Shown here in pieces: positions 1-64,000 of a DNA stretch of 64,000 nt (positions within the stretch are counted from its first letter, which is position 1; each line of letters opens with the position of its first letter). The translations under genes were made by a program, and so were the position numbers. The DNA is from Candidatus Poribacteria bacterium. Lineage in GTDB: Bacteria; Poribacteria; WGA-4E; PCPOR2b. The notes beneath the pieces are model-generated. The model had not been told where the DNA came from, searched no databases, and saw only the letters and a list, made by a program, of their open reading frames with translations. The stretch lies in the NCBI GenBank assembly GCA_965116925.1, contig OZ220744.1, positions 5,088,001-5,152,000 on the forward strand. Direction: 5' to 3'.

Positions 1-1030
1 TCCCGACGAGCAAGAAAAGTGCACCGGTGCTTAACCCGTGATTAATCATTTGAAGAATACCACCCTGCACGCCTTGATGGTTGAGGGCGAAAAGTCCAAG
101 CACAACAAACCCCAAATGACTCACACTCGAATAAGCAACCAATTTTTTGAGGTCTGGCTGCACCATCGCCACCAATGCACCGTAAATGATACCAATCACG
201 GACAACGTTACGATCAGCGGCGTATACGCTGCGACCCCTTCCGGGAAAAGGGGCATACAGAAACGCACGATGCCGTATGTTCCCATTTTGAGTAATACGC
301 CAGCGAGAATAACGCTGCCAACCGTTGGTGCTTCAACGTGTGCGTCGGGAAGCCAGGTGTGGAAGGGGAAAAGCGGCACCTTGATGGCAAAGGCGATGAA
401 AAACGCCAAGAATAGCAAGTTCTGATGCGATAGTGATCTGCCGTACAAGGTCATCAGGTTGAAACTGTTATCGTTTTGGAAATAGAGGTACAAAATCCCA
501 ACAAGCATCAACGCGCTGCCTGCCATTGTGTACAGGACAAACTTAATTGTCGCGTAGATGCGCCGGTGTCCACCCCAGATACCGATTAGTAGATACATCG
601 GGATGAGCATCGCCTCCCAAAATACAAAAAAGAGGAAAAGGTCTAATGCACAAAACACACCGAGCATCGCCGTTTCAAGCATAAGCAAGGAAATCATGAA
701 TCCGCTGGGACCCTTTTCTATCGAATTCCATGCTGCGAGCACACAAATCGGTGTCATAAAAGTGGTCAGCAGAACCAACCAGAGCGAGATACCGTCAATG
801 CCGAGGTGATAGCTTATGCCAAGTCCCTCAATCCAAGTCCGCTCCTCCTTAAACTGCATCTCATGCGTGCTTGCGTCAAACCCGGTATAGAGGGATAGCG
901 ACAAGGCAAAAGTGAGCAGCGTAACGATCAGTGCAATCCATTTAAGCCCTGACTCACCTAAGATGTGCCTCGCAAGGGCAATTAAAATTGCGCCGAGTAG
1001 TGGTAAAAAGATAACTGCGGAAAGTAGCAA
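1..1030 (-). CDS. nuoM: NADH-quinone oxidoreductase subunit M (N-terminal part, runs off window edge)
   Basis: Minus-strand reading from TTG at 1030 (SD GGAGG) gives [14 protein letters not shown]...[15 protein letters not shown]...[21 protein letters not shown]...[22 protein letters not shown], the NuoM signature; lies downstream of nuoL. Confidence 0.93.
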
Positions 1031-1063
1031 GTATAACCTCCGAAGTGTAACGCGTAAAGGTAT

Positions 1064-1447
1064 TTACGCTTCGTGATTTGCGAGTGATTCTCTAATTTCA
1101 ACTGTACGATTACCGTAGTCAATTTCTAAAACGTAACCTTCTAAAAGCTCACTGCCGAGTAATGCGTCCTCAGATTCTGTAAGGGAGATTTCCGCTTGGT
1201 CAACCGCTTCACCCAAACGGATAGTGGCCTCAAATGTCAGTTCACGTTTGACAGTTCCATCGGCAAGTTCGTAGTTGATACGTCCATATAGTTCGAGTCC
1301 TAATGGAATTGCAAGCGGTAGAGGCAAGCACAAAGAGCCATTAAATCCTGTATCGATCACTGCATCAATCGTTGCTTCTCCACGGTTGCCAAATATAGAC
1401 ACTGCAATCCGCGGCTGTCCTACATCATCAAAATAGCCACGTATCAA
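1064..1447 (-). CDS. Clan AA aspartic protease-like protein (AF_0612 type)
   Basis: AVIDTGFNG catalytic motif and C-terminal ALLGSELL; overlaps upstream gene by ATGA. Confidence 0.8.
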   Translation of the reverse strand: MIRGYFDDVGQPRIAVSIFGNRGEATIDAVIDTGFNGSLCLPLPLAIPLGLELYGRINYELADGTVKRELTFEATIRLGEAVDQAEISLTESEDALLGSELLEGYVLEIDYGNRTVEIRESLANHEA

Positions 1448-1734
1448 GCCGATACCCTTCCCCGATCCCGGTGTACCGCTCGGAACCCTGGGCGAACAAA
1501 ATAGAAAAGTTTATCCGGGTACTTTTGTTTCCCCTTATCACCCGCCTCAATAACATTTTTGCCGACAAAATAATCGCCGCTATACGGCTCAATGGCAACA
1601 ACAAGTCCGTAATATTTATCTTCCAATTCAGACTTCAATTTCTCATAGACCTCATCACTTTTTTCATCAAACTCCCGCATGTTGATTGGCACAATTTTTT
1701 CGAGTTCTCCAGTGTTCTTGTTCATGATACCCAC
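1444..1734 (-). CDS. Small DUF5678-like protein, partner of the aspartic protease
   Basis: LEDKYYGLVVAIEPYSGDYFVG...KYPDKLFYFVR pattern, typical of small proteins paired with clan AA proteases. Confidence 0.6.
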   Translation of the reverse strand: MGIMNKNTGELEKIVPINMREFDEKSDEVYEKLKSELEDKYYGLVVAIEPYSGDYFVGKNVIEAGDKGKQKYPDKLFYFVRPGFRAVHRDRGRVSA

Positions 1735-1737
1735 TCC

Positions 1738-3621
1738 TCATCGAATAAACAGGTAATACCCCAAGAAAATGATGATACCGATGACCATTGACACGACGTA
1801 GGCTTGGACAACCCCCGTCTGAAGTCGTCGGATCGAGCCGCCGATGCCGCGAATAATAAATGCGGTTAGATTCACAAGTCCGTCGATGATGCCGATATCC
1901 ATGATCTTCCAGAACAGGTAGTGGGATACGCCACGGATCGGCTGCACCAAAACAGCGTTATAGATTTCGTCAATATAGTATTTGTTAGCGAGGAGTCTGT
2001 GCAGCGGGTTTGTCGGTTCATCAACGGGTGCTTTGCTGCGATATATGAACCAAGCGACTAAAATGCCAGCAATGCCAACGATGGATGAAATAATCATAAA
2101 GGGGACCGGATTGCTGTGATCTGCTATGCCATGATGTTTAAATCCTGTCACGCTTCCCAAGAAATGATGCATCGCGCTGTGCTCTCCGCCCCAACCGACA
2201 ATTGCACCGATAATTAGAGAAGGAATTGCTAACAACACAAGCGGTATCCACATCACCGGCGGCGATTCGTGAAGATGCGACTCAACCTCTGAATCGACTC
2301 GTGACTCACCATGAAAGACGACGAAGATTAGACGAAACATATAGAACGCCGTAAGGAACGCTGTAAGCAGCCCAATCCCAAAAATTATTTGGTGCCCACC
2401 ATCCCAAGCGTTGTGTAGTATTTCATCTTTACTCCAGAAACCGCTCAAGAACGGGAAACCCGCAATTGCAAGCGCACCGATGAGGAATGTCCAATAGGTG
2501 ATCGGCAGTTTCGATTTCAGCCCACCCATTTTCCGCATATCCAACTCATCCGCCATAGCGTGCATCACGCTGCCAGCGGTGAGGAACATCAACCCTTTGA
2601 AGAAAGCGTGTGTCATCAGGTGAAAGATCCCAGAGGTATACGCACCAACCCCCACACCCACGAACATATAACCGAGTTGGCTTACAGTCGAATATGCTAA
2701 CACGCGCTTGATGTCATTTGCAGCCAATGCCATCGTCGCAGCGAACAGGGCAGTGAGAACGCCAATCCAAGCGACGACAACCCCTGTGTGCGCTAGGTTA
2801 AACAGGATTGATGACCGTGCGACCATGTAGACACCCGCCGTGACCATCGTGGCAGCATGGATCAACGCACTAACAGGAGTCGGACCCTCCATCGCATCGG
2901 GGAGCCAAACGTAGAGAGGGATTTGTGCGGACTTGCCCACCGCGCCGACGAAAAGGAGCAGCGTTGCAACAATGAGTGTACTTGCCCCGAAAACCTGCTC
3001 ATACGTGTTGGTTTCGGCGAGTCCAAACATCTGGTCAAAATTTAATGTGCCAAACGCTGCAAACAGTGTGAACATCCCAAGCAGGAATCCAAAGTCGCCG
3101 ATTCGGTTGACGATAAACGCTTTCTTGCCAGCATCGGTGGCAGATTTTCTCTCAAACCAATGACCGATCAATAGATAAGAACAGAGTCCAACGCCTTCCC
3201 AACCGATGAACATCATCAGATAGTTGTTCGCCAAAACGAGAATTAACATGGCAAACACAAATAGGTTGAGATAGGCAAAATAGCGTGTCCTCCCTGAATC
3301 ATGGCTCATGTAGCCGATTGAATAGATATGGATGAGGAAACCGACTCCTGTGATGACGAGGAGCATCACTGTGGTCAGCGCATCAACGTGGAAGCCGATG
3401 GTAAGAGATTCAATGGGGATCCATTCGTAGAGCGTTTCCTTCAGTTCCCCACCGCCGCGCACCGCAGGAAATACAAAGAACGCACTGATAATGAACGATA
3501 TGAGCACCGCAAGAGATGCAATCCAACCACTCACATTTTTCAGCCATTTTCCAAACAGTCCATTGATTAAAAATCCAATCAGTGGGGAAATCAAAAGTAT
3601 AGTTATTAGGTCTTTCGACAT
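1738..3621 (-). CDS. nuoL: NADH-quinone oxidoreductase subunit L
   Basis: GWEGVGLCSYLLIG, KSAQIPLYVWLPDAMEGPTPVSALIHAATMV, HLMTHAFFK motifs. Confidence 0.97.
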   Translation of the reverse strand: MSKDLITILLISPLIGFLINGLFGKWLKNVSGWIASLAVLISFIISAFFVFPAVRGGGELKETLYEWIPIESLTIGFHVDALTTVMLLVITGVGFLIHIYSIGYMSHDSGRTRYFAYLNLFVFAMLILVLANNYLMMFIGWEGVGLCSYLLIGHWFERKSATDAGKKAFIVNRIGDFGFLLGMFTLFAAFGTLNFDQMFGLAETNTYEQVFGASTLIVATLLLFVGAVGKSAQIPLYVWLPDAMEGPTPVSALIHAATMVTAGVYMVARSSILFNLAHTGVVVAWIGVLTALFAATMALAANDIKRVLAYSTVSQLGYMFVGVGVGAYTSGIFHLMTHAFFKGLMFLTAGSVMHAMADELDMRKMGGLKSKLPITYWTFLIGALAIAGFPFLSGFWSKDEILHNAWDGGHQIIFGIGLLTAFLTAFYMFRLIFVVFHGESRVDSEVESHLHESPPVMWIPLVLLAIPSLIIGAIVGWGGEHSAMHHFLGSVTGFKHHGIADHSNPVPFMIISSIVGIAGILVAWFIYRSKAPVDEPTNPLHRLLANKYYIDEIYNAVLVQPIRGVSHYLFWKIMDIGIIDGLVNLTAFIIRGIGGSIRRLQTGVVQAYVVSMVIGIIIFLGYYLFIR

Positions 3622-3676
3622 TTTAGACTCCTCTGCCAGATGAAACGTGAAAAGAATTTCTTCACGTTTTACGCCT

Positions 3677-3976
3677 CTATCCCTTCATTGAGTTGATTTC
3701 ATCAATGTTAATCGTTTCGCGATGTCTGAAAACACTCACAATAATAGCGAGACCTATGGCGACTTCGGCGGCAGCGACGGTCATAACAAAGAACACAAAG
3801 ATCTGTCCCGAAGCGTCCCCCAATTCTCGACCGATTGCGACGAAAGCGAGATTCGCCGCGTTGAGCATCAGTTCAATGCACATAAAAATAATGATTGCGT
3901 TTCTTCGGATAAGCACGCCGATCACCCCGATAGTAAAGAGCAACGCGCTTAAAATAAGATAATATTGCAGAGCCAT
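3677..3976 (-). CDS. nuoK: NADH-quinone oxidoreductase subunit K
   Basis: [20 protein letters not shown] and [13 protein letters not shown] motifs. Confidence 0.97.
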
Positions 3977-3997
3977 ATTCCAACCCCTAGTTTACAA

Positions 3998-4699
3998 TTA
4001 AGCCGCCGTATCTGTATCTTCACGTTTAACGAGCACGATGACCCCGATTAAAGCTGCAAGTAATACAAGCGATGTGACCTCAAAAGGCAGTAGGAACTTC
4101 GTAAATAGTATCGTTCCAATACGGTCAGGTTTACCCATTTCTCCCTGAAGTTTTGCGATAAGTTGATTCGCTTCACCTGCTGTGAGTGTTTCTACGGTGT
4201 TCTTTTGTTCAGCAATCTTTGGCACATAGGTGCTATTGATTTCTGCGCGGTCAAGTTGGTAGATGGATTCAATTTCTCCAATCCGGTTCAGTTGCTCTGA
4301 AGTAATCGCTGCTCCAACCTCTTGGAGTGCGTCCTGAGAAGGTGCAACAGCGGTGCCATCATACGCTTTGATTCCGATGTAAACTGCTTCTGCTGCCAGT
4401 AGAATCCCCACAATGACGGCGAACACCTTTGCCTTGTTGATTTGACGCCCTGCTTGAAGCCTCCCCAAGTTGAGCAACATAATCACGAACAGGAATAGCA
4501 CCATAATTGCGCCGGCATAGACAATCACCTGCACGGCGGCAACAAAGTACGCTCCCAACGAGACAAACAACCCTGCCAATGAGAAGAAGGTCAGGACCAA
4601 GGCTAGCGCACTGTGAATCGGATTCCTAAATGCGATGACGCATATCGCAGAACCAACCGCTAGTATCCCAAAAATAATAAACAGAATCTGTTCAGCCAT
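3998..4699 (-). CDS. nuoJ: NADH-quinone oxidoreductase subunit J (with extra soluble insertion)
   Basis: NPIHSAL, QVIVYAGAIMVLFLFVIMLL, LPFEVTSLVLLAALIG; likely start ATG 4699 after AAGGA. Confidence 0.95.
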   Translation of the reverse strand: MAEQILFIIFGILAVGSAICVIAFRNPIHSALALVLTFFSLAGLFVSLGAYFVAAVQVIVYAGAIMVLFLFVIMLLNLGRLQAGRQINKAKVFAVIVGILLAAEAVYIGIKAYDGTAVAPSQDALQEVGAAITSEQLNRIGEIESIYQLDRAEINSTYVPKIAEQKNTVETLTAGEANQLIAKLQGEMGKPDRIGTILFTKFLLPFEVTSLVLLAALIGVIVLVKREDTDTAA

Positions 4700-4709
4700 G
4701 TGTATCCTT

Positions 4710-4789
4710 TTGACGTACTCCCCCACCCTGAAGGGTGGGGTCTTGTCAGCAAGATTAATAAATCAGAGGCTTGTTACAGCCTACGGTAG
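4710..4789 (-). mobile_element. IS200/IS605-end-like palindromic remnant
   Basis: Perfect hairpin CCCCACCCTGAAGGGTGGGG (4721-4740) followed on the minus strand by GAGTACGTCAA, resembling IS605-group right ends. Confidence 0.45.
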
Positions 4790-5971
4790 TTATTCAGATG
4801 AAGCCTCTTCGGTAAAACTTAGTATACCTCTATCATCAACCGGTTCAGGTTCCCGCGTCATCACCAATGTAGTTGCTACGATTGCAACAACGATAGCAGC
4901 GGCGACGACATTTAGTATGCCCACAAGAAGTTTCGATTGTGTGAATGCCCAAACCGTCCCCGTCACAACGATTGATGTAAGTGCGATAGGCAGTAGAAAT
5001 TTCCAGCCGAGATTCATGAGCTGATCATACCGAAATCGGGGCAATGTCCATCTCACCCAGATAAAAACAAAGAGGAAAAATGCTGTTTTGGCGAAAAAGA
5101 TTCCGAATGAAATCACGCCACTCCAGAAGGGACCGCCAACCGTTTCCAACCCGAAGAAGTGCCAACCACCCAAGAAAAGCGTGACAGCCACCGCCGAGCC
5201 GACAATCATGTGCATATACTCCGCCATAAAATACATAGCGAATTTCATGCTGCTATATTCCGTGTGGTATCCACCGACAAGCTCCTGTTCCGCTTCGGCG
5301 AGATCGAAGGGGAGACGGTTAGTTTCTGCGAAAGCAGCGGTGGTAAAGGCTAAAAAGGCTGGAAAATGGATCAAGAAATTCCAAGTCCAAGGATAACTCC
5401 CTTGTTGGATTGCGATGTCTCGGAGGCTTAATGAACTTGAAAGCATCAGAATGCCGATAATCGAAAGCCCCAACGTCAACTCATAGCTAATCATCTGTGC
5501 AGAAGAGCGCAAGCCACCGAGCAGCGAATACTTGTTATTCGATGCCCATGCACCAAGCACAACACCATAAACCCCCAACGAGGTAATTGCCAGAATATAC
5601 AGAACCCCGATATTAATATCGGCAATTTGCAGAGGGATTTCGTAGCCTGAGATTGTTATTGAACTGCCGAAGGGCACAACCCCGCAGGTAACTAGTGCCG
5701 GGACCAAAATAATTGCAGGTGCGAGTAGATAAATCGGCTTATCCACATGGTCCGGAACTAGGTCCTCTTTCAGCAGAAATTTTATGCCATCGGCGATCGG
5801 CTGCAAAATACCCCAAGGTCCGACACGATTGGGACCGTGCCGATTCTGAATCCATCCACTCACTTTCCGCTCGGCAAGAATCATCGCCATAACGCCGATA
5901 AGTAACAGATGAACGACGACAACAATTTTGATGAGTGAGCTAATGATTAAAACGTGAAATGGTAAGTCCAT
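4790..5971 (-). CDS. nuoH: NADH-quinone oxidoreductase subunit H
   Basis: ERKVSGWIQNRHGPNRVGP, ETNRLPFDLAEAEQELVGGYHTEYS, PRFRYDQLM motifs. Confidence 0.97.
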   Translation of the reverse strand: MDLPFHVLIISSLIKIVVVVHLLLIGVMAMILAERKVSGWIQNRHGPNRVGPWGILQPIADGIKFLLKEDLVPDHVDKPIYLLAPAIILVPALVTCGVVPFGSSITISGYEIPLQIADINIGVLYILAITSLGVYGVVLGAWASNNKYSLLGGLRSSAQMISYELTLGLSIIGILMLSSSLSLRDIAIQQGSYPWTWNFLIHFPAFLAFTTAAFAETNRLPFDLAEAEQELVGGYHTEYSSMKFAMYFMAEYMHMIVGSAVAVTLFLGGWHFFGLETVGGPFWSGVISFGIFFAKTAFFLFVFIWVRWTLPRFRYDQLMNLGWKFLLPIALTSIVVTGTVWAFTQSKLLVGILNVVAAAIVVAIVATTLVMTREPEPVDDRGILSFTEEASSE

Positions 5972-5991
5972 ATCTCTCCCTATCTGGATTC

Positions 5992-6351
5992 TTAGACAAC
6001 TCTGTTTTCAAGACTCCCCAAAATTTCTACGACTTTCACTTTCAGTTCTGGAATATCTTTCTGAATAATTCCCCAAACTACATTTTCATCAATTCCAAAA
6101 TAATGGTGGACTAAAGTGTTCCTCAATCCTATAATCGCTCGCCATTCTATGTCCGAGAATCTTCGTTTGAATTCATTGGTAAGAGAATTGGCAGCTTCAC
6201 CAATGATTTCGAGTTGCTTTATTGAAGCAAACCGCATCATTGAGTTTGCCACAAAATTGTCAAAGCCAACTTGACGGGTGTAAGATTCTATTTCAAAAAT
6301 AGCATCTAATATATGTTGAAGTCTTGCCCGATCACCCAGATCCCCTCGCAT
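5992..6351 (-). CDS. HepT/DUF86 family HEPN ribonuclease toxin
   Basis: IIGEAA, RNTLVHHY (R-x4-H HEPN motif), W..IQKDIPEL. Confidence 0.88.
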   Translation of the reverse strand: MRGDLGDRARLQHILDAIFEIESYTRQVGFDNFVANSMMRFASIKQLEIIGEAANSLTNEFKRRFSDIEWRAIIGLRNTLVHHYFGIDENVVWGIIQKDIPELKVKVVEILGSLENRVV

Positions 6352-6646
6352 AGACTAGCACTCTGTCTTGTTCGATGTAAGGCTGAATGTGTTTTGAGAT
6401 AGCTTTTTGCGAAAGCAGATCCACCTGTCTGTTTAGCAAATCTTGCAAATCAAGCTGCATTTGGACAAATTCTAAACCAATCGGTTGTGCATAGTCTAGC
6501 TCAACTAAAATATCTATATCACTCTTATCATCAGCCTCATCTCTAGCGCACGATCCAAAGAGGTATGCCTTTAGCACCGGTTTATCTTTAAAATAATTGC
6601 CAATTTCTGAGATCTGCCTTGAGTCTAGTTTCATCTTCTTCTCCAC
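6332..6646 (-). CDS. MntA-type minimal nucleotidyltransferase antitoxin
   Basis: LFGSCARDE...SDIDILVE (GS-x10-DxD) motif; overlaps the HEPN gene. Confidence 0.88.
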   Translation of the reverse strand: MEKKMKLDSRQISEIGNYFKDKPVLKAYLFGSCARDEADDKSDIDILVELDYAQPIGLEFVQMQLDLQDLLNRQVDLLSQKAISKHIQPYIEQDRVLVYARGSG

Positions 6647-6786
6647 TCTGCAAACCGGATTTTGCCGCGCTTAACAATCACAGGATATCCTCTTTTGTCA
6701 ATCCTTCGTTGTAATCTGACAGACCTTCCTCGGCGAGTTTTTGGTCTTCGTCGGCAAATTCAGCGTAGAGAGCAGCTAAATCTATT

Positions 6787-8439
6787 TCAGTCTCTAGCGA
6801 GCTTGACTCCACCGTCCCCAATAGTCTGGTGCGTAGCATCTTGATAATCAGGTACATTTTCCGCAATCTCCAACGCAATCTCACCGGCAAAATGATAGTC
6901 CATCTCACCGCCCAACCGCTTGGCTAACTGTTGGATAATCTCCCAATCAACACGCGCCTCGCCGGGGGGATCAACAGCCCGATGTATCCGTTGCACCCAA
7001 CCCTTTGCGTTGGTGAAACTGCCATCCTTCTCCGCAAAAGTGACCCCTGGGAGAACTACATCAGCCAATCGCGCTACATCAGATTCAAAGATATCCTGCA
7101 CGACCAGAAAATCAACCGCTTCCAACGCCTGCTTTGCCGTTTCATCAAGCGAACGTTCGGGTGCCCCATTCACAAGGTACACGACCCCTGCATTTGCGAC
7201 TCCGCTCCAAAGTGCGTCCCCTGTTAAGGACGCATCACTTCCCAACCTGAGCATATCCCGTGCACCGCGCGTATTCGGGTTCTTGTCGGCATCAATGGTG
7301 AATTGCGGGAATTTGTGTTCCTCACCCGGTTCGCGCCCAAACAGACCAATCGACTCCGTTTTGAGGACTTCACGCGCCAGTTTGCCCAGCAGATAGTTCT
7401 CCTCATTGGTGCCTTGTGCAGAACCGATGACAGCAATGGATTCCGGATCGGTCTCAGAGAATTTCTCGGCGATGAGATTCAGTGCCTCCGCCCACGAAGT
7501 TGGAACAAGTTCGCCATCGACCCGCTTCATCGGAATCTTGAGCCGGTCTTCGCTGTTGACGTAATGGTAGCCGAGTCGTCCATCATCGCACATCCAGTGT
7601 TGATTGATATCCTCGTGGAATCGCGGCTTAATTCGATAGAGACCATCCTCTTTATAGTCAACGGTGATGTTACAACCGACACTACACCCCGGACAGACGC
7701 TATTGACCTGCTTCATGAACCATGGACGCGACTTAAAAAGGAAATCCTTGCTAATCAACGCCCCAACGGGACAAATATCTACAACATTGCCAGCGAGTTT
7801 ATTGTCGAGCAACCGGAGCGGGTTCTCATCATGGTCGCGTGGAATATCAATTTCGTCGTGTGACCCCCGGTGGATCAGTCCAAGTTCTCCGGTGCCTGCA
7901 ACCTCATCGCAGAAGCGGACGCAACGGGTGCAAACAATACATCGTGTCGAGTAGAGCAGCACATCAGGACCGAGATCTTTTTTCGGGGGGACGTTCTTAA
8001 CCTCAATGTATCGGCTCTTGCCGCTGCCGTGATTATAGCTGAAATCTTGGAGATCACACTCACCCGCTTGGTCGCAGACGGGGCAATCAAGTGGATGGTG
8101 AACGAGCAGAAACTCAAGGATGTCTTCCCGTGCCTTCTTTACACGCGGCGAATCGGTCCGGACAATAAAGTCATATTTCCCATCTAATTTTCGATCCGGA
8201 GGGGCAGTACGCACCGTGGTTGTGCAGCCGGTTGCGAGTTGACGGTCTGGAACAACCTTGCCCGCAGGCGGAAAGAAGACATGGGGCTCCACAAGGCACA
8301 TACGGCAGTTTGCCGGACGGGTCAGCCCCGGATGGTAACAGTAGTGCGGCACTTCAATGCCGTGTTGTCTCGCAGCCTCAATGATATTGGTTCCGTCTTC
8401 AACTTCAATCTCAAGGTCGTTCAGTTTAATGAATGCCAT
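6787..8439 (-). CDS. nuoG: NADH-quinone oxidoreductase subunit G (short form)
   Basis: PHYCYHP..ANCRMCLVE, HPLDCPVCDQAGECDLQ, CIVCTRCVRFC, CPGCSVGC Fe-S motifs; start ATG 8439 with SD GAGGA. Confidence 0.93.
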   Translation of the reverse strand: MAFIKLNDLEIEVEDGTNIIEAARQHGIEVPHYCYHPGLTRPANCRMCLVEPHVFFPPAGKVVPDRQLATGCTTTVRTAPPDRKLDGKYDFIVRTDSPRVKKAREDILEFLLVHHPLDCPVCDQAGECDLQDFSYNHGSGKSRYIEVKNVPPKKDLGPDVLLYSTRCIVCTRCVRFCDEVAGTGELGLIHRGSHDEIDIPRDHDENPLRLLDNKLAGNVVDICPVGALISKDFLFKSRPWFMKQVNSVCPGCSVGCNITVDYKEDGLYRIKPRFHEDINQHWMCDDGRLGYHYVNSEDRLKIPMKRVDGELVPTSWAEALNLIAEKFSETDPESIAVIGSAQGTNEENYLLGKLAREVLKTESIGLFGREPGEEHKFPQFTIDADKNPNTRGARDMLRLGSDASLTGDALWSGVANAGVVYLVNGAPERSLDETAKQALEAVDFLVVQDIFESDVARLADVVLPGVTFAEKDGSFTNAKGWVQRIHRAVDPPGEARVDWEIIQQLAKRLGGEMDYHFAGEIALEIAENVPDYQDATHQTIGDGGVKLARD

Positions 8440-8480
8440 GATGTCCTCGTTATACAGCGCGTAATGTGTGGTGGTACATG

Positions 8481-10139
8481 TCAAATTGAGTGTGGAATAT
8501 ACGGTTCAACGCCAATCTGATTTTTTGAAATTTGCTCCTCTTTTTTTCCAAAAAAGTAGATAAAGAGTAAAAACCCACCAATGATTGTAACACTATAACC
8601 AGCGATATAAAGCCCCAAATGGATTTTGTACATTACAAATTGAAGAATTAAAACGGCTCCAAAAATGAAGAGACCACATAAGAACGGAATGAGTTCCGTA
8701 TAACGTCTGTTTTGGCTATATTCTTGGGACAGCGGTAATCCGGTGCTCGGTTTTGGGTGAAAGACAACGTAACAGAGCAGACCTATTAGGCCCGGCAACA
8801 GATAAAAACCGCCCCAAAAGCGGGGCCAAAGAAAGGTTGCAACGGTTGCGAATAACAATGTATAAGGAAAAATCATGTAAACCAATGCCGTCGCTTGGAC
8901 ACCTCGCCATAAGGTATGCGGTGCTGCAAGCGACGCGCAGCGAAACAGCCACGCAGCTCTCCAATGATCTGAATACCGAATCTGACTGAGAAAAGTACCG
9001 ATGAAACCTAAACCGATAAAGAAGAAAAGCATTGAGACACCGAGTGCGAGCCAGATAGTGAAAGGTCTTCCAATACTATTCAGAACCGAATCATGCTCAC
9101 GGAACAGAAGAAAGAGGACAATAACGGCAGTCCCAAATTCACGGAAAAACCGAAATTGCGTCGTCCTATCGCGTTTCAGATAGGCAAAAACAAGATCAGA
9201 TGTGATGCGGGTTTCACGCTTCTTGAACAAACGGGCGACTACAGATGTCCTAATCTTGAGTTGTGAACTGCGTGTTCTCCTAGCCTCCGACAGAGAAGCG
9301 AGGTATTTTGAGTAACTTTTGGCAATACTGCGAAGCGGGCCCACCACCAATAGTACAATTGAAGCGATCGCAAGCGCGGTTAAGATCAGAAATTGGCGGT
9401 GTGTATTTCCGAGAGCAAGCGGCACCGCCCCGGCAAACCAACTGTTGGGTAACAGATAGAATGCCTTAAAGAGGGAGACCACCTTATCTGTTGCCAACTC
9501 TGTAAAAAGGCGAGGACCGAGTAGATAGATAGCCGGAAAGAAAACAGTAAAAGCCAACTGTGCGTATTGAGCAATATTTCGGAACCGCTCTTTTGCGTAA
9601 AGTTTTGTCAAATACCCCATAAACATCGTCATCAATCCAATCATGAACAAACCAGCGATGAAGGAGATAGGAAGATAAACGATGGGAAAAAATAGGTTTC
9701 GTTCTTCTGTCCACAACCCAAAGATAGCGGGCAGCAGATTCAAGCATCCCAACAATAGAACAGCATAAGTCAGCAGCTGCGTTAGCTTCACAATAAAATA
9801 GGTACGCGACGACACCGGTGTATGTGATACCACAAGATAGTTAGTCGGACTCAGAATAATATCAAAATGCGGAAGAATCAAAAGTACAACCAACACCATT
9901 GTAGCCGACAGTGTTAAAAGTGTATAGTCAAATATATCCAAGGGCAAAAAAAACACTGCCATGGCGATTGCGGCACCAAAGATAAGACAGATGAAGCACG
10001 TTACACCAAGGGAAGCGTTAGCAAAACCACGTTCACGTTCTGCATCAACTGCACGGGTGGCGACAGCCTTTTCCACTTTCCGAAGTTGCTTGTAGTGTGT
10101 TGGGTCTGCCCCGAACACCTCAGCGATTTTGTCAAGCAT
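8481..10139 (-). CDS. ABC exporter permease-like multi-pass membrane protein
   Basis: About 12 hydrophobic segments, TPVSSRTYFIVKL motif, translationally coupled to the ABC ATPase. Confidence 0.7.
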   Translation of the reverse strand: MLDKIAEVFGADPTHYKQLRKVEKAVATRAVDAERERGFANASLGVTCFICLIFGAAIAMAVFFLPLDIFDYTLLTLSATMVLVVLLILPHFDIILSPTNYLVVSHTPVSSRTYFIVKLTQLLTYAVLLLGCLNLLPAIFGLWTEERNLFFPIVYLPISFIAGLFMIGLMTMFMGYLTKLYAKERFRNIAQYAQLAFTVFFPAIYLLGPRLFTELATDKVVSLFKAFYLLPNSWFAGAVPLALGNTHRQFLILTALAIASIVLLVVGPLRSIAKSYSKYLASLSEARRTRSSQLKIRTSVVARLFKKRETRITSDLVFAYLKRDRTTQFRFFREFGTAVIVLFLLFREHDSVLNSIGRPFTIWLALGVSMLFFFIGLGFIGTFLSQIRYSDHWRAAWLFRCASLAAPHTLWRGVQATALVYMIFPYTLLFATVATFLWPRFWGGFYLLPGLIGLLCYVVFHPKPSTGLPLSQEYSQNRRYTELIPFLCGLFIFGAVLILQFVMYKIHLGLYIAGYSVTIIGGFLLFIYFFGKKEEQISKNQIGVEPYIPHSI

Positions 10140-10911
10140 CGGAGCCTCCCATCAAGATCCGAAGGGCTTCCTCAGTTTTCTGATCAATTCCACTGCTGGT
10201 ATCCGTGAGTTGTGTAAAAATCTGGTTCAGTGCTGTTTCGCTTGTCATCTTTCGCAGTTCATCAACCGTTGCATCGGCGATTAGTTTTCCTTGGTTGATA
10301 ATCATAATCCGTGGACAGAGCGTCTCCGCGACTTCAAGAATATGGGTACAGTACAAAATAGTTTTTCCCGCATCAGCGAGACGTTGTAGAATCGTTTTCA
10401 TGAGTGTGACTGTCGTCACATCCAAATTGGTGAAGGGTTCATCCAGAAACAGAACATCCGGATTGTGCAACAAAGCGGACATAATGAGCAGTTTCTGGCG
10501 CATCCCTTGCGAAAAACTACCTATCTTTTGCGTTCCCTGCGGCTCCATGTCAAAGAGTCGTGTGAGGTCATGTATCTTCTGGGCGATGAGCGTTTCTTCT
10601 ACATGATAGAGCCTACCCATCAGCTGAAGATGCTCGACTAAGGTCAAACTTTCGTATAGGTGTGCCTCTTCGGGGACGTACCCAACATGCCTTTTCAACG
10701 CCAACAACTCTGTTACAGCATCGTAACCGGCGACCGATATTTTGCCTCCCGTCGGCTCAAGCAAACCAACGAGCATCTTTAACGTCGTGCTTTTTCCCGC
10801 ACCGTTGGGTCCGAGATAACCCACGATCTGACCTTGTGGCACCTCAAAACTAATATCGTCAACAGCGACAGTCTTTCCATATCTCTTTGTGAGATGAGAG
10901 ACCTGAATCAT
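10132..10911 (-). CDS. ABC transporter ATP-binding protein
   Basis: Walker A GPNGAGKST, signature FSQGMRQ, Walker B LFLDEP. Confidence 0.95.
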   Translation of the reverse strand: MIQVSHLTKRYGKTVAVDDISFEVPQGQIVGYLGPNGAGKSTTLKMLVGLLEPTGGKISVAGYDAVTELLALKRHVGYVPEEAHLYESLTLVEHLQLMGRLYHVEETLIAQKIHDLTRLFDMEPQGTQKIGSFSQGMRQKLLIMSALLHNPDVLFLDEPFTNLDVTTVTLMKTILQRLADAGKTILYCTHILEVAETLCPRIMIINQGKLIADATVDELRKMTSETALNQIFTQLTDTSSGIDQKTEEALRILMGGSDA

Positions 10912-10984
10912 AGAAGCACTCCACGCGCTGAGTCGCTGTTTAGTATTTACCAGTTTTCCACAAAAATCCGCTTGCTACCGGAAT

Positions 10985-12457
10985 CTACGCTTCAAACAGG
11001 CTTGGGACTATCCGCTGCTGATAAGCATAATTCTCTTCCTGCGGCACCGTCGCTTCTTCCACCGGCAATGTGACTAATTTTCCCTCACGAATCGCAGCCT
11101 CAAACTCCGGACGGAATTTTCGCAGATAACTCACAGCGGGCCATGAGACAGCGATCCCAAAGACACAGATGGTGTTCCATGTCATGGTGTCCACATTTGC
11201 GATGTTATTCGCAACACTCTCTAACAGGTCAAGGTCTTCGTAAACCTCTTCCATCTCGCCGGTATCACCCCATCTGCCGCCCTCTGCAATCCCAAACTTA
11301 GGTCGCTGAATTGTCGTTTGCCGTCCCTCGCCGTCGGCGATTCGTTGGACAATATCTCGCACCCACGGTGTTCCCCAGCGACACGGCGTGCACTGCCCAC
11401 ACGATTCATGCGCGTAGAACTTCATGATGTTGAGGAGACAATCGACAATGTTCCGCGTTTCGTTCATGACGATAATACCGCCAGAACCGAGCATCGATTT
11501 CCAGAGTGTCAATGAGGTAAAGTCGAGCCGACATTCCAATTCATAGTGCGTCAAAATCGGTGCAGAACTACCGCCGGGGATCACAGCTTTTACACGCTCG
11601 CCCCTGACGCCGCCCGCAACTTCGATTAACTCCTCGGCGGTCAAACCGAGATCGAGTTCATACACGCCCGGCTTGTTCACATCCCCACTGATACAGTACA
11701 GTTTTGTTCCTGTGTTTGGATCCGATTGTGGCGGATCAAACCGGGTATCCCCATAGGTGCGTCCGATACTGGTATACCATTCGACTCCGTTCCCCATCAA
11801 GAAAGGTAGGTTACACAATGTTTCTACATTCTGCACAACTGTTGGCTTATGGAACAACCCTTCGACTGCGGGGAATGGTGGTTTCACACGCGGTTGCCCA
11901 CGTTTCCCTTCGAGGGATTCAATCAGTCCGGTCTCTTCGCCGCAGATGTACGCTCCGGCTCCCGGATGGGAGTAAACGTCCAGATCAAAACCGCTTCCTT
12001 GGATATTTTTCCCCAGATAGCCGTGCTGATATGCTTCTTCGATAGCGGCATCTAACATACGTTTACCGAGTGTAAATTCTCCACGAATGTAGATGTACGC
12101 GGTGTTAATCCCCATGGCATAGCAGCAGATTAAGATGCCTTCGATCAACAGATGTGGATTCTTCTCCAGAACGTAGCGGTTGCTGAACGTCCCCGGCTCA
12201 CTCTCATCGGCGTTGCAACAAAGGTAACGAGGCTCAATATCTCTGGGCACAAAACTCCACTTCAGCCCGGTTGAAAACCCTGCGCCACCACGCCCTTTCA
12301 GCCCGGATTTCATCACCATATCACAAATATCTTCCGGCTGATACTCCTTGATTGCTTTCTCGAAGTGCTTATAGCCGTCGTACTGACGAAATACATCAAA
12401 TGTATTGATATCTGGTACATCCAGATGTTCGTAGAGAATCCGTCTTTCTTGGACCAT
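10985..12457 (-). CDS. nuoF: NADH-quinone oxidoreductase subunit F
   Basis: SGLKGRGGAGF, NADESEPGTF, GAGAYICGEETGLIESLEG, ESCGQCTPCR motifs. Confidence 0.97.
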   Translation of the reverse strand: MVQERRILYEHLDVPDINTFDVFRQYDGYKHFEKAIKEYQPEDICDMVMKSGLKGRGGAGFSTGLKWSFVPRDIEPRYLCCNADESEPGTFSNRYVLEKNPHLLIEGILICCYAMGINTAYIYIRGEFTLGKRMLDAAIEEAYQHGYLGKNIQGSGFDLDVYSHPGAGAYICGEETGLIESLEGKRGQPRVKPPFPAVEGLFHKPTVVQNVETLCNLPFLMGNGVEWYTSIGRTYGDTRFDPPQSDPNTGTKLYCISGDVNKPGVYELDLGLTAEELIEVAGGVRGERVKAVIPGGSSAPILTHYELECRLDFTSLTLWKSMLGSGGIIVMNETRNIVDCLLNIMKFYAHESCGQCTPCRWGTPWVRDIVQRIADGEGRQTTIQRPKFGIAEGGRWGDTGEMEEVYEDLDLLESVANNIANVDTMTWNTICVFGIAVSWPAVSYLRKFRPEFEAAIREGKLVTLPVEEATVPQEENYAYQQRIVPSLFEA

Positions 12458-12480
12458 GAGTCGTTACCAACCTTTTGCCT

Positions 12481-13002
12481 CTACTCTAAGCCATCCAAAA
12501 TCTCATCCATCTTTTCCGGCGTGAGATTCTTATACAAGTCATCGTTAACCATTACGACAGGTGCGACATCACAGGATGCCAGACACTCTGATTTCAGTAA
12601 AGTAAATTTCCCATCTGGCGTGGTCCCTTTTGCCAAGTCTGTTTCAGAAGCCACATCTATATCAAATTTTTGTTTGATATGCTCTAGCACCAATTTACAA
12701 TCTCTCAACGCACAGGGGAGTGTGTAGCAAACGCGGATAACATATTTACCGACAGGTTCCTCGAAGAACATTGGGTAAAATGTTACCACGTCTTTAACCT
12801 TCATCACCGGCAATTCCAAAAGTTCAGCGACATGCTCCATCACCGCGGGACTGATATAACCTGCCTGTTTCTGTGCTAGATGCAGTGTGGGGAGCATTGC
12901 AGCTTCCTTCACCGGGTAGCACTGAATCAGTTTATCAAACTCCTGCTGATTTTCCTCTGAAAACTGGAATGGCGTTTCTATTTGAATAAGCTCATTGGAC
13001 AT
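12481..13002 (-). CDS. nuoE: NADH-quinone oxidoreductase subunit E
   Basis: VVTFYPMF, CYTLPC and ECLASCDVAP 2Fe-2S motifs. Confidence 0.96.
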   Translation of the reverse strand: MSNELIQIETPFQFSEENQQEFDKLIQCYPVKEAAMLPTLHLAQKQAGYISPAVMEHVAELLELPVMKVKDVVTFYPMFFEEPVGKYVIRVCYTLPCALRDCKLVLEHIKQKFDIDVASETDLAKGTTPDGKFTLLKSECLASCDVAPVVMVNDDLYKNLTPEKMDEILDGLE

Positions 13003-13131
13003 CTACTCATTCCTTCTGATTTGGTTCATTGGTGCACTGGTTCATTAATGAACGAATGTACTAATGAACTCGAAGGCATTGCAACTTTGCGTTAAATTCC
13101 GCTTGTTTTCTAGCTTTCTGCGTTATCCCCG

Positions 13132-13845
13132 TTAGTCTGAGGGACGATCGCGCAAACCCACAACAATCGCTATACCAACAATCAAGACCGTAGCGACTCC
13201 TAAACAGATAAGTAACAGCCAAGAGGGTTCTTTTTTGGTCATTTTTATAGGTATATAGTGCTCCCCACCAGCAACAACTGTGACCGGATTGTCAATGCGA
13301 TCGCCGTAACCCTCCTTGTAACAACTCAGCAGATAGCGACCGGGGGCTACTCCGACTATCGCGAATTCTCCGTTGCTAGCTGTTTCCCCTTCAGTTTCGA
13401 GTCCGCTAGCTGCGACAACAACGACTCGGGCCCCTTCTACGGGGAGTTCTGCTGGGACCCGCTCCATCGAACTATCTGAGACATTACCACGAACTGCTCC
13501 CGTTTTTGCTTTTTCAGCTGTCCTTAGCGACACCTCGTGGTTACCACCGGCAATGACTGTAACCGGTTTGTCGACAACGTCCCAGTGCCTGTCTTTATAG
13601 CAACTCAACAAATAACGACCGGGTGCCAATCCGACCATCTCGAATGCACCATTTTTGTCTGTCTCTGCTACAGTTTCCGATCCGTCATCGGCGACGAGAA
13701 TAACTCGGACCCCTTCGATTGGGAGAGGCGTCGTTGAGGTATCAATCACACGACCACGGACTGCCCCAGTTATAAGATTTTGAGAAAAAACCGCCCCGGA
13801 AATAAGCCATAGACAGCATGATAAAAGAAGGGTTAACCGTTTCAT
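13132..13845 (-). CDS. Secreted, membrane-anchored protein with two tandem carboxypeptidase-regulatory-like (CnaB-type) domains
   Basis: Signal peptide, two ~90-aa repeats (TGAVRG.V.D...P.EG.RV...G.F..VG.APGRYLLSCYK), C-terminal TM helix. Confidence 0.8.
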   Translation of the reverse strand: MKRLTLLLSCCLWLISGAVFSQNLITGAVRGRVIDTSTTPLPIEGVRVILVADDGSETVAETDKNGAFEMVGLAPGRYLLSCYKDRHWDVVDKPVTVIAGGNHEVSLRTAEKAKTGAVRGNVSDSSMERVPAELPVEGARVVVVAASGLETEGETASNGEFAIVGVAPGRYLLSCYKEGYGDRIDNPVTVVAGGEHYIPIKMTKKEPSWLLLICLGVATVLIVGIAIVVGLRDRPSD

Positions 13846-13979
13846 ATTTCCGTCCCGATCTACGATGTGTTTCTATTGAACGGTTCCCAGCAGATACCAA
13901 ATAACCCAGTTACAGGTTGATTTCCTCCGTTTTGCTAGCGTAGAGATCATCCACATACCGCGGGACTCAAATTTTTATA

Positions 13980-15176
13980 TTACCGATCCAATTCCCCTGC
14001 AATAATATTTAGACTACCCAGTACGGCGACGATGTCTGATACCATACCACCCTCAATCATGTGAGGCACCGCCTGAAAGTGTATAAAGCTGGGGGGACGA
14101 ATACGGATGCGGTACGCCTTACCGCTGCCGTCACTGACGATATAAAATCCCAGTTCACCGTTCGGGGACTCGGTGGCACAATAGACTTCACCTGCAGGAG
14201 GCTGGACCCCATGCCCATCCATAATAATCTTAAAGTGGTGGATCAAACCTTCGATATTCCCATAGGCGTCCTCTTTTGTCGGCAGGCTAATTTTATAGTC
14301 ATCCACATTGACGGGCCCATCGGGCAGGTTATCCAGTGCCTGCTGGACAATTTGACCGCTCTGAATCATCTCTTCCATTCGCACGAGGTAACGATCGTAA
14401 ACATCGCCGTTGGCACCTACCGGCACATCAAAATCGAAATTCTCATAGAGGGAGTACGGCTCTGCTTTTCTTAAATCCCAATCCACTCCAGAGGCACGCA
14501 GACATGGGCCTGTAAACCCATAATCAATTGCATCTTCGGCTGACACCACCCCAACGCCTTTGGTGCGATCCATCCAAATCCGGTTTCGGGTCAGCAGCGT
14601 ATGTACCTCTTTCAGAGTTTTCGGAAAGGTGCTCAGGAACGTCCGGACATCTTCCTCAAAACCGTCGTATATATCTCTCATCAACCCACCAACACGGGTG
14701 TAGCTGGTAGTCAGGCGGGCACCAGTGGTTTTCTCAAAAATGCTGTACAATTTCTCCCGTTCTTCAAAGCCGTATAGCATCACTGTGAATGCCCCGAGGT
14801 CTAATGCCCCCATACCGAGCCAAACCATGTGATCTGCGATGCGGGAGAGCTCGGCAAGGATCACGCGAACGTATTCACAACGCTCCGGGACCTGGATATC
14901 CAGCAGCTTTTCCACAGCAAGGACATAACCGAAGTTGTTAGACAACGGTGAGAGATAGTTCATCCGGTCGGTTACAACGATATACTGATTGTAGTCCTGG
15001 TGCTCTCCTAGTTTCTCAAAACCAGTGTGCAGGTAACCGAGATGAGGCGTGGCTTTCAAGACGGTTTCGCCATCAAGTTCCACGACAATTCTAAGTGTGC
15101 CGTGAGTTGCCGGATGCTGGGGACCGAAATTCAGGGTCATCGGTTCGCCGGGCACTCGATTTGGATCTTTTCGCAT
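13980..15176 (-). CDS. nuoD: NADH-quinone oxidoreductase subunit D
   Basis: NFGPQHPATHGTLR, GYLHTGFEK, ESPNGELGFY, C-terminal GELDR. Confidence 0.97.
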   Translation of the reverse strand: MRKDPNRVPGEPMTLNFGPQHPATHGTLRIVVELDGETVLKATPHLGYLHTGFEKLGEHQDYNQYIVVTDRMNYLSPLSNNFGYVLAVEKLLDIQVPERCEYVRVILAELSRIADHMVWLGMGALDLGAFTVMLYGFEEREKLYSIFEKTTGARLTTSYTRVGGLMRDIYDGFEEDVRTFLSTFPKTLKEVHTLLTRNRIWMDRTKGVGVVSAEDAIDYGFTGPCLRASGVDWDLRKAEPYSLYENFDFDVPVGANGDVYDRYLVRMEEMIQSGQIVQQALDNLPDGPVNVDDYKISLPTKEDAYGNIEGLIHHFKIIMDGHGVQPPAGEVYCATESPNGELGFYIVSDGSGKAYRIRIRPPSFIHFQAVPHMIEGGMVSDIVAVLGSLNIIAGELDR

Positions 15177-15240
15177 CTCTTTTTCTCCAATGGAGAGTCG
15201 GGATTGTCCGCTGATAATTAAAAAGTAATCCTAAAGTGTA

Positions 15241-15816
15241 CTACACATTCTGTTCTTCAAAGTTAAAGGTTTCGCGTTCCCCACGACCACGCAGAGGATA
15301 ATCCTTACGAAGCGGATACCCTTCATAATCATCGGGCATCAGGATTCGGCGGAGATCTGGATGGTCCTCAAAGGTAATCCCGAACATATCGTATGTTTCA
15401 CGCTCTAGCCAATTCGCCACCTTCCAGATAGATGTCATTGACGGGATGCTGAGTGCTTTTTCATGAAGGGGAACCTTAACGCGCAAACGTGCTTTCTTTT
15501 CTGTCGAAAGCAGATGATAGACGACAGTGAACCGTGCGTAGTCGTGTTTCATCAGAACATCTTCCATCAAAGAATAATCAACCGCTGTGACATCAGCAAG
15601 AAAATTGTATGAGAGTTCTGAATCGTTTTTCAAGAACACCATCAACTCATGGATGCCCTCTTTACGCACCGTGATTGTCAGTTCGCCTCGTGCGTCGGAA
15701 ACGTCAAGGATCGCATCAGGGTATTGTTCTTGAACTTTTTGAACCACAAGCGGCTGCTGTGCTTCAGCAGTTACTTCTCCGTCTGCATCGGGATTTGAAA
15801 CCTGCTCTTCACTCAT
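15241..15816 (-). CDS. nuoC: NADH-quinone oxidoreductase subunit C
   Basis: ANWLERETYDMFGI.F..HPDLRRILMP...YPLRKDYPL. Confidence 0.97.
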   Translation of the reverse strand: MSEEQVSNPDADGEVTAEAQQPLVVQKVQEQYPDAILDVSDARGELTITVRKEGIHELMVFLKNDSELSYNFLADVTAVDYSLMEDVLMKHDYARFTVVYHLLSTEKKARLRVKVPLHEKALSIPSMTSIWKVANWLERETYDMFGITFEDHPDLRRILMPDDYEGYPLRKDYPLRGRGERETFNFEEQNV

Positions 15817-15839
15817 CGGGTTTAGTCCTCTAGGTCAAG

Positions 15840-16340
15840 TTAGCTAGCAATCGCTCCACTCTGCCTTTTAGGGGAGACACTCTCTTGTTCCACAATGCGT
15901 TGAATCTGTATCACAGCATCAATGAGATCTTCAGGGCGTGGTGGGCAGCCGGGAATGTAAATATCAACAGGGATGAACCCATCCACACCTTGTACTAAGG
16001 TATAGGTATCAAAAACACCGCCCGTAGAGGCACATGCTCCCATTGAGATAACCCATTTCGGGTCGGGCATCTGGTCGTAGATTTTTTTCAGGACCGGCAT
16101 CATTTTAATGGAGATGCGGCCCGAAACAATCAACAAGTCGGACTGGCGCGGCGAAAATCGAATCGCCTCTGCACCAAAACGTGAGAGGTCGAATTTCGAC
16201 GCTAGGGTTGCCATCATTTCAATGGCACAACAGGCAGTGCCGAAGGGCATTGGCCAGAGGGAGTTTTTTCGTCCCCAATTCACAAATTTATCAATAGTGG
16301 TGGTGAATATATTATCTCCAAGTTGACTTTCTAATCCCAC
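15840..16340 (-). CDS. nuoB: NADH-quinone oxidoreductase subunit B
   Basis: SLWPMPFGTACCAIEMM, SPRQSD, GACASTGG, YIPGCPPRPE; likely GTG start overlapping the end of nuoA. Confidence 0.97.
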   Translation of the reverse strand: MGLESQLGDNIFTTTIDKFVNWGRKNSLWPMPFGTACCAIEMMATLASKFDLSRFGAEAIRFSPRQSDLLIVSGRISIKMMPVLKKIYDQMPDPKWVISMGACASTGGVFDTYTLVQGVDGFIPVDIYIPGCPPRPEDLIDAVIQIQRIVEQESVSPKRQSGAIAS

Positions 16341-16699
16341 GATAGACCGCCTTTCTTCCAAGCATAGATGTAACCTAAAAAGAGAATACCGATGAAGACC
16401 AGCATCTCAATAAGGATAAAATAGCCGCTGCTCTCTGTAAATTTCTTAAAGACAACTGCCCACGGATAGAGGAAAACGACCTCAATATCAAAAATGATAA
16501 AGAGCATCGCAATGAGACCAAAGCGGATGGAAATCCTTTGCCGCGTGTCTCCGACCGGTTGGACGCCAGATTCGTAAACGGAGAGCTTAGCTTGCGTCGA
16601 TTTCTTTGGCCCAATCAGGTGAGTCAGGGCGAGGTTTACCGCCGCAAAGCCGATGGCAAAAACGAGTAACAACAGTATGGGTAAGTAATCGGTCAACAT
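16331..16699 (-). CDS. nuoA: NADH-quinone oxidoreductase subunit A
   Basis: YESGVQP, FIIFDIEVVFLYPWA, YAWKKGGLSW. Confidence 0.97.
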   Translation of the reverse strand: MLTDYLPILLLLVFAIGFAAVNLALTHLIGPKKSTQAKLSVYESGVQPVGDTRQRISIRFGLIAMLFIIFDIEVVFLYPWAVVFKKFTESSGYFILIEMLVFIGILFLGYIYAWKKGGLSWD

Positions 16700-16749
16700 T
16701 GTTAAGCTATGGGGCGTTTTTAGCCGAAAATAAGATTATTGAATGTCGG

Positions 16750-16767
16750 TTGTGAAATGTTTCACAT
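16750..16767. promoter_or_regulatory. Rex operator-like palindrome upstream of nuoA
   Basis: TTGTGAA-ATGT-TTCACAT, one mismatch to the Rex consensus TTGTGAANNNNTTCACAA, about 50 bp upstream of nuoA. Confidence 0.7.
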
Positions 16768-16844
16768 ACTCAAACTAAAAAAGAATGGGCTTCATCTTCA
16801 GCCCACTATACTTTATTCACACGGTTCTAATTTTCCAAAAGATT

Positions 16845-16873
16845 ATTATTTCACATTTTGAAAAAACTGTCAA
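16845..16873 (-). promoter_or_regulatory. Putative sigma70 promoter of the nuo operon
   Basis: Minus strand TTGACA-N17-AATAAT. Confidence 0.55.
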
Positions 16874-16906
16874 GTCTTTTTTCGGCAAAAAAGCATAAAT
16901 TCTTGG

Positions 16907-17314
16907 TTAATCATCCAACATAAGCAGCGGGCGATTATACCGTGCTCGAATCCGATTTATCATCGACAGCACGCGTGGACGCGCAATAATCTTACGTTCT
17001 ACCCATCGCTTACCGGGGAAATCGCAAAGGATAACGCCGACAAGCGCGCTCAGAACACCTGGGCCCGGCGTAAATATCATGATGAATCCGGCAATCAAAA
17101 AAACCGTACCGCACACATTCTTCAAGAGGCGCAGAAACAGACGTAAAACAGGGTTCTTTATACGACTCACCCGTTTCTTCCGAGTGAAATAGTCCGGCGG
17201 TAACGAAATAAGCAGCAGCGAAATACTCGCAAGCGTTGCGAGAGTTGTAACAATAATAATTATAGGTAGAATTAGGAAAAACAACAGCCAGTGAGCTTTA
17301 ATAAATTCGATCAC
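16907..17314 (-). CDS. PGPGW-domain-like small membrane protein
   Basis: LPPDYF, KNVCG...AG..M.FTPGPG...DFPGKR pattern. Confidence 0.7.
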   Translation of the reverse strand: MIEFIKAHWLLFFLILPIIIIVTTLATLASISLLLISLPPDYFTRKKRVSRIKNPVLRLFLRLLKNVCGTVFLIAGFIMIFTPGPGVLSALVGVILCDFPGKRWVERKIIARPRVLSMINRIRARYNRPLLMLDD

Positions 17315-17386
17315 AGATAATACTTCTTCTCTCCTTTTGGTAGGGAACGTAAATCGGCGTTCCTTACTTTGTTCCCTAACTACTGT

Positions 17387-18160
17387 TCATCGGCGAGCGA
17401 CCGCACCACCGTCAAGTGTCATAATATCACCGCTTATATAAGCCGCCTCATCAGAGGCAAGAAATAGTACCGCGCCGATATAGTCCCATACAGTTGCGCG
17501 CCTATCTAACGGAGGAGCATCCGCTGGAGCGGGAAGCAGATCTGGCAAGGAATTATCTCGTGGTAGATTCTGCGGGGAATTGATGCCTGTAGGCGCACCG
17601 CCGCCGGGGGCAATCGCATTGACGGTAATCCCATAGGGACGCAATTCAAGGGCGAGGCTACGGGTCAGTCTGTTCAACGCCGCTTTGCTGACACAGTAAC
17701 TGAGGACGCCCTCGTGCGATTCTTCCGCAAAAATTGACGAGTTGTTGATAATGCGTCCACGAATCCCCTGCTCACGCATCACCTTCGCTGCAGCTTGGGC
17801 GCACAGCAGACACCCTGTAACGTTAACAGCCATGACACGATTGAAATCTTCAGCAGTTATTTCAAATAACTTGCCCCTGCCCAGAATGCCCGCATTATTG
17901 AACAAAATATCCAATCGTCCAAATGTTTCAACGGTGGTGTCAACAGCCGCTTGCACCTCCTCTGGAACGGTCACATCTAACGGTATAGCGATTGCCTGAC
18001 CCCCTTCGTTTTGAACCTCTGCGGCAACTGCATCCGCCATCCGTCCGCCCGCAACGACGACCGCTGCGCCTTCGCGCGCAAATGCCAGACATGCTGCCCT
18101 ACCGATCCCAAGCGGACCCCCGCCGCCTGTTACAAAAACAACCCGGTTTTCAAAGCGCAT
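17387..18160 (-). CDS. Short-chain dehydrogenase/reductase (SDR)
   Basis: VTGGGGPLGIG, NNAG, YCVSK (YxxxK), VNAIAPG. Confidence 0.93.
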   Translation of the reverse strand: MRFENRVVFVTGGGGPLGIGRAACLAFAREGAAVVVAGGRMADAVAAEVQNEGGQAIAIPLDVTVPEEVQAAVDTTVETFGRLDILFNNAGILGRGKLFEITAEDFNRVMAVNVTGCLLCAQAAAKVMREQGIRGRIINNSSIFAEESHEGVLSYCVSKAALNRLTRSLALELRPYGITVNAIAPGGGAPTGINSPQNLPRDNSLPDLLPAPADAPPLDRRATVWDYIGAVLFLASDEAAYISGDIMTLDGGAVARR

Positions 18161-18321
18161 CTTTCCCCTCCATCTTATATCAGCAGACCGCCGTTATGAT
18201 ACCACGCATGACCACCAACGTGCAATCAAAAATCGTGGTAATCCGTTGACGTTTTGGTTAGGGTGTGATAGGATAGGAAAAAAGATTGGTGTATGTAAAA
18301 AGTAAAGCGCAAAACACGAAG

Positions 18322-18489
18322 AGAAACCGAGTTTTTTCGGCAAAACTCGGTTTCTGTTGGACTTCGCCCGTGCTTACCAAAGACTCGGTTCTGTTACACC
18401 CCGCCCGGATTTACTCTATAAACCCGTAGGCGGGGCATCTTGCCCCGCCCGTACTCCAAAGACTCGGTTCTGTTACACCATTTCTTAAC
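18322..18489. repeat. AGAAACCGAGTTTT-N-AAAACTCGGTTTCT palindromic repeat element with internal GTAG REP
   Basis: Same palindrome recurs at about 23262, 24300, 46389 and 59161, usually followed by ATTTCTTAACRTGA. Confidence 0.8.
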
Positions 18490-18519
18490 ATGAACCAAAA
18501 GATTGAAGGAAGGAGATCG

Positions 18520-20154
18520 GTGGCGTTGAAAACATTCGCAGAAACACTCATCCAGATGTTGGATGATTTTGGTATTCGATATATTTTTGGCATCCCCAGT
18601 GGTCCTTGGACACCGTTTATGGAAGCGATGCGTCAAAGCAATGTAGAGTTTGTGTTGGTCAGCAATGAGGCATCCGCGGGGTTCATGGCTGATGTTTGTG
18701 CGCGGTTGACAGGCAAACCGGGGGTCTGTTACGGCACTTTTGGACCCGGTGCCACGAACCTGAGCACAGGAATCGCAAACGCGCTGCTGGATCGCTCCCC
18801 AGTGCTTGCCTTGACCTCACAGGTTCCAACAGCGATGCGGACGCGAATGACGCAGATGAAAATCGATCATCAGGCACTGTTTCAGCCAATTTCAAAGTGG
18901 ACTGCCGAACTTTCCGCCGACAACCTGCGTGAAACGGTAATCAAAGCCGTTGATATCGCCCGTCAAGAGGTTCCGGGTCCCGTCCATCTCGGCATCCCGT
19001 CGGAACTTGGGGATACACCTGTACCGGATTATGAAAACGTTGTCAGCGACATAATCAGTCATCAACACCGAGTTGTTACGCCTACCGCTGAATCAATACA
19101 GCAGGTAGAGCAGTTGATGAGATCTGCCAAAAAGCCGATTATCGCATTGGGTTTGAGTGTGACACGCGCTGATGCCCAAACAGTCGTAAACCAGTTTCTG
19201 GAGAAACAGGGTCTCCCTGTCATTCTTACACCGATGGCGAAGGGAATAATTTCTGAAGAAAGCCCATACTACGCCGGTGTCCTGTTCCACGCCCTCTCCG
19301 ATCAGGTTGCGAAGACGCACAGCGAGGCGGATCTGGTCATCGCTATCGGCTACGATGTCGTGGAATTCAATTACGAGGAGTGGTTGCCGAACGCCCCGGT
19401 CGTTCATATTGATACCGTTGCCGCCGATATTGATCCCGATTACGAGGTCTGCGAAATCATCGGTGATATCCGCCAAACGCTTGAGATGATGTTGCGTTTT
19501 CCAAAATTCGACTACGACTGGTGTGCTGAAGAACTCCAAGATCGCAAAAAGAAATTGTTCGCCGACCTTTCACCTGATACACCGAATTTCTCACCACACC
19601 ATGCCTTGAACATCTTGCGGGAGGTGCTCCCTGACGATGGGATTATGACGTGCGATGTCGGAGCGCATACCCACCTCATCGGACAGCTCTGGAAGACATA
19701 TCGTTGGGGCAATCAAATTATGACAAACGGGGGATCATCGATGGGGTTTGGGATTCCCTCAGCGATCGCTGCCAAGTTGTGCTGCCCAGATCGGCAGGTC
19801 GCCTGTGTGACCGGCGATGGTGGGTTTTTAATGATGGCAGGAGAGATGGCAACCGCTATCAATCTGGGAACCCCCGTCGTTTTTGTGATATTGACGGATC
19901 AGAATCTCCAGTTAATCAAAATTAAGCAGGAACGGAAAGGCTTTCCGCAATACGGCACACGCCTTTTCGGAGATGCCTATAACCCCGCCCACACCTATTT
20001 CGGCGTCCCAGTCCTTGTCGCAAAGGATGAAGAGACCTATCGATCCGCGCTGATCAAAGCGTTTGACATGAACGCGCCTGTCATTGTCGAAGCGTTTGTC
20101 GATCCAGCAGAATACGATGATTTAATCCTCAAACCGCACCGGGTGGAAGAATAA
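18520..20154 (+). CDS. Thiamine pyrophosphate-binding enzyme (acetolactate synthase large-subunit family)
   Basis: IFGIPSG, NEASAGFMA, GPGATN, TGDGGFLM TPP motif; likely GTG start after AGGAG (ORF open from 18490). Confidence 0.9.
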   Translation: MALKTFAETLIQMLDDFGIRYIFGIPSGPWTPFMEAMRQSNVEFVLVSNEASAGFMADVCARLTGKPGVCYGTFGPGATNLSTGIANALLDRSPVLALTSQVPTAMRTRMTQMKIDHQALFQPISKWTAELSADNLRETVIKAVDIARQEVPGPVHLGIPSELGDTPVPDYENVVSDIISHQHRVVTPTAESIQQVEQLMRSAKKPIIALGLSVTRADAQTVVNQFLEKQGLPVILTPMAKGIISEESPYYAGVLFHALSDQVAKTHSEADLVIAIGYDVVEFNYEEWLPNAPVVHIDTVAADIDPDYEVCEIIGDIRQTLEMMLRFPKFDYDWCAEELQDRKKKLFADLSPDTPNFSPHHALNILREVLPDDGIMTCDVGAHTHLIGQLWKTYRWGNQIMTNGGSSMGFGIPSAIAAKLCCPDRQVACVTGDGGFLMMAGEMATAINLGTPVVFVILTDQNLQLIKIKQERKGFPQYGTRLFGDAYNPAHTYFGVPVLVAKDEETYRSALIKAFDMNAPVIVEAFVDPAEYDDLILKPHRVEE

Positions 20155-20236
20155 TGCGTAACGAGTAACGCGTAAGATTGTTTCTTTACGCATTACGTAT
20201 TATGTGTTCGGGATTCAAAGCAGTCTGCGGTTGATT

Positions 20237-20343
20237 TATAGTGAATTTAAAAAATAAATAGACGCTTTCGCCCCCATGTTTGGTAGGTGCTGTTTCCAAC
20301 TGCGCCGGTTTTGACTGTCTCATTAATTCTCAGGTCCACTATA
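20237..20343. mobile_element. IS630-related MITE
   Basis: Ends TATAGTGAATTTAAAAAATAAATAGAC...TGTCTCATTAATTCTCAGGTCCACTATA, flanked by TA; ends resemble the IS630 at 49264-50173; near-identical copy at 61824-61931. Confidence 0.75.
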
Positions 20344-20383
20344 AGTCACTAAAGGCTTATTCTCTACTTAGGGAGGGAAAGTT

Positions 20384-20620
20384 ATGGTTGCGTTGGTCTT
20401 CGGTTTTATTGCGCTAGTGATAATCGGGGCGGGGATACTCATTTCGAGGTTGGCTGAGATTGCCAAAACGGACAAGGGCAAGAAGACATGGATCTGGGGG
20501 ATTCTCATACTGATTGCGCTGATTGCGGTGCCCCTCCTTTTGTTGGGCGTCATCGTCAAGGTCGCACAGTATTCATCGGTGGCAGGTGTTTTTGAGAGTT
20601 TCGGTGGCTCTGATAATTAG
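20384..20620 (+). CDS. Small two-TM membrane protein
   Basis: SD GGAGG; two hydrophobic segments separated by a charged loop. Confidence 0.6.
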   Translation: MVALVFGFIALVIIGAGILISRLAEIAKTDKGKKTWIWGILILIALIAVPLLLLGVIVKVAQYSSVAGVFESFGGSDN

Positions 20621-20753
20621 GTTCTGTTGAGAAAGTAGTAGGCACACTCCGTGTGCCGTAACTCTGCGAACAAGTTCCTGACATCGCTCGTTCATCGTGT
20701 CCCATTAATTCTAAAATCTACTATAAATGACCCTAAGATAAAGGAAAAAAGTG

Positions 20754-20782
20754 TTGACAACGCTAGGTTGATGTGAAACAAT
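20754..20782 (+). promoter_or_regulatory. Sigma70 promoter for structured leader copy 1
   Basis: TTGACA-N17-AACAAT with extended TG; equivalent promoter precedes copy 2. Confidence 0.55.
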
Positions 20783-20820
20783 AGAAAATTGGGACTGCTA
20801 AGCAAAGCTTAACAGCCCCA

Positions 20821-21037
20821 GTGGGGACTCCGAGTTAGTGGCTCGAAACCCCCCGAAGCAAAACGAGATACAGGCTCGAATCGCTTCATGATTGACAGGT
20901 GAACCAACACCTGACAATCTTTAATAGTATAACCCTTTATGCCAATCGTTTCGATCTAAAACAGAAGGGCTGCGCGATTCGGGTATTTCCGACGCTGCAG
21001 CCCTTTTTTATTTTAGGTCGTTTCGATGGCAACAAGG
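20821..21037 (+). ncRNA. Candidate structured leader RNA / attenuator, copy 1
   Basis: Homologous to 43228-43435 with compensatory stems: three hairpins, then a long hairpin containing a U-tract terminator and occluding the SD. Confidence 0.65.
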
Positions 21038-21045
21038 TATTGACT

Positions 21046-21138
21046 ATGTTAGCAACACAAAGGCGTTGGGTGTTGTTGATTTGTGCATCACTACTAGATG
21101 CTAAAGGGGGCGACAATTTTCGGTACAAAAGTTCATAG
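21046..21138 (+). CDS. Putative 30-aa leader peptide (MLATQRRWVLLICASLLDAKGGDNFRYKSS)
   Basis: ATG 8 nt after the AAGG that closes the leader hairpin, at the position where copy 2 has its gene start. Confidence 0.35.
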   Translation: MLATQRRWVLLICASLLDAKGGDNFRYKSS

Positions 21139-21447
21139 CTGGGGTGGGAGCGAGGGAGAATCCGGCGGGACAATCAGATATGATGGCTGGTGATCTAGCC
21201 GAAGCCGAAACAGCGACCGCGTTAGCCCTCAGCAGCCACCTTGACGCTAGCAATCTTGGGACGGTATAGGCAACTGCCCCTATAACGTCGGCAGTTCCTC
21301 TAAGTTGACAGTGACGGGGAAATAGGTGTTACCTTGAAAGCATTTCGTCCATACCTAAAGAAATATGAAATTGGCAGGGCTCGTGTGCAACCAGTTTTCT
21401 CCGAATCGTATTCTTAGTCATATTTTTTGCAAGCTAGGGAGGATTGG

Positions 21448-21732
21448 ATGAGCGACAAAAAAAATGACAACCCTTTGGGTTGCAAGCAAACTTGGGGGTT
21501 GATTAGTGCAGAGATGCTAAAAGCTCTCTTGGACAATCGTTTCTTGAGTGTGCCGTCAGCAGTATTTTTGTATCTCAGATTGAACGACGATGAGCATCTG
21601 AATTATCGAGAGGTGGCAGGGTGCCTCGGATTTCATGAAGCGAGTGTGTATCGAGCTGTCAAAGAACTTGCGGATGCTGGTCTTATTAAACGAAACAGAC
21701 GCGGGGACCTGAGTGCTTGCACCATTGATTGA
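21448..21732 (+). CDS. Small winged-HTH DNA-binding protein
   Basis: SD GGGAGG; LNYREVAGCLGFHEASVYRAVKELADAGLIKR HTH pattern. Confidence 0.75.
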   Translation: MSDKKNDNPLGCKQTWGLISAEMLKALLDNRFLSVPSAVFLYLRLNDDEHLNYREVAGCLGFHEASVYRAVKELADAGLIKRNRRGDLSACTID

Positions 21733-21933
21733 CATACTCCCACACCCAAGGTGTAGGCTCATGTAAAAAAAATGGTGCAACCGAAACCGATTGAGTTGTT
21801 GTGAAACAGGAATCTCCATTCCTTACTGGTTTAACTTTGTTCGCAACTCTGCGATGGACCCCGGTCCCCCCATTGCAATCGGAAGGTAAGTTTTAATAGG
21901 TAGTCCCGAATACTCTCAGCTCAGAAAATCCAC

Positions 21934-23201
21934 TCATTCACCCATCTGTCGAATCGCTTCCTCATAGATCTCCCTGAGCGGCACTCCATGTTGTTCAGCA
22001 AGCCGCTTGCAATCTTCATATTCGGGGACTGTTTTAATTAATTGGCCCTCCAAATATCCGCACTTCGCACGAACGGTTCCCCATTGCGTCTGGATGTCAA
22101 CAAAATCACGAGTCAGTTTGGATCGTTCGACAGTATAGGATCTGATGCCAAATGTCGTCGTTTCTAGGAGAAGCATTTCGCTCAATATATCACGGAGGGA
22201 CGGTGTACAAAGGAGGCTCAGTTTCGTCGCCGGACGGCCTTTCTTCATGAATATCGGCGTCATGAAGACATCGAGAGCACCCCGCTCAAAGAGTTGCTCC
22301 ATCAGGTAGCCTACAATCTCTGGCGACATATCGTCGAGGTTAGTTTCAATTACGCAGACCTGATCACCCTCGATAGTTTTTTTTTACCGACACACAGCCG
22401 CAAGAGGTTCGGTTGCTCCTCAAGGTCGCGTGTGCCGGCACCATAGCCAATTTGGTTGATGGTCATCTCTGGCATTGTACCGAATCCATCCGCAAGCGTC
22501 GTGATAATGGCTGCGCCGGTGGGGGTCACGAGCTCTTTTCGGATTTCGGTCTGTCGGACGGGCACGCCGCGCAACAACTCCATCGTCCCCGGTGCGGGGA
22601 CAGGCATGAATCCGTGGGCGCACCGAACAAAACCGCCGCCGAGCGATAGTGGAGAGGCATAAATCTCATCGACTGCTAGCAGATGTAGCCCAATAACAGC
22701 TCCAACGATGTCCACAATCGCATCAATGCCGCTGACTTCGTGCAGATGCACCTGATCTTTAGAAGTGTTGTGAACTTTCGCTTCCGCCGCTGCCAGTCGA
22801 TCAAAGATCTGCTTTGCGCGATCAATGATTACTGCATCAAGATCGCTATTGTCCAAGACGGCAAAAATATCGGACAGGTGACGGCTTGGACCGTGTGTGT
22901 GCGGGTGATCATGATGTTCGTGGCTATGGTCATGATCATGGTCGTGGGTGTGATGGTGATGTGCTGCTGGGGAATCGTTGTGGACGTGTGAATCTCCAGT
23001 CGAATCCTCTGTTTCCACGACCGCCCATGTGCCACTGATGCTGTGTTTCGTGGCTTCCTCGAAACGCAGCGTAAATTCGTCCAACTTCAACTTTGCCAAC
23101 TCTCCATTCAGTGCGTCCGGATCGACGCCTGCATTGACCAAGGCACCAAGCACCATATCTCCACTTATACCTGAGAAACAATCGAAATAAGCGATCTTCA
23201 A
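21934..23201 (-). CDS. larC: Nickel-pincer cofactor nickel insertase LarC, split by a -1 frameshift at A9C
   Basis: YFDCFSGISGDM, His-rich stretch, HLHEVSGIDAIVDI, ELVTPTGAA in ORF1; the -1 frame continues IETNLDDMSPE...MKKGRP...ETTTFGIR...PEYEDC. Confidence 0.92.
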
Positions 23202-23303
23202 TTTATTTTCCTTTTGGTTGGCAAACTTGAATGGGGGCTTTGTATATATTCTGTGGTGCAGCAGAAACCGAGTCTTTTCTTAAAAACTCGGTGTCTCTCT
23301 GTG

Positions 23304-24230
23304 TTAGTACCCTAGCAACTCAATCCCTTCCCGATACGTCTGAGCCGATGTTTGCAACGCTTGGATTTCATCGTCTGTCAATTCGACTTCGATAATCTGT
23401 TCCACGCCATCCGCTCCCAATTTAATTGGGACGCCGATATATAGATCGTCAATACCGAACTGTCCTGTCAAATGCGCTGCACAAGGGATGAGCCGTTTTT
23501 TGTCGCGAATAATTGCATCCGCCATCTGAGCAAGCGAGGCACCCGCTGCGTAGTAACCACTCGTCTTCAGAAGATCGACCACTTCCGCACCGCCATCTCG
23601 TGTGCGCTGCGCCATTTCCTCAATTCGTTCAGCAGATATAAGTTGCGTAATTGGGATTCCGCCGACCGTTGTGTAACGCGGCAGAGGCACCATCGTATCT
23701 CCGTGTCCCCCCATCACGAGGGCGCTGATATCTTCAACGGACACACCCAGCTCAAGGGAGATGAAATAACGGAAGCGGGCTGAATCGAGTATACCCGCCT
23801 GCCCAACCACGCGGTTGGATGGGAATCCCGAAACCTTCCACGCGTGATAGGTCATGATGTCCAATGGGTTAGTCAACATCACAATAATACAATCCGGTGA
23901 GTGCTTCACAACGCTTTCTGTGACGCTGCCAACGATGTTCGCATTTGTTTGCAATAGGTCTTCGCGAGTCATTCCCGGCTTACGCGGCGAGCCAGAGGTG
24001 ATAATCACCACATCAGATCCCGCTGTCTCTTCGTAGCCTGTTGAGCCTGTGACACTTGCATCGAACATTTCAACTGGCGATGCCTGTGCCATATCCAGAC
24101 TCTTTCCTTGTGGAACGCCGTCGATGATATCTACCATGACGACATCACCAAGCTGCTTTTGTGCAATAAATAGTGCGGCAGTCGCGCCGACGTTTCCAGC
24201 ACCAATCACACTAATTTTTTTTCTAGCCAT
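23304..24230 (-). CDS. mdh: Malate dehydrogenase (LDH-like)
   Basis: IGAGNVGAT, PRKPGMTREDLL, TNPLD, GGHGDTMVP. Confidence 0.95.
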   Translation of the reverse strand: MARKKISVIGAGNVGATAALFIAQKQLGDVVMVDIIDGVPQGKSLDMAQASPVEMFDASVTGSTGYEETAGSDVVIITSGSPRKPGMTREDLLQTNANIVGSVTESVVKHSPDCIIVMLTNPLDIMTYHAWKVSGFPSNRVVGQAGILDSARFRYFISLELGVSVEDISALVMGGHGDTMVPLPRYTTVGGIPITQLISAERIEEMAQRTRDGGAEVVDLLKTSGYYAAGASLAQMADAIIRDKKRLIPCAAHLTGQFGIDDLYIGVPIKLGADGVEQIIEVELTDDEIQALQTSAQTYREGIELLGY

Positions 24231-24447
24231 TCGTTTTCCCTATGATAGATTAGAGACTAAGCTATTTTATCGATTGCTCGTGTTAAGAAATCGTGCAACA
24301 GAAACCGAGTTTTTGCCAAAAACTCGGTTTCTCTTCAGCCTTTGCACTTTTTCTAAGCCCCGTAGATCGGATATCCTATCCTGATTTCATCAATGAACTA
24401 ATGAACCAATAATAGTTTGATGGTTTTCACGTTTCACGCATCACGTT

Positions 24448-25656
24448 TCACGCTTCTGCCGCCACATATTCTTCCCAACGCGCCTCAACATTAGTATCCT
24501 CGACGGTCTCCATGATGTAGTCACCGAATGCCTCGCTGGTCGCACCTGTGCTGCGGCCGGTCATAACTACCTTGCGCTCGTACTGTCCACAGATGTCAAG
24601 GGCTTTATGCAGTTTTTGACCGAGTTCATCGAATCCAATATGTTCAAGCATCATGGCACCCGCACGGATGAGAGAACTTGGGTCAGCATACTGTGCCCTT
24701 CCCTCCTGCACCATTCGCGGGGCACTCCCGTGGATTGCCTCAAACATGGCAGCCTGTTTCCCGATGTTCGCGCTGCCGGCAGTGCCGACGCCGCCTTGGA
24801 TCTGGGCTGCCTCATCAGTCAAGATATCACCGTAGAGATTGGGGAGTACAAGCACCTGAAAATCCTGTTGACGCGCCGGATTTATCAGTGCCGCGGTCAT
24901 GATATCGATGTACCAACTATCCCATTCAATGTCCGGATATCGTTGTGCAATTTGACGGCCAAAGTCGAGGAACTTGCCATCGGTTGTTTTGACGATATTT
25001 GCCTTTGTGACGACCGTTACCTTAGTTCTGCCGGTACGTTTCGCGTGAGCGAAGGCTGCCTCAATAATCCGCTCAGATCCTTGGCTGGTGATAACGCGAA
25101 AATCTATCCCCAAGTCCTCGGTGACATTGATGCCTTGGCTGCCAAGCGCGTACATATCTTCAGTGTTCTCACGGAAGAAGGTCCAGTCAATGTTTTCAGC
25201 AGGCACGCGCACCGGGCGGACATTGGCGAATAGGTCCAATGCCTTACGCATGGAGACGTTCGCACTCTCTATATTGGGCCACCCATCCCCCTGTTCAGGC
25301 GTGTGCGTCGGTCCCTTTAGTGTTACATGGCACCCCTTGATTTCTTCAAGCACATCGTCCGGTATTGACTGCATCTGTGCAGCACGGTTTTCAATGGTAA
25401 GCCCTTCTATTACTCGAAACTCGACTTTCCCACTACTCACCGGGTCACGTAGAAGATATTCAAGCACACGCTGGGTTTCGGTGCTAATTGTCGGACCGAT
25501 GCCATCACCGCCGAGCATACCAACAATGATAGGCGAAATAGAACTATAATCCGTCCAATCTGGTTCTTGCTTGAGTCTCTCGACTCTCTCAAGCTGTTGC
25601 TGCAAAACGTTTCCAAAATGTTCTTTTGCAGTCTCAATTGCTGCTGAGTTGACCAA
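24448..25656 (-). CDS. Isocitrate/isopropylmalate dehydrogenase family protein, probably isocitrate dehydrogenase
   Basis: GDGIGP, LKGPTHTP, RENTEDMY, KANIVK, NLYGDILTD, FEAIHGSAP; located between a citrate-synthase-like gene and mdh. Confidence 0.85.
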   Translation of the reverse strand: MVNSAAIETAKEHFGNVLQQQLERVERLKQEPDWTDYSSISPIIVGMLGGDGIGPTISTETQRVLEYLLRDPVSSGKVEFRVIEGLTIENRAAQMQSIPDDVLEEIKGCHVTLKGPTHTPEQGDGWPNIESANVSMRKALDLFANVRPVRVPAENIDWTFFRENTEDMYALGSQGINVTEDLGIDFRVITSQGSERIIEAAFAHAKRTGRTKVTVVTKANIVKTTDGKFLDFGRQIAQRYPDIEWDSWYIDIMTAALINPARQQDFQVLVLPNLYGDILTDEAAQIQGGVGTAGSANIGKQAAMFEAIHGSAPRMVQEGRAQYADPSSLIRAGAMMLEHIGFDELGQKLHKALDICGQYERKVVMTGRSTGATSEAFGDYIMETVEDTNVEARWEEYVAAEA

Positions 25657-25786
25657 TCTGTACTCCTTTCTAAAAAACAACGGCTCAGATCACATGGTGA
25701 AAATAGACTACTAGGATTCCACTGCGAAGGTTAGCTGCGCCTGATTACTAATGAATGCTGAGACTCAAGTTTCCACCCATCATCAT

Positions 25787-27349
25787 TCAATGCGCGGAAA
25801 AAGCATCCTCCTGAACCAATCGATTGTGGGTTGAAACAACCAAATCCGGTATCGTCGAGTCACTGCTATCTGTGGGAATAATCTGGGGATCGGGTGGAAT
25901 AACCGGGCGAATAATGTGACGTTCTTGCAACTGTTCCCGCGCATCCATTATCCACCCAAATCCTCTAAAAATATAGGTAAGTAGTGTTCGATCTAATTCA
26001 TGGATACCCAACGCCTCTTGAACCGCCCAACCGCCGAAATCTGTGTTTGGTGTCAAACGAAGTGGCGGATCGTTTTCTCGTCCCGGCTTAATCACGCCTT
26101 CGACAAACGCAATCTGATAAATCCGTTGAATCATACCCAGCCGCTGCTTCTGCTTATCGTCAAGCGTGAGATCCCCACTATCTATTGCCTGCAAAACGGG
26201 CTCAATGTAAATTGCAGGTCTCGGATCTTGCTGAATTTCGTCAACCCTACCGGCAGCAGCAATTTCGGGGTGACCAAACGTTGGAATCCCACCGCCGAGC
26301 ACTTCGTTCCGGATAGCTGCTTCACGCTTTTCTGTAGGAAGTTGTTCAAGTGTATTGATAAAGTGAGTTATATCGTGAATTGCGCCAAAATGTCGATCTC
26401 CGTCAAGGTTCATGTGGGCAGCGGTCAAGAAGTCGGAAACAGAAGGGGTATGTAACGTTGCCATGTATCGAGCAACCATGTTGGATCCTGCCGATCCGTG
26501 ATGGGTTTGTATGATTCCCATGCGTTCCAAGGCTTTGTTCTCAACTTCATTGGCACGGTGGCCCAGCAGAAGACTGTAGCAGGTCTGAAACGCCGTTTTC
26601 CCTGCGTTCTCCTCTTCGGTGATAAGTGCGTCCGTTTGGCGGACGAGCTGCTCTGTACTTAAATTCGCACTCGTTTCCAGTAGACCGCGCATATAAGTTG
26701 ACATCACCCCCACTGCGACATTTTCTATATGCGTTCCAATCATTTGAAGTAGAAGGCGGCCCTCGCGCCTTTCATCGTTCAACCCACGCTCTGGGATCCG
26801 GTTTTTTGCTCGATTCGCTTTCCTAAACGTCGAAAAATGCTGAATTGCAAGCTCCGGTCCCGACTCTGGGAAAGTCTGCACAAAATTAGCAACCTGCTCG
26901 ATTAGCGACTTGCGCCCCGAAGGATCTTCCCTGATAACCCTTCTGACTCGATAAAACTTGCGGTTAATCAGTGCCCTAAGCACTGCCTCTTCATCCAAAC
27001 CGTTCTGAACCTTTTCGGGTATTCTGCCGAACAGCCCAACAAAGATTACATACGCAGGCGCAAGTCCACCTGCGACAATTTCACTCTCTTGAAGCACACC
27101 GCGAAGGGCAAAACTACGGATATTCAGCGTTATATCTGTACCAGCGCAATCAACTTTTGCGCGATGTAAAACTGGATTTGCGAAGACATTCGTTGACTGA
27201 GGCATAGTGCTAAACGCTGTGAGGGCACTTGTGATGTCCTGTTCATCCAATTGCCCCGCGGTTTGCAACGCATCCGTCACCGGGCTGTAGGTTGAGGTTT
27301 CAGGGAGCGCTGAAAACATCTTGCGCATGGCTGCTATCTTCTGTGCCAT
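25787..27349 (-). CDS. Divergent citrate synthase family protein
   Basis: Motifs in citrate synthase order: THHGSAGS, GDRHFGA, PTFGHP, DPR, PNTDF, FRGFGW. Confidence 0.65.
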   Translation of the reverse strand: MAQKIAAMRKMFSALPETSTYSPVTDALQTAGQLDEQDITSALTAFSTMPQSTNVFANPVLHRAKVDCAGTDITLNIRSFALRGVLQESEIVAGGLAPAYVIFVGLFGRIPEKVQNGLDEEAVLRALINRKFYRVRRVIREDPSGRKSLIEQVANFVQTFPESGPELAIQHFSTFRKANRAKNRIPERGLNDERREGRLLLQMIGTHIENVAVGVMSTYMRGLLETSANLSTEQLVRQTDALITEEENAGKTAFQTCYSLLLGHRANEVENKALERMGIIQTHHGSAGSNMVARYMATLHTPSVSDFLTAAHMNLDGDRHFGAIHDITHFINTLEQLPTEKREAAIRNEVLGGGIPTFGHPEIAAAGRVDEIQQDPRPAIYIEPVLQAIDSGDLTLDDKQKQRLGMIQRIYQIAFVEGVIKPGRENDPPLRLTPNTDFGGWAVQEALGIHELDRTLLTYIFRGFGWIMDAREQLQERHIIRPVIPPDPQIIPTDSSDSTIPDLVVSTHNRLVQEDAFSAH

Positions 27350-27859
27350 TAAAAAAATCTCCTTAATTGAGGGCTAATCAGAACTAGGAGTGTGGAGTGC
27401 TGTGGCAGGAATGACTCTTTGCTCGAATTGCTTGCTTCAATGATATACGGTGCTGCAGTTCTATTTTTGTATGGCTGCGGGTCGTTCATTTCTACTATAA
27501 AAGAGAAGATTTCCTCAATGCTTAACTGGTAGATGCTATGTCTAGTTATAGGTTGTTGCAATTACAACTAGGCAAAGTCAAGTGACGTATTTGCGGCATA
27601 CCTATCATCTCAAGTGGCAAGGACAATTGATCGTTTGTTCAATCTATGCTATTGTAGCAAACATATCCCTATAAAGTCAAGGCAAAACAAGGAAACGGCG
27701 CGGCGACAAATTGTGGCACGAATTGTCCTAGGATTTATCAGAAAGATAAAAAAAATGCTGTCGCTGATACACTGCCCTGCCGGAAATTGATCCACGAAGT
27801 AGCGACTTAAATCTTCATCAAGAGTGCTGACAAAAAGAGGCGAAAAACAGTATACTTTA

Positions 27860-28063
27860 TAGGACTTACGCAGTTGAACGGTCAAAGCCCTGTAGCTCGG
27901 CGATTCATCGCCGTAGGATATCGTTTCCAACGCCCGATGAATCCCCGATTTATCGGGACAGGCGGGCAACTACAGTCGGGACAAAGGTTTGTAGTAGGGC
28001 GATTTATCGCCCGTCCGTACGCGCAATGAACGCGCTACTACAAACTGAAGTGCGTAACTTCTA
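27860..28063. mobile_element. YAGGACTTACGCA-ended MITE carrying GTAG REP palindromes
   Basis: TIRs TAGGACTTACGCA / TGCGTAACTTCTA with flanking ACTTTA duplication; relatives at 42807, 45117, 49032, 55767, 61523. Confidence 0.75.
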
Positions 28064-28094
28064 ACTTTAATTATCTTTCTCTATTCGGACGGGT

Positions 28095-28955
28095 ATGCAA
28101 ATGGTTAAAGGTTATTTATTTCTTGACGAATTGGCGTTCATTTCAGATCGATTGCGGACTATTTTTAAGAGATGTGCCAATGATGCAGCAGCCCAAATCT
28201 CTTTCAAAGACTTCCAACAATTTCGGAAGCAACTCTGCACATGGGATGCAGCTTTTATAAAGCCCCCTATGTCGTTGGTTTCCACCTGTCATATAGAAGT
28301 ATTAAGCGATTTCTACCGACGTAAGTTAGATTTCTCTGTCTTTCAAGGGTTTGATACAGCGGATCAGGAGCGAATTCAGAGCGAAATTTCTGCATACGCC
28401 GCCCGCGAAGTGCTCGATGCCCTCATCGGTTATCGGTTACGAAACTGGGCATCAATCGGTCTACAGTCTCCCAAATGGGAACTTTACCAAAGTCTCGTTC
28501 AAGATTACTACGAACGAACCATTTCTCAAGAGAGACGTGAGCGGATTGAAGCGGTTGAAGGTGCCCTTGCGGAAACGACGAACTTAACGCCAGCGGCAAT
28601 CCGTGCTAGATGTGTTGGAGAACTGTTCTTTGAGGTGGATGAGATTCGATTGATGTCTGAGTTTCGACTGGATAAATACTTAGAAGGAGTTTGCCGACAA
28701 ATCGCTGGACGGAGAGAACCGGGGGGAAGGAGACATCAGCAATTAAATATGCCGGATGCACTACGAGACAGTTTTCAGTTTTTTGGCTTGACCTATCCGA
28801 CTGACCTGAATGCGTTAAGGGAACGCTATCGTCAACTTGCGTTAAGCTATCATCCGGATAAAGGTGGGAGTCTTGAAATGATGCAGCAGCTTAACACCGC
28901 ATATCGACGAATTTCAGATTATTTGCGTCAAGCAGAAACAGACCCGCTTTCATAA
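28095..28955 (+). CDS. Protein with C-terminal J-domain (DnaJ-like)
   Basis: RYRQLALSYHPDKGG...MQQLNTAY HPD motif. Confidence 0.8.
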   Translation: MQMVKGYLFLDELAFISDRLRTIFKRCANDAAAQISFKDFQQFRKQLCTWDAAFIKPPMSLVSTCHIEVLSDFYRRKLDFSVFQGFDTADQERIQSEISAYAAREVLDALIGYRLRNWASIGLQSPKWELYQSLVQDYYERTISQERRERIEAVEGALAETTNLTPAAIRARCVGELFFEVDEIRLMSEFRLDKYLEGVCRQIAGRREPGGRRHQQLNMPDALRDSFQFFGLTYPTDLNALRERYRQLALSYHPDKGGSLEMMQQLNTAYRRISDYLRQAETDPLS

Positions 28956-28958
28956 GTC

Positions 28959-29555
28959 TCAGCCAAAGATTGCATCCACGTTCAGTCGGAAGTCTATAAT
29001 GGCTTCACTACGGACGGTTTCGCCGAGACCATAGAGACCTACCCGCTCGGATTTCTCCGCTGATAGACGCAAGACTTCAACCGAGCGGGTTTCCCGACCG
29101 ACCAGCCAACACTCTTTGACACCAATCCGTTGATAATCTGTCAATTTTCCAGTTAGCACCTTTTTTGTATCCGAAGGTGAAAGCACCTCGATGACCAAAT
29201 CCAGGGTAATCTCAAGGAGCTGCAATCCTTCAAGGTCATCAAGACTGGTGCCGGGCAGTTTGTCTTTGCAGATAAACAGCACATCAGGTTGGCGCGTTCG
29301 TAACGGGTCACGTTGGAGGATAATATCAACCGGCGCAAAGAGCACCACACCAAGTTCTTTTGTTTTCACATACTGACTTAGTGGACTAAAGATATTCGCA
29401 CCTATTATTTGATGGGCGGGGACCGGGACCGGAGAAGGCACCATCTCTCCATCAATGATTTCATACGGGTGATGGAGTTCGGGCATCAGCAGGTAGTCCG
29501 CAAGGGTGATGTGCTTTTTCTTCAATGCCTCTAGAGTGGTTGGCATCACAGGCAT
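28959..29555 (-). CDS. Uma2 family endonuclease
   Basis: YEIIDGE...P.P..HQ, QPDVLF, LVIEVLSPS, KL..Y..IGV.E.WLV. Confidence 0.9.
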   Translation of the reverse strand: MPVMPTTLEALKKKHITLADYLLMPELHHPYEIIDGEMVPSPVPVPAHQIIGANIFSPLSQYVKTKELGVVLFAPVDIILQRDPLRTRQPDVLFICKDKLPGTSLDDLEGLQLLEITLDLVIEVLSPSDTKKVLTGKLTDYQRIGVKECWLVGRETRSVEVLRLSAEKSERVGLYGLGETVRSEAIIDFRLNVDAIFG

Positions 29556-29573
29556 ATTGGCGTACATCCAATC

Positions 29574-29610
29574 AAAAAAAGCCGGCAATTAGAGTAGGAC
29601 TGCCGGCTTT
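29574..29610 (-). terminator. Intrinsic terminator after gltD
   Basis: AAAGCCGGCA-loop-TGCCGGC followed by T7 on the minus strand. Confidence 0.7.
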
Positions 29611-29653
29611 ATCATTAGGTTTCATATAGACATTGTGGGATAGCTGCCCTATC

Positions 29654-31150
29654 TCACGGCAAATCTGTTGACCCCATTAGATACCGATCCGCTTCACGGG
29701 CGGCGCCGCGCCCCTCTTTGAACGCCCAAACAACAAGGCTCTGCCCACGCCGCATGTCACCCGCAGCAAATACACCGGGGATGCTGGTCGCGTATTTATC
29801 CTCTTCCGCTTTAACGTTGGAACGTTCATCCCGCTCGATGTCCAATTCTTCTAGAATGGTGTCTTCGGGACCGAGGAAACCCATTGCCAAGAGGACTAAG
29901 TCGGCGGGCCAAACTTTCTCAGTACCTTCGATCGGCTTGGGGAAAGGACGCCCACCATCCCCCGGAACCCATTCGACCTCGGCGGTATGCAGTTCTTTTA
30001 CATGCCCCTTTTCGTCGCCGACGAATTTCATGGTGTTGATAAGGTAGATGCGCGGATCCGCCCCAAATTTGGCGGCGGCTTCTTCCTGCCCATAATCGAG
30101 TTCGTAAACCCGTGGATACTCGGGCCACGGATTATTGGGGGCGCGTTCATCGGGTGGACGTTCTAGAATTTCAAACTGGGTGAGGCTTTTGCACCCGTGG
30201 CGCATCGAGGTTCCCACACAGTCGGTGCCCGTATCACCACCGCCGATGACGATGACATGTTTGTCTTTAGCGGAGATATAATTCCCATCTTCGTGATTGG
30301 AATCAAGGAGGCTTTTGGTGTTTGCGTGAAGGAACGGCACAGCAAAATGGATGCCTTCCAAATCTCGACCTTCGATGGGGAGATCTCGCGGCTTGGTGGC
30401 ACCGCCGCAGAGAACAACCGCATCGAATCCGTCAACTAACTCGTTAGCTGAGATATCTTTGCCGACTTCGGTGTTGGTAACAAAATTGACCCCTTCCGCT
30501 TCCATTAAGTCGATGCGACGTTGGACGACCCTTTTTTTATCTAGTTTCATGTTGGGGATACCGTACATCAATAGTCCACCAATACGGTCGGCACGCTCGT
30601 AAACTGTGACAAGATGACCTGCCCTGTTAAGTTGTGCAGCGCACGACAGACCCGCCGGACCAGACCCCACGACCGCAACACGTTTACCTGTACGTCTGGC
30701 GGGTGGTTCAGGAACGACCCAACCTTCCTCCCAACCCTTATCGATGATCGAAACCTCAATATTTTTAATTGTCACCGGCGGCTCAATCATACCCAAAACG
30801 CAAGCACCCTCGCAAGGTGCCGGACACACCCGCCCTGTGAACTCAGGGAAGTTATTGGTTTTATGCAGCCGTTCTAACGCCTCTTTCCACAGGCCACGAT
30901 AGATGAGGTCATTCCACTCCGGTATCAGATTGTTGATCGGACAGCCCGATGCAGCCGGACTATTCTCCGGCAATCGCATCCCTGTATGACAGAACGGGAT
31001 GCCACAATCCATACAGCGCGCCCCTTGCGTCTGAAGTTTTTCTACAGTAAAATGTTCGTGAAATTCGTTCCAGTCTTTGATCCGTTCTAATGGTGAACGA
31101 TCGGGCGGAAGTTCTCTATCATACTCCATAAATCCCGTTGGTTTTGCCAT
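29654..31150 (-). CDS. gltD: Glutamate synthase small subunit
   Basis: [47 protein letters not shown]. Confidence 0.97.
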
Positions 31151-31174
31151 GCTGTCTCCTTGAATCCTATCTTT

Positions 31175-34100
31175 CTAAGCTGCCTCTTCAGCAGCGACGC
31201 CGCGCCGAAACGCCTCTAGCCAAGCGTCCTCTCCCTCAAATCCTTCTGTTTGTGCTTCTTCGAGCGCGTCAAGAATCCGTTTATAGTCTTGCGGCATGAC
31301 CTTGACGAATTGGGGGAGCGTATTCTCCCAGTTCTCCAAAATTTCTAACGCAAGTGTACTCCCGGTATATTCGGCGTGCCGCTGAATCATCCCTTTGATC
31401 TCCAAGATCTCCACCGGATCCTCCAACCGTTCAAGGTCGCACTGTTCCTGATTACAGCGGATATGGAAATCACCATCACGGTCAAGTACATAGGCAATCC
31501 CACCGGACATCCCACCGGCGAAATTACGCCCCGTTTTGCCCAGAACAACGACCCTACCGCCCGTCATATACTCACAGCCGTGATCTCCCACAGCTTCGAC
31601 GACCGCGCGAACTCCGCTGTTCCGAACACAGAATCGCTCGCCAGCCATGCCGCAGATATAGGCTTCACCGTTCGTCGCTCCGTAGAAGGCAACGTTACCG
31701 ATAATGATGTTCTCCTCTGGCTTGAATACAGATTTTTTAGGCGGATAAACAATCAACTTGCTGCCGCAAAGCCCTTTTCCGAAATAGTCATTTGCATCGC
31801 CCTCAAGGCGGAACGTAACACCCGGAGGTGTAAACGCACCAAAGGATTGGCCCGCAGACCCTTCAAAATGAATATCAACGGTATCGTCAGGCAGCCCCTC
31901 AGGACCATGACGGCGAGTCAGTTCGCTACCTAATATTGTTCCAACAACCCGATTGGTATTCTTAATGGAGAAGGATCCCGTAACCTTTGTCCCATCCCGT
32001 AAAGTAGGCTCACAAAAGTCTAAAAGGACTTCGTTGTCTAGTGCCTTGTCCAAACCGTGGTCCTGATCGATTTGACAATAGCGTCCGATTTCCGGTCCAA
32101 CTTGAGGCTGGTAGAGAATCGGCGAAAGATCGATGCCCTTCGCTTTCCAGTGGTCAACTGCCTTTGTCGGCTCAAGTAGGTCGGTGCGACCGATCAGTTC
32201 GTTGACAGTACGAACCCCCAACTGCGCCATGATTTCGCGCATATCCTCTGCAATGAAACGCATGAAATTCACGACGTGAGAGGGATCTCCCATGAATTTC
32301 TCGCGCAGCTCTGGATTTTGCGTCGCCACGCCCACCGGACAGGTATCCAGATGGCACACACGCATCATAATACAACCGAGCGTCACCAGTGCTGTGGTTG
32401 CAAAACCGAACTCCTCAGCACCCAACAGCGCAGCGACAATAACATCTCGACCGGTCTTGAGCTGCCCATCCGTTTCCACGATAATACGAGAACGCAGATT
32501 ATTCAATACCAAGGTCTGATGCGTTTCCGCCACGCCAAGTTCCCAAGGTAAACCAGCGTGTTTAATGCTGGTCTGTGGAGAAGCCCCAGTGCCGCCATCA
32601 AGTCCGCTAATCAGCACGACATCCGCATGTCCTTTGGCTACACCGGCAGCGATAGTACCAACACCGACCTCAGATACTAACTTAACGTTGATCCGTGCGT
32701 GGTGGTTCGAGTTTTTCAGATCGTGGATGAGTTGGGCGAGGTCTTCAATCGAATAGATGTCGTGGTGCGGCGGCGGTGAAATCAGTTCTACCCCCGGCGT
32801 TGAGTGCCGCACTGTGGCAATCCACGGGTAGACTTTTCTGCCGGGCAACTCACCCCCTTCGCCGGGCTTGGCACCTTGCGCCATTTTGATCTGAAGTTCC
32901 TTCGCATTCACGAGGTAATTACTAGTAACGCCGAATCTACCGGAGGCGACCTGTTTAATCGCACTGTTTTTGGAGTCGCCGTTGGGTTCGAGAAAATACC
33001 GTGCCGGATCCTCTCCCCCTTCACCGGTATTGCTCTTTCCACCAATACGGTTCATTGCAATTGCCAATGCTTCGTGTGCTTCCTTGCTGATAGAGCCGTA
33101 GGACATCGCACCGCTCTTGAAACGCTTGCAGATTTCTTCAACCGGTTCTACCTCGTCGATCGGAATCGGTTCATTGGGGAACTTCAATTCCAAAAGCCCA
33201 CGCAGCGTCGCCATATTCTGAGAGTAATCATTAATCAACTTCGCGTAGTCTTTATAGACCTCGTAGTTATTGGTACGAGCAGCCAATTGCAGCTTATGAA
33301 TCGTGGCTGGATTAAACAGGTGATATTCGCCATCTTGTCGCCATTGGAAATGCCCGCCGACATCCAACGTGCGATTATCAACCGGAATTGCTGGGAAGGC
33401 TGCCCGGTGACGCATCAGGGCTTCGTGGGCGATAACATCAAGTCCAACCCCTTCCACGCGAGTCTCCGTCCAGGTAAAGTAACGATCAACAACCGCTTGC
33501 TTGATGCCGATGGCTTCAAAGATTTGCGCCCCTCGATACGACTTGATGGTTGAAATGCCCATCTTCGCCATCACCTTGACGACGCCTTTGGTAGCTGATT
33601 TGATGTATCCCTTGACCGCATCTTGATACTCGATATCCGTTAGTTGCCCTTCAGCAATCATGTCCGCTAGGCTCTCGAAAGCCATGTACGGATTAACCGC
33701 TTGGACCCCATACCCGGTGAGTAGACAGAAGTGATGCACTTCTCGCGGTTCACCCGATTCAAGCGCGATACCGACTTTTGTGCGTGTACCACACCGAATC
33801 AAATGGTGATGGAGTCCCGAAACGGCTAGCAGTGCGGGGATAGGTGCCGATTTTTCATCAACGCCACGGTCAGACAAGATGATAATGGTATAACCATCTT
33901 CAATCGCACGGTCAGCAGCTTCAAAGAGCTTGTCCATCGCTTGTTCAAGCCCCCCCTCTCCATCGGCGACATTGAATAAGATGGGAAGCGTCGTGGCTTT
34001 GAATCCCGGTAGATCAACACGGCGCAACTGCTCTAACTCCTCATCTGAGATGACTGGGGTGTCGAGGCCAATCTGACGGCAGCTCTCCGGTTCCGGCACG

Positions 34101-35770
34101 AGCAGGTTACGTTCGGGGCCTATTGTTGTTTCCGATGAAGTGATAATCTCTTCCTTGAGCGGATCCAACGGAGGATTGGTGACCTGTGCGAATAGCTGTT
34201 TGAAGTAGTTGTAGAGTAGCTGCGGTCGGTTAGAGAGGACCGCCAAGGAGGCATCGTTACCCATCGAGCCGACGGGGTCACGCCCAATTTTCGACATAGG
34301 TCCAAGAAAGATGCGCTGATCTTCAAATGTATACCCGAATGCCTGTTGACGTTGTAAAATCTTGTCGTGGTCTTTTGCGGGTTCCTTCGGTTCAACCGCC
34401 GGCAGATCTTTCAATGGGATGAGGTGTTCATCTAGCCACTGACCATACGGATGCTCAGAAGCAATTTCGTCCTTAGCTTCATCATCGCTGATGATGCGTC
34501 CCTCCTCCGTATCAATCAGAAGGATTCGACCCGGTTGGAGACGACCTTTAGAGACAACCCGTTCGGGGGGAATATCCAGCACCCCAGTTTCCGAAGCCAA
34601 CACAAGTATGTCATCATTTGTGATGTAATAGCGGGACGGACGGAAACCGTTACGGTCTAGGGATGCTCCAACAACTGTTCCATCGGTGAAAGCGATGGAG
34701 GCAGGACCGTCCCACGGCTCCATCAAGCAGCTATGATATTCATAAAATGCGCGCTTCTCTGCGCTCATGCTCTCGTGGTTTTCCCACGGTTCAGGAATCA
34801 TCATCATCACGGAGTGGGGGAGTGATCTACCAGAGAGCGCGAGAAATTCCAGACAGTTATCAAAGATAGCGGTATCACTCCCATCCTCGTCAAGGATGGG
34901 GAAAAGTTTCGGCAGGTCATCGCCGAACAATTCAGATGCTAGCATCGCCTGACGCGTTTTCATCCAGTTCTGGTTCCCGCGCACCGTATTGATTTCGCCG
35001 TTATGAATCATGTATCGGTACGGATGGGACCGCGCCCAACTTGGGAAGGTGTTCGTCGAAAATCGGGAGTGAAGCAGGACAATTGACGCCTCCAGCCGAG
35101 GGTCTTTCAGTTCGGGGTAAAATTCGGGGACCTGCATCGGGGTGAGCATCCCTTTATAGACTATCGTCCGGCTAGATAGGCTCGGAATGTAGAAATCTTC
35201 ATCTACTCCGCCGTACCGGATGATGTTGGAGGCGCGCTTCCGAATCACATACAGCTTGCGTTCAAAGGCGAGGTCATCTTTGATATTGGGATTTCTGCCG
35301 ATAAAAATCTGCCATACAGTAGGTTCAGAAGAGCGAGAAATCGGCCCCAGATGGAAATTATCGGTGGGAACTTCTCGCCAACCCAAAACCGTCTGTCCCT
35401 CTTCGACAACAATTTCCTCAAGTTTTTGCTGACAACGCTGAAGCAGCTCACCGTCCTCGGTATCGGTGAAAAACACCATGCCAACGCCGTACTGTTTTGG
35501 ATCAGGCAGATCAATTCCTACATCCTTGCAAGCATGTTGAAGAAAATTATGCGGAACCTGCATCAGAATGCCCGCTCCGTCGCCGGTATTTTCTTCGGCA
35601 CCGCGAGCACCCCGATGGTCAAGACAAACCAGCGCATCCAGTGCCTGACGCACGAGCGTATTCGATTTTTCACCTTTGATGTTGACAATAAAACCGATAC
35701 CACAGGCATCATGTTCGTAGGCGGGGTTATAAAGCCCTTGCTTTTTCGGAATACCAATCTTTCCTTTCAT
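31175..35770 (-). CDS. gltB: Glutamate synthase large subunit
   Basis: [56 protein letters not shown]. Confidence 0.98.
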
Positions 35771-36221
35771 GTTAGCCTTTCTTGTTCTACTACATTCCAA
35801 GAATCCATATCTCTTTGTTACTTTTGCTGCGGTTTTTGTTTACTTTCATCTCTGATTTTCTTCTACCCTGATAGTGCCCTGACCATATATCCCCGAATCA
35901 ATGAAAACACTTTTTCAGAATGGATCGGCAGACACAGGAGAATGTCCTAATAGTCCAAAACCTTAATGATTACTTGCTGAAACATTTCGATAAGATGAAG
36001 GTTCAGGAAGGGAAATCATTTGGTGGGAATCCGTGCGCTCACTCCGAGAACACCACATTCAATGGAAAACTGTGACAAATAGATAGACTTGTTATAATAC
36101 ATCACATAAGTGTGCATGTCAAGTAAATTTCCTTGACGCCCCTCCAAACAATTTTGATTGACAATCTCACCCCAAACTTGCATAATAAGGATCTTAAAAC
36201 TCGACATGGAGGAAGAAGGCA

Positions 36222-36947
36222 ATGATCAATCTGAGTGTGAACGTCAATAAGGTCGCAACACTAAGAAATTCCAGAGGCGAAGATGTCCCAAATGTCATTG
36301 AAGCGGTACAGACCTGCATCAATACAGGTGTGCAGGGGATTACGGTGCACCCACGAGAGGATCAACGACACATCAAACCCCACGATGTCTACGAAATTGC
36401 CGAGATGGTCACCGTCGAATATAACATTGAGGGCGACCCCCGACCTGACCTGTTGGATATGGTGATAGAGGTGCAGCCCGACCAGTGCACACTTGTTCCC
36501 GTCACGCCGGGCGAGGTGACCAGCGACCACGGTTGGGATCTAACGACGGAAGGTGAAGGACTCAAGCCGGTCATTCAACGGCTCAAGGATGCCGGCATCC
36601 GTGTCAGCCTATTCAGCGGCACAGACCTCCATCAGATCGAATTGGCGAAAGAGGTAGGGGCGGATCGGGTTGAATTCTATACCGCGCCTTATGCGTGGGC
36701 GAAAACGGAGCAGGAGATTGCACACGAATTTGGGTTGCTCGTCCAAGCCGCTGAAAAGGCGGTCAGCTTGGGTCTTGGCATCAATGCGGGGCATGATCTC
36801 AATCTGGAAAATCTGCCGCGCATGAGAAATCTCCCCGGCTTACTTGAGGTTTCAATCGGTCATCACCTGATGGCACACGCCCTTTATGTCGGGCTTGAGC
36901 AATCCGTCAAGGACTACCGAGCCGCATTGGGTCAGGATGTGGCATGA
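36222..36947 (+). CDS. pdxJ: Pyridoxine 5'-phosphate synthase
   Basis: LSVNVNKVATLRNSR, ITVHPREDQRHI, NAGHDL, EVSIGH. Confidence 0.96.
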   Translation: MINLSVNVNKVATLRNSRGEDVPNVIEAVQTCINTGVQGITVHPREDQRHIKPHDVYEIAEMVTVEYNIEGDPRPDLLDMVIEVQPDQCTLVPVTPGEVTSDHGWDLTTEGEGLKPVIQRLKDAGIRVSLFSGTDLHQIELAKEVGADRVEFYTAPYAWAKTEQEIAHEFGLLVQAAEKAVSLGLGINAGHDLNLENLPRMRNLPGLLEVSIGHHLMAHALYVGLEQSVKDYRAALGQDVA

Positions 36948-37176
36948 CCATGTTTTATCGAATGGTAAATTGCTGGTAAGGGTTAAAGAGGTTGGACGAG
37001 AATATCCAAACGGTATCGGAATAAGAAACGATACATCCCGAAATCCTATGAATCCTGATTCAGACGAATACAGAGATGAACAGTACCCATGACAAATCTT
37101 TTTGAATCCGTGTAATCCTTTAATCCGCTTAATCCGCGATTCAGACAATGAGGAAATCGCCATTGTGGAAAATTGA

Positions 37177-37485
37177 ATGAATAACTATAGAAACTTCAAA
37201 GACTATCACATTGAACAACTACGCGATCCAGAGGACGCAAAAATATATCTTTCTGTGGCACTTGAAGATTACGGGAAAAACGAGGATATAGAAGCGTTTT
37301 TACTTGCCATAAGAGATGTCGCGGAAGCGCAAGGCGGCATGTCTGAGTTAGCTGAACGCGTCAATCTAACCCGTGCAGGACTTTATAAAGCCCTTTCAGA
37401 AAATGGGAATCCACAGCTAAACACGATGAGCAAAATACTGCATGGATTGGGATTGAAATTTTCGATTGAAGCACGAGAAGACTGA
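37177..37485 (+). CDS. Putative addiction module antidote protein (HTH antitoxin), no adjacent toxin
   Basis: AIRDVAEAQGGMSELA....TRAGLYKALSENGNPQL motif. Confidence 0.85.
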   Translation: MNNYRNFKDYHIEQLRDPEDAKIYLSVALEDYGKNEDIEAFLLAIRDVAEAQGGMSELAERVNLTRAGLYKALSENGNPQLNTMSKILHGLGLKFSIEARED

Positions 37486-37565
37486 TTGCGTTTGAATCCG
37501 TGTAATCCTTTAATCCGCGATTCAGACAATTAACGGAGTCCCTCAATCCAAACAAGGAGAACTCG

Positions 37566-38846
37566 ATGAGAATTTTAGTTGTTGGGAGTGGTGCCAGAGA
37601 ACACACGTTTGTCTGGAAGATTGTACAAAGTCCGCTTGTTGAAAAGGTGTACTGTGTGCCGGGGAATCCGGGTATCGCCCAAATCGCCGAATGCCGATCC
37701 ATTCCCCTAGAGGACAACTTCTCGGCAATTGCGGACTTTGCAGAAACAGAAAAGATAGACCTGACCGTCGTTGGTCCCGAAGATCCATTGGCGAAAGGCA
37801 TCGTTGATGCCTTCCAAGCACGAGGACTCCGAGCATTCGGACCAGATCGAAAAGCCGCGATCCTCGAAGCGAGCAAAGATTTCGCGAAACAGTTGATGGC
37901 GCAAAATGACATTCCCACCGCCGCATATCGCACATTTGAGAAGGCGGACGCAGCAATCGCTTACCTCAAAGAGATTAACGCGCCGGTCTTTATCAAAGCG
38001 GACGGGTTGGCTGCAGGGAAAGGCGTAATTCCGGGACTAACGCTTGATGCCGCCGTTAAAGCGGTTCAGGAAGTCATGGTCGATCGGAACTTCGGAAGTG
38101 CCGGAGACAAGGTGGTAATTGAGGAGGCACTGTTCGGGGAAGAAGCGAGTTTCACCGTCTTAACAGATGGTGTATCCTGTCTCCCCTTTGTGAGTTCGCA
38201 AGACCACAAAATGTCATTGGATGGTGACAAAGGCAAGAACACCGGGGGAATGGGCGCGTACTCACCGGCACCGGTCATGACACCTGAACTCAGCGAGCAG
38301 GTGATGAATACAATCGTGCGGCCCGCTATCAGCGCGATGGCATCGGAGGGACGCACCTTCAAAGGCATTTTGTATGTCGGATTGATGATTACTGACACCG
38401 GCCCAAAAGTAATCGAGTTTAACTGTCGGCTTGGCGACCCCGAAGCACAGGTGTTATTAACTCGCATGGAGAGCGACCTTGTGCCGATGCTGGACGCCTG
38501 CATTGATGGAACCTTGGACAAGGTTGAATGTAAATGGAAATCCGAAGCGGCGACGTGTGTAGTGATGGCGTCAGGCGGGTATCCGGACCCCTACGAAACG
38601 GGCAAAGTGATTACCGGGCTAGGCCGAGCCAACGCGCTGGAGAACGTAACAGTCTTTCACGCAGGAACTCAGATGCAAAACGGAGACATCGCCACGGGCG
38701 GTGGCAGGGTCCTCGGTGTCACCGCACTCGCCCGCGACATCAAATCGGCGATCGAAGGCGCATACCGTGGGGTAGACGAAATCCACTTCGATCAAGCCCA
38801 CTTTCGGACTGACATCGGATACCGGGCGTTAGACCGTGCTTCATAG
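37566..38846 (+). CDS. purD: Phosphoribosylamine-glycine ligase
   Basis: VGSGAREH, KADGLAAGKGV, QDHK, NTGGMGAYSP, EFNCRLGDPE, RTDIG. Confidence 0.97.
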   Translation: MRILVVGSGAREHTFVWKIVQSPLVEKVYCVPGNPGIAQIAECRSIPLEDNFSAIADFAETEKIDLTVVGPEDPLAKGIVDAFQARGLRAFGPDRKAAILEASKDFAKQLMAQNDIPTAAYRTFEKADAAIAYLKEINAPVFIKADGLAAGKGVIPGLTLDAAVKAVQEVMVDRNFGSAGDKVVIEEALFGEEASFTVLTDGVSCLPFVSSQDHKMSLDGDKGKNTGGMGAYSPAPVMTPELSEQVMNTIVRPAISAMASEGRTFKGILYVGLMITDTGPKVIEFNCRLGDPEAQVLLTRMESDLVPMLDACIDGTLDKVECKWKSEAATCVVMASGGYPDPYETGKVITGLGRANALENVTVFHAGTQMQNGDIATGGGRVLGVTALARDIKSAIEGAYRGVDEIHFDQAHFRTDIGYRALDRAS

Positions 38847-38968
38847 ATAATGGGAAACGCAGCCAACTGTAGGCGGGGCATCTGGTTTTCCCGCGTCAAC
38901 TGTGCTGAAATGCCTAAGTCCTAAGATAGTAGGGAACGCAGATCTGCGTTCCCTATAGGTGAGCAGCC

Positions 38969-39691
38969 GTGCCAACCTCCGAATTTCAATTTCTTGGCAT
39001 TCCTCATATCGTCGCGCTAGCCCTAACAATCGCGCTGCCCATCGTACTATCAGTACTAGTGCGGAAAGTGGATTCATCTGTCCTGACGAATGTGGTCTGC
39101 TACCTTTTGGCTGCGACACTAATTGTCAATGAAATTGGAGTTTGGATTTACCGCGCGGCGACGGTGCAATCGTTCAGTATCTTTGCACAGAACCACCTAC
39201 CCCTTCACATCTGCGGGGTTGCACTCTTTGTCGTAGCGTTTACACTGTTGCGTCGGAACCAGACTCTTTATGAAATCGGTTATTTCTGGGGGATTGTCGG
39301 CACATTAAACGCTGTTCTCACACCGCAACTGGAGGTCGATTTTCCGCACTACCGTTTTTTTCAATATTTTATTGTGCACGGTGGTATTGTCGCTAGTGTG
39401 CTGTTTGCGACGTGGGGGTTGAGAATGCGCCCTACCTTCAAAGGCTTATTGCGTTCATTCCTGCTTGCCAATCTTTATATGGTGGTTATCGCAGGCGTCA
39501 ATCTGCTGCTGAAATCCAACTACATGTTCATTTGCAATCCACCGCATACAAAATCCCCTTTCTTCTTCGCACCTTGGCCTTGGTACATACCCATTTTAGA
39601 TGCGGTAGCTTTTGCCCTTTTCTTTCTTGTTTACTTCCCTTTCTTAATTGGCGATTGGCTGAAATCCCTTTCTCCAAAAAACAATCATTAG
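38969..39691 (+). CDS. YwaF/TIGR02206-like integral membrane protein
   Basis: LPLHIC, YFWG...A.LTP, F.VHG, NYMF..PP, PWPWY. Confidence 0.85.
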   Translation: MPTSEFQFLGIPHIVALALTIALPIVLSVLVRKVDSSVLTNVVCYLLAATLIVNEIGVWIYRAATVQSFSIFAQNHLPLHICGVALFVVAFTLLRRNQTLYEIGYFWGIVGTLNAVLTPQLEVDFPHYRFFQYFIVHGGIVASVLFATWGLRMRPTFKGLLRSFLLANLYMVVIAGVNLLLKSNYMFICNPPHTKSPFFFAPWPWYIPILDAVAFALFFLVYFPFLIGDWLKSLSPKNNH

Positions 39692-39822
39692 TGAAATCTA
39701 AAAATAAGTAGACATGTACCAATAGCTCCGACCTTCGCGCGATCTCAAAAGTCCCCCTGATAAGGGGGATTTAGGAGGTTGGCTGTGCATTGGAAGTGTC
39801 TAAATAATTCTAAAACCTACTC
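39689..39822. mobile_element. IS630-related MITE with AAGTCCCCCTGATAAGGGGGATTT cargo
   Basis: TAGTGAAATCTAAAAATAA left end and TGTCTAAATAATTCTAAAACCTAC right end; similar to 45235-45373. Confidence 0.65.
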
Positions 39823-39843
39823 ATGTATAAAAGGAACTAACGG

Positions 39844-41190
39844 ATGACACAGATAGAGCAGAAAAATCAGCACAATACTACAGATGGTCCCCAGATTTTC
39901 GGTTGGTGTATGTATGACTGGGCAAATTCCGCCTATGTTACCACAGTGGTGGCTGGGGTACTACCAATTTATTTCGCTACTGCGATTGTGGGCAAAGCCG
40001 GTGTCCAGATCGGTAACACCGTTGTTAGCGCAGATGCTCTCTGGGCATATCTGGTCAGTGCTTCAGCGATGTTCGTATTTCTGTTTGCTCCCGTTCTCGG
40101 CGCTATATCAGACTTCTCTTCATCCAAGAAAAAGTTCCTGATCACATTTGCCTATACAGGCAGCATCTGTGCAACGCTGCTCTACTTCTGTCAATCTGGA
40201 GATGTATGGCGAACCGCCACCCTATTTCTGATCGCACAGATTGGGTATGTAGGAGCGAATGTTTTCTACGATGCGTTTCTGCCTCAGATCGCCTCCGAAG
40301 ATAAGATAGATTGGGTATCCAGCAAAGGGTTTTCCTACGGGTACATCGGCGGTGGATCGCAATTTGCTATTGCGTTGGGATTGGTCGCCGGCGGCGGAAT
40401 CATCGGGATTGGTCAAGGACTCGCAGCCCGCATTGGGATGGGGATGGCAGGCTTATGGTGGGCGGGGTTTACAATCTTTACGCTCAAAAATCTGAAAGAG
40501 GCGGGAGCGATAGAGGAGATGCCAGAAAAGTACCAATCGCAACCGAAGATAGTCGCTTATGTCGCCATTGGCATAACGCGAACCCTCGCAACGATTAAAA
40601 AGGTAAGACGCTTCAAACATCTACTGCTGTTCTTAATCGCTTTCATGATCTATAACGATGGCGTTCAGACAGTCATCAGTATGGCAACGATTTATGGGAC
40701 TGAAGAATTGGGATTTTCTGCAACGGTCTTAATGGTCACGTTGCTGATGATTCAGATTATCGCTGCCGGTGGTGCCTTGCTATTCGGTAAAATCGCCGGT
40801 AGGATCGGTGCGAAACGGGCTTTGATGCTAGCGTTACTCCTCTGGAGCGGGGTTGTCACCTATGCCTATTTCCTGCATACCGTTACAGAATTTTTCATCT
40901 TAGGTGTCGTTGTAGGGATTGTGCTCGGCGGTTCGCAGGCACTCAGTCGTTCTTTTTACGGTGCGATGATTCCCGAAGAAGCCTCCGCTGAGTTTTACGG
41001 GTTTTATTCCGTTTTCAGTAAGTTCTCGGCGATTTGGGGCCCCTTGGTATTTGCCATCATACGCCAAATTACCGGAACGCCACGATTGGCTATCATTTCA
41101 TTGATAGTCTTCTTCATTGTGGGGTTGATTCTGCTCGCCTTTGTGGATGAGGAGAAAGCCAAAGAAGCCAAACGCTCCGGGGCGTTCTAG
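39844..41190 (+). CDS. MFS transporter (UMF1/Atg22-like)
   Basis: WCMYDWANSAY, FYDAFLPQIA, YNDGVQT, GGSQALSRS, EFYGFY. Confidence 0.9.
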   Translation: MTQIEQKNQHNTTDGPQIFGWCMYDWANSAYVTTVVAGVLPIYFATAIVGKAGVQIGNTVVSADALWAYLVSASAMFVFLFAPVLGAISDFSSSKKKFLITFAYTGSICATLLYFCQSGDVWRTATLFLIAQIGYVGANVFYDAFLPQIASEDKIDWVSSKGFSYGYIGGGSQFAIALGLVAGGGIIGIGQGLAARIGMGMAGLWWAGFTIFTLKNLKEAGAIEEMPEKYQSQPKIVAYVAIGITRTLATIKKVRRFKHLLLFLIAFMIYNDGVQTVISMATIYGTEELGFSATVLMVTLLMIQIIAAGGALLFGKIAGRIGAKRALMLALLLWSGVVTYAYFLHTVTEFFILGVVVGIVLGGSQALSRSFYGAMIPEEASAEFYGFYSVFSKFSAIWGPLVFAIIRQITGTPRLAIISLIVFFIVGLILLAFVDEEKAKEAKRSGAF

Positions 41191-41253
41191 ACGCTTATTG
41201 ATCTCCTGTTGTATAAATTCAATTAGAACCATGAAACCGGTAAGTGCGGTTTG

Positions 41254-41370
41254 ATGAAGTTTAAGTATTTAAATCGGTAATCCCTATTTTCCTCGAAACA
41301 TACGGTAGGCGCGGTTGAAAACCGCGCCGGCGTCGCTAGCAAATTACCGAACTGTTTTTTTAATTTTCAT
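41254..41370. mobile_element. 117-bp MITE inserted in the loop of a REP palindrome
   Basis: ATGAAG...TTCAT ends with an internal GTAG REP; equal-length homolog at 62024-62140. Confidence 0.7.
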
Positions 41371-41626
41371 GCAACCGCACCGGACATTGCGCCGAAGTTA
41401 CCGAATTCATATTTTAATCTTCATAACGTTTGTGCCACAAAAAAGAGATATTTATTATGTAAAATGGTATAAGAATCCCAATGTTTTAACATTAGGAGCG
41501 GTCAAAGGAGGCTAACGTTGGCACTTTAGTTAATCGGAGGGCGGGAATCAAAATTCCAGCCTACGGTTAGCTGGTTGTGCGTGTCACAGCAAATTATCAA
41601 ATTACGGAAGGAGATTCAATAACCGC

Positions 41627-42805
41627 ATGAACTACATAAGAAAAATCACGCTTTTAGCTGTTTTTGTGCTTCTCATTGCAGGGCTTAGTGCCTGTGATGA
41701 GTTGGTTTCGATTCTCTCCGATGATAGAGAGATGCCAGTCCAGATACCCGACGAGATTCGGGTCGGGATTGTCTTGCCCTTTTCAGGAAAATATGTCGAA
41801 TCGCCGGACGATCCGCTCGTGCAACTCTACCTCAACGGGTTTTTGATGGCGGGAGATGAAATTAACGCGGCACAGCTCGCACCAACCCGTCTTAGATTCA
41901 TCATTGAGGACGATCAGAGCACGATTGAAGGTGCCATAGCAGCGTACAATAAGTTAATTCATGAAGATGGGGTCGCCGCTATCTTGGGGCCCGCCAGTTC
42001 AACCCAAGTGGAAATGGCGTTCCCTGTTGCGGAAGAAAACCAGCGGGTGGCTATCGCTGCGTCGTCCGCCGCGCAGGGTTTGAGTGCGATAGGGGATTAT
42101 GTGTTCAGGGTCAACCAGCCGGTGGACACACTCATACCCCGCGGTGTGCGGCTCACCCATGAAAGACTGAAGTATCAGCGCGTTGCCAAACTTGCCACGA
42201 GCGATGATGTTTACTCAACGAGTGCTGATACGCTCTTTGCCGAATCGCTTGATGCGCTCGGTGTTGAGGTCTTGACTACCGAAACGTTCCTATTCCGCTC
42301 TGGCGATTATATCGAGCCACTCACACAGATAAAGGCACTCTCTCCGGATGCGATCATGGTCTCGGCGCAACCTACAGATATGCCAGACATTATGGTTCAG
42401 GCGCGTCAGGTCGGCATCGGGACAGATGTGCCGATAATTATGCCGTTGCTCAGTTCGACCGAGGTGCAGAAAGCGGGAGACGCCGCTGAAGGTATCATTA
42501 CTTTTGCCGCATGGTCTATTGAGGCGGATACGCCCAAGAACAAGACGTTTATTCGCAACTTCCGCACAAAATACGGATCAGACCCTAACCAGTTCAGCGC
42601 GTTGGCTTACACATCGGTTTACCTCTTGAGCGGAGCGATCTCCAACGCCGGGTCAATCGAATCGGAGGCCCTCCGTGATGCGCTCGCTGATACAAAGGAT
42701 TTTGATACGGTGTTGGGCAGCTTCTCCTTTGACACGGTGGGCGATGCGGTTTACGATCCGGTCATGTTGATTGTGCGTGATGGCGTATTGGAGACATTTG
42801 AATAA
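41627..42805 (+). CDS. Branched-chain amino acid-type ABC substrate-binding lipoprotein
   Basis: Lipobox LSAC, RVGIVLPFSG, ILGPASS, YVFRV, G.FSFD..GDA. Confidence 0.88.
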   Translation: MNYIRKITLLAVFVLLIAGLSACDELVSILSDDREMPVQIPDEIRVGIVLPFSGKYVESPDDPLVQLYLNGFLMAGDEINAAQLAPTRLRFIIEDDQSTIEGAIAAYNKLIHEDGVAAILGPASSTQVEMAFPVAEENQRVAIAASSAAQGLSAIGDYVFRVNQPVDTLIPRGVRLTHERLKYQRVAKLATSDDVYSTSADTLFAESLDALGVEVLTTETFLFRSGDYIEPLTQIKALSPDAIMVSAQPTDMPDIMVQARQVGIGTDVPIIMPLLSSTEVQKAGDAAEGIITFAAWSIEADTPKNKTFIRNFRTKYGSDPNQFSALAYTSVYLLSGAISNAGSIESEALRDALADTKDFDTVLGSFSFDTVGDAVYDPVMLIVRDGVLETFE

Positions 42806-43045
42806 CAGGACTTACGCACTCCAGATTGTAGTTGCCCGATTCATCGGGCGTCCGTTCCGAGACCAGGGTTGGTAACGGTGTCCAGCGATATCTACCTACG
42901 CACCCCCCTCAAATAAGTGACATTCCCCCGCGTGGTCGAGCAGAGAGATTTGTTACGGCACAGCACCCAACGGGTTGGGGGTAAGTTCATACCACCTGTT
43001 GATCTATTTTATTGCGTTTTTAAGTTGCTTCAAGCACTCAACCAC

Positions 43046-43082
43046 AAAAAAGCCCCACGGAAGACATTCCACGGGGCTTTTT
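43046..43082. terminator. Bidirectional intrinsic terminator
   Basis: AAAAAAGCCCC...GGGGCTTTTT. Confidence 0.65.
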
Positions 43083-43193
43083 ACATCCTAACAACCTGCC
43101 AAGCTAAAACTCAAGTTTATCCCACCGTTCTCTAAACTCCTCCTGCTGAAATAGAACAATCACTCTTAAAAAAATATAATAATAAAAAAAGTA

Positions 43194-43222
43194 TTGACAG
43201 CATTCTAAATATAATATAGGAT
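43194..43222 (+). promoter_or_regulatory. Sigma70 promoter for structured leader copy 2
   Basis: TTGACA-N17-TAGGAT with an A-rich UP element; the motif starts about 6 nt downstream. Confidence 0.7.
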
Positions 43223-43227
43223 AGGAT

Positions 43228-43435
43228 GTGGGCTCCGAGTGCTCTCTCGAAGCCCACTGAAGCAAAACGAGTAGGAGCTCGAATCGCTTCGTGATTGTTA
43301 GACTGCAATCTAACAACCACTGATAGTATACACCCTTTACGCCGTTAGTTTCGATCTAAATAAAAAGGGGCTGCACGATTCGGGACCATCCGACCATGCA
43401 GCCCCCTTTTTTTAGGTCAACTAGCAGCTACAAGG
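43228..43435 (+). ncRNA. Candidate structured leader RNA / attenuator, copy 2
   Basis: Homologous to 20821-21037, with the same hairpin order and compensatory changes. Confidence 0.65.
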
Positions 43436-43446
43436 AAAGTAACAAC

Positions 43447-45111
43447 TTGAATAGAAAAACAGCAGATAGGATTTATCATCCAGAGCACGATTCCAGTCTC
43501 ACGCGAAGACAATTTATAGAACGATTTTCCACTGCGGGACTAGCTCTCAGCAGTTTAGGACTTTTAGGTTGCGATGTTGGAGATATAATGTCGCCGGTTC
43601 GTACGCCTACAGAGATTGATAGCGACGTGCCTGCTCTCATTATTGGCAGTGGATTTGGAGGCGCGGTAACAGCCTTGAGATTGGGGCAAGCGGGTATCCC
43701 GACGATGGTCTTAGAACGAGGCAAACGCTGGAATAGCGCATCTGCACCGTTTAGTCCTAATTTCCCGCCTGACGGTCGTTCAACGTGGTTACGCAACAAA
43801 ACGGTTTTGCCGTTCGGTCCATCATTGCCTATCGGGAAATATACAGGGGTCTTGGACCGTGTGGATTACCCGAACATGAATGTCTATCGAGGGGCAGCTG
43901 TCGGTGGCGGCTCCATTGTATACGGTGGGGTTAGCCTGCAACCCCCTGAAGATCTTTTCTATCAGATTTTTCCGAGCAGTATCTCCTATCAAGAACTGCT
44001 GCCCTATTATGAACGCGTCCGCCACATACTGAATATCACGACGGTTCCCGCAGACATCGAAGCACAACCCCACTACGATTACACCCGCGTATTTACCCAA
44101 CTCGTAAACCAGGCCGGGATAGACACCATAAAGCTCGGGCAAGCCACGGATTGGGATATTGTCCGCGCTGAGATTGATGGCACGCGCCCACCGTCTGCTA
44201 TTATCGGCGAAGCAGCTTATGGCGGTAATAGCGGATACAAAAATTCTCTCGATAAAAACTATCTACCGATGGCGGAAGCGACAGGGTATGTCCGTATCCA
44301 TCCACTGCATCGCGTTATCGACATCACAACAGAAAACAGCGGTAAATATGTTGTAACAGTTGAGCAGATTGATGAGACGGGCGAGGTAATACAGACGAAA
44401 AAAATTGCCACGACTTACCTCTTTCTCGCTGCCGGCTCTATAGGCACGACAGAGTTGCTCGTAAAAGCCCGCGAGCTCGGCAATTTGCCAAATCTCAACA
44501 ACGCAGTTGGGCACGGATGGGGGACGAATGGGAGTCTCTTATTTAGCACGGGTGTGGGTATAGAAACTGGAAAGCAGCAAGGCGGCCCGCTCATCATAGC
44601 TATTTTAGATCGTGAGAATACAGAGTCTCCCGCGTTCATTAACCCCCCTTTCTTCCCTGTAGGTGTGGAATGTAGGTGTTTAATGCTTTATATGAACGCT
44701 CTACAAACCGAGCGCGGGCATTTTGTCTACGATACAGCCACCCACAGGGCGGAATTGATGTGGCCCGCCGGAGGTCACGACCGCGCTGCATATGCAGCAG
44801 CAGATTTCGTCGAGCGTTTGAACGCTGTCAATAAGGGTCAACTTGGTCTATCAGCAGGGATCCCAGCAGACCTTCCCATCAGTCCACCTGATCTCATTGA
44901 AGATATTACATTTACCCCTTTGGGTGGAATGGTGATGGACAAAGCTTGTGATTTGTATGGAAGGGTACACGGCTATCCCAAAATGTATGTAATGGACGGT
45001 TCTGCGTTACCCGGTTCGTGTGCCGCCGCCCCTCCGTCGTTGACGATTGCGGCGTTAGCCGAGCGCAACATAGAAACCATTCTCGCAGAGGATTTTGCCT
45101 CCACAGGTTAG
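43447..45111 (+). CDS. GMC oxidoreductase, cholesterol oxidase (class I)-like, Tat lipoprotein
   Basis: TRRQFI twin-arginine signal, LLGC lipobox, IGSGFGGAVTALRL FAD motif, SLDKNYL, WGTNG, TIAALAERN; TTG start after AAGGA. Confidence 0.85.
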   Translation: MNRKTADRIYHPEHDSSLTRRQFIERFSTAGLALSSLGLLGCDVGDIMSPVRTPTEIDSDVPALIIGSGFGGAVTALRLGQAGIPTMVLERGKRWNSASAPFSPNFPPDGRSTWLRNKTVLPFGPSLPIGKYTGVLDRVDYPNMNVYRGAAVGGGSIVYGGVSLQPPEDLFYQIFPSSISYQELLPYYERVRHILNITTVPADIEAQPHYDYTRVFTQLVNQAGIDTIKLGQATDWDIVRAEIDGTRPPSAIIGEAAYGGNSGYKNSLDKNYLPMAEATGYVRIHPLHRVIDITTENSGKYVVTVEQIDETGEVIQTKKIATTYLFLAAGSIGTTELLVKARELGNLPNLNNAVGHGWGTNGSLLFSTGVGIETGKQQGGPLIIAILDRENTESPAFINPPFFPVGVECRCLMLYMNALQTERGHFVYDTATHRAELMWPAGGHDRAAYAAADFVERLNAVNKGQLGLSAGIPADLPISPPDLIEDITFTPLGGMVMDKACDLYGRVHGYPKMYVMDGSALPGSCAAAPPSLTIAALAERNIETILAEDFASTG

Positions 45112-45116
45112 GGCTT

Positions 45117-45373
45117 CAGGACTTACACACTCCAGATTGTAGTTGCCCGATTCATCGGGCGTTGGTAACGGTGTCCAGCGGCGATTCATAGCCGAACTAC
45201 AGGGCTTTGACCCTTCAACTGCGTAAGTCCTATTTATGGTGAATTAGACAAATAAGTGAACATTTGCCAAAGTCCCCCTGACAAGGGGGATTTAGGAGGT
45301 TGTTTGTGGGTACAGATTTCCCAATCTGTACATGTGCATTGGAACTGTCTAAGTAATTCTAAAATCTACCATA
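45117..45373. mobile_element. Adjacent YAGGACTTACGCA MITE (45117-45232) and IS630-type MITE (45235-45373)
   Basis: TIRs of both families are visible. Confidence 0.7.
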
Positions 45374-45462
45374 ATAATGGTCTTATTAAGCGTCAGCATA
45401 AAACAACGGACTGATTTGGTTATCAGACATATGGTCGGCCATTGATTGAATAGACGGGAGAA

Positions 45463-46341
45463 CTACTCCCCTTTCACCAGTTGGGCTGCCTCATAGACCG
45501 CAGGCCTTGCCTCATCAACGGTACAGCTAGCAGAAACCCTTGCCCTATCAGCTACCTCCCGTTTAACCTCCGTGACAATCATCCCTTCGTCTGGGAGATA
45601 TTCATCGATCAGTTGTCCGTCGGGATCTATTGCCAAGCATAGTCCGGGGAACCAAGCATTTCCGCTGTGCCCCGACTGATTCGCATAGAAGATATGGAGG
45701 GCATTATCAACCGCACGCCCCGGTAGCAGTTGCATCGCCAACTCCTTGTGAGACTCGGCTTGCTCACGCTGATTTCCGTCGCCGGAAATCTTTTCCGTTG
45801 CCCCGCTGCCGCCAACGGGGATGAAGAAAAGTTCCGCCCCTTGCTGCGCCGCACCCCGAAAAAGTTCGGGGAAGCGCAAATCGTAGCAGATCCCCACACC
45901 AAACGTCCACCCCTGCGAAGCGACCACCGGAAACGTATCACCGGGCACAAACCATTCCCGCTCATTCGGATTGGGCAGATGGAGTTTTGAAAACGTTGCC
46001 AGATATCCCTCAGGGCCCACGATAAGCGCGCTGTTACGGAGTTGCCCTCCAAACGGCTCAATCGTACCAACCACAAGCGTCATCTGTAATTTGTGGGAGA
46101 GGGATTCTAGAAATGGCACCGACTCCTCTGCTGCCGCTGCCGCAATCTTCCGCGCCTCCTCAAACGTCAGGTCAGACTTATTCATCGACCCGGTGATGCA
46201 CTCTTCCGGGAAAATCCCGAAGTCCGCTCCCTGTGCGTGCGCTTTGTGTGCCCATTCCGCCACTCGCGCCAAGTTGGCGGACGGGTCACCCATGACGCTG
46301 TGCATTGCAACCGATGCGACTCGAATCGTATCTTTGTCCAT
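45463..46341 (-). CDS. Carbon-nitrogen hydrolase (nitrilase superfamily)
   Basis: FPE, K.HL, GICYDLRFPE catalytic E-K-C triad. Confidence 0.92.
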   Translation of the reverse strand: MDKDTIRVASVAMHSVMGDPSANLARVAEWAHKAHAQGADFGIFPEECITGSMNKSDLTFEEARKIAAAAAEESVPFLESLSHKLQMTLVVGTIEPFGGQLRNSALIVGPEGYLATFSKLHLPNPNEREWFVPGDTFPVVASQGWTFGVGICYDLRFPELFRGAAQQGAELFFIPVGGSGATEKISGDGNQREQAESHKELAMQLLPGRAVDNALHIFYANQSGHSGNAWFPGLCLAIDPDGQLIDEYLPDEGMIVTEVKREVADRARVSASCTVDEARPAVYEAAQLVKGE

Positions 46342-46505
46342 GCTATTTCCCCGTTGGTTCATGTGAAAAGAAAGTACAGAATTTGAAGAGAAACCGAGTT
46401 TTTTCTTCAAAACTCGGTTTCTTTGCCTGATTTCTTAACATGAGTCTCCTAGTTTATGGCCCTGTAAACGTTCAACCGTGCAACTTGGGAAGTAATTGCC
46501 CAAAT

Positions 46506-47099
46506 TTACATGCGATTATTCTGCGCTGCTGCAAAGTACGGCTTGACAAATTCGGCAACCGCTTTACCGAGCAGCACACTGCCTTCAGGCGTAAAATGGA
46601 CGCCATCCGGTGTCAGATAGCTGTCCCGTCCCGCGTCCGTGATGACGCCAAACAGATCGTTAATCGGGATATCCAAGTCGTCTGCGACCTTGAGAGCAAC
46701 GGCGTTATACGCATCAACATCAGCTTCCAATCGGTCGAACCCCTTCCGCTCATGATGCCAGATCTCGTTGACAGGCGTAGTCAGTGCCCAGATGACGATA
46801 CAGTTGGTCTCCGCCAAAATACGTCCGAGCAAGGCGCGAAGATTTGATTCGTACTGATTAATCGGAATGGCTGGCTCACCGGTGTCAAAATCCTTTCTCA
46901 AATCGTGCAGCCCACAGTTGATATGAACGACATCGGGTGATCGAGAGATAATCCACTCGTCGAGATGTTGCAGAATATTCGCGCTATTTCCGCCGTTCTG
47001 CGTCGGTGCCCAAACGTCGGCAAGTTCGGTAAGTTCACGAATCACATCGGCTTGATAGCCCATGCGAATTGAATCACCGATAAGAATGAGTTCTTGCAT
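46506..47099 (-). CDS. SGNH/GDSL hydrolase
   Basis: IGDSI, NCGLHD, DGVHF. Confidence 0.9.
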   Translation of the reverse strand: MQELILIGDSIRMGYQADVIRELTELADVWAPTQNGGNSANILQHLDEWIISRSPDVVHINCGLHDLRKDFDTGEPAIPINQYESNLRALLGRILAETNCIVIWALTTPVNEIWHHERKGFDRLEADVDAYNAVALKVADDLDIPINDLFGVITDAGRDSYLTPDGVHFTPEGSVLLGKAVAEFVKPYFAAAQNNRM

Positions 47100-47130
47100 T
47101 GAAAAGTTCTCCTTACAACTGTGAGCGAGT

Positions 47131-47706
47131 TTAACAATCAGAAACAACCCGCTTTGCGAGAAAAATATCCGGCTTTCCACGCCCGTTAGCATCGGGCATC
47201 ACCCCTGCGAGGACAAAACCGAGTTTCTGATAAAACTCATAAGGATGGCGGCGCAAGTTTCTGATTCGCGCCACGTGCTCAAGGAGGTTGGGGTAAAGAT
47301 CAACCCCTGCAAGAGTTGTCATACTGTCCTCATCATCAGCCCCAACCCAAATTGTCAAGCCCCCTCGTTCTCGGACGAGATCCTCAAAATCGCACACAAG
47401 CTGCCGTCCAATCCCACACCCTTGTCGGCTCGGTTTAACGACCAATGGATGAAGTTCCCAGACGTTCCCATCATAGAGACTCAATCCGCCGATCCAGCCT
47501 ACGACCTCGCCGCTATTGTCAACGGCGATGCGGCTGATTCGATCTTCTCCAAAGGATTCTCGCACCTCCTCCAAAGCATCTGCCATGTCGGGCCAAGCGT
47601 GTGGTGCATGTGCTTTGAACCCATCAATCAGCAACGCCGCGACCTGCTCAATAACCCGCTCATCATCGGACGAAAGCGTGATGATTTGCACCTCTATATC
47701 GCTCAT
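47131..47706 (-). CDS. GNAT acetyltransferase, AAC(6')-Ia/Ii-like
   Basis: WELHPLVV, QGCGIG, HPYEFYQKLGF..G.MPDANG..KPDI. Confidence 0.8.
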   Translation of the reverse strand: MSDIEVQIITLSSDDERVIEQVAALLIDGFKAHAPHAWPDMADALEEVRESFGEDRISRIAVDNSGEVVGWIGGLSLYDGNVWELHPLVVKPSRQGCGIGRQLVCDFEDLVRERGGLTIWVGADDEDSMTTLAGVDLYPNLLEHVARIRNLRRHPYEFYQKLGFVLAGVMPDANGRGKPDIFLAKRVVSDC

Positions 47707-47721
47707 ACACCACCTTACAAC

Positions 47722-48816
47722 CTATTTAATCCAAGTCATTGATTCACCACGCACTAGGAAAGAGCGTTCATCCCACTGACCGGGACGTTCAACCGGGATA
47801 ACGCCGGTTTCCACCGCTACGTCTAGTGGATTAGCGCGTGTCTCTAACGGCAAGCGAACCCGCTCGTGCATCCGAGCTGATTCGTAGACCGCCATCATAA
47901 GCTCTAAGGCAGCCTTCCCATACTTTGCCTCTCCCGGATAGTTATCAATCTTACCGTCGATCCAGTCGCAGACTGCATACGCCTGACTTGTGAATGCGCT
48001 ACCGTACCCAGTCCGATTTTTTTCGGTCGGTTCAAACACCTGCCAGCCCGCCTTTTTAGGAGTCATATATTTCAAGCTGTTATCGTTAACATCCATCATA
48101 CCGTCGCTGCCATATATCGTCGCACCGACCTGATAGAGTCCACCACTGATAGGGACCTCGTTCTCAATAACACCTTCCACATCGTTGGGATATCCGATTA
48201 ACCCGCAGCAGCGGTCCTCAACCCGATGCCCGAAGAGATAATGGTCGGTTTTGCGTTCCACTGAACCCATGACCCACTCCGCCTGTGGATCGCCAAGGAC
48301 AAAAAGTTGGAAATCGACACAGTGAGTTCCCGTGTTCAGCATCCCCGCTCTCACAGAAGACCAGAGCCGGCGCGGTTCACCGATAGCACCGTCCGCAAGG
48401 AGCCGTCTCGCTTCCTGCCACGAAGAGTAGAAACGACGCTGATGACCGATCGCAAATTTAACATCGTTGCGTTCACAGGCAATCATCATCGCTTCTGCCT
48501 CTCCTAACGAGCAAGCCATCGGTTTCTCGCAGAGTATCGCTTGGGGTTTGTGAACCGCTGCTGCAATCGTCATCTCAGCGTGTTGTGGATTCCAAGAGCA
48601 GACACTGACGATGTCCAGCTCCTCCTTCTCCATCATCTCCCGGTAGTCGAGATACTGGCTTTTAACGTTAAAATCCTTTGCATAGCTTGCTAGTGCTTCG
48701 GGATGAGAATCAGCAATCGCAACGATTTCGGTGCGATTACATTCTGTCCAGCCTTGACCGTGTGCACGAGCAATACGGCCGCTTGCAATAATACCAACCC
48801 TAAATTTTTTAGCCAA
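47722..48816 (-). CDS. Gfo/Idh/MocA family oxidoreductase
   Basis: Rossmann N-terminus, CEKPM, GHQRRF, GTH.VD. Confidence 0.92.
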   Translation of the reverse strand: MAKKFRVGIIASGRIARAHGQGWTECNRTEIVAIADSHPEALASYAKDFNVKSQYLDYREMMEKEELDIVSVCSWNPQHAEMTIAAAVHKPQAILCEKPMACSLGEAEAMMIACERNDVKFAIGHQRRFYSSWQEARRLLADGAIGEPRRLWSSVRAGMLNTGTHCVDFQLFVLGDPQAEWVMGSVERKTDHYLFGHRVEDRCCGLIGYPNDVEGVIENEVPISGGLYQVGATIYGSDGMMDVNDNSLKYMTPKKAGWQVFEPTEKNRTGYGSAFTSQAYAVCDWIDGKIDNYPGEAKYGKAALELMMAVYESARMHERVRLPLETRANPLDVAVETGVIPVERPGQWDERSFLVRGESMTWIK

Positions 48817-49031
48817 GTTGAATGCCTCCTCGTTATCTGATGATTTGCTGAACTTATAGTGAATTCTAAAAATACCAAAGTCCCCCTGAACCCCTCTGAT
48901 AAGAGGGGAAAGACAAGGGAGAAGATCCCCTCTTATCTTCTCCCTTGTCAGGGGAGTTGGGGATTTAGGGGGTTAAAAATCAAAAATCTATCCCCTATGT
49001 GCTAAAGTTGCCTAAGTCCTGACTATAAATG

Positions 49032-49147
49032 CAGGAATTACGCACTTCAGATTGTAGTTGCCCGATTTATCGGGCGTTGGGAATAGTTACCGGCGTCGAT
49101 AAATCGCCGAACTACAGGGCGTTAACCGTTCAACTGCGTAAGTCCTA
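49032..49147. mobile_element. YAGGACTTACGCA-family MITE
   Basis: CAGGAATTACGCA...TGCGTAAGTCCTA flanked by an AAATG direct repeat. Confidence 0.72.
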
Positions 49148-49263
49148 AAATGAAGTGGAAGCTAACCAAAATTAGTGCGCTGTGTATCCTAGCACAGCAT
49201 AAGTACTGCGTCAAGAGGTTTTACGCACCCCTCTTGCCACGGAAAGAAATCTCTAGGGCTATT

Positions 49264-50173
49264 TATAGTAAACCCAAGAAATAAAGGGACATTTTTTCAG
49301 AAGTATGTTATCCTATTTGCATTATGGCACATTCATCAGATTTACGCACCCGCGTGCTTCAATTCATAGAAAATGGTGGCAGTAAAACAGAAGCGGCAAA
49401 ACGGTTCAAAGTCGGTCGAACTGCGATTTACCGATGGCTCAATGACCCAGACCCACTCACACCGGGCAAACCGGGTCCCACAAAACCGAGACTGCTTGAC
49501 CCAACGGCACTAGCTGAACATGTCAAGGCACACCCTGACCAAACCCTTAAAGAACGCGCTCAACACTTTGGGGTTTCACCGGCCTGTGTTGGCTATGGAC
49601 TCAAAAGACTCGGCTACACGCGGAAAAAAAAACGTTTGGATATAAGGAGCAATGTCCAGAAAAACGACAAGCCTATCAGGAGCAACTCGCAGGAGCAAAA
49701 GCATCAGGCAAAACGCTGATTTACCTCGACGAGACCGGTTTTACAGATGAAACCTTTAGAAGTTATGGCTATGCCCCCCGGGGGCAATGTGTCCATGGGT
49801 TGATACCCAGCCAAAAGACCCGGACTACCACTTTGATAGTGGTGCAACTGAATAATAAGTTGATTGCCCCAAAGTTACTATCGGGCAGTTGTAATGCACA
49901 AAGGTTTAATACATGGCTCGATGAAGAGTTATCACCACATTTAGATGCCAACAGTCTCGTGATAATGGATAATGCACGGATTCACAAGACCCCTGAGACT
50001 CAAGCATTGATACAACGTTGTGGCGCATCGTTGTTATACTTGCCCCCTTATTCGCCGGATTATAATCCCGTTGAACATCAGTTTGCTAATATAAAGAGGC
50101 ACCGTTCATATAATCCTGATAAGCCCATTGAGGATATCATCAACATGTATCGTTAATTGTTAAATCTACTATA
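49264..50173 (+). mobile_element. IS630 family insertion sequence
   Basis: TA-flanked imperfect TIRs (TATAGTAAAC / ATCTACTATA) enclosing a two-ORF transposase. Confidence 0.9.
49324..50156 (+). CDS. IS630 transposase (orfA HTH plus orfB DDE, joined by -1 frameshift at A9C 49624-49633)
   Basis: SDLRTRV HTH; GYTRKKK slippery site; -1 frame YLDETGF...IMDNARIH...LPPYSPDYNPVE. Confidence 0.9.
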
Positions 50174-50475
50174 GTTTTCCGTTTTTTGACCGATTTCGGA
50201 ATGACCCGAGCCCGTAGGCGGGGCATCTTGCCCCGCCGTAGCCTCGACCAGGAGATCGAGTTACGGGAAAATTAAATAACCCTAAGAGACCTCCGAATCT
50301 GATTGATTGCGTTAAGGATACATGCTATAGTGTATCGCGCAAATCAACAGGAAATTATATGGACAGTCCACACGAAAATTGCGAAGATTATATACGAACG
50401 CTGATCTAAATCTGACCTTGTAATCCAAACCCGTTTTTGTTGGTGATTGACACTATTCTGAGGAGGACCTCAATA

Positions 50476-51525
50476 ATGGCTATCAAGACAGCTGCTGAAC
50501 TTGACAAACTCATCCGCGAATCCCTACTAGCCGCGGGAGCCGATGAGCGCAACGCCAACCGTGTCGCTGAAGCGTTAGTTTTATCGACCTTGCGTGGCGT
50601 TGATACGCACGGCATCCTGCATCTGCCGAGCTACGTCGAGAAGATTCAAGATGGTGAAATTGTTCCCACCGCTTGGCCCGAAATCCGGCAAGAGGACGCC
50701 ACAAGCGCACTCATAGCGGGCAATTGGACCTTTGGACATGTGACGGCTAAGTATGCGATGGAGGTCGCCATAAAGAAGGCTAAAAGCCACAACGTGGCGG
50801 TCGTAAGTGCTGTGCAGATAAACCATATCGGGCGTCTAGGCGAATACGCCGAACTCGCAGCCACCAACGGGATGCTATCAATAATCTGGGCTGGCGGGTT
50901 CGGTGCAGAAAAGCCGGTCGCTGTTCCCTTCGGTGGGCGGCAACCGGTGCTGAGCACAAACCCAATCGGCATGGGGTTCCCCGTCGGTGATGGTCCGCCA
51001 ATGATCATTGATTATGCCACGACAGTCGTTGCGGGGAGTAAAGTGCTCACAGCGCGAGATAGGAAGGCACAACTACCACCGGGCAGCATTGTTGACAAGG
51101 ATGGAAATCCTTCCACGGATCCGATGGATTTTCTGGAGGGCGGTTCGTTACTCCCCTTTGGTGGGCACAAGGGCTATGCCCTGATGTTAGCGGTGGAGTT
51201 CTTTGGACGGGTTTTGTCCGGGGCGGATGCCTTTTCTAACGAAGAGAAGCGGGGTGGCACTATCTTCCGTCACTCTGGTGTTACTATGATGGTCATGAAA
51301 GCAGATCTGTTTCAATCGTTGACCGACTACTCGACACGAATTAAGGATCTAGGCGATCAGATCAGATCCGTACCACCGGCACCCGGTTTCGACGAGGTAA
51401 TACTCCCCGGCGACCTTGAGGCACGAGCGGAAGAAGCCCGCGGACGCGACGGCATCCCCATCGCCGACGCGCTCTGGGAAAGGTTAGAAGCACTCGCGGA
51501 GTCGTTGGGTGTAGATATAGATTAA
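50476..51525 (+). CDS. Ldh_2 (malate/L-lactate/ureidoglycolate dehydrogenase) family oxidoreductase
   Basis: RGVDTHG, NHIGRLGEY, TNPI, LLPFGGHKGY. Confidence 0.92.
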   Translation: MAIKTAAELDKLIRESLLAAGADERNANRVAEALVLSTLRGVDTHGILHLPSYVEKIQDGEIVPTAWPEIRQEDATSALIAGNWTFGHVTAKYAMEVAIKKAKSHNVAVVSAVQINHIGRLGEYAELAATNGMLSIIWAGGFGAEKPVAVPFGGRQPVLSTNPIGMGFPVGDGPPMIIDYATTVVAGSKVLTARDRKAQLPPGSIVDKDGNPSTDPMDFLEGGSLLPFGGHKGYALMLAVEFFGRVLSGADAFSNEEKRGGTIFRHSGVTMMVMKADLFQSLTDYSTRIKDLGDQIRSVPPAPGFDEVILPGDLEARAEEARGRDGIPIADALWERLEALAESLGVDID

Positions 51526-51818
51526 CCCAAGTCTAAGGCTTTTCGTAGGGAACGCAGATCTGCGTTCCTTACACAAGTTGGAAAGATCGTTTATACGAAG
51601 GGTTTCAAGATAGGGCGGAAGGCACCGTTGGGTTTATCTTAACGCAAGTTGCTAGTTATATGCGACGCAGTAAAAGGCGACTCCCAATATCCGTAGGTCG
51701 GGCATCTTGCCCGACTCATAGCCCCAGCGGGGCGACATGTGTATAGAAAACAGGATAAAACCAGCCTTAAAGCCCCAGCGGGGCGACATGTATATGGTAT
51801 CGTAACGCAACTAGCAAC

Positions 51819-52700
51819 TTAGGTTATCTTAGGAAAAACAACTCGGATCGTCGCGGGGAAGTTATTCGGATTGCAAACTTGACCAATTCGCACATCGCCG
51901 GTGGCACTTATGAGCAGATAGGCTTCCTCAAATGAAACGTCAAGTTTGCGCTGGAGAAGACTCGCCATCTCCTCACAAGCAACGGTGATCGCATCGACTA
52001 ACTTTGGGGCATCCCCTGTGGTTATCCACGCGTCCGCTGTTTCAATCCACGGACGAGCGATCGACTCCCCTTTAATCAATTCTATCCCTACAGTAACTTC
52101 CGCACAAATTTCTATCCCAAGCATAGAGACTTCCCCATCACCCATAGCAGCGTGAACATCCCCAAGCCCAAACAACGCGCCTTCCACAAATACGGGCAGA
52201 TAAACACGCGAGCCGACTGTCGCATCTTGATGATCCATGTTACCACCGTGGGGACCGGGGTAGAGCGTTGGCACAGCTTCTCCGGCAGGTGCCGTGCCGA
52301 TGACACCAACCATCGGACGAACTGGAAAACTAATTCGATCATCAAAGTGAGCGGTATCTCCTTCAATGTGAATGATTTTGGTTACGTACTGTTCTGCGAG
52401 ATGTCCTAAGTTTCCCGTGCCGGCTTTGATACCGATAAAGCCTTGTGAGGCAAGTTGGATACCTTGGATTTCAACGCACAAGGTATCCCCCGGTTCGGCA
52501 CCACGCACAAAGAGAGGTCCTGTCGCAGGGTTTAGACCGCGTGGATGGGGTTGATCGAGCAGGTCGTTCTCACTCAGAATCGTGCCGGTACGCGCATCGT
52601 AAGTCTCGAAGCAGATTTTATCACCCGGATTTGCCTCACCCACAGGACGATGGTCCCGACTGAAATTATAAATAATACGGTCGCGTGTGATGATGTGCAT
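51819..52700 (-). CDS. Acetamidase/formamidase family protein
   Basis: NPATGP...GAEPGD, GGNMD, GDVHAAMGDGE. Confidence 0.92.
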   Translation of the reverse strand: MHIITRDRIIYNFSRDHRPVGEANPGDKICFETYDARTGTILSENDLLDQPHPRGLNPATGPLFVRGAEPGDTLCVEIQGIQLASQGFIGIKAGTGNLGHLAEQYVTKIIHIEGDTAHFDDRISFPVRPMVGVIGTAPAGEAVPTLYPGPHGGNMDHQDATVGSRVYLPVFVEGALFGLGDVHAAMGDGEVSMLGIEICAEVTVGIELIKGESIARPWIETADAWITTGDAPKLVDAITVACEEMASLLQRKLDVSFEEAYLLISATGDVRIGQVCNPNNFPATIRVVFPKIT

Positions 52701-52748
52701 TATAGTGGTGCCCCCTCAAAGCGGTGACACAGTTCATCTAGAAAATCG

Positions 52749-53654
52749 TTATTCCGCACCGAAAGGGAAAGCGTCAATATCGTTTTCCACTGCCTTCAGT
52801 AGTATAGAAATTTCCCGCTTATCCTCCGCATCCAACTCATGGGGCGCAGGTGCCCGCTCCACCATAGAGGTCAAGACCCCTCGACGTTTGAGAATATAAC
52901 GGACAAACTGATGGTTTTCCAAGTTAATCAACGGAAGCAGACGGGTATGTAACTCCCGCGCACCGGTCTCATCTCCCGCCCACCAAAGCTCCATAATCTT
53001 TGCGAGCAGATCGGCAAATTCGCAAGCAGGCATACAACCATCTGCACCGCGTATTATCTCCGCCGGCAGCACCTTACCGGCAGCACCCCCAAAGATGGTC
53101 TTGATCCGATCCCCAGCCAACTGCTTTACCTCGCCAATGTGTTGCGGTCCTGGCTGCCTCTCCTCTTTGACATATTCAATCTGTGGGACATCTTCTGCGA
53201 GTTGAACAATCTGCTCCCCGGTCAACGGCGCGTAACTGTCGGCATTTTGCACCATAATTGGTCCATCGAAAACCTCGCCAAGCCGTTTGAACATATCTAT
53301 CGCCGTCGCTGCATTGGTCCGTGCCGGTGCCATAGCGATTATCGAGTCTACCCTCGCCTGCTGTGCAGCCCTTGCGTAGAGCAACGTCTGCGGCACAGAG
53401 ATTCCAGAGCACCCAAAAACCACCGGCAATCTGCCATTGACTGTTTCAAGAACGGCATCCAAGTTACGGATCCGTTCCTCCTCGCCCAGAAAATAAAACT
53501 CCCCGACCATGACGGGCCAAACAATCCCGTGTTGTCCCGACTCACAGCAGAAATTGGCGACAGCCTGTAGATCACTGGTATGGATGTCGAGATCTTCCGT
53601 ATAAGGCGTGGGAAGCAGACCAAAAACCCCCTTCATCGGATCAAATTTTGCCAT
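52749..53654 (-). CDS. Dihydrodipicolinate synthase family lyase
   Basis: LPTPY, GEF..L..EER, VNGRLPV, YVKEE. Confidence 0.88.
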   Translation of the reverse strand: MAKFDPMKGVFGLLPTPYTEDLDIHTSDLQAVANFCCESGQHGIVWPVMVGEFYFLGEEERIRNLDAVLETVNGRLPVVFGCSGISVPQTLLYARAAQQARVDSIIAMAPARTNAATAIDMFKRLGEVFDGPIMVQNADSYAPLTGEQIVQLAEDVPQIEYVKEERQPGPQHIGEVKQLAGDRIKTIFGGAAGKVLPAEIIRGADGCMPACEFADLLAKIMELWWAGDETGARELHTRLLPLINLENHQFVRYILKRRGVLTSMVERAPAPHELDAEDKREISILLKAVENDIDAFPFGAE

Positions 53655-53954
53655 AATATTATAAATTCCTCTGTTTGTTGTCTCTCTAATTTATGATTGT
53701 AGAAGTTACATTGGGTTTGTAGTAGCGCAATTCATTGCGCGTCAGATACCAACAACGGCGCACAATAGTCATGGTATTTTATTCGATAAATCGCCCGACT
53801 ACAAGGCCCGATTCCTTTGTGTTGAAAAATACTGCCCTAATCGAGTTCTCTCGGTTGTGTGTCGTTGTTCCCTACTGCGTAAGTCCTAGAGCGTCTATTC
53901 GGATAATCATTGTGATGCAACCTCACGCAAATTCCGAACCTGTGAGCGAATCCG

Positions 53955-54452
53955 CTACTCTGATGTAAGTGCTTTTGGACGCCACAAATTCAGCAACTCC
54001 CCTTGTACCTCGTAATCCAATTCAGTCCATTTTTCAATCGGGAGAGCGACATGAGCAAGTGCCGCTGTCGGCATCGTTTCCATTCTACCTGTCAGGTGGG
54101 CGACTAGTGCCTCCATCCCAGGATTGTGTCCGACCACCATCACCCGCTGGTCATCGTCCGGGACGTTTTGCAAAACAGCGAGATACGATCCCGGGCCCGC
54201 ATGATAAAATTCCGATGTCAATTCAACCTTATCCTCACAATGACACGCTTTGGCGACTGCCTTGGCGGTGTTTCGCGCCCGCTTGGCGGTTGAACTAATT
54301 ATCCTGTCGGGCACCAACCCCTGCTCCTGCAACAACCTTCCCATTCGCGGCGCATCCCGTTTGCCACGCTTATTGAGCGGACGATCATGATCCGCCAACG
54401 ATGTGTCTTTCCAACTCGACTTTGCATGACGTAAAATTAGTAATGTTTTCAT
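53955..54452 (-). CDS. sixA: SixA-like histidine phosphatase
   Basis: LRHAKS, DRPLNKRG, SSTAKRA, VGHNP. Confidence 0.88.
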   Translation of the reverse strand: MKTLLILRHAKSSWKDTSLADHDRPLNKRGKRDAPRMGRLLQEQGLVPDRIISSTAKRARNTAKAVAKACHCEDKVELTSEFYHAGPGSYLAVLQNVPDDDQRVMVVGHNPGMEALVAHLTGRMETMPTAALAHVALPIEKWTELDYEVQGELLNLWRPKALTSE

Positions 54453-54898
54453 GTTTTCCCCGTTTCGTGTGAGGAACTGCTCACCTGTCGCCGCATATCG
54501 ATTCCTGCATCGACACAGGACAGCATGGGTGTGAATAAGACAATTTACGCATCACGTTTCACGCATCACATTCTATAAATACGGGTTCGGACAGGTAACG
54601 GAACAGCGGGCGACAACTTACCCCATCTTATCACAAACTCAAATAGACATCCATACAAAAACTTCTTGTCGAAAAATAAGAGTTTGGCTATAATGAGCGG
54701 ACGATATGCTATTTGGTTAACGCTTTTTTTCTAAACTCTTGTATAAGTTCATGTGCACCCATGAAGGTCGGGTGGCTAACCCGAAAGGTATCAGCCACTG
54801 AATCAATGAGCTAATAGTTTTCACGAATCACGTTTCACGTTTCACGTTCTCTGCGTTTCGCGCTTTCTTGTGACACGAGCCAATTAGGAGATATATGT

Positions 54899-55708
54899 AT
54901 GCCTATACCCACGACCAACGCCGACGACAAACCGGCGATAGAATTCACCGAAGACCAGAAATTCATCTTCGACACGCGGGGGTGGATAGCCCTCCCCGGT
55001 GTGTTGACCGATGACGAAGTCGCTGAGATGCGAGATTTTTGCTACCGTCTGAAAAAGTCCCCGGAATCCATTCCTGAACATCATCGCTCATCCATCGGTG
55101 GACCCCTCGAAAAATTGACTGACCATCCGCTTGTTCTCGGCTTCATGAACGAATTTGTCGCAACAGGTTACTCAGGAGAAGACTGCTACGGTTTTCGCAT
55201 GGAGGGCACGTTCCTGACAATTCGGCCCAAAGGCCATGACAACTTCAGTCCTCATGGCGGACGGGGTATATTGAATTTTCCGGGCAACTCGCATACCTAT
55301 CACATGCACCACGACAAAGCGCACAGTGGATTGACGCGGGTCGTATGGGAACTGAACCCAGTCAAGAAACGCAGCGGTGGCACCCTGTTCTTGACGGGAA
55401 GCCACAAGGGGGCTTTCCCTCCACCAAAATCGACGCAGGATCGGGATTGTCCACTATGGGATGATTACTCCTGTCCAGCGGGATCGGTGTTGTTTTTCAC
55501 GGAGGCGATTACCCACACCGGCGCACGATGGGAAGACGATACGGTAGATCGGGTCGCTATCTTTAACTGCTACAATGTTGTCGGCAACAAATGGCATAAG
55601 TGGGAACCTCATCCGAAACACCTCACCGAAATGCCGTTCAAACGTTCCACACTCTTCCGTCCCGTCTACTGTCAGGATAATGTGCTTTCGCCAGCAGACG
55701 ATGTGTAA
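54899..55708 (+). CDS. Phytanoyl-CoA dioxygenase (PhyH) family protein
   Basis: QKFIFDTRGW, GGT.FL.GSHK, AGSVLFFTEAITH. Confidence 0.8.
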   Translation: MPIPTTNADDKPAIEFTEDQKFIFDTRGWIALPGVLTDDEVAEMRDFCYRLKKSPESIPEHHRSSIGGPLEKLTDHPLVLGFMNEFVATGYSGEDCYGFRMEGTFLTIRPKGHDNFSPHGGRGILNFPGNSHTYHMHHDKAHSGLTRVVWELNPVKKRSGGTLFLTGSHKGAFPPPKSTQDRDCPLWDDYSCPAGSVLFFTEAITHTGARWEDDTVDRVAIFNCYNVVGNKWHKWEPHPKHLTEMPFKRSTLFRPVYCQDNVLSPADDV

Positions 55709-55745
55709 TACGCATAATGCTAGTTTGCAACTGTTGATACGCTAC

Positions 55746-56088
55746 TATAGTGAATTCTAAAAATAATAGGACTTACGCAGTTGAACACTCAGATACCTGT
55801 AGTTCGGCGTTTTATCGCCGCAAGACACTATCTCCAACGCCCGATGAATCGGGCAACTACAGCAGAGGCTCCATAAGGAGTCCGTAGGGAACGCAGATCT
55901 GCGTTCCCTACTGAAGTGCGTAACTCCTAAATAATAGGACTTACGCAGCGCGTTCATAAGTCCCCCTGACAAGGGGGATTTAGGGGGTTGGTTGTGCATT
56001 GGAAGTGTCTAAATATGGTGAATTCAAAAAATAAAGAGACACTTTCGCACCGGTTTGGATTGTCTCATTAATTCTAAAATTTACTATA
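55746..56088. repeat. Nested MITE/REP cluster
   Basis: IS630-type left end, YAGGACTTACGCA MITE 55767-55929 with AATAA duplication, a second TIR, and an IS630-type MITE at 56014-56088. Confidence 0.72.
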
Positions 56089-56248
56089 ATTTGGTTCATT
56101 GGTGCATTGCAGAAGTGTGGAAGCGGGTAAGAAGGGAATAAATCCTCTCGCCACCTCGCTTCCTCATACACTCGCCATCTCCCGTAAATGAACTGATGAA
56201 CACTTAAATGATATCGGTTCGCCGACATCACTCAACCGGAGGTCATAC

Positions 56249-57385
56249 ATGAAGATTACAGCGGTTAAACCGTTTATTGCATCAACCGGAAATTTTTTCG
56301 TCAAGGTCGAGACAGATGCAGGCATCTACGGCATCGGCGAAGGCGGCTTGAGACGACGGGGACGCGCTATGGCAGAAGTCATCCATTCCTCTGAAGCCAT
56401 CCTACTCGGTCAAGACCCATTTCGTATTGAGTATCTGTGGCAGCGGATGTTTCGTGGCGGTTTCTTCCCCGGCGGCGTGATTCAGTCCGCAGCGGTGAGT
56501 GCGGTGGATATCGCGCTGTGGGATATTAAAGGTAAGGCGTTGGGTGTACCGGTATATGAACTGTTGGGAGGCAGGACACGCGATAAAGTGGTCTGCTATC
56601 CCCACAACGGCGACCCGAATAATATTGAATCGCTCGTCCAGAGTTGCCGGCAGACCTACGAAGCGGGGTGGAAATTTGTTCGATGGGGGGTGTGCGATCC
56701 AGAAGGCGACAATCGGTTTGAGCCGACACGGGCAGTGCGATTCGGAATTGAACAGGTAAAGGCGGTCAGAGAGGCACTCGGCGACGATGTAGAGATTCTT
56801 GTGGATGCCCATACGCGGTTGGATCCGCCCGCCAGCATCGAATTCTGTAAAGGGGTTGAGCAGTACCGCCCCTTCTTCATTGAAGACCCACTCCGCAGCG
56901 AAAATCCTGCGAGTCTGAAGTTGGTTCGGCAGAACACATCCGTCCCGCTGGCAGTAGGGGAACAGTTTGACAGCAAATGGAGTTTTCGGGAAGTAATTGA
57001 GGAGGACCTGATGGATTACTGTCGGGTAGACCTCTGCATCGCCGGGGGCTTGACTGAGGCGCGGAAGATCGCAGGTTGGTGTGAGACGCACTATATCCAC
57101 ATCGTGCCACACAATCCGCTCGGTCCGGTTTCAACAGCAGCCTGTCTCCATCTCTGTCTGGCATCATCCCTTGTCGGAGTACAGGAGCTACCGCGTCCAC
57201 CCATGACGAGCCTTACCGATCTCTTTCCGGTTCAGATGCCGTTTGCTGACGGCTATCTGCTTCCACCTGAAGGCACTGGACTTGGTATTGAGTTCAATGA
57301 AGATGCGCTTGTCAATGCTACACCACCGACTCCGGGCCCGCCTTCCGGTTACCAAAGGGACGATGGGGCATATACTAACTGGTAG
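56249..57385 (+). CDS. Mandelate racemase/galactonate dehydratase-like enolase superfamily protein
   Basis: SAVDIALWDIKGK, VDAH, FIEDP, AVGE, PHNPLGP. Confidence 0.92.
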   Translation: MKITAVKPFIASTGNFFVKVETDAGIYGIGEGGLRRRGRAMAEVIHSSEAILLGQDPFRIEYLWQRMFRGGFFPGGVIQSAAVSAVDIALWDIKGKALGVPVYELLGGRTRDKVVCYPHNGDPNNIESLVQSCRQTYEAGWKFVRWGVCDPEGDNRFEPTRAVRFGIEQVKAVREALGDDVEILVDAHTRLDPPASIEFCKGVEQYRPFFIEDPLRSENPASLKLVRQNTSVPLAVGEQFDSKWSFREVIEEDLMDYCRVDLCIAGGLTEARKIAGWCETHYIHIVPHNPLGPVSTAACLHLCLASSLVGVQELPRPPMTSLTDLFPVQMPFADGYLLPPEGTGLGIEFNEDALVNATPPTPGPPSGYQRDDGAYTNW

Positions 57386-57569
57386 ATGCTTAGGGACGGT
57401 TTATATGAGCATTAATCGTCGAAATTTTCGATCTGCACAGCAACTTGGGTGACGATAACGAAAAATTTACTTGGAAAGACAACAAAATTCTGGTAAAATT
57501 ACAGGCGAAGTTGGTGTCTGACGAAAACAACAGCGGTTACACCCACCCAAAAACAGGAATAATAGCGTA

Positions 57570-58559
57570 TTGCAGAACCAAGAATCCCTAAAAATACCGA
57601 TACAAAGCACCACAGAAGCCCAGCTGCTTTTTGGTCAATCTGATGCCTTTCTGAACATTGTCGAATCGCGTTTTAACGTCAAAGTGTTGTTAAAAAGCGA
57701 AGGCTTAGAGATTACGGGCGAAAACTTCGATCATGTTAAGCGTGTAACCAAAACTTTTGAGTCTTTACTTCATCTCATCCGGAGTGGGCAATCTATCAAT
57801 GCGAATGATGTCAAATACGCGCTTCGCACGTCCACAGCAGATACACCTGTCCCGTTGGAAAAAGCAGCAAATGAAACTATCTCTGTCTTTTCCAAGCGTG
57901 GTGTTGTGCGGCCAAAGACCCCTACCCAGAAGTGCTATGTGGCCGCAATCAAATCACATGATCTCGTCTTTGGTATCGGTCCCGCAGGAACCGGAAAAAC
58001 GTATCTCGCTATGGCGATGGCAGTTTCTGCCTTGAAAAGTGGACAAGTCAGCCGAATCATCCTAACCCGACCTGCGGTGGAAGCTGGCGAAAGGCTCGGT
58101 TTTTTACCCGGTGATATTGAAGCGAAAATTAATCCTTATCTGCGCCCTCTATACGACGCACTCTACGATATGGTGCCTCCCGAATCCCTTGAACGTTATG
58201 TTGAACGGAATGTGATTGAAGTGGCGCCGATTGCCTTCATGCGCGGACGGACGTTGAATAATTCGTTTGTCGTTCTTGATGAAGCACAAAACGCAACCAT
58301 TGAGCAGATGAAGATGTTTCTCACACGGCTCGGGTTTGATTCCAGAGCCGTTATCACCGGAGACATAACCCAAACGGACTTGCCGACCGGGACAAAGTCA
58401 GGGCTTGTTGATGCACAGTCGGTACTGTCAGATATTGACGGTATCGCGTTCATCCACTTTTCAAAAGAGGATGTTGTCCGACACGAACTGGTGCAGCAAA
58501 TCGTAGAAGCCTATGAGGAGCGTGATGCCCAAAGGTTAAGCAAAACCAATAGCGTCTAG
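57570..58559 (+). CDS. phoH: PhoH family ATPase (YbeZ-like)
   Basis: GPAGTGKT, RPAVEAGERLGFLPGD, MRGRTL, DEAQN, VVRH. Confidence 0.95.
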   Translation: MQNQESLKIPIQSTTEAQLLFGQSDAFLNIVESRFNVKVLLKSEGLEITGENFDHVKRVTKTFESLLHLIRSGQSINANDVKYALRTSTADTPVPLEKAANETISVFSKRGVVRPKTPTQKCYVAAIKSHDLVFGIGPAGTGKTYLAMAMAVSALKSGQVSRIILTRPAVEAGERLGFLPGDIEAKINPYLRPLYDALYDMVPPESLERYVERNVIEVAPIAFMRGRTLNNSFVVLDEAQNATIEQMKMFLTRLGFDSRAVITGDITQTDLPTGTKSGLVDAQSVLSDIDGIAFIHFSKEDVVRHELVQQIVEAYEERDAQRLSKTNSV

Positions 58560-58722
58560 TACACTGTCAGGCAAATTATGATTGTCTATATGGATTAAGA
58601 CTCATAATACTTCGTAGGGGTCGGGTCACCCGACCCCCTTGTTGATATGCAAAACTTATATGACTGAGTACTAGCTTCGACCCGAAAATAGAGTCAACTG
58701 CCTGTTGTAATGGCGACTGCCG

Positions 58723-59154
58723 ATGGTATTCATTAACAACAACTGTCAAAATATTGATTTTGATGAAGCAATTATTTATAATGCGACGTTGACCACGCTA
58801 AAGGCTCACGGTTCTGCTGAGTGTGAAGTGAGCATTCTTCTAACAGATGATACCGAAATTCAGGTGCTGAACCACCAATATCGCCATATTGATGAGCCCA
58901 CTGATGTGCTTGCCTTTGCGATGCGAGAAGGCATCGGTGCGGATTTGAATCCTCAACTGCTTGGCGATTTGGTCATATCTGTTCCAACAGCCCAGCGCCA
59001 ATCAACTGTGCATGGGCATTCACTTGATATCGAGCTTGCCATATTGAGTGTACACGGTACCCTTCATCTTCTCGGTTATGATCATCAAACACCAGAGGAA
59101 GCGGAGATCATGTTTGAGGAACAAGAGGTCCTGCTTCGTTTGATTAGCACCTAA
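58723..59154 (+). CDS. ybeY: rRNA maturation endoribonuclease YbeY
   Basis: LNHQYR..DEPTDVLAF, LGDLVIS, HGTLHLLGYDH. Confidence 0.95.
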   Translation: MVFINNNCQNIDFDEAIIYNATLTTLKAHGSAECEVSILLTDDTEIQVLNHQYRHIDEPTDVLAFAMREGIGADLNPQLLGDLVISVPTAQRQSTVHGHSLDIELAILSVHGTLHLLGYDHQTPEEAEIMFEEQEVLLRLIST

Positions 59155-59281
59155 TTTTTAAGAAACCGAGTTTTTTCTTGAAAACTCGGTTCCTGTTACA
59201 CGATTTCTTAACGTGAGCGAATTAGGTCATAGATTTTCGCAGACTCTGGTTGATAAGTTCCTTGGGGGTGTAATCCTACGT

Positions 59282-60556
59282 TTGGACGATATAGACATAA
59301 TTAAGCTGGTTAGCTTGGTTGTTTTGTCAATCTTCGCGGTGTTGTTCTCTGTCGTGGAGGTACTTATCAACAGGCTTAGCCGGAACGAAATACTGAATAT
59401 CGCGGAAACTGGAGGGCCACAGCATGAGATTTTAACCTCTCTACTGCGCCACCCACAAAGATCTTCTGCAACGATTATTGTCGCCAAGAGCGTATTAATT
59501 GTTTGTATTGTTGTCTTGCTGCTCTCCTTGTTCGATTTCGATTCCCTGAGAGATCGAATTATTGGTGCCCTCCTTGCAATCCTCCTCATTGTTGTTGTGA
59601 CAGAGCTTATCCCGAAAAATTATGTACAGGGCAGCTCTGAAAACTCAACAATCTATGCCCTCCGTTTTGTGCATGTTGTTTATTGGGTACTATATCCTCT
59701 AATTAAACCGGTAACCCTGCTAAGCTATCTTGGCGTTCGGATTCTAGGTGGAAAAGGCCAAACCGAACAGGATAGCAGCGTCTCGCCGGAAGACCTTGAA
59801 GCGTTGGAAAATGTTGGGAGTGGCCAAGAAATCTTGGAGGAGGAGGAACGAGAAATGATCTCGCGCATCCTCGACCTCCCCGATAAGGTTGCCCGCGAGA
59901 TTATGGTGCCCCGAACGGATGTGACGTGCCTTGATGTCTCCTCCCCAAAAGAAGTTGTACTTCAAACTGCGATCGAGTCGCGGCATTCGCGTATTCCTGT
60001 CTACGAGGAGCAGATCGATCGCATTATTGGTCTCCTCCATGTCAAAGATATGTTAGACGGGTGGGCAGAAGACGAACCCCTCGATCTGAGATCTATTGCT
60101 ACAGAGAGACCTCCGCTTTTCACGCCAGAGAGTAAAAAAATATCCGACCTCTTCCAAGAACTACGGGCAAATAAACAGCACATGGCGATCGTTGTCGATG
60201 AGTATGGGGGCACAGCGGGAATCGTGACGCTCGAAGATATTATTGAGGAGATTGTCGGAGAAATCCAAGATGAATACGATTTTGATGAACAAGACGAGTT
60301 CATCGTCCTCAATAAAAATAGCTATTCAGTTGATGCACGGATGCATCTTATTGATCTCAATGAACAGCTAGAGACGCAACTTGAATCGGAGAATGCAGAC
60401 ACGATCGGCGGATTCATTTTCGATCATCTGGGGAGAGTTCCTGAACAGGGTAATCAATTCTCTTACCAGGGACTGACATTCACAATACTAGAAGCGGATG
60501 AACGACGTATCCATCGAATCCGGATTCAGCAGCTAGAGGATACGACGGAAAAATAG
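59282..60556 (+). CDS. HlyC/CorC family CNNM-CBS domain protein
   Basis: TM region, ELIPK, IMVPR, HSRIPVY, VVDEYGGTAGIVTLEDIIEEIVGEI; start uncertain (ORF open from 59213). Confidence 0.9.
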   Translation: MDDIDIIKLVSLVVLSIFAVLFSVVEVLINRLSRNEILNIAETGGPQHEILTSLLRHPQRSSATIIVAKSVLIVCIVVLLLSLFDFDSLRDRIIGALLAILLIVVVTELIPKNYVQGSSENSTIYALRFVHVVYWVLYPLIKPVTLLSYLGVRILGGKGQTEQDSSVSPEDLEALENVGSGQEILEEEEREMISRILDLPDKVAREIMVPRTDVTCLDVSSPKEVVLQTAIESRHSRIPVYEEQIDRIIGLLHVKDMLDGWAEDEPLDLRSIATERPPLFTPESKKISDLFQELRANKQHMAIVVDEYGGTAGIVTLEDIIEEIVGEIQDEYDFDEQDEFIVLNKNSYSVDARMHLIDLNEQLETQLESENADTIGGFIFDHLGRVPEQGNQFSYQGLTFTILEADERRIHRIRIQQLEDTTEK

Positions 60557-60566
60557 AAAAGCAGGC

Positions 60567-60595
60567 TTGACAGATGCTAGCGTGTATGATAAAAT
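60567..60595 (+). promoter_or_regulatory. Sigma70 promoter of the tRNA
   Basis: TTGACA-N17-TAAAAT with extended TG. Confidence 0.75.
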
Positions 60596-60613
60596 CACAC
60601 GCTGTACCATAAT

Positions 60614-60688
<75 letters not shown>

Positions 60689-60771
60689 TTATTCTCATGG
60701 GACAATGGAACGATGAAATAAGGCAACAATAAATTCATCGTTCCATTGTCCCATTTTATTATGGAGGTAGA

Positions 60772-61521
60772 ATGCCAGTTCAAAAAACACAGGCGATTGT
60801 CATTCGCTCACATCCACTCGGTGAAGTGCACAAGATTATCCGGTTCTACACCATTGAATTTGGCAAAGTCAGTGCGGTGGCACACGGTAGTAGGCGACCC
60901 AAGAGCCGTTTCGGAGGAAGCCTTGAACTCCTCAACTACGGTAACCTTGTGTTCTTTGAATACCCGAATAAAGACCTCCATAGGGTCGATGACTTTGACC
61001 TGATTGATGCCTTTGACCCAATCAAAGCGGACTTTGACCGCACCACTTACGGTTGTTATTTGGCAGAACTGATTGATGCCACAGAGCTAGCAGGGCAATT
61101 GGCAGACCAGAGCGTCTTCCACCTACTGCAATACGCATTTGAAACGCTGGCACAGACCGAAGATATTCCGTTGCTAGCGCGTGCGTTTGAACTCCAATTT
61201 CTGGGGTTGACAGGCTACGCACCTCAACTCTCGCGGTGTGTCACCTGTGCGGAGGTATTCCACGGTGCCACGGTACATTTCAGTCCGAGCCATGGCGGTT
61301 TGCTCTGTGCCAATTGTGAGGGGAACGACACAACCGCGAGACCGATTTCACGTGGAAGTTGTGAACTGATGAAGCAGCTGCAAAAATTCGGCTTTTCTTA
61401 TCTACACCGCTTTCGCGCCTCCGATCTCAATCACCGAGAGCTTAAGTTTGTCCTTTCAAACTTCATCTCCTATCATACCGAACGCACTTTGAAAAGCCGC
61501 GAATTTATTGACAATTTATAA
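60772..61521 (+). CDS. recO: DNA repair protein RecO
   Basis: A.VIR...GE..KI...T..FGKV..VA.G.RRPKSRF; CxxC...CxxC zinc finger. Confidence 0.93.
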   Translation: MPVQKTQAIVIRSHPLGEVHKIIRFYTIEFGKVSAVAHGSRRPKSRFGGSLELLNYGNLVFFEYPNKDLHRVDDFDLIDAFDPIKADFDRTTYGCYLAELIDATELAGQLADQSVFHLLQYAFETLAQTEDIPLLARAFELQFLGLTGYAPQLSRCVTCAEVFHGATVHFSPSHGGLLCANCEGNDTTARPISRGSCELMKQLQKFGFSYLHRFRASDLNHRELKFVLSNFISYHTERTLKSREFIDNL

Positions 61522-61522
61522 A

Positions 61523-61730
61523 GAGGACTTACGCAGCCAACTGTAGTTGCCCAATTCATTGGGTGTTTTTACTGTAGTTGCCCAATTCATCGGGTGTTTT
61601 TACTGTAGTTGCCCGATTCATCGGGTGTTTTTACTGTAGTTGCCCGATTCATCGGGCATAGGCAGAATCTATACCCATCGTAGGCGGGACATCTTGCCCC
61701 GCGCCAACTGCGCTGAATGCCCAAGTCCTA
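61523..61730. mobile_element. YAGGACTTACGCA MITE containing a 4 x 31-bp tandem REP array (61541-61657)
   Basis: Unit CTGTAGTTGCCCRATTCATYGGGTGTTTTTA; ATAAA flanking duplication. Confidence 0.78.
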
Positions 61731-61823
61731 ATAAAGTGTGAGGCGTGGGATAGTATTAGGCATACTCCGTATGCCGTAACTCTGCACACCCCGATCTATC
61801 GAGGTTCGTTCATAGTGCCTAAT

Positions 61824-61931
61824 TATAGTGAATTCTAAAAATAAATAGACACTTTCGCTCCCCATGTTTGGTAGGCACTGTTTCCAACGGCGCCGATTTG
61901 GAGTGTCTCGTTAATTCTCAAATCTACCATA
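61824..61931. mobile_element. IS630-related MITE
   Basis: Homolog of 20237-20343. Confidence 0.75.
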
Positions 61932-62023
61932 TAACGCACGTTGCTATCTATTGAAAATCCATCAATTTTCCCGTAGACGGGCGGGGTTCCCCCGCCCGTC
62001 AGGTATTCAACCTTTCGCTCCAG

Positions 62024-62140
62024 ATGAGATTTAAGTATTTAAATCGGTAATCTCGATTTTCCTCGAAACACACGGTAGGCGCGGTTTGCAACCGCGCTGG
62101 TGTCGATAGCAAATTACCCAATTAATAAATTAATCTTCAT
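62024..62140. mobile_element. 117-bp MITE inserted in a palindrome loop
   Basis: Homolog of 41254-41370. Confidence 0.7.
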
Positions 62141-62213
62141 GAGGAGCGCGATGTGTGTATCAATGCCAAACCAATGAACTCATGAACCAATATAACACAG
62201 CAAGGCCCCCAAC

Positions 62214-62988
62214 ATGCCAAAGCACTTTCACGAAAAACTAATCAATCTCCTCAAAACCGACCCCCGTTTCGTTGACGCCGAAGGCGAGCTAGTCAAAGCA
62301 GCGGTGATAGATCGGGCATGGAAGATCGACCACGACCTCTTGGGAAGATAGCAGATACGATGCCAACATCTACGGAACGCAAATTGTAAAATCACTCGTA
62401 CCTAACTGTGACTTCGCTTTTCCAAAATCACTTTGGAATGTCTATGACTGTTTGTATTCGGTGGTAGCCGATGATAAAGACGCGATTATTTTAGATTTCT
62501 TCGGCGGGAGCGGTACAACTGCCCATACCGTGCTGGAATTAAACAAAGATGGCGGGAACCGAAAATTCATTATTTGTGAGCAAATGCACTACGTTGAAAC
62601 GGTAACAAGGGAGCGCATCAAAAAGGTTATTGAGCAAAACAATTGCGGCGACTTCATCTATTGCGAACTAATGCCATACAACCAAGCCTTCATCGACAAA
62701 ATCCAAGCTGCCCAATCCTCCGAAGAGCTGGTAGCACTCTGGCGCGACATCGCCGAAAACTCATTCCTGAACTGGTACGTCAACGCAGAAATCCCGGAAG
62801 ATGCGGTAGAGGATTTCATCGCTATCGGTCAAGGCGAAAATGGGTTAAAAAAACAGAAAAAACTCTTGACGGAACTGCTGGATAAGAACCAATTATATGT
62901 GAACCTTTTGGAGATAGAGGACGAGGATTTCGGCGTCAGTGAGGAAGATAAGGCGTTGAATCGGGCGTTTTATTGTGATGCTTCCTAA
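62214..62988 (+). pseudogene. Type III restriction-modification Mod (DNA methyltransferase) remnant with a large internal deletion
   Basis: N-terminal MPKHFHEKLINLLKTDPRFVDAEGEL joined out of frame at about 62340 to C-terminal FPKS...ILDFFGGSGTT...GNRKFIICEQ; DPPY motif absent. Confidence 0.8.
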
Positions 62989-63050
62989 ATCGCCGGATCG
63001 AAGGGAGCTTTCCAACGGTGAAAGGAAGAAAATTCACCTATAATTTACTA

Positions 63051-63363
63051 GGTTCTGTTGACATTTAACGGCCCGTAGGTTGGGTTGAACGGTTAAAATC
63101 CAATCCCTATCAAGTCCAATAGAGGCTTGATCTTTCAACGACACCTGCTTATAGACAGATAGAGTGAAACCCAACTCCGTTTTTCATCGGGAAGTCTCCT
63201 TTTGAAAACATTATTCCCTAAAAGCTGTCTTTTGTACCACGGTCTGTTAGATTGTGATCTCCGTCCGCAAACCAATCCCGACATGTCGGGACACGACTGA
63301 TGGCAGATTCCCCGATGATTACAGCGTTTGCCGAATCAGCAGCTTCAAAATGTCAACACGCCC
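63051..63363. mobile_element. MITE with GGNNNTGTTGACATTT TIRs (possibly IS5-like)
   Basis: GGTTCTGTTGACATTT / AAATGTCAACACGCCC flanked by TA, with internal REP-like palindromes. Confidence 0.6.
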
Positions 63364-64000
63364 TAAAGTTTGGAAAATTTTTAGGTGAAAAAAGGCAGAA
63401 AAGAGGTTATCCTTTCAGAAATCACCACAAGGTAGGTCTGCACTAAAGTGTGGAGTAGTGAAATCGGCACTCAAGTTTGCAAAATCGTTCATACAGCAAC
63501 AAGGCATTCATCAGAGAAATCCTCAATGAACACGGGGTTTCGAGGCGTATTACCGATGTATGCCATTTTTGGGTGTGCCTCGGATTTTGCCCATAATTTC
63601 AGACATTTGATGCCTACCACACTTAACTGCGGTGCTACCCACCACAATTTTGAAGGTAGAAATTGTTATCAAACTGTCTACGGATCAAAATTCACAAACT
63701 AAAATCTGTCTGCAACGCAAGCGAAAACCAACCCTCAAAATAGAAAAACTTACCCCTTAAAAACCCAATTCCTTCTTTTTAGTGATTGATTTGTAGACCG
63801 CTACGTGGAATTCATCATGAACTTCAGTAGCATCCCTCCTCCTGTTTTCGTTTTAACTTTGCAGCCAATCTTTTTTCTCCTTGACAAATAGATTTGATTG
63901 GTTTATAATTTGGCGAATTTTTTGAATTTTTGTCAACCAATCTTTCTGTTAGTAGAATTATGCCGTAAATCCATTTACCAGTTACACTCTTGTTTATTTT

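Follow-up and report, generated by a model that had tools for sequence, protein, structure and literature searches.

A multi-copy leader module of Poribacteria as a candidate countertranscript-driven attenuator of exported-protein operons

What kind of RNA, if any, is encoded by a structured non-coding module of about 215 nt that occurs twice in one stretch of a poribacterial chromosome? Here, we analysed 64,000 nucleotides of a Candidatus Poribacteria bacterium (assembly GCA_965116925.1, contig OZ220744.1, positions 5,088,001 to 5,152,000; hereafter the window, to which positions refer unless a contig or locus is named). The original prediction held that the module is present in two copies, each behind a TTGACA promoter and in front of unrelated genes, and that it represents a functional RNA family matching no known riboswitch or T-box. 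Both copies, with the arms described, are present at 20821-21037 and 43228-43435, and a promoter of this type indeed precedes each of them (Table 1). Copies A and B share 74.5% identity over 200 nt (blastn, E 1.7e-25), and none of 200 shuffles was as stable as their sense-strand folds (z = -9.0 and -7.6, respectively).

The copy number of two, however, turned out to be too low, since the same genome contains five strong copies (A, B and those at C1:4237896, 4235443 and 2773580), a divergent one at 2776479 and two partial ones, at 2775185 and, as a 3' half, at 2220340. In a DNA search the element was matched in 17 of 19 Poribacteria genomes of the same genus and in 0 of 21 others, with up to about 12 copies per genome. 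A search of related genomes with a minus-strand covariance model gave matches in 30 of 151 genomes of the phylum, including 17 of the 19 of the genus; two further genera contributed four strong matches (G090, G099, G126, G139), and the matches elsewhere were degenerate. The exact hairpin-2 pattern was found at 63 loci in GTDB genome contigs, 61 of them titled Poribacteria, at 2 loci in metagenomes and at none in viral contigs, and the 4 matches not titled Poribacteria were discarded as chance, as they reach only 15 bits for hairpin 2. The plasmid sequences searched with the element gave no match. An Rfam 15 scan, covering the C4-type and Poribacteria motifs held in that release, returned no family for the module: nothing in the window reached the gathering level but a tRNA elsewhere, two chance rows fell around copy A (E 0.12 and 2.5), and 12 related loci gave 0 matches at E 0.5. 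Our literature search, outside which lay supplementary motif catalogues and subscription papers that could hold the element, found no paper on it. For the comparison, 84 full-length copies were reduced to 73 at 95% identity (mean 70%) and then, by removal of one with a long insertion, to the 72 non-redundant copies of alignments A2 and A3; one copy without a recognised terminator had been excluded earlier. As the copies are kin, the counts given below overstate independence.

The nature of the module is indicated by the conserved AGTATA, which reads TATACT on the opposite strand. Thus ATAGTATA, originally regarded as a conserved RNA element, is instead, as judged from the aligned copies, the -10 box of a predicted minus-strand promoter. 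A sigma70 -10 box is defined by its T, A and last T, and TAnnnT is found in 70 of the 72 copies (TATACT in 65; TAAAAT, TATAAT, TAAACT, TATATT and TACAAT in one each). A -35 box of the TTGAAA/TCGAAA/TTGACA type is placed 17-18 bp from it, again in 70 copies (boxes among the 72: TTGAAA 45, TCGAAA 10, TTGACA 7, TAGAAA 4, others 6). The spacer is 17 bp long in 65 copies and 18 bp in 7, and the distances flanking the promoter vary (8-40 nt and 10-16 nt). Two exceptional copies, in which both boxes are lost, form one clade. The consensus scan reports the antisense promoter in both window copies; an equally strict, family-derived pattern fits 66 of the 72 copies and has 281 genome-wide occurrences (0.022 per kb per strand). 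The 5' strand of the outer stem contains the antisense promoter, which points against the sense promoter. Transcription from it is predicted to begin at the base of hairpin 3 or, in copies lacking that hairpin, at the base of hairpin 2. An internal sense promoter using hairpin 3 was ruled out, as the spacing varies. On the sense side, a strict TTGACA-17-TAGRAT-type pattern is present in 41 of 80 family copies, several of the misses having near variants.

Which strand the hairpins belong to was assessed from their mismatches, since a mismatched A·C becomes a paired G·U on the complementary strand; the pairing routine used was strand-neutral. On the plus strand, A·C cells outnumber G·U cells in hairpin 1 (123 vs 8) and hairpin 2 (114 vs 4), hairpin 3 is nearly neutral (13 vs 7), and in the 3' stem the ratio is 159 vs 358. 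When changes were counted on the tree, A·C:G·U was 64:12 in hairpin 1, 15:8 in hairpin 2, 2:18 in the terminator and 14:76 in the outer stem, so that the polarity reverses at the antisense promoter. The 5' part is more stable on the minus strand in 71 of 72 copies and the 3' part in just 10 of 72; for the 5' part this advantage amounts to -10.4 kcal/mol, compared to -2.3 in shuffles (24 of the 72 copies tested). In the minus-strand structure 95.3% of cells are paired (37-50% in slid controls) and double changes occur at 18 of 33 pairs, which none of 500 shuffles reached; for plus-strand hairpins 1-2 the paired fraction is 79.3%, with two internal-loop positions counted in. Hairpin 3 is absent or reduced in 9 of 72 copies. 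Because of this strand polarity, the minus-strand folding and the covariation, the structured RNA appears to be chiefly an antisense RNA of about 70-135 nt: hairpins 1-3 would belong chiefly to it, and the 3' part chiefly to the sense leader. Thus, the claim of a functional RNA family holds in so far as the module is real, covarying and functional-looking, but not as a single RNA of unknown kind, since we consider it very probable that the module comprises two overlapping RNAs, a sense/antisense pair.

The predicted antisense RNAs of copies A and B fold at -70.9 kcal/mol (z -9.3) and -51.4 kcal/mol (z -9.0), respectively. An additional hairpin, H0, is found solely in copies of the A type and likely marks, by its terminator-like make-up, the 3' end of the copy A antisense RNA; a minus-strand terminator occurs in the A type only, and 13 of 72 copies have at least 5 U in the 10 nt after hairpin 1. 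The expression material consisted of four RNA runs, available as contigs only and unusable as strand evidence. In runs X1 and X4 cover is absent at 20737-20803 and begins at 20810 with a contig that crosses the terminator, and in run X5 a short contig of another copy (~20850-20944) has a depth of 11,158 compared to 169 for the long one; these contigs carry neither strand nor ends.

In its 3' part, the leader contains a GGGCUGC/GCAGCCC stem followed by a U tract, enclosed in an outer stem that reaches and pairs the ribosome site and that shows covariation. This U-tract terminator precedes the start codon and is retained in the aligned copies; the consensus scan missed it because its loop is longer than 8 nt. 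Median pairing of the ribosome site is 0.97 in the free ensemble and falls to 0.66 when the antiterminator is forced. The candidate antiterminator strand is the 3' arm of hairpin 2, which pairs with the terminator loop in 93.9% of cells, compared to 14-51% when slid, its covariation being weak (double changes at 3 pairs; 24 of 500 shuffles). Among the 65 class I copies, 47-48 form the antiterminator in chains cut just past the loop (0.74 for copy A and 0.01 for copy B, compared to 0.03 for shuffled loops), and it is unpredicted in 17-18. Class II (7 copies, one clade) is devoid of it, and its loop is of another, seemingly inverted kind; only two of all copies pair the 5' arm with p >0.5. The terminator is the favoured structure at equilibrium in 67 of 72 copies, and in 72 of 72 when the antisense-covered region is blocked; therefore the switch would have to be kinetic. 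Considering the chain predictions, the equilibrium results and the class II exceptions together, the modelled 3' arm of hairpin 2 is likely an antiterminator, although not a universal one. Two other candidates were discarded. A leader peptide over hairpins 1-3 was ruled out by inspection, as 6- or 7-nt loops shift the frame. GTTRRRY/RYYYAAC arms are the motif of integron attC sites, and similar arms occur in hairpin 3 of some copies; attC was ruled out since hairpin 3 is optional and in copy A has no such arms.

Table 1. Positions of the module parts and adjoining reading frames of copies A and B in the window (H1 to H3, hairpins 1 to 3).
Feature	Positions	Strand	Remarks
Copy A sense promoter, TTGACA-17-AACAAT	20754..20782	+	start ~20789; consensus scan
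Copy A extra hairpin H0	20790..20820	-	14 pairs, tail ATTTTCTATT; terminator-like on minus strand
Copy A predicted antisense RNA, ~134 nt, H3-H2-H1-H0	20786..20919	-	predicted ends
Copy A hairpin 1	20823..20853	.	12 full pairs on minus strand; A·C mismatches on plus strand; 7-nt variable loop
Copy A hairpin 2	20855..20887	.	3' arm 20875-20884 is predicted antiterminator (pre-emptor) strand
Copy A hairpin 3	20890..20919	.	optional; antisense RNA 5' end
Copy A antisense promoter	20926..20954	-	TCGAAA (20954-20949)-17-TATACT (20931-20926)
Copy A long 3' stem	20933..21037	+	outer stem pairs ribosome site, encloses terminator
Copy A intrinsic terminator, GGGCTGC/GCAGCCC + U6	20967..21009	+	fold; loop 20974-20983 complementary to hairpin 2 3' arm
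30-codon ORF after copy A	21046..21138	+	resembles start of common secreted-peptide family
Copy B sense promoter, TTGACA-17-TAGGAT	43194..43222	+	consensus scan
Copy B predicted antisense RNA, ~93 nt to hairpin 1 base	43226..43318	-	predicted ends
Copy B hairpins 1 (43228-43257), 2 (43259-43290), 3 (43291-43320)	43228..43320	.	
Copy B antisense promoter, TCGAAA-18-TATACT	43325..43354	-	
Copy B long 3' stem	43334..43436	+	holds terminator (43367-43413); AAGGA ribosome site paired
Copy B regulated gene, 554-aa GMC oxidoreductase	43447..45111	+	best match cholesterol oxidase, below family cut-off

Comparison of the copies gives convergent promoters, strand polarity, a terminator, the complementarity and the gene context; from these we infer transcription of the antisense RNA, a kissing step, termination and a trigger, and propose that each copy is probably a countertranscript-driven attenuator. 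A sigma70-type promoter would drive a leader composed of hairpin 1, hairpin 2, the optional hairpin 3 and the terminator within the outer stem, followed by an exported-protein operon, and the opposite promoter in the 5' strand of the outer stem would give the 70-135-nt antisense RNA over hairpins 3, 2 and 1. When the antisense RNA is absent, the weak sense hairpin 2 would open and its 3' arm would pair with the terminator loop, which is thus captured before the terminator 3' arm has been made, and the polymerase would read through. When it is present, it would kiss the two 6-7-nt loops and pair with the leader, masking the hairpin 2 3' arm, so that the terminator may form, the outer stem also hiding the ribosome site. 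The trigger would probably be the balance of the two convergent promoters.

The same sense/antisense pair could also function mainly after or beside termination, with the antisense RNA leading to hiding of the ribosome site as in pSK41, to duplex decay by RNase III as with type I antitoxins, or to promoter interference. This would fit the covarying pairing of the ribosome site by the outer stem (median 0.97) and the missing good antiterminator in copy B and class II, and both pSK41 RNAI and RnaG act partly in this way according to the accessible parts of the sources cited below. However, the terminator is kept together with its U tract, and its loop is complementary to hairpin 2 in most copies; moreover, of the 7 copies with A at column 70, 6 have U opposite it (3 events), the lone mismatch copy being without an antisense promoter. 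We thus consider such a mode of action unlikely.

In the attenuator that we favour the loops would be the points of first contact. Among the 72 copies there are 35 kinds of hairpin 1 loop and 44 kinds of hairpin 2 loop, and the length is nevertheless 6-7 nt in 71 of 72 and 72 of 72 copies, respectively; both loops are identical in just 5 of 214 within-genome copy pairs, and the upper stems are conserved across the family. Variable loops of fixed length suit kissing loops, in which any change would be mirrored on both strands. U-turn enrichment was not seen, as YUNR occurs in any of the four loops in 33 of 72 copies. In pIP501, two loop pairs are reportedly needed. Loop variation does not prove copy specificity; in pT181 chimeras, as far as the accessible part of the report goes, orthogonality is not set by the loop alone (PMC3753616).

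The genes behind the element are not unrelated when the whole family is considered, contrary to the original prediction: an ORF of at least 60 aa is found at the ribosome site in 58 of 72 copies, and 52 of these 58 first ORFs have a hydrophobic N-terminus, compared to 25% of 3,424 background ORFs. The usual cassette encodes a small, often Cys-rich protein and then an N-anchored partner, and arrays of cassettes, spaced by 2-3 kb and each with its own element, are common. In the 42 cassettes picked from 93 loci, the listed first ORFs are 62-206 aa long and have signal-like leaders (11 of the 42 listed end in GG, GGG or GGGG), 34 partners form one family and 27 partners have a C-terminal YG-EEGLRRL motif. 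A protein search yielded 239 relatives of the partner protein (ORF2), which matched neither a Pfam nor an NCBIfam family and gave no usable Atlas match; the cassette proteins tested hit 0 Pfam families at E 0.001. A model of the partner (pLDDT 75.8) gave no Foldseek match at E 0.001, and its best VIA match was a 62-residue helical piece (Z 6.3); we also considered a role as a foldase or STI1-like protein, for which there is no support. Three partner genes of the same genome stand in tandem without the element (G000:C1 2832425-2836276), a small peptide gene preceding the first. The copy B oxidoreductase has, by sequence inspection, a twin-arginine-like leader, and its upstream element is present in all 6 genomes with the gene, of 29 family genomes.

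Copy A is different in that the 30-codon ORF following it is probably, from its sequence, a decayed member of a secreted-peptide family, and its orthologues L017, L029 and L030 are likewise without an intact ORF. The 14 of 72 copies without an ORF of at least 60 aa at the ribosome site, and the retention of both promoters and all hairpins by copy A and its three orthologues despite the decayed ORF, could mean that the minus-strand product acts mainly in trans on targets elsewhere, as a small RNA or a protein decoy, and that orphans are kept for this; the stems, too, are conserved beyond the need of cis pairing alone. However, the loops, which are usually the targeting parts, are freely variable, and in the copy A orthologues the element and the gene next to it are conserved to much the same degree (95 vs 93% and 89 vs 92% identity), so that recent ORF decay explains the orphans. 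We therefore regard a mainly trans-acting RNA as very unlikely. An extension of our preferred attenuator is that each copy has its own loop code, so that cassettes switch separately, possibly bistably via convergent transcription, which would lead to cell-to-cell variation in export, with orphans such as A tuning matching copies in trans; we put this forward tentatively, as a rather unlikely elaboration. Copy A is also followed, after about 390 nt, by a gene for a 101-aa helix-turn-helix protein (21427-21732, +), with 92-93% DNA identity beside L017 and L029, and read-through from copy A could in reality serve this gene. Further on, two ORFs (21934-22329 and 22350-23201, -) together make up a LarC-type nickel-insertion gene, matching Pfam positions 1-236 and 255-375; larC is known to occur as a split gene.

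A riboswitch or protein-bound leader, in which sense hairpins 1 and 2 would recognise a ligand or protein and set the terminator against the antiterminator, would also explain these two structures and the common class of downstream genes, and the repeated CGAG/CUCG stems could bind a dimeric protein. Hairpins 1 and 2, however, are optimised for the minus strand (123 A·C vs 8 G·U and 114 vs 4), the loops are unconserved, Rfam gives no match, and the fixed 17-18-bp promoter would be left unexplained. As neither a sense aptamer, nor conserved loops, nor metabolically coherent genes, by which a riboswitch is recognised, were found in the family, we hold such a leader for scarcely likely, and the view that the module matches no riboswitch or T-box is borne out. 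A selfish MITE/REP-like repeat, with palindromes devoid of a regulatory role, would fit the multiple copies (up to ~12 per genome) and the patchy occurrence beyond one genus, but it is barely credible given that the copies range from 50 to 95% identity and show compensatory changes, that two promoters, a terminator and a ribosome site stand in constant order and face exported-protein genes, and that a G·U/A·C polarity is unexpected for DNA palindromes. In the one search for an empty site, the element was present in each of the 6 genomes with the copy B gene.

The proposed attenuator has close parallels on plasmids. As described in the accessible part of PMC5703833, the 87-nt counter-transcript of pT181 pairs with the repC leader so that a terminator holding the ribosome site forms, this stem being otherwise blocked by a pre-emptor; pIP501 RNAIII/repR acts like pT181, and the antisense RNAI of pSK41 induces a stem masking the ribosome site. 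Like pT181 RNAI/repC and pIP501, in so far as they are covered there, the Poribacteria element has a predicted short, structured antisense RNA from a convergent promoter that is complementary to the 5' leader, a terminator before the start codon with the ribosome site in its stem, and a candidate pre-emptor. Unlike them, it is chromosomal and multi-copy and targets exported proteins, with no rep gene or origin found adjacent, and its predicted pre-emptor pairs with the terminator loop, whereas that of pT181 pairs with the 5' arm. With no rep gene, plasmid or Rfam sequence kinship found, the element stands outside the plasmid copy-control family proper; it is not an undescribed class either, because its working principle matches that of plasmid countertranscript attenuators.

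Convergent promoters and an antisense RNA that favours the terminator are also described, in the accessible part of PMC3181467, for Anti-Q/prgQ of pCF10, where sense transcription titrates Anti-Q and thereby switches the output. The element shares with this system, so far as that text goes, the convergent promoters and an antisense RNA proposed to favour the leader terminator; unlike pCF10, it has many variable copies, and neither a PrgX-like repressor gene on the antisense strand nor a pheromone system or conjugation genes were found. Shigella RnaG, according to the accessible part of PMC2879508, combines antisense attenuation with promoter interference at icsA, a cell-surface protein gene in a Gram-negative host, and its antisense region has three stem-loops, as does the element, for which antisense attenuation is likewise proposed. 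RnaG, however, is 450 nt long, single-copy and plasmid-borne, in contrast to a chromosomal family of ~100 nt. Type I toxin-antitoxin systems employ a cis antisense RNA against a structured mRNA (PMC4152353, accessible part). As far as these sources go, the element resembles them in this respect, and pSK41 RNAI in the stem hiding the ribosome site; it differs from type I systems, which encode short membrane toxins, by its 62-206-aa proteins with signal-like leaders, by the partner gene or enzymes, and by a terminator that precedes the ORF. Chromosomal repeats are known among type I systems (ldr/rdl, ibs/sib).

Antisense-driven attenuation has been described mainly for plasmid genes, and the accessible part of a 2014 review (PMC4152353) states that no such case had been observed among sRNAs encoded on the chromosome in low-GC Gram-positive bacteria. 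If our proposal is true, the mechanism would extend to a chromosomal family that reaches up to about a dozen copies per genome and precedes variable exported Cys-rich proteins, and these exported proteins of an uncultured sponge symbiont would be tightly controlled candidates for interaction with the host or neighbours. Since both promoters are near the E. coli consensus, the switch is testable without culturing the organism. Synthetic biology needs larger sets of orthogonal attenuators, as the accessible part of PMC3753616 states, and dozens of natural loop variants are available here for such sets.

Several minor observations were made at related loci. The peptides encoded by L002 7123-7536 and L003 6455-6874, at distant loci, have near-identical C-terminal two thirds and different N-terminal parts, and this mosaic suggests, at the sequence level, recombination or gene conversion between cassettes. 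A 320-aa exported protein has about 45 paralogues, many in tandem, at G000:C1 2590296-2607412 and in other arrays; they are related to the gene that follows the element in L090 and, by sequence inspection, are what we take to be TolB-like proteins. At L182 (G049, another genus) there is a compact variant with a promoter, hairpin 1 and terminator and no clear antisense promoter; its hairpin 2 is truncated and has a 5' arm complementary to the terminator loop GTGCTTCA. In L001, L008, L011, L013, L015 and L016, a variable palindrome of 24-30 bp, showing compensatory changes, lies about 30 nt before the sense -35 box. Finally, short repeats at ~20200-20345 and 20630-20736 of the window, which are missing in some relatives, draw many unrelated contigs of the RNA runs and are probably local MITE/REP elements.

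Follow-up and report, generated by a model that had tools for sequence, protein, structure and literature searches.

A repeated leader of Candidatus Poribacteria secreted-protein genes whose terminator and Shine-Dalgarno-occluding hairpin may form an antisense-driven dual attenuator

The analyzed window, 64,000 nucleotides of contig OZ220744.1, carries two copies (A and B) of the same control unit on its plus strand. The stretch flagged by an earlier sequence-only reading (43278-43449) is the downstream (3′) half of this repeated unit, which precedes secreted-protein genes in a sponge-symbiont bacterium. The leader RNA is about 195 nt long, and the unit comprises, in this order, a sigma-70-like promoter, hairpins P1, P2, and P3 (optional), a linker, a long hairpin, and an open reading frame (ORF) that lies about 30-40 nt past the U-run of the hairpin.

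In copy B, a sense promoter-like site (TTGACA-17-TAGGAT, 43194-43222, 10/12 matches) places the predicted transcript start near 43229. Folding yields P1 (GUGGGC..CCGAG-loop-CUCGAAG..GCCCAC, 43228-43257), P2 (GAAGC-AAAA-CGAG-loop-CUCG-AAUC-GCUUC, 43259-43290), and the variable P3 (43291-43320); in the alignment, 6 of 12 pairs of P1 and 5 of 9 pairs of P3 are changed on both sides, and P2 is nearly invariant. The 3′ strand of P2, CTCGAATCG (CUCGAAUCG, 43278-43286), is the strand that the sequence-only reading took for the antiterminator. On the minus strand, a predicted antisense promoter (TCGAAA-18-TATACT) spans 43325-43354, its hexamers coinciding with the conserved linker motifs GTTTCGA and AGTATA. 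The strand complementary to the Shine-Dalgarno sequence (anti-SD), CCCUUU (DNA CCCTTT, containing CCTT), lies at 43333-43338 and has two alternative partners: the Shine-Dalgarno (SD) itself, or the AAAGGG with which the terminator 5′ strand opens. Covariation backs the 5′ side of the lower long hairpin, made up of P4a, P4b, and an A-run (43339-43366). The terminator-like hairpin as a whole occupies 43367-43413 (helix 8 in the alignment, 98.8% paired): its stem joins GGGGCTGC (43367-43374) to GCAGCCCC (43398-43405), its apical part (43375-43397) contains CGATTCGGG (CGAUUCGGG, 43376-43384), and its U-run of seven T covers 43407-43413. The 3′ strand of the lower hairpin continues through the start codon (43414-43449), with the SD AAGGA at 43432-43436; the AAGG (43432-43435) stands 11 nt before the TTG start at 43447-43449.

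Copy A has the same architecture. Its sense promoter-like site (TTGACA-17-AACAAT, with TG preceding the second hexamer) lies at 20754-20782, and P1, P2, and P3 follow at 20822-20919, the 3′ strand of P2 being CTCGAATCGC (CUCGAAUCGC, 20875-20884). The predicted antisense promoter (TCGAAA-17-TATACT, minus strand) is found at 20926-20954. The long hairpin extends through the ATG (20933-21048) and includes the anti-SD CCCUUU (20933-20938), the terminator (20967-21003; GGGCTGC at 20967-20973 with GCAGCCC at 20997-21003), the apical motif GCGATTCGGG (GCGAUUCGGG, 20974-20983), the U-run TTTTTTATTTT (21004-21014), and the SD AAGG (21034-21037), 8 nt before the ATG at 21046. Between promoter and P1, an extra hairpin (20790-20820, assigned to neither strand; 14 pairs, tail ATTTTCTATT) is present in A-type copies only, which also include L034 and L049. 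The ORF behind copy A has only 29-32 codons and is retained in neither L034 nor L049.

The gene behind copy B (43447-45111, plus strand) encodes a GMC-family oxidoreductase (Pfam GMC_oxred_N, GMC_oxred_C, and GMC_oxred_C_1st), with an NCBIfam cholesterol oxidase match far below cut-off. Read by eye, an N-terminal SRRQF motif in this product resembles a Tat signal. Family-wide, the leader-associated products have 92-571 residues, signal-like N-termini, and varied extracytoplasmic parts. The downstream genes are otherwise unrelated: small secreted Cys-rich proteins, lipoprotein-like proteins, and the GMC oxidoreductase. Pfam and NCBIfam returned nothing for the small proteins or the membrane-anchored partners, and no coherent metabolic or transport gene set was found behind the leaders. 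The short hydrophobic toxin expected of a type I toxin-antitoxin system is not among these varied products.

The leader family was found only in Candidatus Poribacteria. The source genome holds five copies by DNA search or six by covariance model; the model detects the family in 25 of 151 sampled genomes of the phylum and in 17 of 19 of the same genus, with up to 16 matches in the richest genome. A pattern search across the genomes of 185,579 species gave 39 matches, all 39 in Poribacteria records. The covariance model used (R2) takes its structure from a vote of single-sequence folds; a model built by RNAalifold on a MAFFT alignment of the 5′ domain (R1) was set aside for its poor structure. 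The alignment holds 54 distinct copies, and most per-copy counts below use 53; the copies are a mixture of paralogues and orthologues, and these counts are therefore not independent. The TTGACA of the sense promoter is retained in the other copies of the source genome. Two variants exist: a short subfamily that lacks P3 and, in another genus, leaders in which the 5′ domain is joined to a different 3′ part (L096 and L097).

Known RNA families do not account for the leader. With Rfam 15 at the gathering threshold, a tRNA is the sole match in the whole window and the leader is unmatched; in E-value mode, copy B and 14 other loci (15 stretches) gave chance-level matches only, far below threshold. 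ANTAR, TRAP, and RAT-type protein-binding leaders and self-cleaving ribozymes were dropped, their motifs being absent by eye and Rfam giving no match. Literature searches on Poribacteria riboswitches, small RNAs or terminators, Rfam, and antisense RNA returned nothing relevant to the leader family. The "Poribacteria-1 RNA motif", a name attributed to Weinberg et al. 2017, is presumably a structured RNA candidate of the same phylum with unknown function, and it is possibly this leader. "Poribacteria-1" as a literature query returned no paper, and the word Poribacteria is absent from the main text of that paper (PMC5737381), whose supplement may list a Poribacteria motif.

The 3′ half of the unit forms one long sense-strand hairpin, with a GC stem and U-run on top and the SD pairing at its base. 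A GC stem of 8-11 bp followed by 6-9 U within the next 9 nt is present in 53 of 53 copies; in both window copies, stem and U-tract lie where the sequence-only reading had placed them, exact to the base. The same reading had the base of the hairpin pair CCTT with the AAGG SD, 8-11 nt before the next start codon. Its coordinates are again exact, and the feature is general: the minimum-energy fold pairs the SD with a CCUU-type motif in 51 of 52 scorable copies (two of the 54 were left unscored: L007, with no SD by pattern, and L041, with no terminator). In most copies, 17-46 nt separate the U-run from the start codon. An intrinsic terminator lies within the leader, upstream of the ORF, and in the predicted folds the OFF-state hairpin covers the ribosome-binding site.

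Alignment evidence supports this structure. The consensus of 56 pairs has 93.9% of its cells paired vs 39-53% in slid controls, and 20 pairs are changed on both sides vs 13.6 ± 1.9 in shuffles, none of 500 shuffles reaching as high. Such changes affect three of six pairs in P4a and four of five in P4b. In the lower long hairpin (the P4 strands), G-U cells outnumber A-C cells by 162 to 27, and in the whole 3′ half by 193 to 27. In 42 of 53 copies, the sense strand also gives the more stable long hairpin. The 3′ half carries the signature of a sense-strand RNA structure.

The 5′ domain, comprising P1 and P2, carries the signature of a structure on the opposite strand. The antisense strand gives the more stable P1 in 52 of 53 copies (-20.4 vs -16.1 kcal/mol) and the more stable P2 in 53 of 53 (-13.6 vs -8.8 kcal/mol); the non-standard cells of P1 are almost all A-C, equivalent to G-U on the opposite strand. 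The loops are variable, with 27-30 distinct sequences among 53 copies and an entropy of 0.98-1.4 bits vs 0.33 in the stems. The two best conserved motifs of the linker appear to be a promoter directed back over P3, P2, and P1: a -35-like hexamer (TTGAAA or TCGAAA) is retained in 53 of 54 copies, separated from TATACT by 17 nt in 48 of them and by 18 nt in 5, the prediction tool calls the minus-strand TCGAAA-17/18-TATACT in both window copies, and the short form reads TTGACA-17-TATACT by eye. After P1′, the predicted antisense RNA lacks a canonical U-run (1-6 U per 10 nt), and in most copies a canonical terminator for it was not found. A minus-strand terminator is scored in A-type copies only, at their extra hairpin, which is thus a possible end of the predicted antisense RNA. 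On this evidence, the 5′ domain has the look of a target for antisense RNA more than of an aptamer. The likeness of the apical motif to the antisense version of hairpin 2, for which protein-binding mimicry had been suggested, is real; it has a simpler explanation, namely that one and the same strand is the complement of the apical motif and of the predicted antisense RNA.

Two sponge metatranscriptomes with small matching shares (assembled contigs) contain six short contigs from relatives less than 95% alike. Two of the six stop near 43371-43374, at the opening of the terminator stem; the contigs reveal neither strand nor true ends, so nothing is drawn from where they stop.

What might connect the two halves is the complementarity between the apical segment of the terminator and the 3′ strand of P2, which is present in both window copies with all coordinates as first reported. 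In a single sequence it is only mildly unusual: when the apical segment is shuffled, a run at least as long as the 9 nt of copy B arises in 133 of 2000 trials and one matching the 11 nt of copy A in 57 of 2000. Conservation gives it weight. Over 10 proposed pairs in 54 copies, the CUCGAAUCG/CGAUUCGGG pairing has 97.4% standard pairs, and 13-50% when the partner is slid by 1-3 columns; covariation of this pairing beyond column make-up was not detected (229 of 500 shuffles reach the observed score). The two G-to-A changes in the CUCGAA strands (four copies in P1, one in P2) are confined to copies whose apical motif offers a U opposite, breaking the P1 or P2 pair and keeping the long-range one. 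Across all column pairs, strong covariation marked no further alternative helix of at least 4 pairs; beyond the 9-pair run already described, the one longer compatible run had 6 pairs and joined the P1 3′ strand to the apical motif. The best duplex of the 5′ domain with the terminator 5′ half had an energy that was not striking against shuffles (median z -1.5). In the long form, both window copies included, the P2 strand meets the apical motif and at most one base of the stem.

Folding of nascent transcripts, which had been proposed as a check, gives a divided answer. In transcripts cut before the terminator 3′ strand, the long-range helix has a probability above 0.5 in 32 of 53 copies (22 of 23 with a short loop), with 0.50 for copy A and about 0 for copy B, these being equilibrium folds and a poor stand-in for co-transcriptional kinetics. 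The helix is thus favored in most copies, but at the flagged coordinates of copy B its probability is 0.19 or less at every transcript length. In 40 of 53 nascent folds, upstream sequence ties up 70% or more of the terminator 5′ half, and a run of at least 6 pairs between CCCUUU and AAAGGG is available in 47 of 53 copies. In prediction, the antiterminator contacts vary by copy: A would use both, B only CCCUUU-AAAGGG. When the antiterminator fold is forced, it is worse than the terminator fold by 16 kcal/mol in copy B, 14 in copy A, and 19 in L004, and by only about 6 in L003 and L005. In short-loop copies, the two folds would be topologically exclusive, since only 3 nt would remain to bridge a 10-bp helix; where the loop is long, a pseudoknot is conceivable in which the terminator stem encloses the long-range helix.

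In leaders of the P3-less subfamily, 11 predicted base pairs link the top of P2 to the terminator 5′ stem itself (-18 to -21 kcal/mol; z -2.5 to -3.5; equaled by 0-4 of 200 shuffles). This pairing is in the minimum-energy fold of six of six truncated transcripts. As modeled, this subfamily has a classic antiterminator, with the same logic in different sequences. The proposal that two alternative folds gate both transcription and translation survives in part. A terminator-like, SD-occluding hairpin stands before the ORF throughout the family, and an alternative nascent fold is predicted in most copies; the long-range pairing, however, shows no covariation, involves the terminator loop and top but not the stem, and is weakly predicted in copy B.

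The model that we favor, at about even chances, is a pT181-like antisense-driven dual attenuator on the chromosome, flipping between a "stop and hidden" and a "go and exposed" state, with the flagged stretch as the expression platform of the conserved 5′ leader. In the OFF state, the predicted antisense RNA would anneal to the 5′ domain as it emerges, with the variable loops as the probable first contact. This would withhold the P2 3′ strand and let the terminator fold, and read-through transcripts would keep the SD paired with CCCUUU. In the ON state, without antisense RNA, the P2 3′ strand CUCGAAUCGC would invade the apical motif GCGAUUCGGG, and CCCUUU would pair with the AAAGGG opening the terminator 5′ strand; the stop hairpin could not close and the SD would be free. 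A wider extension is possible rather than probable: sense/antisense attenuators spread over the whole chromosome and orthogonal to one another, each with its own kissing-loop code and all with a shared stop-and-hide hairpin, through which operons for hypervariable secreted proteins could be silenced or released singly. If true, such a set would be a natural counterpart of engineered orthogonal pT181 libraries, and might serve surface or secretome variation of the symbiont inside its sponge.

Several other readings compete with the antisense-driven attenuator. The long hairpin may not switch at all, acting as a constitutive leaky terminator plus a translation damper or mRNA stabilizer; CUCGAAUCG/CGAUUCGGG would be the relic of an inverted duplication of hairpin 2, and antisense transcription would matter only through promoter interference or duplex decay. 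The missing covariation, the 6-19 kcal/mol advantage of the terminator fold, a copy B alternative unpredicted at any transcript length, and the match of the apical motif to the reverse complement of the P2 3′ strand at 8 of 10 bases all suit such a relic. We nevertheless consider it unlikely, since conservation of the terminator apical loop in 53 of 54 copies across genera is unexpected without function, the short subfamily has an unrelated antiterminator pairing with the same logic, and in the P2 internal loop the 3′ side does not vary, in contrast to one position of the 5′ side (entropy 1.21 bits). A sensor for a metabolite or RNA-binding protein, formed by P1, P2, and the AGUAUAA strand with the long hairpin as expression platform, would explain the riboswitch-like layout (a conserved 5′ domain, optional P3, and conserved unpaired bases, then terminator and SD sequestration) and the reuse of the 5′ domain with a different 3′ part in L096 and L097. 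This reading is distinctly unlikely: Rfam 15 holds no matching family, P1 and P2 are the more stable on the antisense strand (52/53 and 53/53), the conserved unpaired motifs coincide with the predicted antisense promoter hexamers at 17-18 nt spacing and with the anti-SD, and the genes behind the leaders, for diverse secreted and membrane proteins, are metabolically incoherent.

The unit might also make a stand-alone small RNA, with most transcripts ending at the U-run (~190 nt), a free CCCUUU acting in trans on the SD regions of other mRNAs, and the gene secondary. A strong promoter and a U-run terminator do bracket the RNA, the anti-SD strand has no cis partner in the terminated transcript, and A-type copies (window copy A, L034, and L049) retain the RNA though their short ORF is unconserved. 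Yet the P4a and anti-SD:SD helices beyond the U-run covary or are kept, so that the conserved structure needs read-through transcripts, and SD and start codon stand at a fixed short distance in nearly all copies, which makes this reading highly unlikely. Control at the DNA level, in which the inverted repeat of CTCGAATCGC and GCGATTCGGG (spacing about 90 bp) would supply operator half-sites for a looping repressor, is barely credible. As double-stranded DNA, the two motifs are indeed the same highly conserved site in opposite orientations, but both lie within RNA helices or loops backed by covariation and G-U asymmetry, the short subfamily lacks the second site, and a candidate regulator was not found.

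Among known systems, the countertranscript-driven attenuators of plasmids come closest to the proposed mechanism: that of pT181 and, beside it, those of pIP501 and pAMbeta1. In the available text of PMC5435934, the pT181 repC attenuator exerts dual control of transcription and translation. The Poribacteria leader would share several of its parts: a cis-encoded antisense RNA (predicted here) against the leader, an intrinsic terminator in the leader, and a strand of the antisense-target hairpin complementary to the terminator 5′ half. In both, this hairpin system also covers the ribosome-binding site, so that transcription and translation would be gated together. Unlike pT181, which acts before a plasmid rep gene, the Poribacteria unit is chromosomal, multi-copy, and placed before secreted-protein operons. 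Its long-form antiterminator strand meets the terminator loop and top rather than the 5′ stem, its SD lies at the base of a roughly 115-nt extended hairpin and not in the terminator 3′ strand, and a second contact is proposed, of the anti-SD with the A-run and GGG.

Type I toxin-antitoxin leaders (e.g. hok/sok, fst/RNAII) offer another comparison: their SD is sequestered, an antisense RNA overlaps the leader, and paralogous copies differ in their recognition loops; a terminator inside the leader is not typical of them. The Poribacteria leader likewise combines SD sequestration, predicted antisense overlap, and many paralogues with varying loops, but its products are diverse and far from short hydrophobic toxins (92-571 residues). 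Riboswitch platforms are similar in that a conserved structured domain is followed by a single hairpin system that governs termination as well as access to the SD, the fluoride crcB riboswitch being the example of such joint gating in the available text of PMC5435934. The Poribacteria leader differs in having no aptamer-family match, and in an upstream domain that bears a folding signature of the antisense strand and lies between face-to-face predicted promoters.

If the proposed mechanism is true, these leaders would provide a natural library of orthogonal RNA switches that combine transcriptional and translational control, and a first handle on how Poribacteria symbionts regulate secreted proteins. 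Antisense-driven transcription attenuation is known, in the available text of PMC5435934, mainly from Gram-positive plasmid copy-number control and synthetic-biology parts; here the same logic would be carried by a chromosomal cassette that an uncultured phylum of sponge symbionts reuses before fast-diverging secreted-protein operons.

All elements named in the sequence-only reading lie where it placed them, in copies A and B alike, and the two copies can be aligned from a TTGACA promoter up to just 5' of the start codon. On the plus strand of copy B, the terminator stem is formed by GGGGCTGC (43367-43374) and GCAGCCCC (43398-43405), with a run of seven T on its 3' side (43407-43413); the apical motif CGATTCGGG occupies 43376-43384, the 3' strand of hairpin 2 (P2), CTCGAATCG, lies at 43278-43286, and the CCTT sits within CCCTTT at 43333-43338. 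The Shine-Dalgarno (SD) sequence AAGG (43432-43435) is 11 nt 5' of a TTG start at 43447. The same parts are found on the plus strand in copy A: terminator stem-loop (20967-21003), T-run (21004-21014), apical motif (20974-20983), hairpin 2 3' strand (20875-20884) and SD (21034-21037), its ATG being at 21046.

The leader folds into a conserved structure across its family. The RNAalifold consensus of alignment A3 (54 distinct copies) comprises three 5' hairpins (P1, P2, P3), a linker and one long hairpin, which has CCUU:AAGG (the SD) at its base, P4a and P4b in the middle and the terminator stem P5 at its top. Paired cells make up 93.9% of this consensus, against 39-53% in slid controls, and both sides change at 20 of 56 pairs (13.6 +/- 1.9 in shuffles; equalled in 0 of 500). 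In A3 covariation is seen in P1, P3, P4a, P4b and P5; P2 is nearly invariant, and the helix between the SD and the CCCUUU (anti-SD) strand varies on one side only. The U-tract named for copies A and B recurs in the family, with 6-9 T among the first 9 nt 3' of the stem in 53 of 53 copies, and the proposed SD occlusion is borne out by predicted minimum-energy folds of the 3' half, where 51 of the 52 copies that could be scored pair the SD with a CCUU-type motif. Since P4a and the SD helix are located 3' of the U-run, the conserved structure requires read-through transcripts; the leader is cis-acting and more than a terminated small RNA. A simple terminator scan did not flag the long-hairpin terminators of copies A and B, since it accepts loops of no more than 8 nt.

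The pairing first proposed as antiterminator, between the apical motif and hairpin 2, is conserved but does not covary. Judged on one sequence, such complementarity is no more than mildly unusual (a run as good arises by shuffling in 133/2000 cases for B and 57/2000 for A), and its weight comes from conservation: over 54 copies, 97.4% of cells are standard pairs between columns 70-79 (CUCGAAUCGC) and columns 179-188 (GCGAUUYGRG). Because 229 of 500 shuffles match the observed values, the two strands are simply conserved and complementary. Two apical positions vary, with pairing-compatible bases only (U-G 30 and U-A 24; G-C 29 and G-U 24). At one locus, L014, the long-range G-C becomes A-U, a change that also disrupts the inner P2 helix; four related copies carry the identical G-to-A in the corresponding CUCGAA strand, that of P1, where the apical U again stands opposite. 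This coincidence points to pairing, though it represents two events at most. In nascent transcripts ending just 5' of the terminator 3' strand, the helix exceeds a probability of 0.5 in 32 of 53 copies, including 22 of the 23 with a short (11-nt) loop; copy A reaches 0.50, but copy B gives 0.00 and stays at or below 0.19 across all transcript lengths. Imposing the helix on the complete leader carries a penalty of 16 kcal/mol for B, 14 for A and 19 for L004, but of only about 6 for L003 and L005 (all three being further leader loci). Only 3 nt separate the apical motif from the 3' stem strand in short-loop copies, so pseudoknot geometry argues that helix and terminator stem are mutually exclusive there; copies with a long loop, A and B among them, may instead accommodate both as a pseudoknot.

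A second contact involves the anti-SD strand itself. In forced and truncated folds CCCUUU pairs with AAAGGG, made up of the A-run and the first bases of the terminator 5' strand; the run is at least six pairs long in 47 of 53 copies, and the minimum-energy fold of copy B ending at 43384 contains it. The CCCUUU strand could thus alternate between two partners, the SD in the off state and the start of the terminator in the on state. In 40 of 53 copies, transcripts ending right after the apical motif have 70% or more of the terminator 5' half paired with upstream sequence. A shorter subfamily without P3 was also found by covariance model. Here the apical loop shows no complementarity to the 3' strand of P2; in predicted folds it is the top of P2 (GAGUAGUCCCUC) that pairs with the terminator stem 5' strand over 11 bp (-18 to -21 kcal/mol, z -2.5 to -3.5, 0-4 of 200 shuffles as good), and this pairing is in the minimum-energy fold of 6/6 truncated transcripts, the six sequences being close relatives. 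That two subfamilies would follow the same logic with different sequences is the strongest argument that the terminator/antiterminator choice is real. What the sequence-only reading observed is confirmed and its interpretation partly supported: terminator and SD occlusion are solid as predictions, and its specific antiterminator pairing is plausible for the family and a weak candidate in copy B.

The trigger is most likely a predicted antisense RNA rather than a metabolite. A promoter scan places a sigma-70-like site, TCGAAA-17/18-TATACT, on the minus strand at 43354 to 43325 in B and 20954 to 20926 in A; its hexamers coincide with GUUUCRA and AGUAUA, the most strongly conserved pair of motifs in the linker. 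The -35-like hexamer upstream of TATACT is kept in 53 of 54 copies (17 nt away in 48, 18 nt in 5), and the short form has, by eye, TTGACA-17-TATACT. P3-P2-P1 is exactly the stretch between this promoter and the sense start. Predicted stability differs by strand: the antisense strand gives the more stable P1 in 52 of 53 copies (-20.4 vs -16.1 kcal/mol), the more stable P2 in 53/53 (-13.6 vs -8.8 kcal/mol) and the more stable P3 in 33/53, whereas the long hairpin is more stable on the sense strand in 42/53 (-47.9 vs -40.1 kcal/mol). Nearly all non-standard cells in P1 are A-C, that is, G-U on the opposite strand; the 3' half has 193 G-U against 27 A-C. This asymmetry is independent support for an antisense RNA. 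Loop sequences are diverse (27-30 distinct among 53 copies; entropy 0.98-1.4 bits vs 0.33 in stems), as copy-specific kissing-loop recognition would look. Against the antisense reading, no canonical U-run was found after P1' on the antisense strand, and a minus-strand terminator was scored only in A-type copies (copy A, L034, L049), as an extra 14-bp hairpin between promoter and P1 (20790-20820 in copy A). Protein-binding mimicry had also been suggested, and the apical motif does resemble hairpin 2 read in antisense; because each of the two is complementary to one and the same strand, the likeness can be explained without mimicry.

Between an upstream periplasmic-binding-protein gene and copy B lies, by eye, a two-way terminator-like hairpin, AAAAAGCCCCACGG...CCACGGGGCTTTTT (43049-43083), flanked by an A-run and, across from it, a T-run; it could also terminate antisense transcription coming from copy B.

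The genes behind the leader are diverse. Behind copy B stands the gene of a GMC-family oxidoreductase whose N-terminus is Tat-like; copy A is followed only by a short ORF, which the orthologues of this copy do not conserve. Three own-genome leaders precede small Cys-rich proteins (L003 1008-1442, L004 1069-1461, L005 1163-1441 on the minus strand) that share a signal-like N-terminal segment (MFSTKGRLKV..LVVG-like) and have unrelated Cys-rich remainders, which looks like a single promoter-leader-signal cassette fused to a different payload each time. Tandem units occur at L113 (own genome, C1:4230000-4245000) and L114, each consisting of a leader, a small secreted Cys-rich protein and a membrane-anchored protein of ~350-400 residues; the latter have in common only a C-terminal motif around YG.EEGLRRLRE.DPE and matched no family in Pfam and NCBIfam. 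Elsewhere in the window, adjacent minus-strand ORFs (21934-22329 and 22350-23201) match the C-terminal (profile 255-375) and N-terminal (1-236) parts, respectively, of the Pfam nickel insertion protein (LarC-like), apparently a gene split in two, and a plus-strand tRNA gene (60614-60688) is the sole Rfam match at gathering threshold.

A DNA search finds five copies of the leader in this genome, and the covariance model finds six; the sixth, a weak, divergent 5'-domain match (37 bits; C1:2775196-2775291, minus; L104 597-692), is 1.5 kb from the L004 copy. A pattern built from three conserved motifs found 39 loci among 185,579 species (one genome each), 39/39 in records titled Candidatus or uncultured Poribacteria. 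Of 151 genomes sampled across Poribacteria, 25 had a match to the 5'-domain model R2: 17/19 in the window's own genus and 3/9, 3/57 and 1/4 in three others, with none in those searched of the remaining sampled genera. Up to 16 matches occur in one genome, some in tandem ~2.4 kb apart. Partial forms are also seen: L041 (893-1029, minus) keeps P1-P3 and has lost the whole terminator hairpin, CCCUUC running straight into AAAAAGGAG and then ATG, and by eye L096 and L097 (another genus) and L098 combine the 5' domain (P1, P2, GUAUAAC) with an unrelated 3' part, without long hairpin or antisense -35. A 'Poribacteria-1' motif was reportedly described by Weinberg et al. in 2017 and may correspond to this leader. 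Rfam 15 has no family matching the leader, and a search of the searchable literature on Poribacteria leader RNA found nothing on it.

The proposed control resembles that of pT181. The pT181 passages of PMC5435934 describe a target hairpin whose antiterminator strand, when antisense RNA is absent, ties up the 5' part of the terminator. Antisense RNA, when present, sequesters this strand; the terminator then forms, and the hairpin also hides the ribosome-binding site that it contains. The leader from Poribacteria would fit this scheme, with an antisense RNA governing both terminator and ribosome-binding site. It differs in that the P2 strand of the long form meets the apical motif and not the terminator stem, a second contact is supplied by the anti-SD strand, the SD lies at the base of an extended hairpin, and the unit is chromosomal and repeated.
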